A stretch of 64,000 nt of DNA, from the NCBI GenBank assembly GCA_950097015.1, contig CATNEN010000026.1:930001-994000 (forward strand), read 5' to 3'. Source of the stretch: Macrostomum hystrix (Eukaryota; Animalia; Platyhelminthes). Shown in pieces: positions 1 through 64,000 of the stretch. The first letter of the stretch is position 1, and every line of letters begins with the position of its first letter. The notes beneath the pieces were generated by a model that was given only the letters and a program-made list of their open reading frames with translations, ran no database searches and was not told the DNA's origin. A program made the translations under genes and the position numbers.

Positions 1-150
1 TGTTGGATTGACTGATGATCGATTGGCTGATGTTCGATTGACTGATGTTCGATTGACTGATGATCGATTGGCTGAAGATCGATTGACTGATGATCGATTG
101 GCTGAAAATCGATTAACTGACTATTGGTTGACTGATGATCAATTAACCGA
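1..150. repeat. Degenerate ~15-bp tandem repeat (GATTGACTGATGATC-like), truncated by window start
   Basis: Unit gattg(a/g)ctgatg(a/t)tc repeated about 9 times. Confidence 0.85.
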
Positions 151-235
151 GATTTCACATTCCTTGATGACAAATTAACATGACTATTTGATAACGCCCG
201 ATTATATCGATGATTTAGTTAGAAACAATGATAGA

Positions 236-341
236 TTGTATGGTATGTGGCTGAGTGGAATAATGGCCGAATCACGAGTGCGCTATGCGCTATTCGCACT
301 CGTGATTCGGCCATTATTCCACTCAGCCACATACCATACAA
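236..341. repeat. Perfect 47-bp inverted repeat with 12-nt loop
   Basis: Arm 236-282 is the exact reverse complement of 295-341; loop ctatgcgctatt. Explains the mirror ORFs at 188-516. Confidence 0.95.
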
Positions 342-346
342 GTGCA

Positions 347-791
347 TTGTATGTACACTTTCACTCAGCGCGCAGTCATTATTCCACACTTTTGCGGCCA
401 TTTTTCCACACTTTTCAAGTGCCATTAATCCAGACTTTGCTCTTGACCATAGACTAAACGTTGCTATTATTATTTCGGTCTGCAGAGGACGGACGGTTTT
501 TGCCATAGACTACTAGCCGTGAGGCCCCGATTCAGTTGGATTCAATTTCTTGCTCGTAGGTTCTACTAGCTCGAAAAATGCAATAATATAAATTATATCG
601 TTTCAGTTATATTTTCATCTATGGTTTATTAGTTAAAATCAAGGACAACTTAATAACTCCTTGTCTTAAGTTATTAAGTTGTCCTTGGTTAAAATATACT
701 GATGGACTCTTTTGTCTATGGAAAGTTCCAAAAGTGTGGAATAATGGCCTAAATGAAATTTCATTGCGTCTGAGGGAAAGTATACATACAA
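347..791. mobile_element. MITE-like non-autonomous element with imperfect TIRs and internal hairpin
   Basis: 377-394 is the exact reverse complement of 729-746; 347-368 imperfectly pairs with 770-791; internal 19-bp IR 640-658/669-687; CCATAGAC/GTCTATGG motifs at 447, 503, 714. Confidence 0.55.
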
Positions 792-1128
792 TTTTTAAGC
801 AGGGCTATTTTTCAATCACAGGGAGCTAATTTTACGCAAAATTAAACGTGACATCTACTAGGATATCGATGCATATTTATATATTAAACAACTGAGCCTT
901 GTTGAACTGATTGCCAATGCGGGCGGGTACAAGCGGATTGCGTTTCCAACAACAATTTTATGTTGCATCCACATTCCCTTATTGGGTACCTTTTATATAT
1001 CAGTTCGTCTTTTTTTTTTGTCTGTTATCCAATATCTAGCTTTGATACACGTCATCATGTTTTCTCCATTTTTTACCGTGTCGCTTTCCCAATGAACTTC
1101 TCGCCCACTCTAAATCTCTCCATCTACT

Positions 1129-2502
1129 GTGACTCTCCCTCACCCACTCTCCCTCTCCCACTCTCCCTCTCCCACTCTCCCTCTCCCACTCTCCCTCTCC
1201 CACTCTCCCTCTCCCACTCTCCCTCACCCAGTCTCCCTCTCCTACTCTCCCTCTCCCACTCTCCCTCTCCCACTCCCACTCTCCCTCTCCCACTCTCCCT
1301 CTCCCACTCTCCCTCTCCCACTCTCCCTCTCCCACTCTCCCTCTCCCACTCTCCCTCTCCCACTCTCCCTCTCCCACTCTCCCTCTCCCACTCTCCCTCT
1401 CCCACTCTCCCTCTCCCACTCTCCCTCTCCCACTCTCCCTCTCCCACTCTCCCTCTCCCACTCTCCCTCTCCCACTCTCCCTCACCCAGTCTCCCTCTCC
1501 CACTCTCCCTCTCCCACTCTCCCTCTCCCACTCTCCCTCTCCCACTCTCCCTCTCCCACTCTCCCTCACCCACTCTCCCTCACCCAGTCTCCCTCTCCCA
1601 CTCTCCCTCTCCCACTCTCCCTCTCCCACTCTCCCTCACCCAGTCTCCCTCTCCTACTCTCCCTCTCCCACTCTCCCTCTCCCACTCCCACTCTCCCTCT
1701 CCCACTCTCCCTCTCCCACTCTCCCTCTCTCCCACTCTCCCTCTCCCACTCTCCCTCTCCCACTCTCCCTCTCCCACTCTCCCTCTCCCACTCTCCCTCT
1801 CCCACTCTCCCTCTCCCACTCTCCCTCACCCACTCTCCCTCACCCAGTCTCCCTCTCCCACTCTCCCTCTCCCACTCTCCCTCTCCCACTCTCCCTCACC
1901 CAGTCTCCCTCTCCTACTCTCCCTCTCCCACTCTCCCTCTCCCACTCCCACTCTCCCTCTCCCACTCTCCCTCTCCCACTCTCCCTCTCCCACTCTCCCT
2001 CTCCCACTCTCCCTCTCCCACTCTCCCTCTCCCACTCTCCCTCTCCCACTCTCCCTCTCCCACTCTCCCTCTCCCACTCTCCCTCTCCCACTCTCCCTCT
2101 CCCACTCTCCCTTTCCCACTCTCCCTCACCCACTCTCCCTCTCCCACTCTCCCTCTCTCCCACTCTCCCTCTCCCACTCTCCCTCTCCCACTCTCCCTTT
2201 CCCACTCTCCCTCACCCACTCTCCCTCTCCCACTCTCCCTTTCCCACTCTCCCTCACCCACTCTCCCTCTCCCACTCTCCCTCTCCCACTCTCCCTCTCC
2301 CACTCTCCCTCTCCCACTCTCCCTCTCCCACTCTCCCTCTCCCACTCTCCCTCTCCCACTCTCCCTCTCCCACTCTCCCTCACCCACTCTCCCTCTCCCA
2401 CTCTCCCTCTCCCACTCTCCCTCTCCCACTCTCCCTCTCCCACTCTCCCTTTCCCACTCTCCCTCACCCACTCTCCCTCTCCCACTCTCCCTCTCCCACT
2501 CT
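1129..2502. repeat. 14-bp pyrimidine-rich minisatellite (CACTCTCCCTCTCC)n, about 98 units
   Basis: Direct reading; source of the PSPTLPL/GEGEWERES pseudo-ORFs. Confidence 0.97.
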
Positions 2503-3471
2503 AACTCCCTTACCTCGGAAATTTGATGCGTCGTATATAGGATGCACACTACTGCAAGTAAGAAGTTTCGCAAAAGTGGTACAAATTTTTGTGTGCTCTT
2601 GCCAAATTATGAGCGTATGCTACACATTTTAGTTAATTTAACAGTCTAATTGCTATGGCTAGTAAAGTCGTTATATGTGCTCGTTTCTATTCGTAATAAA
2701 AAGAAGTACGATCTCGTACTGTTAAGCCTACATTAGGCTAACCCATTTGGTTCACATGTACACCAGCTATTGCCTGGCGCTTCCAAACGCTGAGTACAGT
2801 CCATGGACTGGGAGGGGGCCACCACAAGGGGGGCTTCCCTTATCGAGGAATATGTGAAGGCCATGTTTTCAGTTTCGCTAATAGTTTAATGGCTGTTAAA
2901 TGGTTGCTCTGTGTAGCTTCTGCGTGAGTGCGTGTGTGCTTGGCTTGTGTTTCAAAGAATGCCGCCACTAAGCCCTACGCTGTCATGTGAGCTCAGGGTC
3001 CCACCCACCCGGGTCTATCAATCACTCGAAATTATTGGACTCAACTGCGGAGACTTCTTTGACTGGTCATTGAGTTCCGACGCCATACAAAACTAGGACG
3101 GGCAATGAGTGAGCACAGTGGCGTGAGTTTCGAAGCCAATTTCCAGGGTTGGCTGGTCTGATGGCGGCTTCCACAATTTGACATCTGTCACTGCTAGAGA
3201 GAGGGGGCCCTCTCTCCCATTTGATTGATAGGTTGCTTGCTGATTTGAGCGGAGCAGTGGCTGGCAATCGTTTGTGTGAGCTGAGTAAGTCCTGACAGGC
3301 CGCAAATGAAAACTATTCTTCGCTGCTTTTTTATTGCCCGTTTTTATCGAGTGGTCGACCAACATAAGTACATTGCTGAGCAATGAGCTTAAATGAACTT
3401 GCTTAAGTAGTAACAGCAGTAGTAGTAATACTAATAATATAATAATAATACCACATTATTTTGTGACACTA

Positions 3472-3714
3472 TAGACCCGCAGCCAGCGAGGAGGCAATTC
3501 TGCCCATTTCGCTGACTCCTAAGCACACACGCGTGCAGATCCTGTACGCAGGTATACGCTCAAACAGGTGTGTACATCTGCTTTGACTTCCTCATCGTCA
3601 GGCAGTGTACACTCTCACTGTGCCTTGGAGGTTGGCCCTCACGGCTCCGCCGCGGAATCGAACTCAGGGACCTTGGGGCGAGAGGCAAACGCGTTAACCG
3701 CTCTGCCACTCACC
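3472..3714 (-). mobile_element. SINE family A copy (tRNA-like head)
   Basis: Reverse complement starts GTGGCAGAGCGGTTAACGCG (A-box-like) and contains GAGTTCGATTCC (B-box); body ccaacctccaaggcacagtgagagtgtacactgcctgacga and tail gcagaattgcctcctcgctggctgcgggtc shared with other copies. Confidence 0.8.
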
Positions 3715-4189
3715 TAACAGCAGTAGCAGTAGCAGTAGTAATGGTCTTTGTAGCCTTTGAGTCTAATTTATTTACAAATTTACCGTGCCGAATAGTTTAT
3801 CTGCGTGTTCATTTATTTTGAATGGTCTACAAAAAAGTCGGTTCAAAGTTCGTTTCGTCGCTTTTCGTACAAAATATTTTATCGCAAGTGGCAAATAATC
3901 GACTCAGAAAGTCATAAATCATTGACAATGAGCAGAGGTCCGAGGGGGGGCTCAGTTGATAAGTGAGCCAGCGATTAGGAAACCAATTTTACGAGGGTTG
4001 CTTTGGGACGGCTTGGGGCAGCCAGATGGGATGCCTAATAAAAAACACTTGACTCACTGATGGAGTTTCGATACAACCTAGGCCATCTAAAGTAAAGTCA
4101 TCCATGCTTTCCCCAACTGTGAAAATAACAGAAAAAGAAGACTGGACAGAAAAATATATCTAGACGGAGAGGTAGACAGAAGAGAGTGT

Positions 4190-4690
4190 GGTAGAGAAGG
4201 AGAGAGAGGTAGAGAAGGAGAGAGAGGTAGAGAAGGAGAGAGAGGTAGAGAAGGAGAGAGAGGTAGAGAAGGAGAGAGAGGTAGAGAAGGAGAGAGAGGT
4301 AGAGAAGGAGAGAGAGGTAGAGAAGGAGAGAGAGGTAGAGAAGGAGAGAGGTAGAGAAGGAGAGAGAGGTAGAGAAGGAGAGAGAGGTAGAGAAGGAGAG
4401 AGAGGTAGAGAAGGAGAGAGAGGTAGAGAAGGAGAGAGAGGTAGAGAAGGAGAGAGAGGTAGAGAAGGAGAGAGAGGTAGAGAAGGAGAGAGAGGTAGAG
4501 AAGGAGAGAGAGGTAGAGAAGGAGAGAGAGGTAGAGAAGGAGAGAGAGGTAGAGAAGGAGAGAGAGGTAGAGAAGGAGAGAGAGGTAGAGAAGGAGAGAG
4601 AGGTAGAGAAGGAGAGAGAGGTAGAGAAGGAGAGAGAGGTAGAGAAGGAGAGAGAGGTAGAGAAGGAGAGAGAGGTTGAGAAGGAGAGAG
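4190..4690. repeat. 18-bp purine-rich minisatellite (GGTAGAGAAGGAGAGAGA)n, about 28 units
   Basis: Direct reading. Confidence 0.97.
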
Positions 4691-5211
4691 TTAGCATTTA
4701 CTGATAGAAAATTGAAAACAAAATGCTCGTGGAGTCACTTTGTGCAACAACTTCAATAAGACTTTGCTTTTCTTATTTCACCTGTCTCTCTCTCTTGAAC
4801 CAAAAAGCAGCTTCGCAAAAAAGCTAAACTTCGTAAGATTCTAACCCTCGAATAACTCAACTCGGCGAGTTGGGGAGGACCTAGAAGGGTTATGATTTAC
4901 ATCGCTGGTTGCAGTGCGAATAGGGCCGCCTTGGGACCCGGCGAGCGGAGGAGAGGCGGGCTGTCCGTGCCGCAATCTGTTTCAAAGAATTCTCGACGGC
5001 CAAAATATATGCTCGGCGCGCGTGACAGTTTGCGACAGGCCCGCGGCGTGTCGAAAATATGCATTCCAGTTTTTTTCGGCTCGACCTTCGCCACGCCAAG
5101 ACGACTGCTCATAAATAACTGGTCAGAATTTATATAAACTGGTAACTAGGAAACCGTGTCCTGGCTCACTGTCTTGGAGCATTGAGCACGAAATTGTGCG
5201 GTCGAAGGACT

Positions 5212-5540
5212 CTGATGGGATCAGCAATCCATCAGAACTCTGTGTCAGTGGGATCAGATCCAACAGAACTCTGTGTCAGTGGGATCAGATCCGACAGAAC
5301 TCTGTCAGTGGGATCAGATCCGTCAGGTGTCAGTGGGATCAGATCCGTCAGGTGTCACTGGGATCAGATCCGTCAGGTGTCACTGGGATCAGATCCGTCA
5401 GAACTCTGTGTCAGTGGGATCAGATCCGTCAGAACTCTGTGTCAGTGGGATCAGATCCGACAGAACTCTGTGTCAGTGGGATCAGATCCGTCAGGTGTCA
5501 GTGGGATCCAATCCGGTGTCAGTGGGATCCGATCTGTCAG
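5212..5540. repeat. 25/31-bp composite minisatellite (CAGTGGGATCAGATCCGTCAG...)
   Basis: Shared core gtcagtgggatcagatcc with two linker variants (gtgt, aactctgtgt). Confidence 0.9.
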
Positions 5541-6747
5541 AGTACATTTCATCCAAAGCTTCGTTCCGTGAATCGCATATTGAATCAATTTTGAACTCTA
5601 AACACTGCGTAACATTCTAGAGTATTCTCACTTTTTGCTATACCTATCTATCGACTTTCCTATGAAATTCATTAACCTATACCAATCTCTTCTTAAAGCT
5701 CCTGAGAATGCGGCCTGTTTTTACCCGTCCACACAGGAGGACCGGTTATTGCTTGCGCTATCACAGAATAATATAGAGGCCGCAGACTTATATGCCGCCC
5801 ACCTGAAAGAATAGGCGGTGGATGATGACAGGCGAATCGCCATCCATCCGCACGCGGGCAAGCCATTCCTAAGGTAGAATGATGAAGACGGCTGCTGCGC
5901 AGCAGCTAATCTGGCAGCGGCCACAAGAGAAAGTGGGTGCTGCATGGGACAGCATTGCAGGCCTGGCGAAAGAATGCCGCGGATACAGCATAAACCTTTC
6001 TGCACCCGCCATTCTAAAGCTCCCCGACCTCCAGGCCTCTGAAAGTCGTATATAATCGCGCTGGGTGGTGGGTAAGACGATCGAGCGGTTCTCCTTCCCT
6101 TTTTACGTTACTTTTCTTTAAAAAATGCAGTTAGCTGTAAGGGGATAGGGTCAGTTGCAGCGGGCGCGCGCGCTTGTGTGTGTTTTGAGGGGTATACTTT
6201 TCTTGTCACTTTTATAATGACCATCAATCAAGTGGCTGCGCCTGTGTGTGGGCTTGGCGGCGGAAAGAGAGAATGAGAGAGAGAAAATAGCGGCATGGAG
6301 GAGTCTCACACAGTTTTACACCCATCATGCACAGACATAAATCAGGTTTCAGACTGACGAACGACACTGCCTCTGAGGGGAGGGCGCATTGGACAGAGGG
6401 GTGGCAGCCAGGCGGGGTGGCGACCCCGAAAATTTCTCTGTGATCTCGCCGCCAGCAGGCGCGCCCCATTGGCTGAACGGGCTGGGTGCCGGCGGGCCTC
6501 TAAGACTGAAGGGGAGCGCCCACCCCACCCTCCGCGCAGCCCCATCCATTCCACTCCCGACACACTTCATGCGGCGGAGGGGGGTGGCGGCCGGGCCATA
6601 AACTCAGCGGGGGCATACATTAATACCACGAGGCGCGCACCAGAGGGCGGCAAGGCAAAGAGTCGTTAAATTCAGAGAGAGCGAGCGATTCTCCGTTTCC
6701 AAAAGCCAAAAAGGCAAACTAAGTGGATCAGGACAAGCCCTGGCCTC

Positions 6748-6851
6748 TATAAATATATATATAACACAGCACAATACTCAAGCGACTTAACAGACTACTG
6801 CGAGCAGGTGTTCCTCCTTGAGTAAGACGATACTTACGATAGCACAAAGGT
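6748..6851 (+). promoter_or_regulatory. Putative teashirt core promoter and non-coding first exon
   Basis: TATAAA at 6748-6753 after a GC-rich region (about 5700-6700); strong donor AAAG|GTAAGT at 6849/6850; matching acceptor ttttatttccacgcacag| at 11390, 14 nt before the tsh ATG. The link between the two sites is inference. Confidence 0.5.
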
Positions 6852-7524
6852 AAGTCAGTTGTTAATTTTTTCAGCAGTTAACAACCTTTTCACTGAAATT
6901 TACTTTTTGTAAGGATTTTATTAAGGTGTCTTTAGGATACTAGACTTAGGTTGTCATAATACAAAAATTAAAAAATCGAAAAGAAGCGAGCGATCGATGC
7001 GCATGCTCTCGGCAGGATTAGGCAATACCTTCTAAAGGTAGCGCAGGTGCAAATAGTTGATGCAAATGCTGCTTACCACTGCACTTTCCCCAGCTATACA
7101 TAGTCTACTAGCTCCACTTTCTCTTCTCATTGCTTGAATTTCTGGGAGCGCCTAATACACCTGCTTCTCCCTTCTACCTTATACTTATCCATCATCTCGC
7201 CGGGGCCTAAGTACTGCGCGCATATGCAGTATTTGCTCTTGTCTGATAGCCCCCGAGTGCATGGCTGCAGATTGACAGTTTGCTGATTACATGTCACCGG
7301 CCTCTTTAAGGAGTATATATATACCATAGGCAAAGAGGAGAGCAGTAATAAGGAAGAAACCGGCTATAGCTATAGGCCTCACTGCGTGTGCTCAAGAGTC
7401 TTACCTGCATCGAGTTCTTTACGACTGACACTGAGGAATAAGCTTTGCTTTCCACGAGCTCCCTGTTTTCAATTGGTAAGGACCAATCTATATTTCCTGC
7501 TTCGAGTGTAGGCCATCGCTCGTA

Positions 7525-7872
7525 ACCACCCTGTCCTGCGGGGTGTCCTTAGTAACCACCCTGTCCTCCGGGGTGTCTTTAGTAACCACCCTGTCCTCCG
7601 GGGTGTCTTTAGTAACCACCCTGTCCTGCGGGGTGTCTTTAGTAACCACCCTGTCCTCCGGGGTGTCTTTAGTAACCACCCGGGGTGTCCTTAGTAACCA
7701 CCCTGTCCTGCGGGGTGTCTTTAGTAACCACCCTGTCCTCCAGGGTGTCTTTAGTAACCACCCGGGGTGTCCTTAGTGACCAACCTGTCCTCCGGGGTGT
7801 CTTTATTAACCACCCTGTCCTCCGGGGTGTCTTTAGTAACCAACCTGTCTTCCGGGGTGTCCTTAGTAACCC
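7525..7872. repeat. 30-bp minisatellite (GGGGTGTCTTTAGTAACCACCCTGTCCTCC)n
   Basis: Direct reading; unit contains GGGTG/CACCC inverted pair. Confidence 0.92.
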
Positions 7873-7934
7873 CGGAAAGGTGTCTTTTTAGTAGCAACCT
7901 AGTCTCAGTTCCTTGTAGTGTGGTCACAAACACT

Positions 7935-8203
7935 TTACCTCTCTTCCAGCCACTCTACCTCTCCTCCAACCACTCTACCTCTCTTCCAGAAACTCTACCT
8001 CTCCTCCAACCACTCTACCTCTCTTCCAGAAACTCTACCTCTCCTCCAACCACTCTACCTCTCTTCCAGAGAGTCTACCTCTCTTCCAACCACTCTACCT
8101 CTCTTCCAGAACTCTACCTCTCCTCTAACCACTCTACCTCTCTTCCAGAGAGTCTACCTCTCTTCCAACCACTCTACCTCTCTTCCAGTCACTCTACCTC
8201 TCT
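7935..8203. repeat. 20-bp minisatellite with alternating variants (CTCTACCTCTC(C/T)TCCA...)
   Basis: Direct reading. Confidence 0.9.
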
Positions 8204-8447
8204 CTGAACATTATCCTGCAGTGCATGTCGCATTGCCGCTCACCCAAACTTGCAGCTGCCTCGCGCTGTCAGCACCCCAACAATGCCTGCATAATTATAC
8301 GCATAAATTAAGTAAGTTTACAGCCAGATTTGGAACAGCACTGGCCGTATGATAAATGGTTGGTATGCCTTCGAACTGCGGCAGCAGCAACAGTCACCGC
8401 CATAGAACAGACTGCTGTGCGCAGGCGGCATTTTTGGGAGGGCGCCG

Positions 8448-10950
8448 CTTTGAAAATTTATAACTTTCTGCTTCTTTCAAGGAGAGAGTCCCTGCATGGT
8501 GCTGATGCGGTTGGCCAGACAGGCTGAAAGAGAACAGTAAAGGAAGGTGGGCCGGAGTCAAGAGAGGAGACGGCACGGATTTTGACTGACTGCAAATGAC
8601 ACGGCAAGGCAATAATAGATAGACATTATAATATATAGCTAAAAAGGCATAGCTGGTCATTGGGCATTAGGTGGCGGCGCTGCCTTTGTCAGAACTGAGC
8701 GGCCGGTTGTGAGGGGGGTAGAGAGAAGAGCAATAAAATTGTCTGAGAATGCCACGCCGCACTGGGTGCGGGCCCATGCATCAAAGCGGCGTTTACGACT
8801 GCGCGGCCTTTAGGGCGGCCCCAGCCTTTGATGCGACTCGTCTGCGCTGACAGATTGATGTCTTTCGAGGGCCAACTTACACAAGCCCGGCGCTTGGGGC
8901 GTGCGGGCTGGAGGGGCGTTAGGCTGGGCTGGGGGTGGGCAAAGTTTTGATTTACGGCCCAGAGCCCAAACAGAATCAGCGCTAGACCGCCCCACGCCCC
9001 TCATCTCTCCTAGGAGCTGCAGGAAAGCATTGAAAGAGAATTTAAAGGTGAGAGAGAACGCGATCCGTCTATTCTATGCAGTCTGGCCGGCTGTCTGTTG
9101 GCCATTTCTCCTAAATAACCCTACGGACTAAAACCAATGGCGTGGCAAAGAAAGGGCACAGTTTCCTATTGCGATTCTGCATTCAATGCCGCACTGCCAC
9201 TAACTACGGGGCCCACTTTCGTACATTTCTGGATTAGTTTAGTGCTCTGAAACTCTGCCAGGTGTTGGACCATAGAAACATCTGGGTAGATGGTACTGAA
9301 GGACCAGGGTAGAGGGAACTGAAGGACCAGGGGAGAGGGAACTGAAGGACCAGGGTAGAGGGAACTGAAGGACCAGGGGAGAGGGAACTGAAGGACCAGG
9401 GTAGATAGAACTGAAGGACCAGGGTAGAGGGAACTGAAGGACCAGGGTAGAGGGAACTGAAGGACCAGGGGAGAGGGAACTGAAGGACCAGGGTAGATAG
9501 AACTGAAGGACCAGGGTAGAGGGAACTGAAGGACCAGGGTAGAGGGAACTGAAGGACCAGGGTAGAGGGAACTGAAGGACCAGGGTAGAGGGAACTGAAG
9601 GACCAGGGTAGATAGAACTGAAGGACCAGGGTAGAGGGAACTGAAGGACCAGGGTAGAGGGAACTGAAGGACCAGGGTAGAGGGAACTGAAGGATCAGGG
9701 GGAGAGGGAATTGAAGGATCAAGGGAGAGGGAACTGACGGATCAGGGGGAGAGGGAACTGAAGGATCAGGGGGAGAGGGAACTGAAGGATCAGGGGCGAG
9801 GGAACTGAAGGATCAGGGGGAGAGGGAACTGAAGGATCAGGGGAGAGGGAACTGACGGATCAGGGGGAGAGGGAACTGAAGGATCAGGGGGAGAGGGAAC
9901 TGAAGGATCAGGGGCGAGGGAACTGAAGGATCAGGGGAGAGGGAACTGACGGATCAGGGGGAGAGGGAACTGAAGGATCAGGGGGAGAGGGAACTGAAGG
10001 ATCAGGGGCGAGGGAACTGAAGGATCAGGGGAGAGGGAACTGACGGATCAGGGGGAGAGGGAACTGAAGGATCAGGGGGAGAGGGAACTGAAGGATCAGG
10101 GGCGAGGGAACTGAAGGATCAGGGGAGAGGGAACTGAAGGATCTGGAGAGGCGGCTCCATTGCATCAGTTTTCTCCTATAATGCCCTACAAAACTATTTT
10201 TTACTGCAAATGATCCAAAATGAGTTTCAAAAATGGGAATGGGAAAATGTATCTGTAATTCAACAGTCATCAAAGTTAGTTTTATTAGCTTGCTGCTCGT
10301 TCGCATTTCCCATTTCTCTGTGTGACGCTTGGTCCCCCACCTCTTACTCTCCAGTTTCTAGGCTTTAAAGTTTCAAGTTCAAAGGGAAGCCGCCAATTCG
10401 TCCCCAATACAGTTAGTTGGCTTGCCAAATATTGCGCTTTGATGCTGAAAATGTGTCTTCAAATTCTATTGAATTTCTCTCGGGGGGCAATAATTGTATA
10501 GAGTTACTAAGCAATGCGAACTAAAGCTGTCCCCGAGCAAGGTCTTGCTTTTTACAATTCACTTTTTTCTTCTGGCAGCTCAATTACTATTATAGAATTG
10601 TGGGTTGACTCTAGCGGAGTCACTGGAAGCCTTTGTACGCTCGTAAGTTGCTTTGCTGGGGTAGCAGTCTATCGCTAGACGTTTTGTCATATTTATTATC
10701 GGCACAGCACGAGAGAGACAGACAACACGCAAAAAAGTTTAAATCTATACCGATAGCGAATTGATGCACCAGCCGCCCCATGTCCGCTACACAGTTTGAA
10801 ATTTATTGCCTTTATTATTTATAAAGCTTCGATAAGGTAGAGTGGAGCCGGCCAGTCACTTCACCTGTATATAGGTAGGAATATAGAGGCAGAGGCAGGT
10901 ATAAGCAATTACTGTGGACAGACAAAGACTATGAAATTCGGGCATCAAAG
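8448..10950. promoter_or_regulatory. Cluster of TCF/LEF sites (candidate Wnt-response enhancer) in the putative teashirt intron
   Basis: ATCAAAG/CTTTGAT at 8780, 8826, 10269, 10437, 10944; TTCAAAG/CTTTGAA at 8448, 10378; Helper-type GCCGCCA at 10389 and its reverse complement at 8672. Confidence 0.55.
9292..10143. repeat. 24-25-bp G-rich minisatellite (GGGAACTGAAGGA(C/T)CAGGG...)n
   Basis: Direct reading; unit type switches at about 9690. Confidence 0.95.
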
Positions 10951-11404
10951 AAAGTGGTATATTATGCGGCCACTCAGCTCTCCCCCTTCTGTCTGTCAGC
11001 TCAGCTGAGTCCTATACTCGACGAGTTTCGAAAGGAAATTTATTGCCCTTGGCCACATTGCACTTAGCCACGACTGCGTTTAATTATACGAAAACTTTTC
11101 CTTGACTATAGCGGCTCAAAAAAGACGCAAATTCGATACACCAATTGTGTGGCTCTAAATCTTTCACGTTCCGAATTTCTCGAAGCCGAGAAAAGGCGGA
11201 GGGGAGAAAAATGTGAAACGCAAACTTCCGAAGTGTTTCAACATTTGTTCCTCATTTCTCCCAGTTGGGAAGAAAACGGTCCAGCTAGTGTAGCGTCTAG
11301 GCCTTAAAAAATTCTGTCTTCTGATGTTTATTTAATTTATAGCGAAGCCCTCGATACTGCATCTAACCTGTATTTTATTTCCACGCACAGGCCTTCACAA
11401 CCAA

Positions 11405-12595
11405 ATGGCGCAGCAGCAGCAGCAGAAGCGCTCAGCCAGTGCCGAGCTGCCCTCGGCCTTCAGACCTCCTGCCGCCACCGCAGGCAGTTCAATGCCACCG
11501 AAAAAGCGTGCCAGAAATCACCTTGACGACGAGTTGGCGGATGAGTCGACCGCCGAAGCAGCCACCGCCGCCGAAGCAGCCGCCGCCGCCGAAGCAGCCG
11601 CCGCCGCCGCCGCCGTAGCCGCCGCTCCACTGGATTTGTCGGCGCCGGGCAGAACTCGGCGGCGTGACAGCGAGGACTCCGACGAAGCTTCTGGCTCAGC
11701 GGCAGCGGCAGCGGCCGCAGCGTATATGGCCCGCTGCGCTGAGAGCTTTCGAATGCTGAACGCACAGCCGAGAGCTGAGGATGCTGCGGCGGCAGCTGCC
11801 TCCTCCGCAGACTGTTGGACAGCGATAAACCAGTGGCAGGCCACGCTGCAGGCCCAGTACTTGTACTACTCATCTCTAGCGCTCTCAGGCCTGGTGCCTC
11901 CGCTGCCACCGCCGCTTCCTCCGCCACAGCCGCCATCGCAGCCCCACTCTGACTTGACCGCCAAACTGCCATCAGCTGCTGCTCTTCTGTCCCCCGGCTT
12001 CAGCAATTTGTTCGCATCGCTGCCGATACCCCCGCCTCCGCCACCTCCGCCGCCGGCGTTGTGTCCTCCTTCGTCTTCCTTGTCACTTCCGCAGTGCTCT
12101 CTTCCTGACGGATCGCCGAGTCCTTCACGACGTCAGCATTTGACGCCGCAGCCGATCCGTCGCACAAAGCCTGCAAAAGCGACACCTGTCGCACCAGTTG
12201 GTGTCGCCTCCGCCGGCTCCGCAGCTCAGGGCGCTCCCGCCCCGAAATCATCGCCAACTTCGTCGTCATCGACATCTGCTGCAGAGAGACAGCTGAGTGG
12301 CGAGACGGACTTTCAATGCTCCTGCGGCCGTGCCTTCGCCAGCCTGATTGGCCTGACGCTTCACCTGAAGGAGACTGGCCATGGGCCTGGAGCCGCCTGC
12401 GGTCGCGATCGCGACATACCGAAGCTAGTACGCGGGCAGGACATGTGGATCAACTCGGAGACGGAGCAGACCCGGGAGATCCTGCGCTGCATCCACTGCA
12501 AGCAGAGCTTCCGCACCCTACCGGAGCTCACAATGCATATGATGAAGACGAGGCACTATACTGAGATTATCTTCACGGACTCGACACCGTCACAG

Positions 12596-12628
<33 letters not shown>

Positions 12629-13873
12629 GCATCCGCAGGGTCTCAATCATCCGCGCGCCTTTCCTCGGTGACTGCCCAGTCTGGCAAAGACGAGCGTTCG
12701 ACGGCTGCGGGCGGGACCAAGGAGCGGGCACAGTCTCTCCTGAGCCGAGGCGGCCGGGCGGAGGTTAAGGAGGCCGACTCCGCCACTGACCCCCAGCGAC
12801 AAAGTGGCGGCGGTGGCGCAACCAGCACCCTGCAGAAGATGCAGCACTTTGTGGAGGCAAGCCTGCCACGGCCGGGTCTGCGGCGGCCGGGCATGTTCCA
12901 GGAGGTGCTGCAGAGCTCCGTGTTCGATGGCAGCGGCGAGCGTTGCGGCGCTGGAATCGGCGTTAGCGGCGGCGCCGGAGGCGACTCAGACGTTGATGAT
13001 GACCGCAGGGAAGGCTCGGGCAGGGACTGTGTCAGCTACCTGAGTCCCGATCGACCGTCGGAGCAGAAGGAGAACCCGCTGTCCTCCCTACAGAAGCTGG
13101 TGGACACCGCCGAGAAGACTTCAGCTCCCAGTGCCGCTCCCTCCACTACCATCATTTCGGCAGCCTCGGCACTGGCTGCTGCTGCGGCCGGTTCAACATC
13201 TCCATCAGTGACTCCTCCGACCGCGGCCACGGCTCCATCGACTGCCCGGCCCGGCAGTCCCGCTGCCTCCGCCACTTCGTCGGTGAGCAACCGGCCCACG
13301 GTGATCATGCTGAGCCCGACCTACATCTACCAGGGCGGCCTCTACCCGTCAGCATACCCTGTGTGCCATCCGTCTGCGCTGGTGTCCGCCGGTGGCGCTG
13401 GTCAGATGGACCTCTCGAAGCTGCAGCGCTCGGATGAGGCGTCGACAGGCAAGAAGCTGTCCTCCAGCAGCGCCGCCGCCGCATCGTTGATGCCGACTAC
13501 TAAAACCGCACAGGCTTCGCTAGCGCTGCTAAGCAACTCAGAGTCTTCGATGACAAGTGCCGCAGACAAGCCGTCAGGCGCCTGGCAGGACTCGCTGATG
13601 CAGAAGAAGGCCAAGTGTCACTACTGCAACAAGCCGTTCGCTAACAAGGGCCAGGTGCGGCTGCACGTAAGCAAGGGCAAGTGTCCCAGCCTGCTGGCCC
13701 GGCTGCCCACCGCCGCCCTGCCGCAGTTCTCCTACTTCCCGGCGCTGGACTACATCAAGGCGGCCGGCCGGTTCCACGCGGCTGCCGCGGCCGCCGCTGC
13801 CGCAGCAGCGTCTGTGGCGTCAGCGACGTCGTCTGGCGGCTCAGCGCCGGCTGGCAAGGAGCTGCAGGCCTGA
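11405..13873 (+). CDS. tsh: Teashirt/tiptop-family zinc-finger transcription factor, 822 aa, single coding exon
   Basis: PLDLS CtBP-binding motif; tsh-specific KLVRGQDMW followed by ILRCIHCKQSFRTLPELTMHMMKTRHY; finger FQCSCGRAFASLIGLTLHLKETGH; C-terminal KCHYCNKPFANKGQVRLH; AATAAA at 14306. Confidence 0.92.
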
Positions 13874-14656
13874 GCGTCGCGCACCTGTACAGAACTCGCG
13901 CCTAATCACCTGCACAATACTTCCCAGTCATTAGACTGCCCTATTGCCTAGCTATTCCTGAGAAAAACTGTTCTGTGTCACTGGGCATTACAGAACTAAA
14001 ACTCACCGAATCTGTAACGACTCAAGCGCCTCTCTAACGAGTCGCTCTGACAGCGTTGCCAGAGACTGCTCAAAACAAATGCAAGTCTGCAGTTGATGGA
14101 ATTATTTTATATCCCCCCTGCAGCCGTTCATTCTGTGCTAATTGAAGCCTGCGAGTCAGTTTTTCTACCTGTTCTGCTCATTTTTATTAGCTGCTATTAG
14201 TTTTTGCTATTCACCGACTTTCAAAAGCTCTTGGGCAACACCTGTGCTGCGTCGATTAACTTACCTGTTGCATTATTGATTGCTTTTTTAATTAAATACA
14301 CTATGAATAAATCCTAGGTATCGTCTTAGTTGGCAGGTGAGCAGTTTGTATAGCAAGCATAGTTAGTCAAGTTGAGTAGCACTGCTCTTATCCTAAAGTA
14401 TTAATTTCTTCCTTGCTGCTTGTTCTCATCGGTGATTCGCCAGGTTTTGTAGCTACATTGCACCGTCATTGTTTTTGCACATTCAATCATTGTGACATGA
14501 TTTCATTTATTATGATTACTATTATCAAATATTAAATACACTGTTATTTAGCCGGAACTGCTATTTGTTATGATGCTGCCGCTGGAGCTGAATACTATAG
14601 TACAATAACATAATTACTTACCTTTATTTTATAAACTAACACATAGTTGATATTCT

Positions 14657-15506
14657 CTAATCTATCCACTCTGTGAAGAATTAGAATGGATTGCTAATCT
14701 ATCCACTCTGTGAAGAATTAGAATGGATTGCTAGTCTATCCATTCTGTGGAGTATTAGAATGGATTGCTAATCTATCCATTCAATAAAGAATTAGAATGG
14801 ATTGCTAATCTATCCATTCCATGAAGAATTAGAATGGATTGATAATCTATCCATTCTGTGAAGTATTATAATGGATTGCTAATCTATCCATTCTGTGAAG
14901 TATTAGAATGGATTGCTAATCTATCCATTCTGTGAAGTATTAGAATGGATTGCTAATCTATCCATTCTGTGAAGTATTAGAATGGATTGCTAATCTATCC
15001 ATTCCATGAAGAATTAGAATGGATTGATAATCTAACCATTCAATGAAGGGTTAGAATGGATTGCTAATCTATCCATTCAATGAAGGGTTAGAATGGATTG
15101 CTAATCTATCCATTCAATGAAGGGTTAGAATGGATTGCTAATCTATCCATTCAATGAAGGGTTAGAATGGATTGCTAATCTATCCATTCCATGAAGAATT
15201 AGAATGGATTGCTAATCTATCCATTCCATGAAGAATTAGAATGGATTGCTAATCTATCCATTCCATGAAGAATTAGAATGGATTGCTAATCTATCCATTC
15301 CATGAAGAATTAGAATGGATTGCTAATCTATCCATTCCATGAAGAATTAGAATGGATTGCTAATCTATCCATTCCATGAAGAATTAGAATGGATTGATAA
15401 TCTATCCATTCCATGAAGAATTAGAATGGATTGCTAATCTATCCATTCCATGAAGAATTAGAATGGATTGATAATCTAACCATTAGATGAAGGGTTAGAA
15501 TGGATT
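14657..15506. repeat. 37-bp minisatellite with internal hairpin (ATCCATTC...GAATGGAT), about 23 units
   Basis: Direct reading; variation concentrated in the 12-nt loop. Confidence 0.95.
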
Positions 15507-16247
15507 CATGGGATTCAATTAAATAGATCGGTAGAGTTCTGAATAATAAATTGCCGAGCAGTATCACCTGCACTGTGTCTAATAGGATGTGAGAAAATCC
15601 AGCAGTTACACACTAACTTGCGTTTTCTTTCGCTGCTCAACAAGAGAATAAGAGGCCAAATATGCCGGCCCGTTTGTCAATGATGAATGAAGAATTTGTT
15701 TGTTTGATTAATCAGCTAGCTGAGCCTCCTTCATTATTTGGAAGTGAGACGCCCCATTGCCTGGTACTGCATAGTACGGCGTTTGTCTTGACTTATTTCA
15801 CCGAAATCCCTCCAACCCGCTGATGGATGGCTGCGTAATGGCTTGGCGGGCGGCAGCCGGACCACCTCAAGGATCAAATTATTGCTTGGGATTTCGTTTG
15901 AGCCCGCATCCCCTCCTCCCCCCTACCAGGGCGATGGAGAACAGCCGGCTATGGAGAGAGATTTATGGGACAATTATTCGGTTTGAAAAATCCATCTGAT
16001 AAATTATCGCTCGGCCTCTCTTTAAAAACTGCATTGCCCGCTACAGCCAAAGGCAGATTTATGCCGCTGGGGTTCTCAGACACCATGCGGCCCCCCGGCT
16101 GGCCCACTGATTTATCAGCATCTGCGCGCGCTCTGGTGCGCCATAAATCTTCAAATTGGTGCGGGAGGTGACAAACGCTGCCCTGCCCGGCAGGCCCGAG
16201 CGGAACCGGTGCAGTTTGTGCACTGATACGGCTGGCGCCGCCACCGG

Positions 16248-16500
16248 CTGGGATCTGGGATCTGGGATCTGGGATCTGGGATCTAGGATCTGGGATCTGG
16301 GATCTGGGATCTAGGATCTGGGATCTGGGATCTGGGATCTAGGATCTAGGATCTAAGATCTAGGATCTGGGATCTAGGATCTGGGATCTGGGATCTGGGA
16401 TCTAGGATCTGGGGTCTGGGATCTGGGATCTGGGATCTGGGGTCTGGGATCTGGGATCTGGAATCTGGGATCTGGGGTCTGGGGTCTGGAATCTGGGATC
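16248..16500. repeat. (TGGGATC)n 7-bp satellite, about 36 units
   Basis: Direct reading. Confidence 0.95.
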
Positions 16501-17345
16501 TGAGCTCACTCCGAGCTGAGCAACAATTCCAACAGGGATGCGACTTCAAACGATCTTCTCAGGGTCGAGTCCTCGTCCTCCGCCATTTTTCTACTCCAAT
16601 AATTGAGGTTGACTTGGCTTCCCTTCTCTCATAGGTTTTTTACAGCTTCCCATCCCGGCCTCATCACCCAATGCTCCCAAATTCATTGGCTTCATCAATC
16701 AGCGGAATCGGCTATCGTTTAACTTGTCAGCAGGGCCTCTGGGTGGCCTCCCTCCCCTGCCTCTTTGGCGGCTCTTTTATCGCCGGGTCTGGCCAAGGGG
16801 ATGTCGGAAAGACGGCTCCGCTCCCTCACCCACCCCACGCCCCACTCATAGATCAGTTAATCCCGGGAATATAGAAGAGGAGGGTGGGGTGGGTGCGCTG
16901 GCGATTGATTTAGGGCCACCTCCCCGGACCGCATGCAGTTTTGGGATCTCTGCCTCCTCGGTCTGTTGTTGGCCATGCGAGGTCGATAGGCAGGGAGGCA
17001 GAGGAGATATGGGAAGCTGCGGCGCTGCCACCGAGTCTTTATTTTCAAGTGATCTATGACTGGCTTCCTCCGCGCGCCGATCGGAGGGTCGCGGCTGCGG
17101 GTTGAAGGGGCTGACTGGGGCGGGGACACGGCAAACAACAGCGCTCGTGTGTCGCCACATGCCTGATTTATGGTCCAGTCGACCCAGCGCGGGGCGCCTC
17201 CTGCATCGTTTCTGGTTTGAGTCTGCTCGGCGGTGTTGCGGAGATGCCGGATGGACCGGATCTTGAGACTGTGTTCTGGAAGAAGCAGCTCACAATCCGT
17301 CAATAATGTGTTTTTTTCCAGTGCAACATTGTTGGTGAGACCCAA

Positions 17346-18116
17346 TAGAAGATAGGTGCAGGCACATCAAGGAACCTAGTAGAAGATAGGCGGCGCATCA
17401 AAGAACCTAGTAGAAGATAGGCGGCGCATCAAAGAACCGGTAGAAGATAGGCGGTACATCAAAGAACCTAGTGAAAGATCAATGGCACGTCAAAGAACCT
17501 AGTAGAAGAGAGGCGGCACATCAAGGAACCCCGTAGAAGATAGGCGGCACCTCAAACAACCATAGTTGAAGATAGGCGGCGCATCAAAGAACCTAGTAGA
17601 CGATAGGCGGCACATCAAGGAACCTAGTAGAAGATAGGCGGCACATCAAGGAACCTAGTAGAAGAGAGGCGGCACCTCAAACAACCATAGTTGAAGATAG
17701 GCGGCACGTCAAAGAACCTAGTAGAAGATAGGCGGCACATCAAGGAACCTAGTAGATGATAGGCGGCACATCAAAGAACCTAGAAGAAGATTGGCGGCAC
17801 ATCAAAGAGCCTAGTAGAAGATAGGCGGCACGTCAAAGAACCTAGTAGAAGATTGGCGGCACATCAAAGAACCCAGTAGAAGATAGGCGGCACATCAAAG
17901 AACCCAGTAGAAGATAGGCGGCACATCAAGGAACCTAGTAGAAGATAGGCAGCACATCAAGGAACCTAATAGAAGATTGGCGGCACATCAAAGAACCCAG
18001 TAGAAGATATGCGGCACATCAAAGAACCGGTAGAAGATAAGCAATACATCAAAGAACCTAGTGAAAGATCAACGTCACGTCAAAGAACCTAGCAGAAGAT
18101 AAGCGGCACATCAAAG
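17346..18116. repeat. 31-bp minisatellite (AGAAGATAGGCGGCACATCAAAGAACCTAGT)n, about 25 units
   Basis: Direct reading; 12 units carry an intact ATCAAAG, most preceded by GGCGGC. Confidence 0.95.
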
Positions 18117-19316
18117 CAGAACTAAATTCCAAATAAGCAACTGAAATTCGGCACTCTAATGAGGCAAGTCGTTGACGAGATCGTGAATCTGAAATATCGT
18201 AAAGCACTACTTTTAGTAGATGCCAATGCTAGGACCTAAGCTATATTATTTAACGCTCGTAAATTCACAATCAGACATCACTCATTTTTTATGATCAAAC
18301 CAATCTCTCACCAATTAATCCTGGGTGAGACATTTAAGAAACTTCAGTAAACCGGATTGTTTCATTGTATTAAAATAGTTCTTAATTTTCGACGGTGCAC
18401 TGTGTTTGTGGCTTTCGACGTGGAGTTCGTTTTGAAGTGATGGATCCGAAGTAGATTGATAGGTTTGTCAGGAACACCAAGTAATTGTTCCTAGTTTAAA
18501 GGCATAACGTAAAGGCTACTTTTCTCTTAATCGGACTAAAATATGAATTAGAAATGCAGACACAATTAGGCAAAGAAATCGACAAAGAAGTAGCTAGAAA
18601 CAATTGCGGTTGCTAATGACAACAAAATTCTCATTTTAGCGTGGGAACGCAAGCTGTTGCCAACTGCTGTTTGTGGAATAATAAGCTTTGATTATGACCG
18701 CTACTTATAACAGAGGCTGTCTTTTAATCAGCGGCGAAGGTGTTTTTCATTCCGCACAACTGGTAGTTTTGCCCATTGATTCTCAACAAACCGACGCCGT
18801 ATGTTGTCATGGAGACGAAAGGAAGCCTGTGAGTTTTTATTCGAAGCTGAACTTTACCTATAGCACAAGAATTAGAAGCTCTACGAAAATGGCGCGGCGC
18901 CCACCGCAACAGGTGAGGATTTGATTGACGGGTCGCGTGCCCGGACCGTGGCCATCGGGGCGAGGGAGCGGGCAAACAAACAGAGCGGGGGGGATTTCGT
19001 CTGGCCAGAAAACACACTGGCCATCGATTGCTGATTGGCAAGCCAAGAGCAATGAGAGGAATCAATTACAGAAGCCTTCTTTGCCATGCGGTCCGCATGA
19101 ATTATTACCGACCAGGCGGACTCGCCACTCGGGCACGCGCGCTGTCGGCCCGGCTCTACAAACTTGGCATTCTCTGATTGGACCGTTTGGAGAGAAATTG
19201 TCCACTAAAGAAAATAGTCGATGGGACACTATAAGGCCGGAGTCCGCTGAGATTTGATAGATTGCGACTGCAACTTGGGGTGACACCAACGAGAGAACGA
19301 ACCAGAGCAGAGACAT

Positions 19317-20912
19317 TTGCCAGACATGACAGACGGGACCGGCGCGGACAGCGCTCCTCGGCAGGCAGTTCAGCCGGCGAACGTCAGCAGCCAGAGCCGG
19401 AAGCAGGCCTGGTACGACTTCGTGGAGACAACCACAGCGCACGGCTTCAGCAAGTTCAGCATTGGCTCAACGCGGCGCAAGGCTTTCTGGCTAGTGGTTC
19501 TGATCCTGGCAAACATAGGATTTATCATTCACCTCAGCTTCCTGGTCAAGCGCTTCTTCGACGTGCCCGTGACATCGTCGCGCAACGAGGCCCCGGAGGA
19601 CTTCCAGTTCCCGGATGTGACCTTCTGTCCTAGCAGCACCGTCAGCGATGTTAAAATGCGCAACACCTACGCTGCAGACCTCGGCAACCGCAGTCTGAGC
19701 AGCGTGGCAAGCCTGCTGGAGCCCGTGTGGCAGCTCATCACCATCAATTCCAGCGACTATCTCGACTATCCACTGCTGACGCTGCGCAAACGCCTGATCA
19801 GCCAGTCAGCAATCTACCTGCCGCCAGAGATGATCATGATGTGCCAGTTCTATGGCTACAAGTGCGACCTGCGCAACTTCACCGGCTACGTTGGGCCGCG
19901 CCGCCTGGGCTGCGCCACCTTCCGCGCACCCGACAGCCTCCAGCGCGAGTCGCCTGGCACTCTGGTTCGCGGCCTCGGCATCGTCGGAATCTCGCGCTCA
20001 GACGACTGCTCGCTGGCGTCTCGTTACAGCTCACGGAAGATGCCGCTGTTCCAGGGCATGACGGTGACGGTGCACGAACGCGGCACGCTGCCAAGCTTCG
20101 TTGAGAGCACCTTCAACAGTCACAACTCAGAGTACTTCATCATGCGCCTCTCCACCGGCGTTTATCAGGCCATGTGGACGCCGAGCAATCTGTGCCAGAA
20201 GGAGCGCAGCACCATCACCGTCGTGACGCCCGGCACCGGGGCCACCGCCACCTACCTGCAAACGGAGAACTCCTGCCAGGAGGCTTGCCTGCAGAGCAAC
20301 ATTCAGACCGACTGCAACTGCACCAGCGAGCTGCTGATCGTCACGGCGGAGCAGGCTGCCCGCGGCCTGCCCGGCTGCCATCAGGAGGCCGAGCGCTTCA
20401 TAAACGCAACGCCAAGCGAGGCGCAACTGACTGGCATGCGGCAACGGTGGCGCTGCCACCAGCGCTGGATGCAGGCCAGCCGGAACAGCGAGCTCCCGTG
20501 CGACTGCACGGCGTACTGCGACCGATTCATCATCGAAAGCAGCGTCAGCAGCTTCGACTTCGAAGAGAAGAACGAGAGAGCATTCGCGATGCGCACCTTC
20601 AGCCAAAGCCTCGCTCCGGCCTACGAGGCAGCCAGGGCGGCGGCCAACTTCAGCTCGCTGGTGAACATCAACGACGTGTCCTTCACAATGGAGTCGGTTC
20701 TGTTCGGCAGTCCGCCGCTGGCCCAGACCATCACGCAGTTCGAGATCCTGCCGGAGGTGTCCAAGTCCATGAAGATCACCGAGTCCAAGACCTACAATGT
20801 GGACGCGTTGTGCTCAGACTTCGGCTCAATCATGGGCCTCTGGCTGGGCATGTCGGTGCTGACAGTGTGCGAGTTCTTGGAGATGGGACTGCGCCTGGCC
20901 GCCGCCATCTAG
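19317..20912 (+). CDS. DEG/ENaC/ASIC-family sodium channel subunit, 531 aa, intronless CDS
   Basis: Pre-TM1 TTAHGF motif, TM1, FPDVTFC, Cys-rich thumb, TM2 LCSDFGSIMGLWLGMSVLTVCEFLE with GxS filter. Confidence 0.93.
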   Translation: MPDMTDGTGADSAPRQAVQPANVSSQSRKQAWYDFVETTTAHGFSKFSIGSTRRKAFWLVVLILANIGFIIHLSFLVKRFFDVPVTSSRNEAPEDFQFPDVTFCPSSTVSDVKMRNTYAADLGNRSLSSVASLLEPVWQLITINSSDYLDYPLLTLRKRLISQSAIYLPPEMIMMCQFYGYKCDLRNFTGYVGPRRLGCATFRAPDSLQRESPGTLVRGLGIVGISRSDDCSLASRYSSRKMPLFQGMTVTVHERGTLPSFVESTFNSHNSEYFIMRLSTGVYQAMWTPSNLCQKERSTITVVTPGTGATATYLQTENSCQEACLQSNIQTDCNCTSELLIVTAEQAARGLPGCHQEAERFINATPSEAQLTGMRQRWRCHQRWMQASRNSELPCDCTAYCDRFIIESSVSSFDFEEKNERAFAMRTFSQSLAPAYEAARAAANFSSLVNINDVSFTMESVLFGSPPLAQTITQFEILPEVSKSMKITESKTYNVDALCSDFGSIMGLWLGMSVLTVCEFLEMGLRLAAAI

Positions 20913-22157
20913 CTGCTGGGCCAGGGAAGCCAAAGTTCTGCGGACAGTTTTGCTTCTGCCTACGTCACGATGGCTCCCAAACCGAATGACCGATTTTCGA
21001 CAGATTTTTCGCCCTTTTACGATGAACTAAATTTCAAAGCCGTCCGACATCAGCATCGTCGAGATATTCAGCGATTCTGGTCGGAGACCCTGGTGAGAAG
21101 GACAACTCACATAGCTCTGAATTAACCTTTTTGGCGATACCTTGTTGGTTCAATAATCTGAGTCCATCTGTCGTAGGGACCATTGTTCTCAGCGTGCCTG
21201 ACACCGGGGTCCCCATCATCGCGTTCCCAAAACTTTTGTTGAAGGTCCCGATGATCGCCGCCGATCACTCCAGACGGTGATGAAGGGGACTCACTAAATG
21301 TGACCAATTGGATAGTTAGAATTTTAGATTGGATAAAATAAGATCTTATTATTTTACACATACGAAGTTTTCTATTTTCTTCTACAGTTATCGCGTTGCT
21401 GAAAAGAGTCCTGTGGAAAATGGTTTCCTGGCGGAAACTCAATGCCTTGTCGCCTAATTACCAGCTTGCTTTTGGTTTAGACAACTTAAAAGTTATTTTT
21501 GGTTCTACGAGTACTTAAATGTCCTATTTTCTGGTTTCCTCTTTTGATAATTTTTTCTATACCTACCATATCTGTATCATTTTACCAGCATAACATATTC
21601 TACAGATTTTACCTTTCTGCAACTAAATTAACGCCCCTTTCAAAGCTATTTTCTTATTTGTTAGTATATGTACTTGACTGCACTAAACAGGTGTTTTGCT
21701 TATGAGGAAGACTTGAGAACTCTCGGTACCGCCCACCTGTTCTATATGCTGTAGAAGCGTCCGCCTCCATCTTCGTCCTATTAAAACGGCTATTAAATTA
21801 TTCATAAACGTACAGTCCAACCTCCAGTTGCTGCTTCTGCTCGTCAATCTTTCTTCGACTGCCTCCAGCTCATTTCTGCAGGCTGTACTCAAAGACCTAA
21901 CTTTGGAGTACAGGAGTTTTATAGAACCATTTTCAAAATTCTATTCCAATCATAGGCCCACACGGCAGTTTCAAAATGTCTTCAACAACTTGATTTTAAC
22001 AAAATACTCATAGTTAACATGGCCTGCCTGTCAAAGATTGCCAAGAAAGTTTTCTCATTAAAACAAAAAAATTTGAAATCACCTTCATTGCTTTATAATG
22101 AGCAACAACAATCGGAGAGGAAGGCTCACGACTCTCCGTGGATTAAGGTATTACGAA

Positions 22158-22755
22158 CCACACGAAACACCTTGTGGAGTGAGGTGTTTGCAGTTCAATC
22201 AGCCACACACGAAACACCTTGTGGAGTGAGGTGTTTGCAGTTCAATCAGCCACACACGAAACACATTGTGGAGTGAGGTGTTTGCAGTTCAATCAGCCAC
22301 ACACGAAACACATTGTGGAGTGAGGTGTTTGCAGTTCAATCAGCCACACACGAAACACATTGTGGAGTGAGGTGTTTGCAGTTCAATCAGCCACACACGA
22401 AACACCTTGTGGAGTGAGGTGTTTGCAGTTCAATCAGCCACAAACGAAACACATTGTGGAGTGAGGTGTTTGCAGTTCAATCAGCCACAAACGAAACACA
22501 TTGTGGAGTGAGGTGTTTGCAGTTCAATCAGCCACACACGAAACACATTGTGGAGTGAGGTGTTTGCAGTTCAATCAGCCACACACGAAACACCTTGTGG
22601 AGTGAGGTGTTTGCAGTTCAATCAGCCACAAACGAAACACATTGTGGAGTGAGGTGTTTGCAGTTCAATCAGCCACAAACGAAACACCTTGTGGAGTGAG
22701 GTGTTTGCAGTTCAATCAGCCACACACGAAACACCTTGTGGAGTGAGGTGTTTGC
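22158..22755. repeat. 47-bp minisatellite, about 12-13 units, internal hairpin AAACACC/GGTGTTT
   Basis: Direct reading; unit spacing 22164 to 22211. Confidence 0.95.
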
Positions 22756-23520
22756 CGTCCTCCCTCTTTGACTTCTTAAACAGCTAATGAACTAAGAAGA
22801 ACAGAAAAAGCAGGCGAAAGTGGAAGTTAATTTAGAGGAACAGCCGAGTGGCGTTGCAAGAATCAGGTTGTAACTGATTTTTTTTATAGAATTCAAGTTT
22901 ATTTCTAGTTTTCAGGGCAGCAGTCACGTTGAAAAAATGTGAACAGGAAACTTTTGCCTGGAAGTTTTTGAATAAGGAATTTGTTTGAAACAAAAAACTG
23001 GAAATAGTAAAAACGATCAAAATGTAAAAAAAAACTTTCGCGCACAGAAGATCAGAGGCACTTCGGACAATTGGGATAAAAAACAATTTATGGGAAGCAA
23101 ACGGTGATGAAAGGGACACCTAAGTGTAGGATTCTCCTAACTTGCTGCTAACAGCCATCGGTGACAGTATATGACAGTATCAATAAGCTGTATATGTTCA
23201 AGCACACTAGGGCCATAAACCCTATGCATTGACTCTACTTTGCAAAGCTACCTAGGCTAATCATAATGCAGAATAGCTAGAAATTCGGGGTGCAACGTGT
23301 CCGGATTCAGCAGTACACAGCACTCCAATACGACCGCAGGCACAAATAAACTGCCAACAGCTTAAAATTAGCGAAAAGTTAAAAAATATCACAAAACGCA
23401 ACATACATCTTAACTAAGGCAAAGCTGCAGTTGCGAAAAAATCTGCAAAAAGTAAAAAAAACTACAAAAACTACTTCACTCAATCCCCATTGGCTAATAA
23501 ATGACAAAATACATACTCGG

Positions 23521-24823
23521 CTGACAGTGCCAATCCTCCCATCCTTCAGCTGACTGTCCCAATCCTCCCATCCTTCAGCTGACTGTCTTCAATCCTCCCA
23601 TCCTTCAGCTGACTGTCTTCAATCCTCCCATCCTTCAGCTGACTGTCTTCAATCCTCCCATCCTTCAGCTGACTGTCCCAATCCTCCCATCCTTCAGCTG
23701 ACTGTCTTCAATCCTCCCATCCTTCAGCTGACTGTCTTCAATCCTCCCATCCTTCAGCTGACTGTCTTCAATCCTCCCATCCTTCAGCTGACTGTCTTCA
23801 ATCCTCCCATCCTTCAGCTGACTGTCCCAATCCTCCCATCCTTCAGCTGACTGTCCCAATCCTCCCATCCTTCAGCTGACTGTCCCAATCCTCCCATCCT
23901 TCAGCTGACTGTCCCAATCCTCCCATCCTTCAGCTGACTGTCTTCAATCCTCCCATCCTTCAGCTGACTGTCTTCAATCCTCCCATCCTTCAGCTGACTG
24001 TCTTCAATCCTCCCATCCTTCAGCTGACTGTCCCAATCCTCCCATCCTTCAGCTGACTGTCTTCAATCCTCCCATCCTTCAGCTGACTGTCTTCAATCCT
24101 CCCATCCTTCAGCTGACTGTCCCAATCCTCCCATCCTTCAGCTGACTGTCCCAATCCTCCCATCCTTCAGCTGACTGTCTTCAATCCTCCCATCCTTCAG
24201 CTGACTGTCTTCAATCCTCCCATCCTTCAGCTGACTGTCCCAATCCTCCCATCCTTCAGCTGACTGTCCCAATCCTCCCATCCTTCAGCTGACTGTCCCA
24301 ATCCTCCCATCCTTCAGCTGACTGTCTTCAATCCTCCCATCCTTCAGCTGACTGTCTTCAATCCTCCCATCCTTCAGCTGACTGTCCCAATCCTCCCATC
24401 CTTCAGCTGACTGTCCCAATCCTCCCATCCTTCAGCTGACTGTCTTCAATCCTCCCATCCTTCAGCTGACTGTCTTCAATCCTCCCATCCTTCAGCTGAC
24501 TGTCCCAATCCTCCCATCCTTCAGCTGACTGTCCCAATCCTCCCATCCTTCAGCTGACTGTCCCAATCCTCCCATCCTTCAGCTGACTGTCCCAATCCTC
24601 CCATCCTTCAGCTGACTGTCCCAATCCTCCCATCCTTCAGCTGACTGTCCCAATCCTCCCATCCTTCAGCTGACTGTCTTCAATCCTCCCATCCTTCAGC
24701 TGACTGTCTTCAATCCTCCCATCCTTCAGCTGACTGTCCCAATCCTCCCATCCTTCAGCTGACTGTCTTCAATCCTCCCATCCTTCAGCTGACTGTCTTC
24801 AATCCTCCCATCCTTCAGCTGAC
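23521..24823. repeat. 29/30-bp minisatellite (CCTTCAGCTGACTGTC(CC/TTC)AATCCTCCCAT)n, about 44 units
   Basis: Direct reading; two interspersed length variants. Confidence 0.97.
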
Positions 24824-25059
24824 TTCAAATATCTTATGTAGTAAGGTGCTTGCAATTCAATCTGAAATATTTAAAAATACTTTTAGTAGCAAAGCGAGAC
24901 GGACTCAAACATATCAAATACATACTTCATGTTATACTCGAAGAAGACTCGACGAGACTCGAAACAACGAGTCAGATACAAAGGACAAAGAACTCAATTG
25001 TTACGCAATTTTTAAATCCTTCAAACAATGTGAAAACTAGGTTCTCGACAGGTTAAGCG

Positions 25060-26563
25060 CTACAACGCTTGCAGCCGTCTCAACAGTTCGTCAATGAAGC
25101 TGCGCACCTGCTGCTGTGGCGCCTTGGCCGACTGCAGCTTTTCCTGGAAAAAGTTTTTGCGATGCGCAACACGGGAAAATTGCCTTAAAGCTTCATCTAT
25201 GTTTTGCCAGTCTGTAAAATATTATCTCGCATAATTCTTTTTTATTTACTTACTTTTCATATGGGAAAACTATTTAGATAATCCGTTCTTACCTGGCTAA
25301 TCTCTTTGAATAATCCGTTCTCACCTGGCTAATCTCTTTGAATAATCCGTTCTCACCAGGCTAATCTCTTTGAATAATCCGTTCTCACCTGGCTAATCTC
25401 TTTGAATAATCCGTTCTCACCTGGCTAATCTCTTTGAATAATCCGTTCTCACCTGGCTAATCTCTTTGAATAATCCGTTCTCACCTGGCTAATCTCTTTG
25501 AATAATCCGTTCTCACCTGGCTAATCTCTTTGAATAATCCGTTCTCACCTGGCTAATCTCTTTGAATAATCCGTTCTCACCAGGCTAATCTCTTTGAATA
25601 ATCCGTTCTCACCTGGCTAATCTAGCTAAAGTTACTTATCCTCATCTTTCACACTGCCAGTTGGGTGCTCACCCGGAGGCACTCGTCCCGCTCTTGATCT
25701 GTATCCAAATCCAGCAGCGCGTCCAGATCGATGTCACAGTCGTGATCGTCTTCATCATTCTATATTGAGTAGATGAAAGATTTAGCATTAAACTTTAATC
25801 CCAGAAATCAACTGTAACTGGCAGTTCCTATTTTCAACATTAAAGAGAACCGTGTTTCCTTATTAGTTAGAGACAGAACATATTAGGTTCAGCCAAGTGC
25901 ATAGAGAAACAGCTACCCCTCGTGCACTTCCTGTTTTAATTAATCTTTATCGTTTTTTTCACTTATGGCTGGGGCTTAAGGCATGTAGGCAGTTTACGCC
26001 ACATGAGGGCCAACCCCCAAGGCACAGTAACGGTGTACAATGCCCGACGATCAGAAATTCCAGGCAGATGTACAAATCAGCAGAATTGCCTCCTTGCTGG
26101 CGGCAGGTTGACTATTTCCAAATGATATTGCAATGTACCAAAAATAATACTATTGCTTTTTGTAATCCTTTGGAATATACTTTTTCCAATACAAAGGACT
26201 ACTGTTTTGGAACAGAGCCATTAACATCCAGAGCCTCTTAAAATAATAAATGAAAATCTAAATAGCAAAATTTGGGCCTACTTAACAGTGGGATAAGTAA
26301 TTAGTAATAATATTAGTGATAACCCATCCCTAAACTGTAAGCTTACAAGATCTCTCATTAACATCTATAATTATAAACATTAAGGCAAAAAATGATTTGC
26401 TCACCAAACAGTGAAACAAAATGCGCAATTCATCATAGACAAAGTCTTCAACAGCAAGTCGCTGCTTGATAAGAGACATTGTCTGCTTGTCATACTTTGC
26501 TGTCAGGAATTTGGTCTTCTTGTCTTGATAAGCATCTGACTTTTTGAAATTTACAGATGACAT
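25060..26563 (-). CDS. PPP1R14: PP1 inhibitor of the CPI-17/PHI-1 family, 109 aa, 3 exons
   Basis: Exons 26563-26405, 25759-25673, 25143-25060, all phase 0 with GT-AG; FLTAKYD matches the inhibitory phospho-Thr motif (TVKYD); DIDLDALLDL and FIDELL match the family C-terminal half. Confidence 0.88.
25279..25623. repeat. 32-bp intronic minisatellite (TAATCCGTTCTCACCTGGCTAATCTCTTTGAA)n, about 10 units
   Basis: Direct reading; in PPP1R14 intron 2. Confidence 0.95.
25985..26105 (+). mobile_element. SINE family A, degraded partial copy
   Basis: ggccaacccccaaggcacagt...gcagatgtaca...gcagaattgcctccttgctggc. Confidence 0.65.
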
Positions 26564-28681
26564 TATTATATAAGATGAAGTCTTGAATGAGATCTGTAAT
26601 TTTAGAGCAATTTCCTAAAGCTATGTTAATTTTGATTCATTTATCTAGCATGATAATAAATGCATGAGAAATTAGTAAATTAGAAAAAAGGAGTAAGAAA
26701 TGTGTAGTCCAAGGAGTCCAAGGAGTCCAAGAGTAAGAAAAACTTTACAAATGTTTGGTATGCTTGAACACTGTAGAGTAGTTAAATACGTAGGCTTACA
26801 ATAAAATAATCAACAGTATCAACACAAAAATGTATCAAAGCCTTAAAAGGGAAGTTAAAAAAATTAAATTAATGTCTGAAATTTTAGCTAGCTACCCAAC
26901 AACTCTAATTAATAACAAGTAACAATAAAAAAAGAAACATTATCATATATGTTAACTAAGCCTATACATTACCTAAGCCTAAGCTACCAGCATAATCAAA
27001 ATGACGATAAATAAAAAATGACAAAAACAGATGACAGGAAATCCAGAATTCAAACTTGATTTCAAATAAGAAAATGCTAATAGGCTTTCAATTATTTTTT
27101 AAGATCTAATCATGCGAAATATCATTTGTATATGTGCAAGAACTGTTTCGAAGTGGATCTTCTACAGGTGTCGAACACCGCGCTGCTGCGGCTGCGTACG
27201 AATACTTAATGTATAAAATGTTTTCAATATAATTGAAGTTAAAATATAAATATACTGAAGACAAAGAATCAAACACTAAGTTATTTCCAGAAACTTTAAA
27301 CTTAAAAAAAATCGAAACATGATCGAAACATGTTTTCTATTGAGCCAAAAGACAAAAACGGGTAGCTAAATGTGTTTTGTTTTTGTCCCTTTTATTAATC
27401 ACCTTGGCACTTTTTTAATGGAAACAGTTTTCTTAGAAAATTTCCTAACAACTTTTATTTAATCTTCTTAATGCATTATATATGCTTTTCGTTTTTAGTA
27501 TATAGGAATAATAGGATAAGTGTTATGTACATCGTGAAGCAATAGACATGACGCAAACGAGTAAAATAGTCGAACTTTAATAGTCGTGTCTTAAATGTAT
27601 CTTTGTAATTGTTTGACGAACTTGTCAAGGGCTAGCTTTAATTTTCACTTAAAATAAGAATTTTTTGCTTGCGTCATTATTTTATAAAATTAACTTCATG
27701 ATTATGTTTATCACATAGGGAAGACTGAATAGCTAGGCTCATGTAGTTGACTGAGAAACAAGTCACTAATTTTCTGTCCCAAAAGGCTGAGCACTTAAGG
27801 CAAAGCTTAGGGATATAAAATATAATATAAGTGCTTATTAAGTAATTGGCAGAAGCTCGTCAGTACATATATTTTATTTTTGGGAATGTAAGTAGCTAAC
27901 TGTTTATATAATATGCAAACCAGCTCCAAAAAGTCAGACTGAAACTCAACTAGAGTACAATATGCTTCAATATTATTGTTTGTTCATTTATATTTCAAGA
28001 TCAGAAAATTAGCTGTTTGTATATACTTTATAGAAGGCTATGTATAGTAGCTATGTATGGCTACTAATCCATTTTATAAAGTGAGATTTTGGTGAAAAAA
28101 TATTGTTCTTTAGGGCCTATATCACTTATAATCAGGTCTGGACATATGCTCGTATGTGACTTTCACTGCATGTTAACTGCATTGAAATGTGGTTGCATCT
28201 CATTTAGCCAACCAAACTCTGATTGGCCAGATGTAAATTGTTAAACTATTTAAAGCAATTTATACAGGAATGCACAAATTAATCTACTTTAGAAGATACA
28301 AACAACAAGTAGATGTACAGCGAATTTATAGTATTTTTATTTTTTATTCACAACTACAACTTTGACAGCAACTAACATGCGGTTTAATGTGCGGTATGTG
28401 CTGCACACTAAATATACTACTGGCTGACATTCACCTGACTACTGATTATTAAGGGGAATAACATGCTGTATATCGTGCGGTATGTCCCACACACTAAATA
28501 TACTACTGGCTGACATACTACTGACTACTGATTATTAAGGCGAATAACATGCGGTTTAATGTGCGGTAGGCCTATGTCACCAACACTAAATATACTACTG
28601 GCTGACATACTACTGACTACTGATTATTAAGGCAACTAACATGATTTAATTCTGCAACAAAAAGCGTGGCGTGTCGGCAGT

Positions 28682-28960
28682 ACAGTCAACAGCTACGTTC
28701 AGAAGATTGACGCCGTACCTTTGGGTACTGTGCTATTCTGTGAGGAGCAACTGAGTCTGCTGCGCGATGCATTGCATACTGATCCACTCTAGCCGGTGCA
28801 CATCGATGCAACAGGCGGCTTAGAGCATAAATCATCAACTGTCTGTTTCCAGACGCTACAGCAGCGCCGTCATCCGCTTGGAAAAGATAATAGCAGTTCC
28901 AGTGTCAGAAGCAATACTGCAACACACGCGGATGGAAAAAATTTGCAACTGGCTCGACAT
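28682..28960 (+). pseudogene. MULE/NOF-like transposase fragment
   Basis: YVQKIDAVPLGTVLFCEEQLSLLRDALHTDPL*PVHIDATGG, then frameshifted VPVSEAILQHTRMEKICNWL; IDATG resembles the first catalytic Asp motif of MULE/NOF-FB proteins; in-frame stop at 28790. Confidence 0.6.
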
Positions 28961-28964
28961 CACA

Positions 28965-29183
28965 TGCATACACAGGTGTGTATACATCCGCTCTGACTTT
29001 CTCATCGTCAGGCAGTGTACACTTTCACTTTACCTTGGAGGTTGGCTCATCGAGGGCGCAAATTGCACGACAAACCCTGAAGGCCTACTGTCCGCGGCGG
29101 CGCCTCAAAGAAAAGTGGGTTTGCAGCGGAATCGAACTTATGTACCTTGGTGCGAGAGGCAAACGCGTTAACCCCTCTGCCTG
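28965..29183 (-). mobile_element. SINE family A copy inserted inside the Mutator-like element
   Basis: Body and tRNA-like head match the 3472-3714 copy. Confidence 0.8.
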
Positions 29184-29543
29184 CCACCGATATCGACTAG
29201 TCTATTAGTCTTTGTTCACAAGCCACAGTTCGAAGCTCGTCGCAGATACGGACTATGTTTTTTTCTAGATATTCAGTATCACTTAAACAAAGTTGGATGC
29301 TCTAGACATACAAATGCAGGGCGCCAAAGGCAAACGTAATCGTTAGTTTTAGTCGGCCTGTCGATTATTTGATGGCCGTTGCAGATTTTTAATCTTATCA
29401 GTAGTATCAGTAGTCGTTACTATGTTATGTTATACAAAACATTCATTTATCAGGTACCTGCAGTATCAATTTCAACGACTCGTTCAAGAGCCCACATTAC
29501 CACATAAGACGAAACAATTGTATTCGTCTGCTCAGCACACTTC

Positions 29544-31143
29544 TTGCATCGGGTCGCCAGCACAATAAGAGTTAAGAGCGCATCATTGCGTAGAGTCTTC
29601 TTAGTATGCTTCGCTCAGATAATAGTTGCTCCTAAGATAAAAACTGCCGTTGAGATCTTGCAGCTGATGTGCTGTGCATTAGGATCGAAAGAGAATTCAG
29701 GCATCGCCGCAAATGATGACTCCTCGTCGTTAAGGGCGTCAAAAAATAATCTGACGAAGGAGTGCAGAGACGCCATCGATGACCTGCCTTCGAATGAGGA
29801 GCTCGGAATCGGCCTCGTAGACATTGAGCCAAAGTTTGCTGGCGATGGCGATTCAGCTTCTATGTCTGACGCGACTACTTCGTCTCGCTTTACTCGCTTC
29901 CGCGCTAAAGTTCCGCGCTTTACTCGTGACGGAATAGCCAACTCTGTGGATGGCTCAGTTCCCGCTACTGACAGGGTCTGCGCCAAATCAGTGCGCAAAG
30001 TCCGCCCTCCGTCCGTCGACGCCGCACAACGTTTCGTAGCTCAAAGCCTACATGTGAGTAAGCTGACGCGGACAACACGCCCTGCTTCAGCTGCCAAGCC
30101 GGCGCAGATGCCACCTTTTGCATTCAGTCTATTTGATCGCGATTCACTGCTTCAGAAGAACGCCTGGCTGTCATCTACGGTAGCCATTAACATGACGATT
30201 TGTTGATATTTTGTTTTCTTTACTGCCTTAAAGTTTGCACTCTGCATTTTATCTTTATTATCTAACATAACCGTTGGCAAAATTTATTATCTAACATTCT
30301 CAGATTGTTGACACTTTTGTGGCCATCAAGGCAGCCTCAGTCAATAATGTCATTAGTTTGATGACGTACAAGGTTGACCTCATATTGACGCCACACAGTA
30401 GGCTTCCAGGTGGTTTAAGGAACAAACTGGTCACAGGTCAGTGTATTTTAACAATTAGTAGCACTTTTAATGGGCTTTGAAGGATTAAAGAATAATTCAA
30501 ATCGTCCCTAGCTCTGGTCCCTCAATAGGCATAGGCAGTAAAAGCGAAAATGCTAGGCGCCCTGCTGCGTGAGGACCACTTCACATTGCTTCATATTATC
30601 GATGTAAGGGATCAGTCATTCTGCTCGATCCGACGAAGTCTCGTGAGGCCAACGTGAGCTTAATGTGTTGCACGTTGAAGTAAGTATTTTTACCGACAAG
30701 TATTCGCTCTTTACAACTAAAGTCAATGAAAACTGGTCCGGCTAAGTTGCACATAGACAGACTGGGTAAATAATAGTTCTCCCATAAAACCAGATAAAAT
30801 GTGACGTATGTTGCATTTTTTAACTTACGCAGACCGATTTAAAAAATAATCCTTTCGTGTTTCCTGGCACATGTACTAATTCTTGACAGTTCGTTTCAAG
30901 TGTTCACTGCCTTCCGACTTGAATTGGCCGACTTGAAGTTCCATTATTATGATCCATTAGTATGAAACGCGTCTCACACTCGTATCCGTCTAATAGTTTC
31001 TTGTTCATCGGCACTCCCACTCTTTTTTATAGATCTGTTGCGACACCTGCGTGCACTGGTTCCATGCCGAGTGTGGTGGCAGTTCAGCTGACAAGTTTGT
31101 CTGCTATGACTGCTTAGCAGTCGATCTGCAATCTTCACAGTAG
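29544..31143 (+). pseudogene. Ulp1-like cysteine protease and PHD-finger remnants carried by the transposon
   Basis: Splicing 30179 to 30304 gives WLSST-IVDTF; about 30570-30640 gives DHFTLLHIIDVR and, frameshifted, VILLDP; exon 31033-31143 encodes ICCDTCVHWFHAECGGSSADKFVCYDC (PHD C-terminal half). Confidence 0.55.
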
Positions 31144-32284
31144 ACATGGCCTGTTTCTTTCTACTAAAGTACCTAGCTACTCTTACTAGTGGTCCTTAAT
31201 TTTCAATTGCTATGAAAGTGCGATCTAGTGTGCCGAACTTCACCGCAGGTCGGGCCAAGATTGCCAACGGGCCAACGGGCAATGAGTCCATGATGTTAGT
31301 TCGTTTTTTATTTTTCTATTCACGTCTCTATCCAAAGGCATTAAACGCTTCTGTCAAAAAATATATAATGTCAGAAACTATCGTCTTTGTCGACATTTAT
31401 GGCTTGACTCATTTACTTTTAAATGCTTTAGAATTCATAAAATTTAGTAGTATATTTAGTGTTCGTGACGTACCACACGATATAAAACCGCATGTTATTC
31501 TCCTTAATAATCAGTAGTCAGTAGTATGTCAGCCAGTAGTATATTTAGTATTCGGGACGTACCACACGATATAAAACCGCATGTTATTCTCCTTATTAAT
31601 CAGTAGTCAGTAGTATGTCAGCCAGTAGTATATTTAGTATTCGGGACGTACCACACGATATAAAACCGCATGTTATTCGCCTTAATAATCAGTAGTCAGT
31701 AGTATGTCAGCCAGTAGTATATTTAGTGTTCGGGACGTACCACACGATATAAAACCGCATGTTATTCGCCTTAATAATCAGTAGTCAGTAGTATGTCAGC
31801 CAGTAGTATATTTAGTGTGCGGGACAAACCGCACGTTAAACCGCATGTTAGTTCCTATCACAATTGTAGTAGTGAATAAAGAAAAATAAAACTATAATTT
31901 TGCTGTACATCTATCTACTTGTTGTTTTTATCTTCTAAAGTAGAATAAATGGTGCATTATTGTTTAAATTGGTTTTATCGCATTTCAATGCGGTTTAACA
32001 TGCGGCAAAAGTCACATACGTCAGGTCTGGCTATTTCAAATAGCTGTACCAGCTGCCTAGCAGTTGTTGTATATTAAGTAGCCTATCAATATTAGGTTTA
32101 TTGCCATCAGAAAGATTTTGTATCAGCTAGCCAAATCTTGGAAATCTAAGGATAAAGGGGGCTACGCTGCATAGCATTTAATTGTAAAGAAATGCTATTT
32201 AGCTTTTGATTTCTGTATCCTTTCAGGTTTCAACTTCAGTGTGTACTCCCTGTCTCCACAGATTCATAGAAATAGAAAGTGTAA

Positions 32285-33318
32285 ATGGACGATGCAGACT
32301 CAGACGCTGCTAGGCGTAGGCGAGAAGCTGCCATTGCGGCCATCTGCGCAGACTCAGAGCGTCGACGCAAGCGTGCCGAAGTTTTGGGAATTTCTGGTTG
32401 GGCAGGACCTCGCCTAACTGTAAATCAGACATTCTTAAGGCGCACTCTGGCTTCCACTTTACATACGCCTAGTCGAAGTCGTAGGCAATTAGTAGGCAAC
32501 AATGGATCTACTGATGACTCGTTAGAATCGACAAGGTGCCAATCGTCAGTTAAAATATCTACAGTGAAGCCTACATTAAGGAGCCGGTATTCATCGCATG
32601 AAAGATTGTTAGAAAAAGTTTCACAGAACCTAGAAAGATCGCCTGACGAACTTCGTGTAAAGCGTGAACGATCGGCCGACGAACTTCGTGTAAAGCGTGA
32701 ACGATCGGCCGACGAACTTCGTGTAAAGCGTGAACGATCGGCCGACGAACTTCGTGTAAAGCGTGAACGATCGGCCGACGAACTTCGTGTAAAGCGTGAA
32801 CGATCGCCCGACGAACTTCGTGTAAAGCGTGGAAGATCGCCCGACGGGCTTCTTTTAAAGCGTGGCAGATCGCCTGATGAACTTCGTGTAAAGCGTGGAA
32901 GATCGCCTGACGAACTTCGTGTAAAGCGTCAACGATCGCCAGACGAACTTCTTGTAAAGCGTCAACGATCGCCAGACGAACTTCTTGTAAAGCGTCAACG
33001 ATCGCCAGACGAACTTCTTGTAAAGCGTGGAAGATCGCCGACGAACTTCGTGTAAAGCGTCAACGATCGCCAGACGAACTTCTTGTAAAGCGTGGAAGAT
33101 CGCCTGATGAACTTCGTGTAAAGCGTGGAAGATCGCCTGATGAACTTCGTGTAAAGCGTCAACGATCACCCGACGAACGTCTCGTAAAGTGTGGAAGATC
33201 ACCCGACGAACGTCGTTCAAAGCGTCGTAGATCACCCGATAAACTTCGACCAAAGCCTTCAAGGTTTTTAAGTTCACATGATAAACTGAAGGTAAAATCC
33301 GGAAGATTTCTAGACTAG
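32285..33318 (+). CDS. POLR1D-isoform-2-like protein with about 20 x 11-aa RSPDELRVKRx repeats; one 1-nt frameshift near 33038
   Basis: N-terminus AAIAAICADSERRRKRAEVLGISGW..PRLTVNQTFLRRTLASTL resembles the remembered human POLR1D isoform 2 N-terminus; one repeat unit lacks a base (gatcgccgac); the shifted frame stays open to TAG at 33316-33318. Confidence 0.65.
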
Positions 33319-34164
33319 CTTTCTCCGAGACAAAAAAATAAAATTAGCCATCCGTTGTACATGCTCTTCACCAGATTGATTACATTTCCTTTGGAGGAAA
33401 TCGAATTTATTTAATCAAGGTGTCTGATAGGTATAAATATATGCGAGTTCTTCTACTTAAAGTAGCTAGTCAATTATAAATTTTAGCCTGAAAAACTGCA
33501 CGGCATGTTATCTTCTGAGAATATTTTTCGGATTCGTGTTTATAAAACGAAGTGTACGCATAACGGTGCAAGTCTAAGAAATTAACTGAGAAAGAATTGC
33601 ACCAAATGAGCTGCTTTCTAGTTTCTAGATAGAAATTCCTGTTCACAGAGAACACGATGTGCACGTGCAAACATGTCATTATCGTGGGAGTATTCCTGCA
33701 TATTTCCTCGTTTGTGTTGGATGCAGGCTAGAATTAACTTAATACACGATTTCAGCTTTGGAATTCCTAGCATTACATGTTAGAAGCTCATCGATTATAA
33801 TTGAAGGCCAACATGTGGGCAAAAACAAAATTGAACTATTTATTTTTATTTCTAGAACAAAGAAACAAGGAACAAGGCGAACTTCAGAATTAACATCCGT
33901 AATTGAACTTAATCCCCAGCTTGGCCCGGCCTATTGGCTATTAATTCTATGTATAATATAAATTTATAATATACCATTAATACCCATGCTTTAAGGGCGT
34001 TAATGGAAAATCAGAAAATCAAATATATAAATAATTTATTATTTAACTGGCCTAAGCCAGTCATTTAACGGCCTAGGCCGATTAAACATATAGTCTATGG
34101 TCACAGTTGCTCTAAACAGTTTTAGTAGTGCAATCTCGTGAGCCGGGCCAAGCTTTAGGATTAA

Positions 34165-34295
34165 ATACCCCCTGAACTCGTTGTCTATGGCCTAGGAACG
34201 GCTTCGGACTGCGCTTCTGGGCCTCGGCTTCGCCTCTGCCAAGAAACGCGTCCTCAGCCGTTCGTAGGCCAAATAAGCGAAATCAGGGGGGGTAT
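34165..34295. repeat. Imperfect palindrome with CTCGGCTTCGCCTC loop, MITE-like
   Basis: ggcctaggaacggcttcggac... pairs with ...gtcctcagccgttcgtaggcc; taccccctga pairs with tcaggggggta; GTCTATGG at 34093 and 34183. Confidence 0.6.
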
Positions 34296-34519
34296 TATTC
34301 TATACATAGAGCGCCAAAATTTCTATGGGCTCTCAAAACAGCGTCAAGTATTTTTACGGGAATAAGCAACGATCGAATTTGTTTAAAATTCAATCAACTG
34401 ACAGTTTGGTCAAGCTCGCAGATAGCGATAGCCCTATAGGATTGAGTGCACTAAGAATAAGCCAGCAAACCATATATATTAGTGAATAATAAAAATATTA
34501 ATAATTGCAGTAAGGGCTG

Positions 34520-34864
34520 CGGGCAACGGCACATCATTTGGTGTCACTAGACCCGCAGCCAGCGAGGAGGCAATTCTGCCCATTCCGCTGACGTCCTGAG
34601 CACACACGCAGACGGATTACTGTACGAGCGTACGCATGCATACGCTCACACAGGTGTGTACATCTGCCCTAACTTTCTCATCGTCAGACAGTGTACACTC
34701 TCACTGTGCCTTGGAGGTTGGCCCTTAAAGGTCGTAAATTGCACGACAAGCCCCCAAGCCTTCTCTCTGCGGCTGTGCCCCAAGTGAATGTGGCTTCGCC
34801 GTGGAATCGAGCTTAGGGGCCTTGGTACGAGAGGCCAAATGCGTTAAGCGCTCTGCCACTCACC
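34520..34864 (-). mobile_element. SINE family A, near full-length copy
   Basis: Head, body and hairpin tail all present. Confidence 0.85.
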
Positions 34865-35039
34865 CATATGCTGGTACTAATCGCATTATAATTAAATATT
34901 TTCTCGTCGGAACAGAAAAACAACAAAGAAATATGTATCATCAAAGAAACAAATAGTCAGGTTCATTGAAAACGATGTCCATGTAAAATTAATCACTCAA
35001 AATGGGGAGTTCATTCAGAGATATTTGATGCTGCTTGCT

Positions 35040-37900
35040 TCACGCCTCTGCGGCGCCCCCGTCCGGCACGGAGGTGACTCCTGAAGTAGAGGAAGCTGAC
35101 GATGACGCCTGCTGGTTGCCATGCAGGCATCGCGGGTCGCGCTCCCGGTCAATTGGACTGTTGATCGCTGGCGCAGGGCCCCAGAACCGGGTGCCAAAGC
35201 CCAGTGAACCGCCCCGATTTCCGTGCTCAGTAACGCGCTGTTGAAACAGCGCCGAGCCAACAGCAGCTGCTGCTGTCGGTGACGACTGATGAGGCAACTG
35301 CGGCGTAGGGACTCGCGATCGGCCAAATGACAAAGTCGTCAGGCACACGCCGTTGCTGCTTCTGTTTGACTGGTCACTTGGTGTCCTGCTAGACGCCCAA
35401 CAACGGCGGCAGCAACCGACAATCAGATTGGTGCTGCCGCTGGGTCCCCGAGCTACGCTTTCATTGCTGAAGGAACTGTCGACGGAGATGTTAGAAAGAG
35501 GCACGGAGGTTGTCGCGCGCGATAGCTGACGTCGGTGCCGGTGCCGGCGCTGCAGGCTGCTCTGCCTCGGCAGCTCGCCAAGGCTTCGCGCGTTGCCAGC
35601 GGCTGCGGCCGCTTCTGGCGTCTCCTGACGTGGCGGCACAAGCGACTGGGTACGCTTGTCAAACAGCAGGTTACCCCCGATGTCGTGCTCAACTAAGTCC
35701 GCGCCCAACTCTTCGTGCTCGATTGAGACACGTAGGCCCATGATGAGGTCAATCGCCTTCAGCAGCAGGAAGGAGGTAACTGCCGTCCAGCCGACAATGG
35801 CGATAATGGCCGCCGTCTGAATGCCAAGCAGGTTGAACCCGCCGCCCTACATGTATATTGCAGGCGCAGCGAATGAGTCACAATGATACTTCTGAAGGCT
35901 GAAATACTGATTAGTCATTGAGAAAAAATACAATTTTTACATAACCCAAATATACAGCCAGTGTGCCTCTGACGCATACAAATGCTGTTGACAGCTGTTC
36001 AGTCCATGGACAGGGAACGCCCGGTCTAAACTTTAGGGAATTGAGTGTCTTGCTCAAGGACACAAGCTGTTTCCCTTGGAGTGAGAATCGAACTCGCGAC
36101 CTTTTAGTCAGATGTACGAAGCTCGATCACGTGAATCGGCCGTTAAAAAATAATGTGAAACGAACAAGATTTTGTTAGTCCTTTTGAACACCCTGACGTC
36201 ACTGAAGTGCGCACCAGCTTTGAATAGAACAAATCCTTGGTGAAAGGTCAATATGAACGCCGACCAGGCTAACTAGACTGTCGGATCTGCGTGCAGACAT
36301 CCTGTCTTATCCCGCCTTAATTCTATTCCAAGCTTAACGAAGTCCAAAACTAAAAATGTTAGGTGTTAGGATTAGATGTTAGGAATAGATGTTAGGATTT
36401 GAGATCTGGCTAAAGCTGATCAGCTATCTTTATATCCATTCAGTTTTGTACTTCACTTTGCGTACTTTTAAGGCTACAAGCAAGCCAGCATCGCCTTTCA
36501 TGGCTTTAACGCTCAACTGACTGCTTTTCTGATTAAGCTCCATTGGACCGCGCGCACTTTGCTACCCAGATAGGCCTAGCTTTTAATTCAGAGTGAAAGA
36601 CATCAAAATCGACATTTTGAAGCGAATGGTGATACGGTGATACCCCCACCCCTATTCGCCCAGCTGATCCTGGCACCCATTAAACAGCTGGGTGAACTGA
36701 AACAATGCAGAGTTAAGTGTCTTGCTAAAGGGCACAAATTGTTTCAGAGGAGTCGGGAATCGAACCCCCGGCCCTCAATTCGTGCTCTAACCGCAAAGCT
36801 ACAACCTCCTTATGAGTCGAGTGTCATCAAATAATGCGGCAGATAGAACGCTCACATAGAACAGGCCATTGTGCCGGGCGGTGATGCGCAGCGCATTCCA
36901 ATCCGTGTCCTGGTGCGCCATCAGGCCAGGGGTGAGCAGGCTCCACACAGCTGCTGAGAAGTGCACGGCGATCACACCTGGATTCGGATGTTTTATTGAC
37001 TTTTTATACTTGCATTTGAATGTGAGCATTGATCGCCCCAGTTGCTTGTGTAATTCCAGCCACCTACCAACAGGGTCGTCGATTTGCAGCTTGGCGACGA
37101 CATTCTCTGTCAGGCATGCCAGAAGTGCCCCAACCACGCCGATGAGGAAACCCTGCCACGGCTCGGCAAGGGCGCACATTGCTGCGTGGTGATCGATGAC
37201 GATCGGTCGGTAAGTGGTTTATCAACCGCAGTTTTATACGATGGAATTAAAGATTTCATACCTGTGATGGACACCAAACTGGCCAGGATACCATTGACAA
37301 TGAGGCTAATGTGAAACTTCCTGCCTCGAGTCAAGTAGCTGAAGATCATGCCGGTCATGCCGCCACCCATCGAGGCGATGATGGTTGACACTGCGGATCT
37401 GCGAGTGGGACAAATCTTTCAATGATAACCATTGGTACACAAGAAATGCAAGTGTTTTAGACTGATGGATTAACCTAAAGTAGTTGTAGGATTAAAACCG
37501 GATGATGTAGGATTAAAACCGGATGATGTAGCATTAAAACCGGATGATGTAGGACTAAAACCGGATGATTTAGCATTATAACCGGATGATGTAGCATTAA
37601 AACCGGATGATGTAGGATTTAAACCGGATGATGTAGCATTAAAACCGGATGATGTAGGATTTAAACCGGATGATGTAGCATTAAAACCGGATGATGTAGC
37701 ATTAAAACCGGATGATGTAGCATTAAAACCGGATGATGTAGCATTAAAACCGGATGATGTAGCATTAAAACCGGATGATGTAGGATTAAAACCGGATGAT
37801 GTAGCATTAAAACCGGATGATGTAGGATTAAAACCGGATGATGTAGGATTTAAACCGGATGATGTAGCATTAAAACCGGATGATGTAGCCGGAGGATGAT

Positions 37901-37958
<58 letters not shown>

Positions 37959-40182
37959 GACTGTCTGTCTGTCTGTCCCTCTGTCCGCATTAGTAGATAT
38001 AACCAATTATAGCAACATACTTAAGATGAAATCGTGAATTTTTTTAATCTTCTAATTCCTTTTTGCGCGGAAATCAGCCGGCCCGGCCCCAAAAAGCATG
38101 AAAAGCGAAGATGCGATACCTTGCCGCCAGCTTCCACTTGTCACCGCTGATGCCGAAGGTTGAGCCGCAGTTGAAACCAAGCCAGCCCCACCTGGAAAAC
38201 GGTTGCGGAGCCATAGTTTCCCACTTAACAGGTGACATTTAACAGGCGTTGGCAAACTGATTAGTGTGCGGGCCACGTAGAGAACCTAAAAGACCACAGC
38301 GGGCCGCATAAACTGTAGGAATATGAGACACGGGAGAGATGAGACAGGGAAGAGATGAGACAGGGGAGAGATAAGACAGGGAAGAGATGAGACACGGGAG
38401 AGATGAGACACGGGAGAGATGAGACAGGGGAGAGATAAGACAGGGAAGAGATGAGACACGGGAGAGATGAGACAGGGAAGAGATGAGACACGGGAGAGAT
38501 GAGACAGGGGAGAGATGAGACACGGGAGAGATGAGACACGGGAGAGATGAGACAGGGAAGAGATGAGATAAGACGTGAGAGACACGGGAGAAATGAGACT
38601 CTCCATCTCCAGATGAGAGAGAGAGATGATGAGACAGGGAAAGATGAGACAGGGTGCTATGGGTGTTGGAAGGGGCAAAGGACCGCATCTGGCCTGCGGG
38701 CCAGAGTTTGCCGACCCCTGCACTAGACCCACAGCCAGCGAGGAGGCAATTCTGCCCATTTCGCTGACTCCTGAGCACACACGCACACGGATACTGTACG
38801 CATTTGGTGTCGTAGAAAAAACGATCCATTTGGGCTATGAGCCAGTTTCAAGCCAGATTCTACACTCATTAACATAAAACAAGGACTCTTCCAAAGGCAC
38901 AATACATCCTATACACACTCTCTAGTTAGGCATTGTTGCATGAGCCAAGGGTGAAGACCAACTGAACTGACTATGGAGTAATTCAAACCCAGTTTCAGTT
39001 AACAATCCATCGGACAAAGCGAATGATAAAGAGAATATTTATCCTTTGACGTCGCTTAGGTTAATGGAGGCCTATTGCCACTCGCCTCAGTGAGCACAGA
39101 GCTCTCATTATAGAATGAGAAACTCAGCAGAGAAGCCAAAACATCAAGCCGGCCGGAGCGTTGGTAGTTAACTCACCAGAGCATAAACATGCCGAGCAGG
39201 GCATTGGTCGGACTGCCCATCTGCGGAAATGTGCCTGAAAACCTGTGCCGCCTCGGCTTCAGCATGATGGTGGCCACCATGCCGGTGGTGCCACCAACCA
39301 GGTGTACCGGGCCCGCGCCGGCAATGTCCATGCAGCTCATCTTGTAAAGAAAGCCCTCCTCGGCCCACATCCAGTGCGCCGGGAAGCAGAAGATGAAGGT
39401 GTTGAAGAAGCTGAACAGCATGTAGGACTCCAGCTTGGTGCGTTCCGCCATGGCGCCGGACACGATGGTGGTGGAGGTGGTGGCGAAGGAGGCCTGGAAG
39501 AAGAACTTCGAATAGAGCCAGCCGGTGTCGTTCTTGTCCGCCGTGATCATGAAGTTGCCCCAGCCGCTGAACTGATTCGCCATCGGGTCGTTGCCAAACG
39601 AGAACGAATAGCCGGCTAGCCAGTAGGAGAAGCCGCCGAAGACTACGTCCGCCACGTTCTTGACCATGATGTTCGCCTCATTCTTGGCGGTGCAAGATCC
39701 TGACTCCAGCAGGCCGAATCCTGACAGATTGAGACGGGTTTGTGTGGCAAAGTGTTGCTTTGTGTACACTTCTTGAACTGTTCTTGACACCTTCAAGTTT
39801 GGCATCTTGCGTCTCACCGCTCTGCATAGTGAATATGATGAATGTTGAAGACAGAATCCAGATTGCGTCACTCTGGGGCTCCCACACGAGGTGGGCGGGC
39901 GTTGCAGCCGGAGGCATTGTGGCTCTAATTAATCAGGGGTTGTCTCAGTATTTTTAATTTTCATCTCTTAGACACAGTTGAGATTGCTTTCGGCAGAGGA
40001 GATGGACAGGTGCCTCTTGTCTCTCTCTGTCTTTAACTTTACTGTGATTAAACGCCCTTTTTATGCGTTTAATCTGATTGGCCCGACTTGTTTTCAATCA
40101 AGAAGTCTGGCCTCCTAGATGAAAAGGAGACACTTCCCTGTGGTGCAGCGCACATTTCTTGTAAAAAGAATTCAACGGAAAA

Positions 40183-40251
<69 letters not shown>

Positions 40252-40254
40252 GAC

Positions 40255-40318
<64 letters not shown>

Positions 40319-40552
40319 CCTCTGTCCGCACGCACCGCTCTGCATGGTGAAGATGATGAATGCGGACGTCAACACCCAGATTGCGTCGGCCTCGCCGCTA
40401 ATCTCGGCCTTGTACATCATCGAGAAATAGTGCAGGCTGCGTTCTGGCTCTAGGTTGCCATCGTCCGCGGCTGCAGCCGCAGCAGCGATCTTTGAATTCC
40501 CAGAAGCCATTGACGCAGCAGCAGCAGCAGCAGCAGCAGAAGGATAAGCCAT
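35040..40552 (-). CDS. amt: Ammonium transporter (Amt family), 7 coding exons
   Basis: Exons 40552-40336 (or 39917-39818), 39720-39177, 38191-38120, 37398-37262, 37181-37068, 36977-36856, 35846-35040; phases consistent; motifs IFTMQSGFGLLESG, FQASFATT, PAHWMW, DIAGAGPVHLVGG, WWGWLGFNCGS, QIDDPVGVIAVH. Confidence 0.93.
35965..36130 (-). mobile_element. SINE family B (CORE-like), degraded copy
   Basis: Reverse complement resembles 55630-55945 (gtgtccttgagcaagacact, cagtccatgg). Confidence 0.6.
36640..36805 (-). mobile_element. SINE family B (CORE-like) copy
   Basis: Reverse complement contains ggggttcgattcccgactcc and gcaagacacttaactctgcattgtttcagttcacccagctg. Confidence 0.75.
37490..37985. 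repeat. 21-bp minisatellite (TTAAAACCGGATGATGTAGCA)n followed by a (GTCT)n microsatellite
   Basis: Direct reading; in an Amt intron. Confidence 0.95.
38243..38720. mobile_element. hAT-type MITE with internal 16-17-bp minisatellite (GAGATGAGACA..GG)
   Basis: TIRs caggcgttggcaaac (38243) and gtttgccgacccctg (38720); subterminal gcgggcc motifs; no clear TSD because a SINE tail abuts the right end. Confidence 0.65.
38722..38800 (-). mobile_element. SINE family A, tail fragment
   Basis: actagacccacagccagcgaggaggcaattctgccc. Confidence 0.75.
39818..39917 (-). CDS. amt: Alternative first coding exon (1b) of the Amt gene
   Basis: ATG at 39917; MPPAATPAHLVWEPQSDAIWILSSTFIIFTMQSG; donor G|GTGAG has the same phase as exon 1a. 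Confidence 0.8.
40184..40330. repeat. (GTCT)n microsatellite next to the Amt exon 1a donor
   Basis: Direct reading. Confidence 0.97.
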
Positions 40553-41084
40553 TCTAGCCGCAACGATACAAGCTAACCTTGTCCCCTAAGCCAGGAGTTG
40601 CATGATTTTAAACTGCAGCGGGAGCAGCGGCGGATGGACTTAAGAAGACAGTCTGCGGGATTGGTTCGGGCAATTTTTTGTCCTCTTTTTCCCCTTTTAG
40701 TTCCTCTCCATTCGGCATTCTTTATTTGTTCCTGATCTGAAATCTGTGCGGAAGACTGGATGCCGAACAGATTAACGGGAGAAAAAACTTTTTAACTTTA
40801 AATTTACTCACCGCTTGACTTAGAAAGGCACTTTCTGTAAGAGTGTACTCTAAACTTGCAAATCGGTTGACATTGAAGCACCTTTAATTATAGGAAGGTT
40901 CTTAATCTAAAACATTTATGTTTATTCGAATTCCAAATCTACTATTAATAGATAAAAAAATTTAGGAATCGCAAAAATAGGTTCCTATTGAATTTAACCG
41001 ATAATTAGCGGCATCCGTGTCTTAAAAAAAAGCAGCATTTTAGTTCATTTTTTAACAGACTGTTTTACAGACAGTATTGTCAGA

Positions 41085-41352
41085 ATTCTGTCTTTGACAG
41101 CACCTGTCTTTGACAGCACCCTGTCTTTGACAGCACCCTGTATTTGACAGCACCCTGTATTTGACAGCACCCTGTATTTGACAGCACCCTGTATTTGACA
41201 GCACCCTGTCTTTGACAGCACCCTGTCTTTGACAGCACCCTGTCTTTGACAGCACCCTGTCTTTGACAGCACCCTGTCTTTGACAGCACCCTGTCTTTGA
41301 CAGCACCCTGTCTTTGACAGCACCCTGTCTTTGACAGCACCCTGTCTTTGAC
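41085..41352. repeat. 17-bp minisatellite (CCTGTCTTTGACAGCAC)n with CTGTC/GACAG hairpin
   Basis: Direct reading. Confidence 0.95.
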
Positions 41353-41880
41353 ATCATCCAATCTTTAACAAAATCGTCTGTTTGACTGTCTGTCTAATTT
41401 GACAGGATGATTATTGTGAGAAAATTAGTAAATTGGTAAATTGTCTTCATTTAGTAAATTGACAGAACTGTGTAGAGAAATCCTAGCCAATGCTGTCATT
41501 TAAAAGGGACAAAAATATTCGAACCTCAAACATTTATGAAGTTTATTTGTTTAATTATTAGCAGATTTATTATTTTCGGATAAGTTTTAATACAAGCCGT
41601 CATTTTTGGAAAATAAAATGAAAAAACGCACAAATAGAACGATTACTTGACAATGTTAGGCCCACATCAATATTTAATTAGTACACATTGAAGTCAGGAG
41701 AAAATATCACAAATTAGGTTTTTATCGTAAATACTTTATCCCTCTCTATTCAGGTAATAATTGTTTCCACTAATGCAACCATTCACTAGGTCACTACTAT
41801 CAGTAATAGTTGTAGTATTAATTCTTAAAAAGCGGGAACATGATCGAGCTTCGAATCCGCGACAGTTTCAGGGTCTACTG

Positions 41881-44800
41881 CTACTCAACGATCTCAACTG
41901 ATCTGCCTGTGGTCTGGCCGCCGCCAGCATCGCCGCGGGCCCCGCTGGCACCTCCGGGATGGTTTGCCATCCAAGTTGACAGCCGCTCCTTGACGTTCAT
42001 GTGGCCGCCGAGGATGTCAGGCGGAGTCGACTGCAGCTTGACGGAGGTGTTGCAGAACACCTGCAATTAGAGGTGGGTTTCCAGGAAATTGGCGAATAAA
42101 ATTGTATCGGGTCAGCCGAGTGCAGCTGCACGAACTCTCACCGTAGCTTGCAGATTGACGAGCTCGGTGCTGTGGAAGGCGGCGCCGTCCTGCTGTAGCG
42201 GCACGATGCGGGAAGCATCAATCGACGCCATCTGTCGTGCCTTCGCCTGGCGCAGCTTTGAATAGTCCGATGTTCGCGCCACAAAGTCGCGGAAGTCGTT
42301 GATCGCCTTCTCCTTCTGGCGGTGGTCCTCGCGAAGCTCGGCGTAGAGTGCCTGCTCCTCTGAGACCTCCTGCTCACGCTTGGCCTCCATGAGCTCCGTT
42401 TGAGTCCGAGCTACCAGCATCGTCTCCTGCTCCGTGCACTTGTTGACCCAGTCCAGGGCCTCTCTATCAGGCGTCACCGGCCGCACCTGCTCGAGCTCCA
42501 GCTCCCGTTGTACCTCGTCCCACACCTCGCCGAGCTTGTAGTCCAGGTAGCGCTCGATCAGAGTTAGAGTCACGTGATCCTCAGCGTTGATGCCTGGCAG
42601 ATCGACGAAACCAATCCGGTAGAACAGAGCGTAGATTTTGGCGCGCACGTTCTCGGAGACCTCCACGATGGCCCGGCTGGGTAGGCTGGCTGGCTGCGGA
42701 GTCACGGGCTGCTTCCGCTGAGCGTCGCCCATCAGTGGCGATAGCAGGTCCCCGATAGACCCGTCAGGCCTGCGCGGGCAGCCGATGGTGGCCTCGGTGT
42801 CGCGCCACAGAGCGCAGAACAGATGGGGCGCTGTGACCTCGCGACCGCCCTTCCAGGTCTTCAAATGCGGCAGGGTCTTCTCGTTCTCGCTGAGGTCGAG
42901 GAGCACGCCCAGTATTAGGCTGTGCAGATCTGACGGGCAGCGCTCGAGAAGGTCGAGCAGGAGGTACACACCCTCGCGCTCCAGGAAGGAGTCCTCGGTT
43001 GTGTAGGAGCCGACCACGCAGCACCAGACAGCATCGATGGCGGCGATCACCAGCTGGTAGTGACCCAATCCTGAGCTCAGGAGGCCGGGGTCCGTGCGTA
43101 GAAACTGCACAAGTGTGGCCACTCCGGAAGGTCCGAACAAATCCTTGTTGTGCAGACTATTCTCGCACAGGCCGCTCAGGATGCTCAGCATTTCGCGCTT
43201 CATCTCGAGGTCGATTGTATCGTCGTTAGTAGCCGTCGCAGCGACAGCCGGACCGGATCGGCTGCCGGTGACGGCCGCCACCGAAGAGGCCAGGATCTCG
43301 CTGAGCGCACCGATCGCGTCCTGGTCGACAAAGTCAGCCAGAATGTCGGGATTGTTCGTTGCCACCATGGCTGAGATGGCTCTCAAGGTGCGCCGCATCT
43401 GTGCTCGCTTGCTGCCGCGGCCGCCGGAGCCGTGGAAAGCGTTGCCATAGCCGAGGAAGTCGCCGCTGGCCTCGGTACACCAGAACAGAAGCTCCAGAAG
43501 ACGGTTGCAGCCGTTGCAGCTGATGAAATCCGCCTGCATCTTTGGCCCGACTGTGGCCAGTGCGGAGAGTGCCAGCAGCTGCAGCTCTTCAACATAGGCC
43601 GGGGGCAGCTCTCTCGGCTTGCTAGTCGGTTCGTTCGGCTTCACGTAGGACAACAGCGCCAGCATGAAGTGGCCCTCTGACAGGACAGGCAGGGCGCAGG
43701 GATCGCCCGACAGGCTGACGAGGGTGCTGATAAGCAGCTTCTTCAGCTCGAAATCCTCGTGATTTTTTGACAGCTTCAGATTCCTAACTAACGGACTGTG
43801 GCTCTTGACCTCCTCGAAAGTGGCAAACAGTGTTAGCTGCTTGAGGAAGCCGACCTCGATAAACGGCGCCCGACAGTCGGTGGCGGCGAGCAGCTGCACC
43901 AGCACCAGGACGTCGTTGCGCAACTGCCTATCGAACACGGAGAAGGTGCGCGGCAGCAGGTAGACGAAGGCCTCGCGCAGCTGGGCGACGCATTCCTGGC
44001 AGGCCAGCTGCCTGGCCACCTGCTCGGCGTCTCCGCGCTCCATCAGGTTCCAGAGGATCTCAACGGAGCGGAACAGCAGCTCGCCTGACGGATCCGGGTC
44101 AGTCATTCGGCTGCACAGTGTGTAGGCGGCGTTGACGCCCAGCATCTGGATGCAGCAGCGGGACGAATTGGCGGACAGCTTCTGCAGCAGGCTGATCACA
44201 GCCAGACGCACCGTCAAGTCTTTGTCCAGCAGTTTAAGAGTGCGAACCAGCGTCTCCGAGATGTCGCTTTCCTCGCAGATGGCTTGATTGTATCTGAGAG
44301 GAGGCGCAAAAGCAAATGCCATCAGAAAACACGGATCCGTGAGATTTGCCGCAATTCATGCTGCCCCACACAACGCTTGGCCACGTAATATAAGATTTTC
44401 ACATTGTAACGAACTAGTATGTTAGATTTTTTTTTATATTTTTATCATTTCATGGGTTTGTGTGGACCATACTGCCATGATATGATTATCCAATGAAAAT
44501 TTAAACACCCTGGAAGAATTGTTGATTGTGGTCAGTGGCAGAGCGGTCCAATGCGTTTGCCTCTCGCACCAAAGGTACCTGAGCTCGATTCGGCGGCGAG
44601 GCCACATTCACTTAGGGCACAGCCCCAGAGAGAATGCTTGGGGCCTTGTTGTGCAATTTACGCCCTTTGATGGCCAACCTCCAAGGCACAGTGAGAGTGT
44701 ACACTGCCTGACGGCGAGAAAGTCAGGGCAGATGTACACATTCGTGTGTGTGCCTGCGTACAGTATTTTTGTTGACTGTGTGATTAGGCGTCAGCGAAAT

Positions 44801-45468
44801 GGGTAGAATTGCCTCCTTTTTGCTAACCTTGTTTCGCCTAAGCATTGCTTGGTTGGTCCCGGAAATGAAACTCACTTCGCGCTGGCCGGTTTGTGGTCCC
44901 GTACGTCCTGGGGCGGCGGCTCGCCGTCGTAGATTTGCGCCAGAGTGCGGCAGATCTGCAGCCGGACTCGGCTGACGTCCACCCGCATGAGGAAGGCCAG
45001 CTGGGAGGCTGTCTCGACGCTGATCTGGAGGTAGGCCAGCTCGTCTGACGCCTTCTCCATCAGGAACGGCAGAGCGCATACGCAGAGGCAGTCTACAAGC
45101 GGCTCAACGTAGCAGACAAGGCCCTCCTCGATGCGGTCGGCGCAGATGTTGAGAATGCGGCGCACCTGCACGAGGTCCTTCATGAGGAAGCCCTGGCGGT
45201 AGTGCCGCAGGAGGCGTTCGATTGCCATGACGTGGCGATCGTACAGGCCTGCGTAGTGTGGGTCAGTGAGCACCTTGAGCACTCGGGCCAGGTCAACTGG
45301 TTGCAGCTTTTCGCCGGCAACATTGCCAATGTCTTCGTCTGTGATTATGTGAGCCACAATTGGGATCTGTTGGGTCTCCAGCTTCTGGGAGATTGCTGTC
45401 AGCGCGAGGCCGCCGGGCGGCAACGCTGACGACCCGCCGCCCGCGAAGGCTTGGGTCTTTGTTGCCAT
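41881..45468 (-). CDS. CFAP69: Cilia- and flagella-associated protein 69, 974 aa, 3 exons
   Basis: Exons 45468-44876, 44293-42142, 42060-41881, phases consistent; DPDPSGELLFRSVEILWNL, DRQLRNDVLV, EDFELKKLL, GNAFHGSGGRGSKRAQMR, VSENVRAKIYA match remembered CFAP69 sequence. Confidence 0.93.
44533..44820 (+). mobile_element. SINE family A copy in CFAP69 intron 1
   Basis: gtggcagagcgg head, gagctcgattc B-box-like, shared body. Confidence 0.82.
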
Positions 45469-46586
45469 CTGAATAGAGCGGGCGATGACGAATAGAATTT
45501 AATATCAATAAATAAGCAAGTTGGAAATTTGGTCCACTTTTCCAATAAAATATGACTTAATAAGGCAGTGTCATTTTTAGTACACTAAGTGAAAAATATG
45601 ATTTTGTTAAAAAAACTATTGTTCTTGTTTTGTTTTACTAAATTCTACTTGTTGCAAAATCAAGCAAAATCAACACAGCAAATAACAGCAAATGACAGAA
45701 AAAGGGCTTGAAATTATTTTACTAGTTTCTAACATACTAACATTTACTAGTTTCTAAAGTATAGAAACTAGTAAATGTTTAGTAAATAATAATTATCGAC
45801 ATAAAATGTACATATATGGACATGTTTTACTATTTAAAAAATATGACTTGATTAAGTCAATAGGTAAAGTTCTATTATCTAAAAAATAATCGTTTTTTAT
45901 GAAAAAAAAATTTTTTTCAATAACAAGAAACAACGATAACCACAACTACATATAACTATATTAACTTTAGAAATTAAAAGCACTCCTGAGTCACAGAACA
46001 ATAAACTGTAAAAAAATTTCCCCAATTTCTAATTTAAAAAGTTACAAAAAGTTCATTTTTCTATTTATATACACGTAATTTTATTAATGGTATTTATATA
46101 ATCTTGCGATACAAAATCATTTACATGAAGTATTTTAGACTAAAATATTCCAAGAAGTTCTACTTATATTCTGAAATAATTGATGGTTACTAGTTGTCAA
46201 ATTAACATTAAAATTTAAATACTTCTGAATGTTCAATCGTGTCGAATAGCTCATGCATTATTGCACTAAAGTCAAGCACAATCAGATTAATATAAGAAAT
46301 AACATTAAAATTATTATTTTTTTATGTACGACATTTATGTGTAATCATTTGCTTGACCGCTATAAGTTGTTACGACTGTCCATTATGTATAAAAGACAGG
46401 ATTTCGTTCATGTTTGACAAAAACTCTACTAGCCTAATCAATTAGGATCTAAAGAACTTTTTTTCTTGCACACAGAGGAAATAAAACTTTCATTGTCAAC
46501 TGTTAAACATAGCGAAAGCATACATACAAAAATATTGCCTGTCAATTGTAAAGCAGTAGATTTTTATTTTAAGACGTCCTTAGACC

Positions 46587-46651
46587 CAGTAGAGTAGCTA
46601 GGGGGGATAGGGGGATATATCCCCCATTTCAAAATCCTAACTACGCCACTG
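46587..46651. mobile_element. Tiny MITE-like element with CAGT(A/G)G(A/C)GTAG...CTACGCCACTG ends
   Basis: 11-bp imperfect TIRs; TSD not exact. Confidence 0.4.
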
Positions 46652-49509
46652 TCCTTACCTAAAGCAGTAATATAAAACATCCGAAATTCGTAAGTTGAAT
46701 ATACGTTTAGCGACAAGAATTAGTAGTTGATTGTAACTTTTTATAGCTTTAATGGAAATGAAACAAAAACAATTTATTATAACTATAATTAAAATATATA
46801 AAATAAAAAAAATTATTTTAAAAAATCTGCATTCACGCTTGTAACTTTGTTTTAACCACCTAAAGTAATAACGATTTTTTTCTTTATTATTAAAACAACA
46901 AGACTTTAGGAAATCCGTATTTAGGAAATACTAAATTAGCTAAGCTAAGATCATCGCTAAATCCATAATCAAATAAACAACTATGCGGTTTGTTGCGTCA
47001 GCCTTGCAACCTAAAGTTAATATTACCAGCAGATTATAGTTGTCATTGTGTTAGAATTAATTAAAAGTCCATGCGGACCTGCGGACCGAACCCTTAGCTA
47101 TGTATAAGCGTCGCAAGTGTACGCTTGGCGCTCCTCTGTGTGCGTCTGTGGAGCGGGAGTGCTGTGCATGGGGTTGGTGTTTCGTCAGAGAAGAGAGAGA
47201 GATTACTTTCAATAACGAGTATAAGCAAATCATGTAGCTTCAAAAGGCTCTCTAAATAATTTTTTCGATCAATGTATAGTTCCGCCTTTAATAACCCTCA
47301 GTGTTCAGTTATTATTCATTTACACCCATCACACAAAACTGAATCGTCACAGTATTAATAGTCTGTATACTAAATAATGTGGTAATGTCCAAGATTGTTT
47401 TTCATTGTTTCTAACTTAAGCAAGTCATGATTCCTAGATTGATTGCTCTATAACCTCTTAACAATAAGTACTGCTATCTAAATTTAAACCGCTTTTTCAA
47501 TATTTTTTCAATACCATATATACTATATACCATATTTTTGACAAGCAAAACTTTCGTAACGCTTCTCTCGATGCAAATCCTCATTTGTTTATTATTCGCC
47601 GCTAATTGTAGCATGTCTTCATAAAAACATTTTTTTCATTTTTCTAAATTTATTTCACCTATTAAACCTAATATATAATTAGGATATATAAAATTCTAAA
47701 ATAAAGCCATGCATTTGTAATGCATATTTTCCGGAATAAAATCCGGGAATAATTTCAAGCATTTAAAACTGTTTTATTTACGTAAGTTTTTTAATGAATA
47801 AATATCTTATCGGAAACAGAAATATTGCTCTTTTGGATAAAAACTTGAGGAATCGCCTATTGGTTCTTTGTCTTTCTTGCAGCCTGCAGCAGACGCGCAG
47901 AAAAATGTATTCCATATTTGGTCATAATCAACAAAATTATCGAAAGATCAAAGCACTTCCACATCCTGCAATATGGCATTCAGAGTATTCACTAAAGGGC
48001 CATGCCCACGATTTGGCTTCATCAGGCGGGTTATGAAAGCGCGATCGACAAAACAGTAATTTAGCAGGTGCAATCAGCTAGTGAAAAATCGCTGTTCTAC
48101 ACCTTCCCTTTGAATTATTTTCCGAAATCGATTGCCGTGTTTACGAAAACGAAATCGCGTCGTTATATAGTCTCCGTCTCTCACGCACTCCCCCCGTTTC
48201 TTCCGACCCGCTATTATAAAAGGCTAAGTTGCTAAAAATTGCCGGAATATCTTTAGTCCGCGAGTAATTTCTCCATGTTCCTAAGCAAATGAGCTCGCAG
48301 CTTTCCCTCGTCCAAATTTATCTTCTAAATTAGTCACTGCCCTACTTTCGGTATAGGAAAAATACGAGTAAGTGCTAGTCAAATTGCTAAAAAGGAAAAC
48401 AGAAGCTCTAACAAGATTGACGACAGGCTCAGAAACTGGATGAATATGTATCAAACCAAAAAACGTACCAACATCCGTAATTTCTCTTCTAACGCATGGC
48501 TCCTTTTTATGTGATAGAGATGTTCTGTTTGCAAAATTGTCCAATAGCATTTGGGGGGTATTCTTGGGTCTACAAATGAAGGTAGACTGTAATACAGTAG
48601 ATAAATCGTGCATAAAACGAGAAATGTGTGCATTAAATGCTTTCGGCCAATGAGCAGCCACGAAGCATTTGATTCTCGCTTTTAATATATAATAAATGTC
48701 TAAATAGTCTATGGACGAGACCATCTGCGAGAGATATCGTGATTACAATATTTTGTACTTCTTGCCACTTGGCCATCTATGGCACTTAAAACCTTGTATT
48801 GATCCTTTATTGCTTAACGCATTGAATGTCTATGGCCACGGATAGCGAATATCTGTCTTCCTAAACTGGCTCAAGACTTTGGCCATAGACATTTGGAGCT
48901 TGCAACTATGGAAAGAGGACGCAATGACCTAGGCATGAGAGCGCGAAGCTTTTTGTGTTTCCGCATGATCTAATAGCGACCCCACTCGTACCTTTGCCCA
49001 TCCAAGCTAAAATTTCATATCCTAAGCTGTTGTTTTAGTGTCCCACTGAAAGTTCTCATGCTCTTCAATGTCACGGACAAAACAATATGATTAGGGCACC
49101 AAATGTTTTTCTGCTTTTAAAATAGTCGCTGCGAATTCCCTTAAAAATGTGGTGCCCTCAGTTTGAAAATTGAAAATATGGAAAATCTAATCATTTTTGC
49201 CCCCCAGCATTGCCAATTGATTCTGCACAAACCATCCATTCCCGATTTCTTAGCAACTAGGCATTGAAGCACACCTGAATCTGGAATCGCTGCAACGATA
49301 GCTTGCGACAATTGCTCGTAGGCGATTGCAGTCTGAGCAGTTTTCGGAGCGGTAATTTACGTGATTAAGCTTCAATAAAGGCTCCGAGCTTGCTAGATTA
49401 GAGCCACGCAGCTAAATTGACGCCTCCACTGTCGCCACAGAGCAGTCTTACATTTGACGAAGGGCGCGAAACACCTTCGCCAGATGCTCCCTGCAGTCCA
49501 GCAATCGCC

Positions 49510-49516
49510 TATAAAA
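49510..49516 (+). promoter_or_regulatory. TATA box of the prohormone gene
   Basis: TATAAAA 98 nt upstream of the ATG at 49608; AATAAA at 50045 downstream of the stop. Confidence 0.6.
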
Positions 49517-49607
49517 GCCGCCTTTGTTGGCCCGGACACATTTCGCGGACCAGAAGCGCACCAAGCGAGTTCTATACTAGACTTCTATCGAATTCCCTAA
49601 TAGGAAA

Positions 49608-49951
49608 ATGTCAGCCAAGTCAAGCCGGGTCAGTGCTCAGCTGTTCCTGTGTACCATTTTGATTGCCATCGCAGTTGCCAGCGTCCAGTCGGCTCCTTGC
49701 TACGAGGACGAGACACTGACGGACCAGCCGACCGCCTGGAACGGTAAGAAGGCCAGCTGTTTGTGATTCTCTCATCGACAACGACTCACAAACCTAACTC
49801 CACAACCCGCATTCCAGAGCCCGAAGCCAAGCAGATTGGCAAGCGGTCGTACATTCCACTATTCAACTATCTCAAGATTGCACTCAAGCACGAACGGAAT
49901 GGCCGGTCAGGCGATCTGGCAACTGGCCACTGGCGCTGGCACTGGGAGTGA
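49608..49951 (+). CDS. Secreted neuropeptide prohormone, 89 aa, 2 exons
   Basis: Exons 49608-49743 and 49818-49951 (phase 1, GTAAG...TTCCAG); hydrophobic signal peptide ending VQS/AP; GKR and GR amidation/cleavage sites. Confidence 0.8.
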
Positions 49952-50162
49952 CTGCTGAGCGAAACCCGATCAGCTCGAAATGACTGAAAAATTTGTGCAC
50001 TGATTTCATTTCTAACCTGAATGCCAAGAGGTGTCAATGCTAAAAATAAACACTAACCCAAGCACCTCAGTGCTTACCGCATGCCAAAAAATTAAAGAAA
50101 GTCTACAGAATATCTTTTTTATTCGAAATAAAATCATCTGGCAAAGCACGCAGAACAAGCTA

Positions 50163-50598
50163 TAGTGAATCTGGGATTCGGTGAATCTGGGATTCTGTAA
50201 ATCTGGGATTCTGTGAATCTGGGATTCTGTGAATCTGGGATTCTGTGAATCTGGGTTTCTGTGAATCTGGGATTCTGTGAATCTGGGATTCGGTGAATCT
50301 GGGATTCTGTGAATCTGGGATTCTGTGAATCTGGGATTCTGTGAATCTGGGATTCTGTGAATCTGGGATTCTGTAAATCTGGGATTCTGTGAATCTGGGA
50401 TTCTGTGAATCTGGGATTCTGTGAATCTGGGTTTCTGTGAATCTGGGATTCTGTGAATCTGGGATTCTGTGAATCTGGGATTCTGTGAATCTGGGATTCT
50501 GTGAATCTGGGATTCTGTGAATCTGGGATTCTGAGAATCTGGGATTCTGTGAATCTGGGATTCTGAGAATCTGGGATTCTGAGAATCTGGGATTCTGA
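50163..50598. repeat. 16-bp minisatellite (GTGAATCTGGGATTCT)n with GAATC/GATTC hairpin
   Basis: Direct reading. Confidence 0.96.
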
Positions 50599-50871
50599 GA
50601 AGAAATCCTACTGGGAGCGGCTGACTGTTCAAACTGAACGATTCGTGGTTCAAAGAGGCAGAATCTGCTTCTGTTGAAGGCATCCATCCGCTAGCATTTG
50701 TGAATCTAAGGCATTTTTCAATAAACAATTTCTGCTGTGAAGATAATTGCTCCGAGAATTGCTCGCTGGACCATGTCGTTATTGTCTGATTGCCTATCGC
50801 TTTCCAATTTATTCTGCACTTCAGCTCAAATCCAACCCAACTCAATCACCGCCTCCCTTTCAGGCATCCAT

Positions 50872-51103
<232 letters not shown>

Positions 51104-51430
51104 AACAAGAAAAACTAGACTAATTCAATTCCTGTCCCTTAAACCATCTGCAGCCATTTATCAAATTGTGTTTCGAGGCCAATCATCCAGATAAAAGCTC
51201 TGAGCCATCTGTTGATTTACTTTGTACAAGCAAAAATCGACAAGGGGAGAAGCTTTCAAATGAAAAAAGACTTTGTGCAACGTCATTCCAATTCGACGTA
51301 ATGTTTTATAATTCAGACATTGAAAAGTACATCTCGTCATGCGCGCACTTTTTCTTAGAAAATGTTAATCTCAGTTGATCCATAGCTTTTTTTAGAAATA
51401 ACGAATAATCCAGTAAAGTGGTATGAACAC

Positions 51431-54400
51431 TCAGACAGGCTTGCCGAATCTCAGGTACTTCTTGGCGTCATCTGGCTCGCTAATCATCGCGCCGACAGCA
51501 CCAGTGTGGCCGGTGATCAGGTAATGCAGCTTCAGCGATTGCTGGGGGTGAAAGATTGGATGGGTACAATTTAGCAACAAAATCCTCACTGACAGCAGTG
51601 GCCTCATAACCCCCCTGAATGTACAGTCATCAATAACACCCACCACCCCAATTCTCACTATCAGCTGTGGCCTCACAAACCCCCTGAATGTACAGTCATC
51701 AATAACACCCACCACCCCAATTCTCACTATCAGCTGTGGCCTCACAAACCCCCTGAATGTACAGTCATCAATAACACCCACCACCCCAATTCTCACTATC
51801 ATCTGTGGCCCCACAAACCCCCTGAATGTACAGTCATCAATAACACCCACCACCCCAATTCTCACTATCAGCTGTGGCCTCACAAGCCCCCTGAATCAAT
51901 AAAAAACAAACCACCCCAATTCTCACTACCAGCTGTGGCCTCACAAACCCCCTGAATGTACAGTCATTAATGACACCCACCACCCAAATCCTCACTATCA
52001 GCTGTAGCCTGACAAACCCCGTGCAAGTAACACCACCAAAATATCATCTGCTGCTTTACGCACTCCCACGGCCTTTGACCCGCACTCTACTCCTCTCACC
52101 ATCTGGAAAAAGTGCTGCTGCCTGAGCATCTCCTGCCGCATGTACTGGTGCCGGAAAAAGTTACCGCCGAGGAAGATGGTGCAGTTGTTTGTCATCTTGG
52201 CGCTGGTGGCCAACACGTTGAAGAGGTTGGTGACAAAGGCGGCTACCAGGGAGGCGGCGAGATCCTCCTTGCTGCACTGGTCCCCTGTTTTTGGAAAGTC
52301 ATGGCGTTCAAATTTCCATTCCATTTCCAGGAAGCTATTTTCCTGAAACCATAATCCTGAAACTATAATCCTGAAACTATAATCCTGAAACTATAATCCT
52401 GAAGCTATAATCCTGAAACTATAATCCTGAAGCTATAATCCTGAAGCTATAATCCTGAAACTATAATCCTGAAGCTATAATCCTGAAGGATTAAACCTGA
52501 AACTATAATCCTGACACTACAATCCTGAAACTATAATCCTGAAGCTATATCCCTGAAACTATAATCCTAAAGGATTAAACCTGAAACTATAATCCTGAAG
52601 CTATAATCCTGAAACTGTAATCCTGAAACTATAATCCTGAAACTATAATCCTGAAGCTATAATCCTGAAACTATAATCCTGAAGTTATAATCCTGAAGCT
52701 ATAATCCTGAAGGATTAAACCTGAAACTATAATCCTGACACTACAATCCTGAAACTATAATCCTGAAGCTATATCCCTGAAACTATAATCCTAAAGGATT
52801 AAACCTGAAACTATAATCCTGAAACCATAATCCTGAAACTATAATCCTGAAACTATAATCCTGAAACTATAATCCTGAAGCTATAATCCTGAAACTATAA
52901 TCCTGAAGCTATAATCCTGAAGCTATAATCCTGAAGGATTAAACCTGAAACTATAATCCTGACACTACAATCCTGAAACTATAATCCTGAAGCTATATCC
53001 CTGAAACTATAATCCTAAAGGATTAAACCTGAAACTATAATCCTGAAACTATAATCCTGAAACTATAATCCTGAAGCTATAATCCTGAAACTATAATCCT
53101 GAAGGATTAAACCTGAAACTATAATCCTGAAACTATAATCCTGAAACTATAATCCTGAACTATACTCCTGAAACTATAAACCTGAAACTATAATCCTGAA
53201 CTATACTCCTGAAACTATAAACCTGAAACTATAATCCTGAAGCTATAATCCTGAAACTACTCTAATCTATAATACCCATACCGGAATCCTGAACAGTGAA
53301 CATAAAACTGAAATCCCAACCCAGGAATTCCAAAACTGGAATCCCGAAACTGAAATTAAAATCATGACTAAAAAACTAGAGTTTTCGTATAGAGCAGGGA
53401 TCTCACTCCGCAGGTTGAGATCCACTGCTTTGCCAAACGGGAAGATTGGCATGCTGGCCGGGATGCGGCCGTAGGGGCCGTCCACCCCGGTCTGCACGAG
53501 GTCCCGGCCCTCGTTGTCAATGTTGCCCCGCCTGCCGCGCGTGGCCAGGTCCAGGATCTCGTCGTAGTTGCTGGTGCCCAGAAGAATTTTGCCGAAGCCG
53601 AGAAACGATTTGCCAGCTAGCCAGAGCCCGGTGACCAGGTAGGATTCGCCATTCTCCTTCACCTGCAGTTCCGGTAAGGGTGCATGGCCGGCATTTTATA
53701 AGTCTAGAAGTTGGAATGTCCAAATATATCAAACTTCTCAAACCCGAACCTTCTCAAACCCGAGCCTTCTCAAACCCGAACCTTCTCAAACCCGAACCTT
53801 CTCAAACCCGAGCCTTCTCAAGCCCTAACCTTCTCAAACACGAACCTTCTCAAACCCGATCTTCTCAAACCCGAACCTTCTCAAACCCGAACCTTCTCAA
53901 ACCCGAACCTTCTCAAGCCCTAATCTTCTCAAACACGAACCTTCTCAAACCCGATCTTCTCAAACCCGAACCTTCTCAAACCCGAACCTTCTCAAACCCG
54001 AACCTTCTCAAACCCGAACGGGGATTTTCTCAATCCCCGAACCCGCCGCCCGTCGCTCACGTAGATGACTCCGCCGCCAGAGCCGATGAAGCAGAACAGG
54101 CAGGGCAATGGTCCACCGGCGACATCAGCCGAGCTCGAGCTCGGCTGAAACTGCTGAGTCATGTTTTCCTGCTCAGGGTTCTCAGCCTTGTCGGCGAAGA
54201 TGGCCAGGTCCGCCTCGACCTCAGGGTAGCAGAGCGCCTCGAGCGGCAGGTGCTGAATGAGCCAGTGGGCGCCCCGCGTCTGCGACAGGAACTCGTCGAT
54301 GAATTCCAGCCTGAAGGAAAAATATAGACTCAGCGTCAGCGTGCAGCATAGTCTACTATCAAGTAGTGCCAGCGGAAAGATAAGGTTGAATTTTATCCTG

Positions 54401-55278
54401 TCATTTCAATCGATTATGAATGCAGTTGGTTTGTGAGGCCACAGCTGACTGTAAGAATTGGGGTGGTGGGTGTCACTGATGACTGTACATTCAGGGGGGA
54501 TTTGTGAAGCCACAGCTGATAGTGAGAATTGGGGTGGTGGGTGTCATTGATGACTGTACATTCAGGGGGTTTGTGAGGCCACAGCTGATAGTGAGAATTG
54601 GGGTGGTGGGTGTCATTGATGACTGTACATTCAGGGGGTTTGTGAGGCCACAGCTGATAGTGAGAATTAGGGAGGTGGGTGTCATTGATGACTGTACATT
54701 CAGGGGGTTTGTGAGGCCACAGCTAACAGTGAGATGCCAGCGAGCTGCTCACTCGAGTCCCAGCTTCTCCTGAATGAGATCTCGGTATCTGTCGCAGCCA
54801 ACTCCAGTTACGCGCAGCTTGCCGCCCTCTCCTTGGCGCAGGATGGCCTTGCTGGCCAGGTAGTCGAGTCCTGCCTCGAAGTGCTTGTTGTTGAACAAGG
54901 CGAAGTACAGCCGGTAGGTTTCGTCCGTGTCGCCAGCTGTGACAAAGAGTACTTTGGTCAGGGAGCAGCCTGTAAATGTTAGAAAGATTTTTACTCCTCG
55001 AGTGACGATAGAATCACTCCCGAGTGACGAATGAATCACTCCCGAGTGACGATAGAATCACTCCCGAGTTACGATAGAAACTCCCGAGTGACTATTGAGG
55101 TATTCTAGGTGACAATCAAATCGTAAGAGTGAGCAATGCGCTCGTAGTAGATTGTACGCTTTTAAAGATATTTTTTAGTTGAATCACCTCTGTCGATTCC
55201 GGCCATGACGGTGATGTTTTCCAACGCAGATTTTCTCAGCGTCACCACTCTCTCATCGATGAGAAATTGTTGAGACAT
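51431..55278 (-). CDS. pank: Type II pantothenate kinase, divergent, 369 aa, 6 exons
   Basis: Exons 55278-55188, 54969-54753, 54310-54061, 53662-53407, 52284-52100, 51541-51431, phases consistent; GIDRGCSLTK, VTGVG, FIDEF, FIGSG, SKEDLAASL, IFLGGNF, HTGAVGA. Confidence 0.85.
51581..52020. repeat. 69-bp minisatellite, about 6 units, in PanK intron 5
   Basis: aaccccctgaatgtacagtcatcaataacacccaccaccccaattctcactatcagctgtggcctcaca. Confidence 0.93.
52345..53268. repeat. 14-bp minisatellite (AACTATAATCCTGA)n with a 224-bp higher-order repeat
   Basis: Rare variant gacactacaat recurs at 52513, 52737, 52961. Confidence 0.95.
53735..54018. repeat. 16-bp minisatellite (CCTTCTCAAACCCGAA)n
   Basis: Direct reading; PanK intron 3. 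Confidence 0.95.
54428..54734. repeat. 69-bp minisatellite, about 4.5 units, inverted relative to 51581-52020
   Basis: tgtgaggccacagctgatagtgagaattggggtggtgggtgtcattgatgactgtacattcagggggtt is the reverse complement of the other array's unit. Confidence 0.93.
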
Positions 55279-55629
55279 TTTGTCTAACTTTATTCTATTA
55301 ATTTTTTTGAGTTTTTTATAGCGCTTGACAATTTGTTCGCGAATTATTCAGCAGCTAAAGGTGGGTGGCCGTTTAAATTCTTCGAGAACAGTCTTATCAG
55401 TTGCTCTGCCAACTTGAGAAGTCTATAGTCTGATCTGCGGCCAAATTAGACTGCTGGCTTTGGTACTGAAATCTCAGCTGGTCACAATGTCAACTGATCT
55501 TTGAATCAAAGATAAAAATAATAATTTCAAGTCAGTTGATATCTCATTGTACTCGGCTGAGACACCGAAGGCTGGATTAATGACGTCGCAAGTTACAGAG
55601 AATATTTAAGCTCCTTTCGAGCTTCTCAT

Positions 55630-55945
55630 TGACTGACAAGAGTTGTCGCCTAGTGTCGGACTCATGCCTTGAATTTCAGTGTCAGGGGTTCGATTCCCGA
55701 CTCCACTGGAAAAAATTTGTGTCCTTAAGCAAGACACTTAACTCTGCATTGCTTCAGTTCACCCAGCTATGAAATGGGTACCAGCATCAGCTGGGGTAAT
55801 TGAGGGTGGGTGTGGCGTTCCCACAGTCCATGGACTGAACAGCCGTACGCAGCCTTCAGATGCACCGGGCAACAGCTGCGGCTGTGCTGTCGGCTGCACA
55901 CATGGCCCAACTAAGGCAGGTGTAATCTGTTATTATTATTATTTC
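55630..55945 (+). mobile_element. SINE family B (tRNA head, CORE-like domain, (TTA)n tail)
   Basis: GGTTCGATTCC B-box near 55686; gtgtccttaagcaagacacttaac...cagttcacccagctatgaaatggg resembles the CORE domain; ends in ttattattattatt. Confidence 0.75.
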
Positions 55946-56365
55946 TTGTAGCTCAATGAGCTAGAGAAATAATTCTCGATGAGCAAGTCAAGTATAACCA
56001 GAAATTCGAGCGTAGGATGCAGTCACGGCGTTTTCTCTTTTTTATGTTTGATTTTCTCACGATAAAAAAAGCTCAGAAAGCCATAAAAAACTTTGTGAGG
56101 CCTATGTCTCGTAGGTCCGATGCGGCACATACTTTGCTAGCAATGCGTGACAAATAGACGCAAAATGATCTGACGACCAAACCGAATAGGTCAGTCTCCA
56201 CTCTGCTCCAATGCCATTGGATAGCTCAAAACTCGATAGCAGGCGGCTACAAAGGTGGCACTTAAAAACGGGCCGAGTTTCATCGGGAATTCGCCGAATT
56301 CCATTTTTAAGGCACTTCCTGACCCGACTCACAGTTTTGCTCAACGCTAGGAACAGTTGCCAACA

Positions 56366-59300
56366 ATGAACTTGTGGAAGCTGCTGGTCCTTCTGGCTGC
56401 CGCAGTGTTAGCAAGTTCAGCCAGAAATTCGACAATTTATTTCTTCTATGACAGCTCCGCACCGCCAGGCACCGAGTTTGTCTTTGCTCGCGTCGCCGAG
56501 CGCATCGCCGCCAGCTTCGGAGCCGTTGAAATTCTGCCACTCGAGCCGGATCAAAACCACAATGGCTACGCCCTGCTCATCGGCCTCTGCAAAGCCACCA
56601 GAGCCGGCGCCATAGCCGTGTTCGCCTCCGTGCGTCCCGAGGCCGACCGTCTCATTGCTAGCTGGGCGCAGTCGCACGACCTACTGTACATTGCCTGGGG
56701 CCAGACATTTCCAGACCTGCCTGGCGTTCGTCTCAGTCCGCTGCCGGATCTGGCGCCGGCATTCGAAAGCCTCCTGGCCTACCTCAACTGGACGGACTTT
56801 GCCTACCTCTATGCTGACGACGCCGGCTTCAGACGCGGAGTTCGCCTAGCTGAAGCCCTGCGACGTCGGCACCAGCGCGGCGACGATTCAGCTGAGAATT
56901 TCTCCGGCAGCGAGATAAGCAGAGCCGGCGACAGCATCGACTTCAGGCGGGTGTCGCCGGTCGCGGGGCCTTCGCAGCTGGAGAGAACTCGAGACGCGCT
57001 GCGCGTCCTTGACGCCAGACTCGGCCAGCATCGGCCGCGGCGTCGGCTGCTGGCCGTTGACGTCGGTGGCATGCACAGCGTACAGCAGCTGCTGAACGAG
57101 CTCGCACTGCTGGGCATGAACCGGCCGGAGTATCACTATGCCATTGCGGCGCTGGGAATGTCGGAACTGCAGCTGGGGAGCTTCATCTACAGCGGCTGCA
57201 ACATCACCGGCTTCGACTTGGCGGTTCGTACACGATTTACACTTTTCGTAATCAATTAATGCCGTTGTACAGCTACCTGTAGCTCGTATCGTCCATAAAC
57301 TTGGTAGGGGGCAGAAAACTAACGCAACTGACTCTTCTATTAAGATCCCTGAGCTCGAATCCTAGGCGAGGCCGCATTCTTTTTCAACGCAGCCACAGAG
57401 AGAAGGCTTGACGGCTTGTCCGGGAAATTTGCAATCAAAAGGGCCCAACGCATGAGGACACTGTGAGATCGTACACTGCCTGAATATGAGAAAGCCAGGA
57501 CAGATGTACACACTCCTGTATGTGTTTCTACGAAAAGGGGCAGAATTGCCTCCTCGCTGGGTCCACTGTCACCACATGATATGCCAGCGACCACAGCCCT
57601 CCTACAAGTACTATTGGGCTGGTTTGTCTGGGTGGCCTGGAAGTAGAGTGCTAGGTCAGCCAGAGAAAGGGGCTGGTTTGTCTGGGTGGCCTGGAAGTAG
57701 AGTGCTAGGTCAGCCAGAGCAAGGGGCTGGTTTGTCTGGGTGGCCTGGAAGTAGAGTGCTAGGTCAGCCAGAGCAAGGGGCTGGTTTGTCTGGGTGGCCT
57801 GGAAGTAGAGTGCTAGGTCAGCCAGAGCAAGGGGCTGGTTTGTCTGGGTGGCCTGGAAGTAGAGTGCTAGGTCAGCCAGAGCAAGGGGCTGGTTTGTCTG
57901 GGTGGCCTGGAAGTAGAGTGCTAGGTCAGCCAGAGCAAGGTTTTAAATTCAGGCAACCGATATTCTCGCCAGATTCCCAGAGGTTACGCAAGGCGCTTCG
58001 GGTCAGTTCCACCAGCTGCCTACGTTCAAGGCCACGGCCGGCCGGACCTCAATCCACCGTCGCACGACGTCCTGGCAATTCAGGCCGCCCTGACAGCACT
58101 GGCGGAGGCTGTCGAGGCCACCGGCTGGTCGACGTCAGACATTGATCTCGACAACGACAGGACCAGTGGCCCGGCGGTCCTGACTTGGACGGAACTGCCC
58201 TGCCCCAGCGGTGACATCAATGGCGAAAGAGGTCGACGCTGGAGCCTCACCGGTAGCAGCCGTCGTCACCGTCTGCGTCGTAGAGAGCTTCGGCGTCGCC
58301 TACTTCGGGCGGTCCGCAACCGGCTAGAAGTCGAAGGCAGCAGCGGAGGCGTTCGCGTGATGGACCTGCTGGATGCGACCCACCGATCTCAGCCGATCGG
58401 AGTCTGGACTCGCTCGGCCGGGTTGAACATCACAAGCGACCGGCATCGGAGGCAACTCCAGGCTGGCGGTAATAATGACACGGTCGACTCCGGTCTTCCA
58501 CTGGGCAACGGCACCGTCGTCCGGGTGGTGAGCATTCTCAACGATCCGTTTGTCATGCTGCGCGAGGGCAGCGAGAATGCCACCGACTTCCGGCAGCGTT
58601 ATCACGGCTTCTGCATCGACCTGGCCGAGATGGTCTTCGCCAAGCTGGGAGTTGGCTGGCAGCTGCACCTGGTTGGTGACGGCAAGTACGGCGCCCAGGA
58701 GCCCAGCTCAAACGGCAGCGGGGAGCTAGTGTGGAACGGCATGATGGGTAGGGGGCGCATCCGTCTCTGCTGAACCTTCGTTTGCTCTCTTTTACCCATG
58801 CCCATCGAGCACCGTCAGCGAGTCGATGAGAGATTGATAGAGTGAATGAGAGATTGATAGAGTCGATGAGAGATTCAAAGAGTATACGAGAGATTGATAG
58901 ATTCGATGAGAGATTGATAGAGTCAATGAGAGATTGATAGAGTCGATGAGAGGTTGATAGAGTGGATGAGAGATTGATAGATTCGATGAGAGATTGATAG
59001 AGTTGATGAGAGATTGATAGAGTCGATGAGAGATTGATAGAGTCAATGAGAGATTGATAGAGTCAATGAGAGGTTGATAGAGTGGATGAGAGATTGATAG
59101 ATTCGATGAGAGATTGATAGAGTTGATGAGAGATTGATAGAGTCGATGAGAGATTGATAGAGTCAATGAGATATTGATAGAGTCAATGAGAGATTGATAG
59201 ATTCGATGAGAGATTGATAGAGTCGATGAGAGATTGATAGAGTCGATGAGAGATTGATAAAGTCGATGAGATATTGATAGAGTCGATGAGATATTGATAG

Positions 59301-62300
59301 CGTCGACAAGAGATTGATAGAGTCGATTAGAGATTGATAGAGTCTGCGACAGTTTGGTGGAGAGTCTGCGACAGTTTGGTGGAGAGTCTGCGACAGTTTG
59401 GTGGAGAGTCTGCGACAGTCTGGTGGAGAGTCTGCGACAGTCTGGTGGAGAGTCTGCGACAGTTTGGTGGAGAGTCTGCGACAGTCTGGTGGAGAGTCTG
59501 CGACAGTTTGGTGGAGAGTCTGCGACAGTTTGGTGGAGAGTCTGCGACAGTTTGGTGGAGAGTCTGCGACAGTTTGGTTGAGAGTCTACGAATGTTCGAC
59601 TCGATCCTAGACTCGAATAAGTTTTTTTGTTCAGGTCGTGAACTATTGATTCGTTTGATAAAGTAATTATCGGGTCAAAAAATCATTCTTAGGCGTCAGT
59701 CTCAGTCAGTTGGGCTTTGACTAAGTGAATGGTCACACGGTACCATCAGTAATCGAATTGCAATTCTACTGTTTTAAGCTTTCAATCACTGGCTGCGAAC
59801 CAGATGAAGGGCAGGGACACAGTGACAGAGAAGCTGCCCACGCGAACTGTCACTGCGGGGCTATTTGGGGCACTTGAAGCCTCGGAAAGAAGGCTTGAAA
59901 TCGTCCGCATGCCCAGCTCGGCATGGAATGTTTCTTCCAGTTAAGAATGGGGAGCAAATTCCCAGTAGCCGTGGCGCGGAGACGGGCTGAAGGAGACGAG
60001 TGACTTGCTCACTGATTTCTCATGGGGCCAGCCACTGGCTTGACTGGGTGCCCGCCTCAGAAATACGCGCGATAGCTTGAGCACATTTTCAAACTGGCCC
60101 CGAAAGTGCACTCTGGCAACTCAGCGGGTTCTGGCCAGAAAATGCGGAGCAGTTTTTTTTCTAATTTTAAAAATGACGTTCCGCTTTGGGGAATTAAAGG
60201 GGGGATTCTGGTAGTTAATTGATTCTTACTATCAGTCTAATTGTTTGACGCTTTTAATCAGATTAGACTTTCTGTATAGAATAATTTCGATTTCAGGGAT
60301 CTCTTGAAGTATATTGTAAGGACTGAACATTACTTATTAACACTACTTCATTCTTACTCTATTTACTGCAAATACGAGCTATACAAGCAGAATCAGATGA
60401 AGCAACAATACAATATCTTATTCAGTTAAAATGGATAGAATTTATAAAGTAGTTTTTAAACACTAAATCACGTGATATGCCGTTTCTAAAAATAGAAATA
60501 TTTTCAAACACTAACTGTCGTAGTCGGCAGCTTTGCCTACTTGCGCTATATATGCGTCACTTGGGATTCCCTATTGCCAACACTTACGCAGTGTCGAAAC
60601 GGCTGCCACGTGACAGCTGTGAGCCAATAGCGATATACCTACAAGGGTAGCCAATTGAAACCGCCGGGAAATTTCCAAGGTCGCCCTCATAGAAAAGCAA
60701 ATCACGCGCCTACGGCGTGACTTAAAAATGACCTTAGAAAATACACTAGCTAGACGATGGCTTGCCATTTGATAATTATACAAAGACGCAGGTAACTTCC
60801 CCATCTCCTTGCCCCTGTCGCAAACAGGCGAAGTGATTCGTGGCAAAGCGGACGTTGCCATCGCATCCCTCACAATTACCTCTGAGCGTAGCGAGTACGT
60901 CCTATTTTCGGAGCCCTTCATGAACTTTGGCCTGTCCGTGATCATCAAGAAGCCGCAGAAGACCAAGCCAGGCATGTTCAGCTTCATGCAGCCGCTGGAG
61001 CACCAGCTCTGGGTGGCCATCCTCCTGGCCACCCTGCTCCTGGCAGCTGTGATGGCTGTCTTGGCTCGCGTCAGCCCGCTGGAGTGGAACCTGCAGGTTG
61101 AGCAGCCGGAAGAGCATCGGCGGCAGCCTGACGACAGGTTGAGTTATTGCAATTGAAGTTCGAAATTTTTCTACTCGTAGCTCAAATTTTGTTCAAACTA
61201 AGACGATTAAGGGCAAAAGTACAAACCTGCGTTCGTTATCTGTGTGCGTGTGTGCTCAGGAGTTAGCAGAATTGCCTCCTCGCTGGCTGCGGGTCGACTG
61301 TCAGCAACTGATGTGCCAGTACCCACAGCCCTCCTGCCAATTTTTTTATATAAAAACGAATTAAAGATAATAGCAACCATTCACTACATCCATCTTTAAT
61401 CCTTGAGGGTTAGCTCAACAGCAACCATTCACTACATCCATCTTTAATCCTTGAGGGTTAGCTCTCTTAGATCGGTAACAGTTTTTCTCAAACGAGTGAT
61501 TTCGGACCGCCCCTCAGGTGTTCAGTCGAGGTGGATCAGTTTGGCAGGCTCCAAGCGGTGCAAGCGGAGCCGCTGCCCGCCACGCAAACAGCCGAGCGCA
61601 ACTTCAGCTTGGTAAACAGCATCTGGTTCAGCTTTGCCTCCTTCGTGCAGCAGGGCGTTGACATATCGCCTAGGTCGGCTTCAACTCGCATCATCGGCTC
61701 CTGCTGGTGGGCATTCTCGCTCATCATCATGGCCTACTACACCGCCAACCTCACCGCCTGCCTGACCATCGAGCGACTCATCGCGCCAATTGACAGCGTC
61801 AGCGATCTGGCCAACGAAGCCAAGATGGTCAAGTTTGGCACGCTAAATTCTGGTGAGCACTCCTTCGCTTGCCTTGCTTCAAGGCTACGAAAGAAGGATG
61901 CCGGTATCATCATTAACCTATTGGATGGGATTGTTGTCCCAATAAGGAGCGTATTTTTAGAATTTTAATCAATGCCTGTTTTTACTCAGGAATCGGAGAG
62001 ACATTACTAGCATCAAAAAGAATACGATAAGGCCGTTCAAAACGCATCGCCTTTATTTTGGCAGTCTAGACAGATTTTGCAATTAGCTCTTAGACCGGGG
62101 GTCTACAGAAGCTAGAAAACATAAGGGCTTTCAACCTGCTTGGCAAACGCTTGTCAGAAAACAATGCCCAGTATATGATCTTTTTATCTGGATCAGCGAG
62201 CGCTTTCGCAAAGTGAAGTGGAGTCGCTTCGAAATGCGAGATTTTTAGCTTAGTCTACAAAAGGGATTAATTAGAAGAATTGAGCTGAGCGGCATTCGCA

Positions 62301-64000
62301 AAACGCTGGTAAGGAAGGAAGACAATGCTGCTAGCAGTCCTGATCCTGAACCTGGCAATGCAGCTCCCCTGCTGCAGCTGCCAGCAGGGCTCGAGCCCCG
62401 ACTCGTGCCGCAGTTCCGTCTGGTTCCTGAGCCGGGACAGCACGAAGGAGTACTCACTGCTTGTCTCGTTCCCGGCTACAGGCGAGGCTGCCTGCCTGTT
62501 CGCAGCCGCCGTTGGAGCCGCTGACGCCTCGCCATTAACGAGTCCCGACCAGTTTTTCTCAACGTACGACAATGACAATGACTTGCAAGACTATCCGATT
62601 AGCTGCGCTGCAAGACCCTTTTCAGGCTGGTGGTTCGGCAGCTGCTTCTTTTTCAACCCAAACGGACGCTACGTGGATACAGAAGCTACCAGTCCGGGAC
62701 AGACAGGCGGGCCCTGCCTAGTCTACACATGGCCCGGCTCCTCTTACCCGTTTGTTATGTGGTACTCGGTGCGAGAGTTCGAGTGCCTCGTCACCGAGTT
62801 TGTCTAGGCTTCAGTCTTTAGACAGTCGCAGTACGCATAACTTGAGATCAAAACAGCTGGCCCTTGATTACACTCCGTTAACTAGTTTCTTTCTCTAACA
62901 AATATATCTAACAGTTCGGCAGATTTTAGGCTACAAATGTGTAATTTAAGAAATCTCACAAAGATATCCACGACTTTGTGGCGTGTCGCGGAAGGCCTCT
63001 TGTTTTCACTAAGTCCGGTCTGGGGGCGTTTTACAAACCCGAAATTTCACAACGTCGAACAAGATCGGAATTTCACTACGCCGAATAGCATTGCTGAGAT
63101 GAGAGACTTCATGACGTCACAAAGTCTCCTATTTTTGCAGTGCAATTCGACGTTGTGAAGCCTTGTGCAATTCGACGTTGTGAAGCCTTGTGCAATTCGA
63201 CGTTGTCAAATTTAAACGTAATCAAATTTCGGGTTTGCGAAGGCGCCCCCGGTCTATGTATCGATTATTTTCCTGCCCCAGTGGGCCACCTCCAGTCTAG
63301 CCCACGCTCTTGTTTCTCTTACCCCTTTTGATTATATTCGGCCTGCCTTTTTAACTCAATGTACGCTGTAACCCTCTCCGTCTACCCCCTCTGAGCCTGC
63401 CTGCTTTGTTCACTCACCCTTCTGCCTTCATTGTTATCAGCTCAAAATAGATTTATGAGTTGGGGGCTCTGCTTTGATCGCGCCTTGGTTGTCTCTGCCG
63501 CCGCCTCTTACTAAAACTCATCCAATTCTTTGTTAATTTCGCATGCCGATTTAGTCGTAAACTTGATTGAGGCGAATGCTTTAATATCCCCGACTTATAA
63601 ACAAAGACTATTCAAAACTTCTCGGTTCAAAATTGAGTTCGTAGCCAAGCGAACAACCTGCAGCGTCACAATAAATTATTTCCCCGCATTCCAGGTTCAA
63701 CCAAGGAGTTCTTCCGCCGCTCGGAGGAGCCAACCTACAAGAAGATGTTCGAGCTGATGGAGCGAGACAAATCAGCGTATGCCAACTCGCTGAAGGAGGG
63801 CATCGACAGGGTGATCGAGTCGGACGGAAAGTACGCCTTCATTCTGGAGTCGAAGACCAACATCTACACCAATAACCGGAAGCCCTGCGTCACTATGATG
63901 GTCGGGCAGGAGTTCAGCCTGAAGGGCTACGGCATCGCCATCAGTCAGGAGAAGCACGAGCTGCGCGAGCGAATCAACGAGGCCGTCTTACAGCTGCGCG
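56366..64000 (+). CDS. Ionotropic glutamate receptor subunit (AMPA/kainate-like), 3' end truncated by the window
   Basis: Exons 56366-57223, 57973-58747, 60828-61137, 61518-61852, 63695->64000, phases consistent; signal peptide, [52 protein letters not shown]. Confidence 0.93.
57340..57605 (+). mobile_element. SINE family A, diverged copy in iGluR intron 1
   Basis: ctgagctcgaatcc head, gtacactgcctga body, gcagaattgcctcctcgctgg tail. Confidence 0.7.
57615..57940. repeat. 54-bp minisatellite, about 6 units
   Basis: ggggctggtttgtctgggtggcctggaagtagagtgctaggtcagccagagcaa. Confidence 0.95.
58812..59590. repeat. Adjacent 20-bp (GATAGAGTCGATGAGAGATT) and 22-bp (GAGAGTCTGCGACAGTTTGGTG) minisatellites
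   Basis: Direct reading; junction at about 59340. Confidence 0.95.
61240..61340 (+). mobile_element. SINE family A, tail fragment
   Basis: gtgtgtgctcaggagttagcagaattgcctcctcgctggctgcgggtc...acccacagccc. Confidence 0.75.
62325..62807 (+). CDS. Short secreted fibrinogen-related-domain (FReD) protein nested in an iGluR intron, 160 aa
   Basis: Hydrophobic N-terminus [12 protein letters not shown]; [34 protein letters not shown] match the fibrinogen C-terminal signature; lies in intron 61853-63694. Confidence 0.75.
   Translation: MLLAVLILNLAMQLPCCSCQQGSSPDSCRSSVWFLSRDSTKEYSLLVSFPATGEAACLFAAAVGAADASPLTSPDQFFSTYDNDNDLQDYPISCAARPFSGWWFGSCFFFNPNGRYVDTEATSPGQTGGPCLVYTWPGSSYPFVMWYSVREFECLVTEFV

Follow-up and report, generated by a model that had tools for sequence, protein, structure and literature searches.

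A candidate prohormone gene in the Macrostomum hystrix window

The locus studied here raises the question of whether a short stretch of the Macrostomum hystrix genome holds a genuine prohormone gene and, if so, which peptide this gene releases and whether that peptide belongs to the PDF/PDH/cerebrin family. The window (the whole stretch of DNA analyzed, 64,000 nucleotides long) had been described in a first-pass annotation, made from the letters alone, as carrying a compact gene with a TATA element, two exons and an AATAAA signal. Reading the sequence directly, we found all these elements at the positions given, and the exon translations and the joined model yield, from two exons, a product of 89 aa that is exactly the one written there. 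The remark that the list of open reading frames misses the gene as a unit was also correct: the mechanical list shows one ORF of 52 aa and another of 62 aa, which makes the peptide gene invisible as a unit.

All features of the gene lie on the plus strand. The core promoter block CTATAAAAGCCG (49509..49520), with TATAAAA at 49510-49516, is located about 97 nt 5' of the start codon (ATG at 49608), which has an A at -3 (Kozak) in both M. hystrix and M. lignano. Coding exon 1 (49608..49743, 136 nt) encodes the predicted signal peptide and the start of an acidic propeptide, and ends with AAC G, in codon phase 1. The predicted signal peptide (aa 1-28, 49608-49691) was judged by eye, with the cut between VQS and AP; in both species, again by eye, it shows a basic n-region, an uncharged core of 15-18 residues and small residues at -3 and -1, and in M. 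hystrix the n-region is made basic by K/R and the uncharged core comprises 15 residues. The intron (49744..49817, 74 nt) is of the GT-AG type, reads GTAAG..CCAG and has phase 1. Because the unspliced frame stops at 49764-49766, in M. hystrix only the 49743^49818 splice puts the signal peptide and the conserved peptide in one reading frame.

Coding exon 2 (49818..49951) restores the frame and encodes the end of the propeptide, the processing sites, an 18-mer and a tail, up to the stop codon (TGA, 49949-49951, read directly). More specifically, a Gly (49838-49840) precedes the dibasic cleavage site Lys-Arg (aa 54-55, 49841..49846), which is followed by the predicted mature 18-mer, SYIPLFNYLKIALKHERN (aa 56-73, 49847..49900), predicted to be C-terminally amidated. 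Next to it lie a Gly-Arg (49901..49906), the putative amidation donor and monobasic cleavage site, and a C-terminal tail rich in W and H and without amidation signal, SGDLATGHWRWHWE (aa 76-89, 49907..49948). The poly(A) signal AATAAA (50045..50050) is found 94 nt 3' of the stop codon. The separate exon translations were used as database queries, while the joined 89-aa model was used for translation and codon counts. A search of the genome (220,453,370 bases; 42 contigs, as in the published ~220 Mb assembly of M. hystrix, PMC10468722) detected no paralogue, and the gene is single copy in its own genome.

The gene is conserved head-to-head with CFAP69 in M. lignano

In the window, the peptide gene is divergent from CFAP69 (42112-45468, minus strand), which lies ~4 kb away and includes two or more long exons, two of them encoding 198 and 736 aa. 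For the 736-aa exon of CFAP69, identity is 93% with a M. lignano protein and does not exceed 54% with any other species. An orthologue of the peptide gene is present in M. lignano as three intact copies, head-to-head with CFAP69 on the three CFAP69-encoding contigs; the order of the two genes is kept, at a distance of ~7 kb. The comparison of orthologues covers two species and four loci. Located by blastn and translation, the M. lignano copies (L003 2452-2847; L004 about 2081-2778; L005 about 3423-4123; all on the minus strand) each encode an intact 100-aa product, and the only difference among these products is one signal-peptide residue. The three locus copies are 98-99.9% identical to each other, a three-copy state that is expected from the hidden polyploidy of this species.

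When 7 kb around the gene were compared by blastn with M. lignano, only the CFAP69 exon and 68 nt at 49841-49908 (84% identity) were aligned, and these 68 nt are the peptide-coding stretch. All three M. lignano copies carry the 12-nt block CTATAAAAGCCG unchanged, in the middle of non-coding DNA that is unalignable. The M. lignano intron, 93 nt long, matches that of M. hystrix in its position, in its phase 1 and in its donor (GTAAG after an exonic G), and the signal peptide has an equal layout, with ..AASA before the cut and HPC after it, and just 10 of its 28 residues identical to M. hystrix. The M. lignano AATAAA is found ~85 nt 3' of its stop, in a context, AAAAATAAAC, that is common to both species. 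As a side observation, the 93-nt intron is open in frame in M. lignano, giving a 131-aa ORF, so that the peptide would be encoded there whether or not the mRNA is spliced.

These data bear on the possibility that the locus holds no functional gene, but a chance pair of ORFs or a transcribed, untranslated remnant. Consistent with such a view, no transcript or protein record of the peptide gene was present in any collection searched, and the M. lignano loci carry no called gene in the records of the three contigs. However, two species whose synonymous divergence has reached saturation retain an intact ORF at all four loci, and the TATA block, the start context, the splice donor, the intron phase, the cleavage sites and the poly(A) signal are all kept. 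The dN/dS of the peptide, given below, also argues against a non-gene, and we consider this explanation very improbable. The spliced product of either species was absent from the protein collections searched; this missing transcript-derived protein means little, since Macrostomum CFAP69 is found there only in entries from NCBI and UniRef, and run assemblies contribute none.

Selection is concentrated on a single peptide and its flanking sites

We compared the M. hystrix and M. lignano precursors part by part by Nei-Gojobori counts of dN and dS. In the block formed by KR, the 18-mer and GR, 20 of 22 residues are identical (dN 0.063, dS 0.82), with 8 synonymous versus 3 non-synonymous differences and a dN/dS of about 0.08. 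The corresponding values are dN 0.74 and dS 1.10 for the signal peptide, whose identity is given above, dN 0.92 and dS 2.89 (near saturation) for the propeptide (8/25 residues identical), and dN 0.62 with saturated dS for the C-terminal tail (5/14). The signal peptide, the propeptide and the tail have diverged almost freely, and strong constraint is on one part only. The low dN of the block with respect to 0.62-0.92 elsewhere indicates that selection has preserved a single peptide together with the processing site on either side of it. Neuropeptide precursors usually show this pattern, a conserved peptide with its sites between freely varying flanks.

The consensus of the constrained block is KR-SYIPLFNYLK(I/F)ALKHER(N/S)-GR. 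The M. hystrix precursor ends with ..KQIG-KR-SYIPLFNYLKIALKHERN-GR-SGDLATGHWRWHWE and that of M. lignano, where the dibasic site is extended to K-KR, with ..ELVK-KR-SYIPLFNYLKFALKHERS-GR-SPDPPRRWHWLWQRR. Within the 18-mer, 16 of 18 residues are identical, and the substitutions from M. hystrix to M. lignano are I11F and N18S. Conservation of the cleavage sites in an orthologue had been proposed as a test of the gene by the first-pass annotation; KR and G-R are indeed retained in M. lignano and, together with the Arg at P4 of the second site (R-N-G-R in M. hystrix, R-S-G-R in M. lignano), are kept in all four loci of the two species.

The same annotation had taken each Gly followed by a basic residue as an amidation site and had anticipated up to three peptides, including a His/Trp-rich C-terminal one. 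The Gly-Arg after the 18-mer is conserved, but M. lignano has another residue in place of the Gly that precedes the first KR (..ELV-KKR), which leaves the N-terminal amidated peptide unsupported; as this peptide is not conserved and the propeptide and most of the tail are near neutral, the proposal of three peptides is not supported. Part of the tail persists: RWHW (49934-49945) and S-x-D alone are common to both species, and the 14-nt block GGCGCTGGCACTGG, encoding RWHW, is identical in M. hystrix and M. lignano, while the rest of this putative C-terminal peptide has diverged. With constraint confined to KR, the 18-mer and GR, the gene most likely gives one 18-residue amidated peptide, not three.

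Proposed processing and nature of the product

The architecture of the gene, its orthology and its pattern of constraint are observed in the two genomes. We estimate at roughly 60% the probability that the locus is truly a gene for a peptide-hormone or neuropeptide precursor, restricted to the Macrostomum lineage and releasing one 18-residue amidated peptide. In the processing that we propose, the 89-aa preproprotein would enter the secretory pathway via its predicted signal peptide, which would be cleaved, and a prohormone convertase would cut at two places, behind Lys54-Arg55 and behind Arg75, the latter in an R-x-G-R context that puts an Arg at P4. The basic residue would then be taken off by a carboxypeptidase, and Gly74 would be turned into a C-terminal amide by peptidylglycine alpha-amidating enzymes. 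The outcome would be a single 18-residue peptide, SYIPLFNYLKIALKHERN-NH2, with ..F......S-NH2 as its M. lignano counterpart. This 18-mer would be the selected product, presumably of neural or endocrine cells, and most likely an intercellular signal acting at a receptor, probably a GPCR; the acidic propeptide may serve as a spacer, and the W/H-rich tail may be a by-product that is weakly constrained at most.

Monobasic cleavage at G-R is less certain than cleavage at K-R. It is established for proprotein convertases that an Arg at P4 favours monobasic cleavage, and the Arg at P4 of the G-R site in both species fits this preference. The processing machinery is represented in the genome, where profile searches detected copper monooxygenase (PHM-type) and proprotein-convertase P-domain loci. 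The orphan 'spp' and 'npp' precursors of planarians and other flatworms are alike in the small size and two exons of the gene, in their signal peptide, acidic spacer and KR and G-R sites, and also in that a single amidated peptide is their only conserved part. Secretory gland products can bear equal processing signals, and for this reason the 'neuro' part of the label is something we infer.

Indeed, the same convertase and amidation signals could belong to a secreted non-neural peptide, either a host-defence (antimicrobial) or a gland/seminal-fluid product. The 18-mer is cationic (+2 plus one His), predicted to be amidated, half hydrophobic and placed behind an acidic propiece and KR, and an acidic propiece, KR and a cationic amidated peptide are the layout of many animal defence peptides; amphibian and arthropod cationic host-defence precursors, with their signal peptide, acidic propiece, KR and short cationic amidated peptide, are alike in this respect. 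They differ in that the Macrostomum gene is single copy, a point that we count against a defence role, and has no significant amphipathic moment: the helical hydrophobic moment is 0.28 for the window peptide and 0.26 for that of M. lignano, values that 34% and 38%, respectively, of same-residue shuffles reach. Moreover, purifying selection is found on the mature peptide, while signal and propiece are free. This is the opposite of typical defence-peptide and seminal-fluid genes, in which the prepro region is conserved and the mature part is variable. A defence or gland product is a possible explanation, if an unlikely one.

Searches for relatives outside Macrostomum

Compared with generic prohormones, the Macrostomum peptide matches no described family in Pfam, in collections of 5.8 and 1.8 billion proteins, in the PDB or in the open literature. 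More specifically, Pfam gave no family match for the two exon products and none for the M. lignano exon-2 product; an Anophelin match with an E-value of 0.15 was due to mere signal-peptide hydrophobicity and was rejected. With the 62-aa ORF that contains exon 2 as query, and thus with products of 89-100 aa in the length range, a word search of 5.8 billion proteins returned no candidate. A phmmer search of exon 2 against 1.84 billion representative proteins returned one match, P0001 (543 aa), which we discarded as a spurious relative, as it is a translated tandem DNA repeat matched in eight weak stretches; these eight repeats summed to an E-value of 3e-8, and repeats inflate the scores of short queries. 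The ESM Atlas contained no usable match to the gene product, the PDB gave chance Vps4 matches alone, Rfam gave nothing on the window, and strings of the peptide fragments gave no match in the open, searchable literature. The gene is uncatalogued and so far known from Macrostomum alone.

Relationship to PDF/PDH/cerebrin precursors

The first-pass annotation had left the choice between a PDF/cerebrin-like peptide and a new neuropeptide family; the new family is the better half of this proposal, and the PDF half fares less well. If the gene were a very divergent PDF/PDH/cerebrin precursor, the 18-mer would be either the PDF-type ligand or the associated-peptide helix, now released, and would act in both cases on a PDF-type class B receptor. 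The layout is PDF-like in the order of its parts (signal, acidic region, KR and an amidated peptide of about 18 residues) and in the size of the precursor, 89-100 aa in Macrostomum, and spiralian PDF/cerebrin precursors span 72-170 aa (Thiel et al., bioRxiv 10.1101/2021.03.03.433790). Both also have L-hydrophobic-N-x-L near the peptide N-terminus, and L-F-N-x-L is in register with nematode PDF-1, whose sequence SNAELINGL.. is published (PMC3414713). The pattern S-x3-L-[IF]-N-x-L had been linked to nematode PDF-1 in the first-pass annotation, and both the sequence given there and the register proved right (PMC3414713), but the ungapped BLOSUM62 score against PDF-1a, counted by hand, is about 11, which is the level of chance.

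A better likeness is to the associated peptide. LFNYLK[IF]ALKHER aligns without gaps with the associated-peptide motif of brachiopod and nemertean precursors, with 6/14 identities and a score of 36 by hand count (about 19 bits). These motifs read ..AFRIMRIALNHQRR.. and ..AFKILRLALKPQRD.. in brachiopods and ..AAKILRIALA.. in nemerteans, and the associated-peptide helix, ..A-x-[KR]-I-[LM]-R-[IL]-A-L.., sits upstream of the hormone (Thiel et al., bioRxiv 10.1101/2021.03.03.433790). In Macrostomum, the helix-like string F-N-Y-L-K-[IF]-A-L-K-H-E-R lies within the released peptide itself. As a null, the 18-mer was compared with 114,451 aa of CFAP69 proteins, where 7 diagonals score at least 36; ~0.07 chance matches with a score of at least 36 are thus expected in a set of the size of the PDF precursors (about 1.2 kaa). 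What makes the score-36 likeness suggestive is solely that the PDF family had been named in advance; with every peptide family taken as search space, it falls short of significance. In addition, the two PDF likenesses use overlapping residues and therefore cannot both be homology.

The descent from PDF/cerebrin precursors is also favored by the existence of a planarian receptor classed as PDF-type (PMC12638048), and by the fact that a canonical cerebrin gene was not found in this genome by a PF06324 scan and a degenerate DNA pattern. In these scans, the sole PF06324 match in the genome (E 3.7, on another contig) was a chance LLSLPK string, and the degenerate D-S-L-[WFY]-N-L-P DNA pattern gave 18 genome matches, fewer than the reversed-pattern control, none of them with a KR or G-[KR] context. 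The same profile, however, has no match to the peptide or the locus: hmmscan with PF06324 reported none for the exon-2 product at E up to 10 for the window and 0.01 for M. lignano, and a six-frame genome scan at E up to 10 did not report the peptide locus. The hallmark cores N-S-E-L-I-N-S-L-L / NSELINS.L or ..DSL[WFY]NLP..-amide are absent, and by eye only L-F-N-x-L is common.

Spiralian cerebrins share ..DSL[WFYI]NLP[DSN]..-G[KR] (Thiel et al., bioRxiv 10.1101/2021.03.03.433790), and the Macrostomum peptide differs from the PDF type in having neither an NSELINSLL nor a DSL[WFY]NLPD core. It ends in Asn/Ser-amide, whereas PDF-type peptides end in a small hydrophobic residue, and it is followed by a non-amidated tail of 14-15 aa, whereas G-[KR]n is the very end of the precursor in all 14 spiralian sequences of the published list (Thiel et al., bioRxiv 10.1101/2021.03.03.433790). 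This tail sits where cerebrin should be, and it is cerebrin-unlike and not amidated. Calcitonin-type peptides can serve PDF-type receptors (PMC12638048), which means that a PDF receptor does not require a PDF. With PF06324 silent, the cerebrin core missing and the L-F-N-x-L likeness at chance level, membership in the PDF family, as it had been suggested, is not borne out, and a very divergent PDF precursor appears unlikely.

We also consider, as a rather improbable scenario, that the gene is a flatworm descendant of a PDF/cerebrin precursor in which the hormone was lost or scrambled and the associated-peptide helix is now the released, amidated product under selection, possibly the ligand of the orphan flatworm PDF-type receptor. 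If this were true, a supposedly inert precursor region could take over as a hormone. Our search of the literature found no report of a PDF-type ligand for flatworms. On the receptor side, the best long-ORF 7tm_2 loci examined in the genome show either a GPS motif, which marks the adhesion type, or strong divergence, and the B1 receptor genes of this genome are likely split into short exons. A divergent orphan receptor was observed elsewhere in the genome (G000:C7:10617929-10620061; L011 301-2433, plus strand) as a single 711-aa ORF with a complete secretin-family 7TM (62 bits), in which no GPS or hormone-receptor domain was detected and whose class B structure matches are weak (PAC1 receptor, 26 bits).

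Significance and neighbourhood of the gene

With a lineage-restricted Macrostomum signalling peptide as the preferred reading, the locus adds a well-supported, uncatalogued signalling-peptide gene for two Macrostomum model species, M. hystrix and, with its three copies, M. lignano. The exact predicted product is at hand, making synthesis, receptor testing and a mass-spectrometry search possible. The gene also shows that synteny combined with local dN/dS is able to confirm very small genes overlooked by annotation and absent from protein databases. The likeness to the PDF/cerebrin associated peptide is a lead only; it is cheap to test and informative either way, since a planarian receptor is classed as PDF-type, yet our literature search found no flatworm ligand of this type.

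The window genes also include an ASC/DEG-ENaC channel and an ammonium transporter. Downstream of the peptide gene, on the plus strand, lie exons of an ionotropic glutamate receptor (ANF_receptor, Lig_chan-Glu_bd; 56357-58773) and an ORF with a fibrinogen C domain (62325-62807). A 16-bp minisatellite, GTGAATCTGGGATTCT (50165-50601; 27 copies, 96% matches), starts ~115 nt 3' of the poly(A) signal and gives rise to long spurious minus-strand ORFs at 50012-50845 and 50160-50687. Further downstream, two arrays of a 69-nt unit (51581-52020 and 54428-54734) are in opposite orientation, their consensus units being reverse complements, and flank ~2.4 kb of other minisatellites, namely 66 copies of a 14-mer (52341-53259) and a 16/95-mer repeat (53734-54019). 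These paired 69-nt arrays possibly form the two ends of a mobile element, as inverted terminal arrays.
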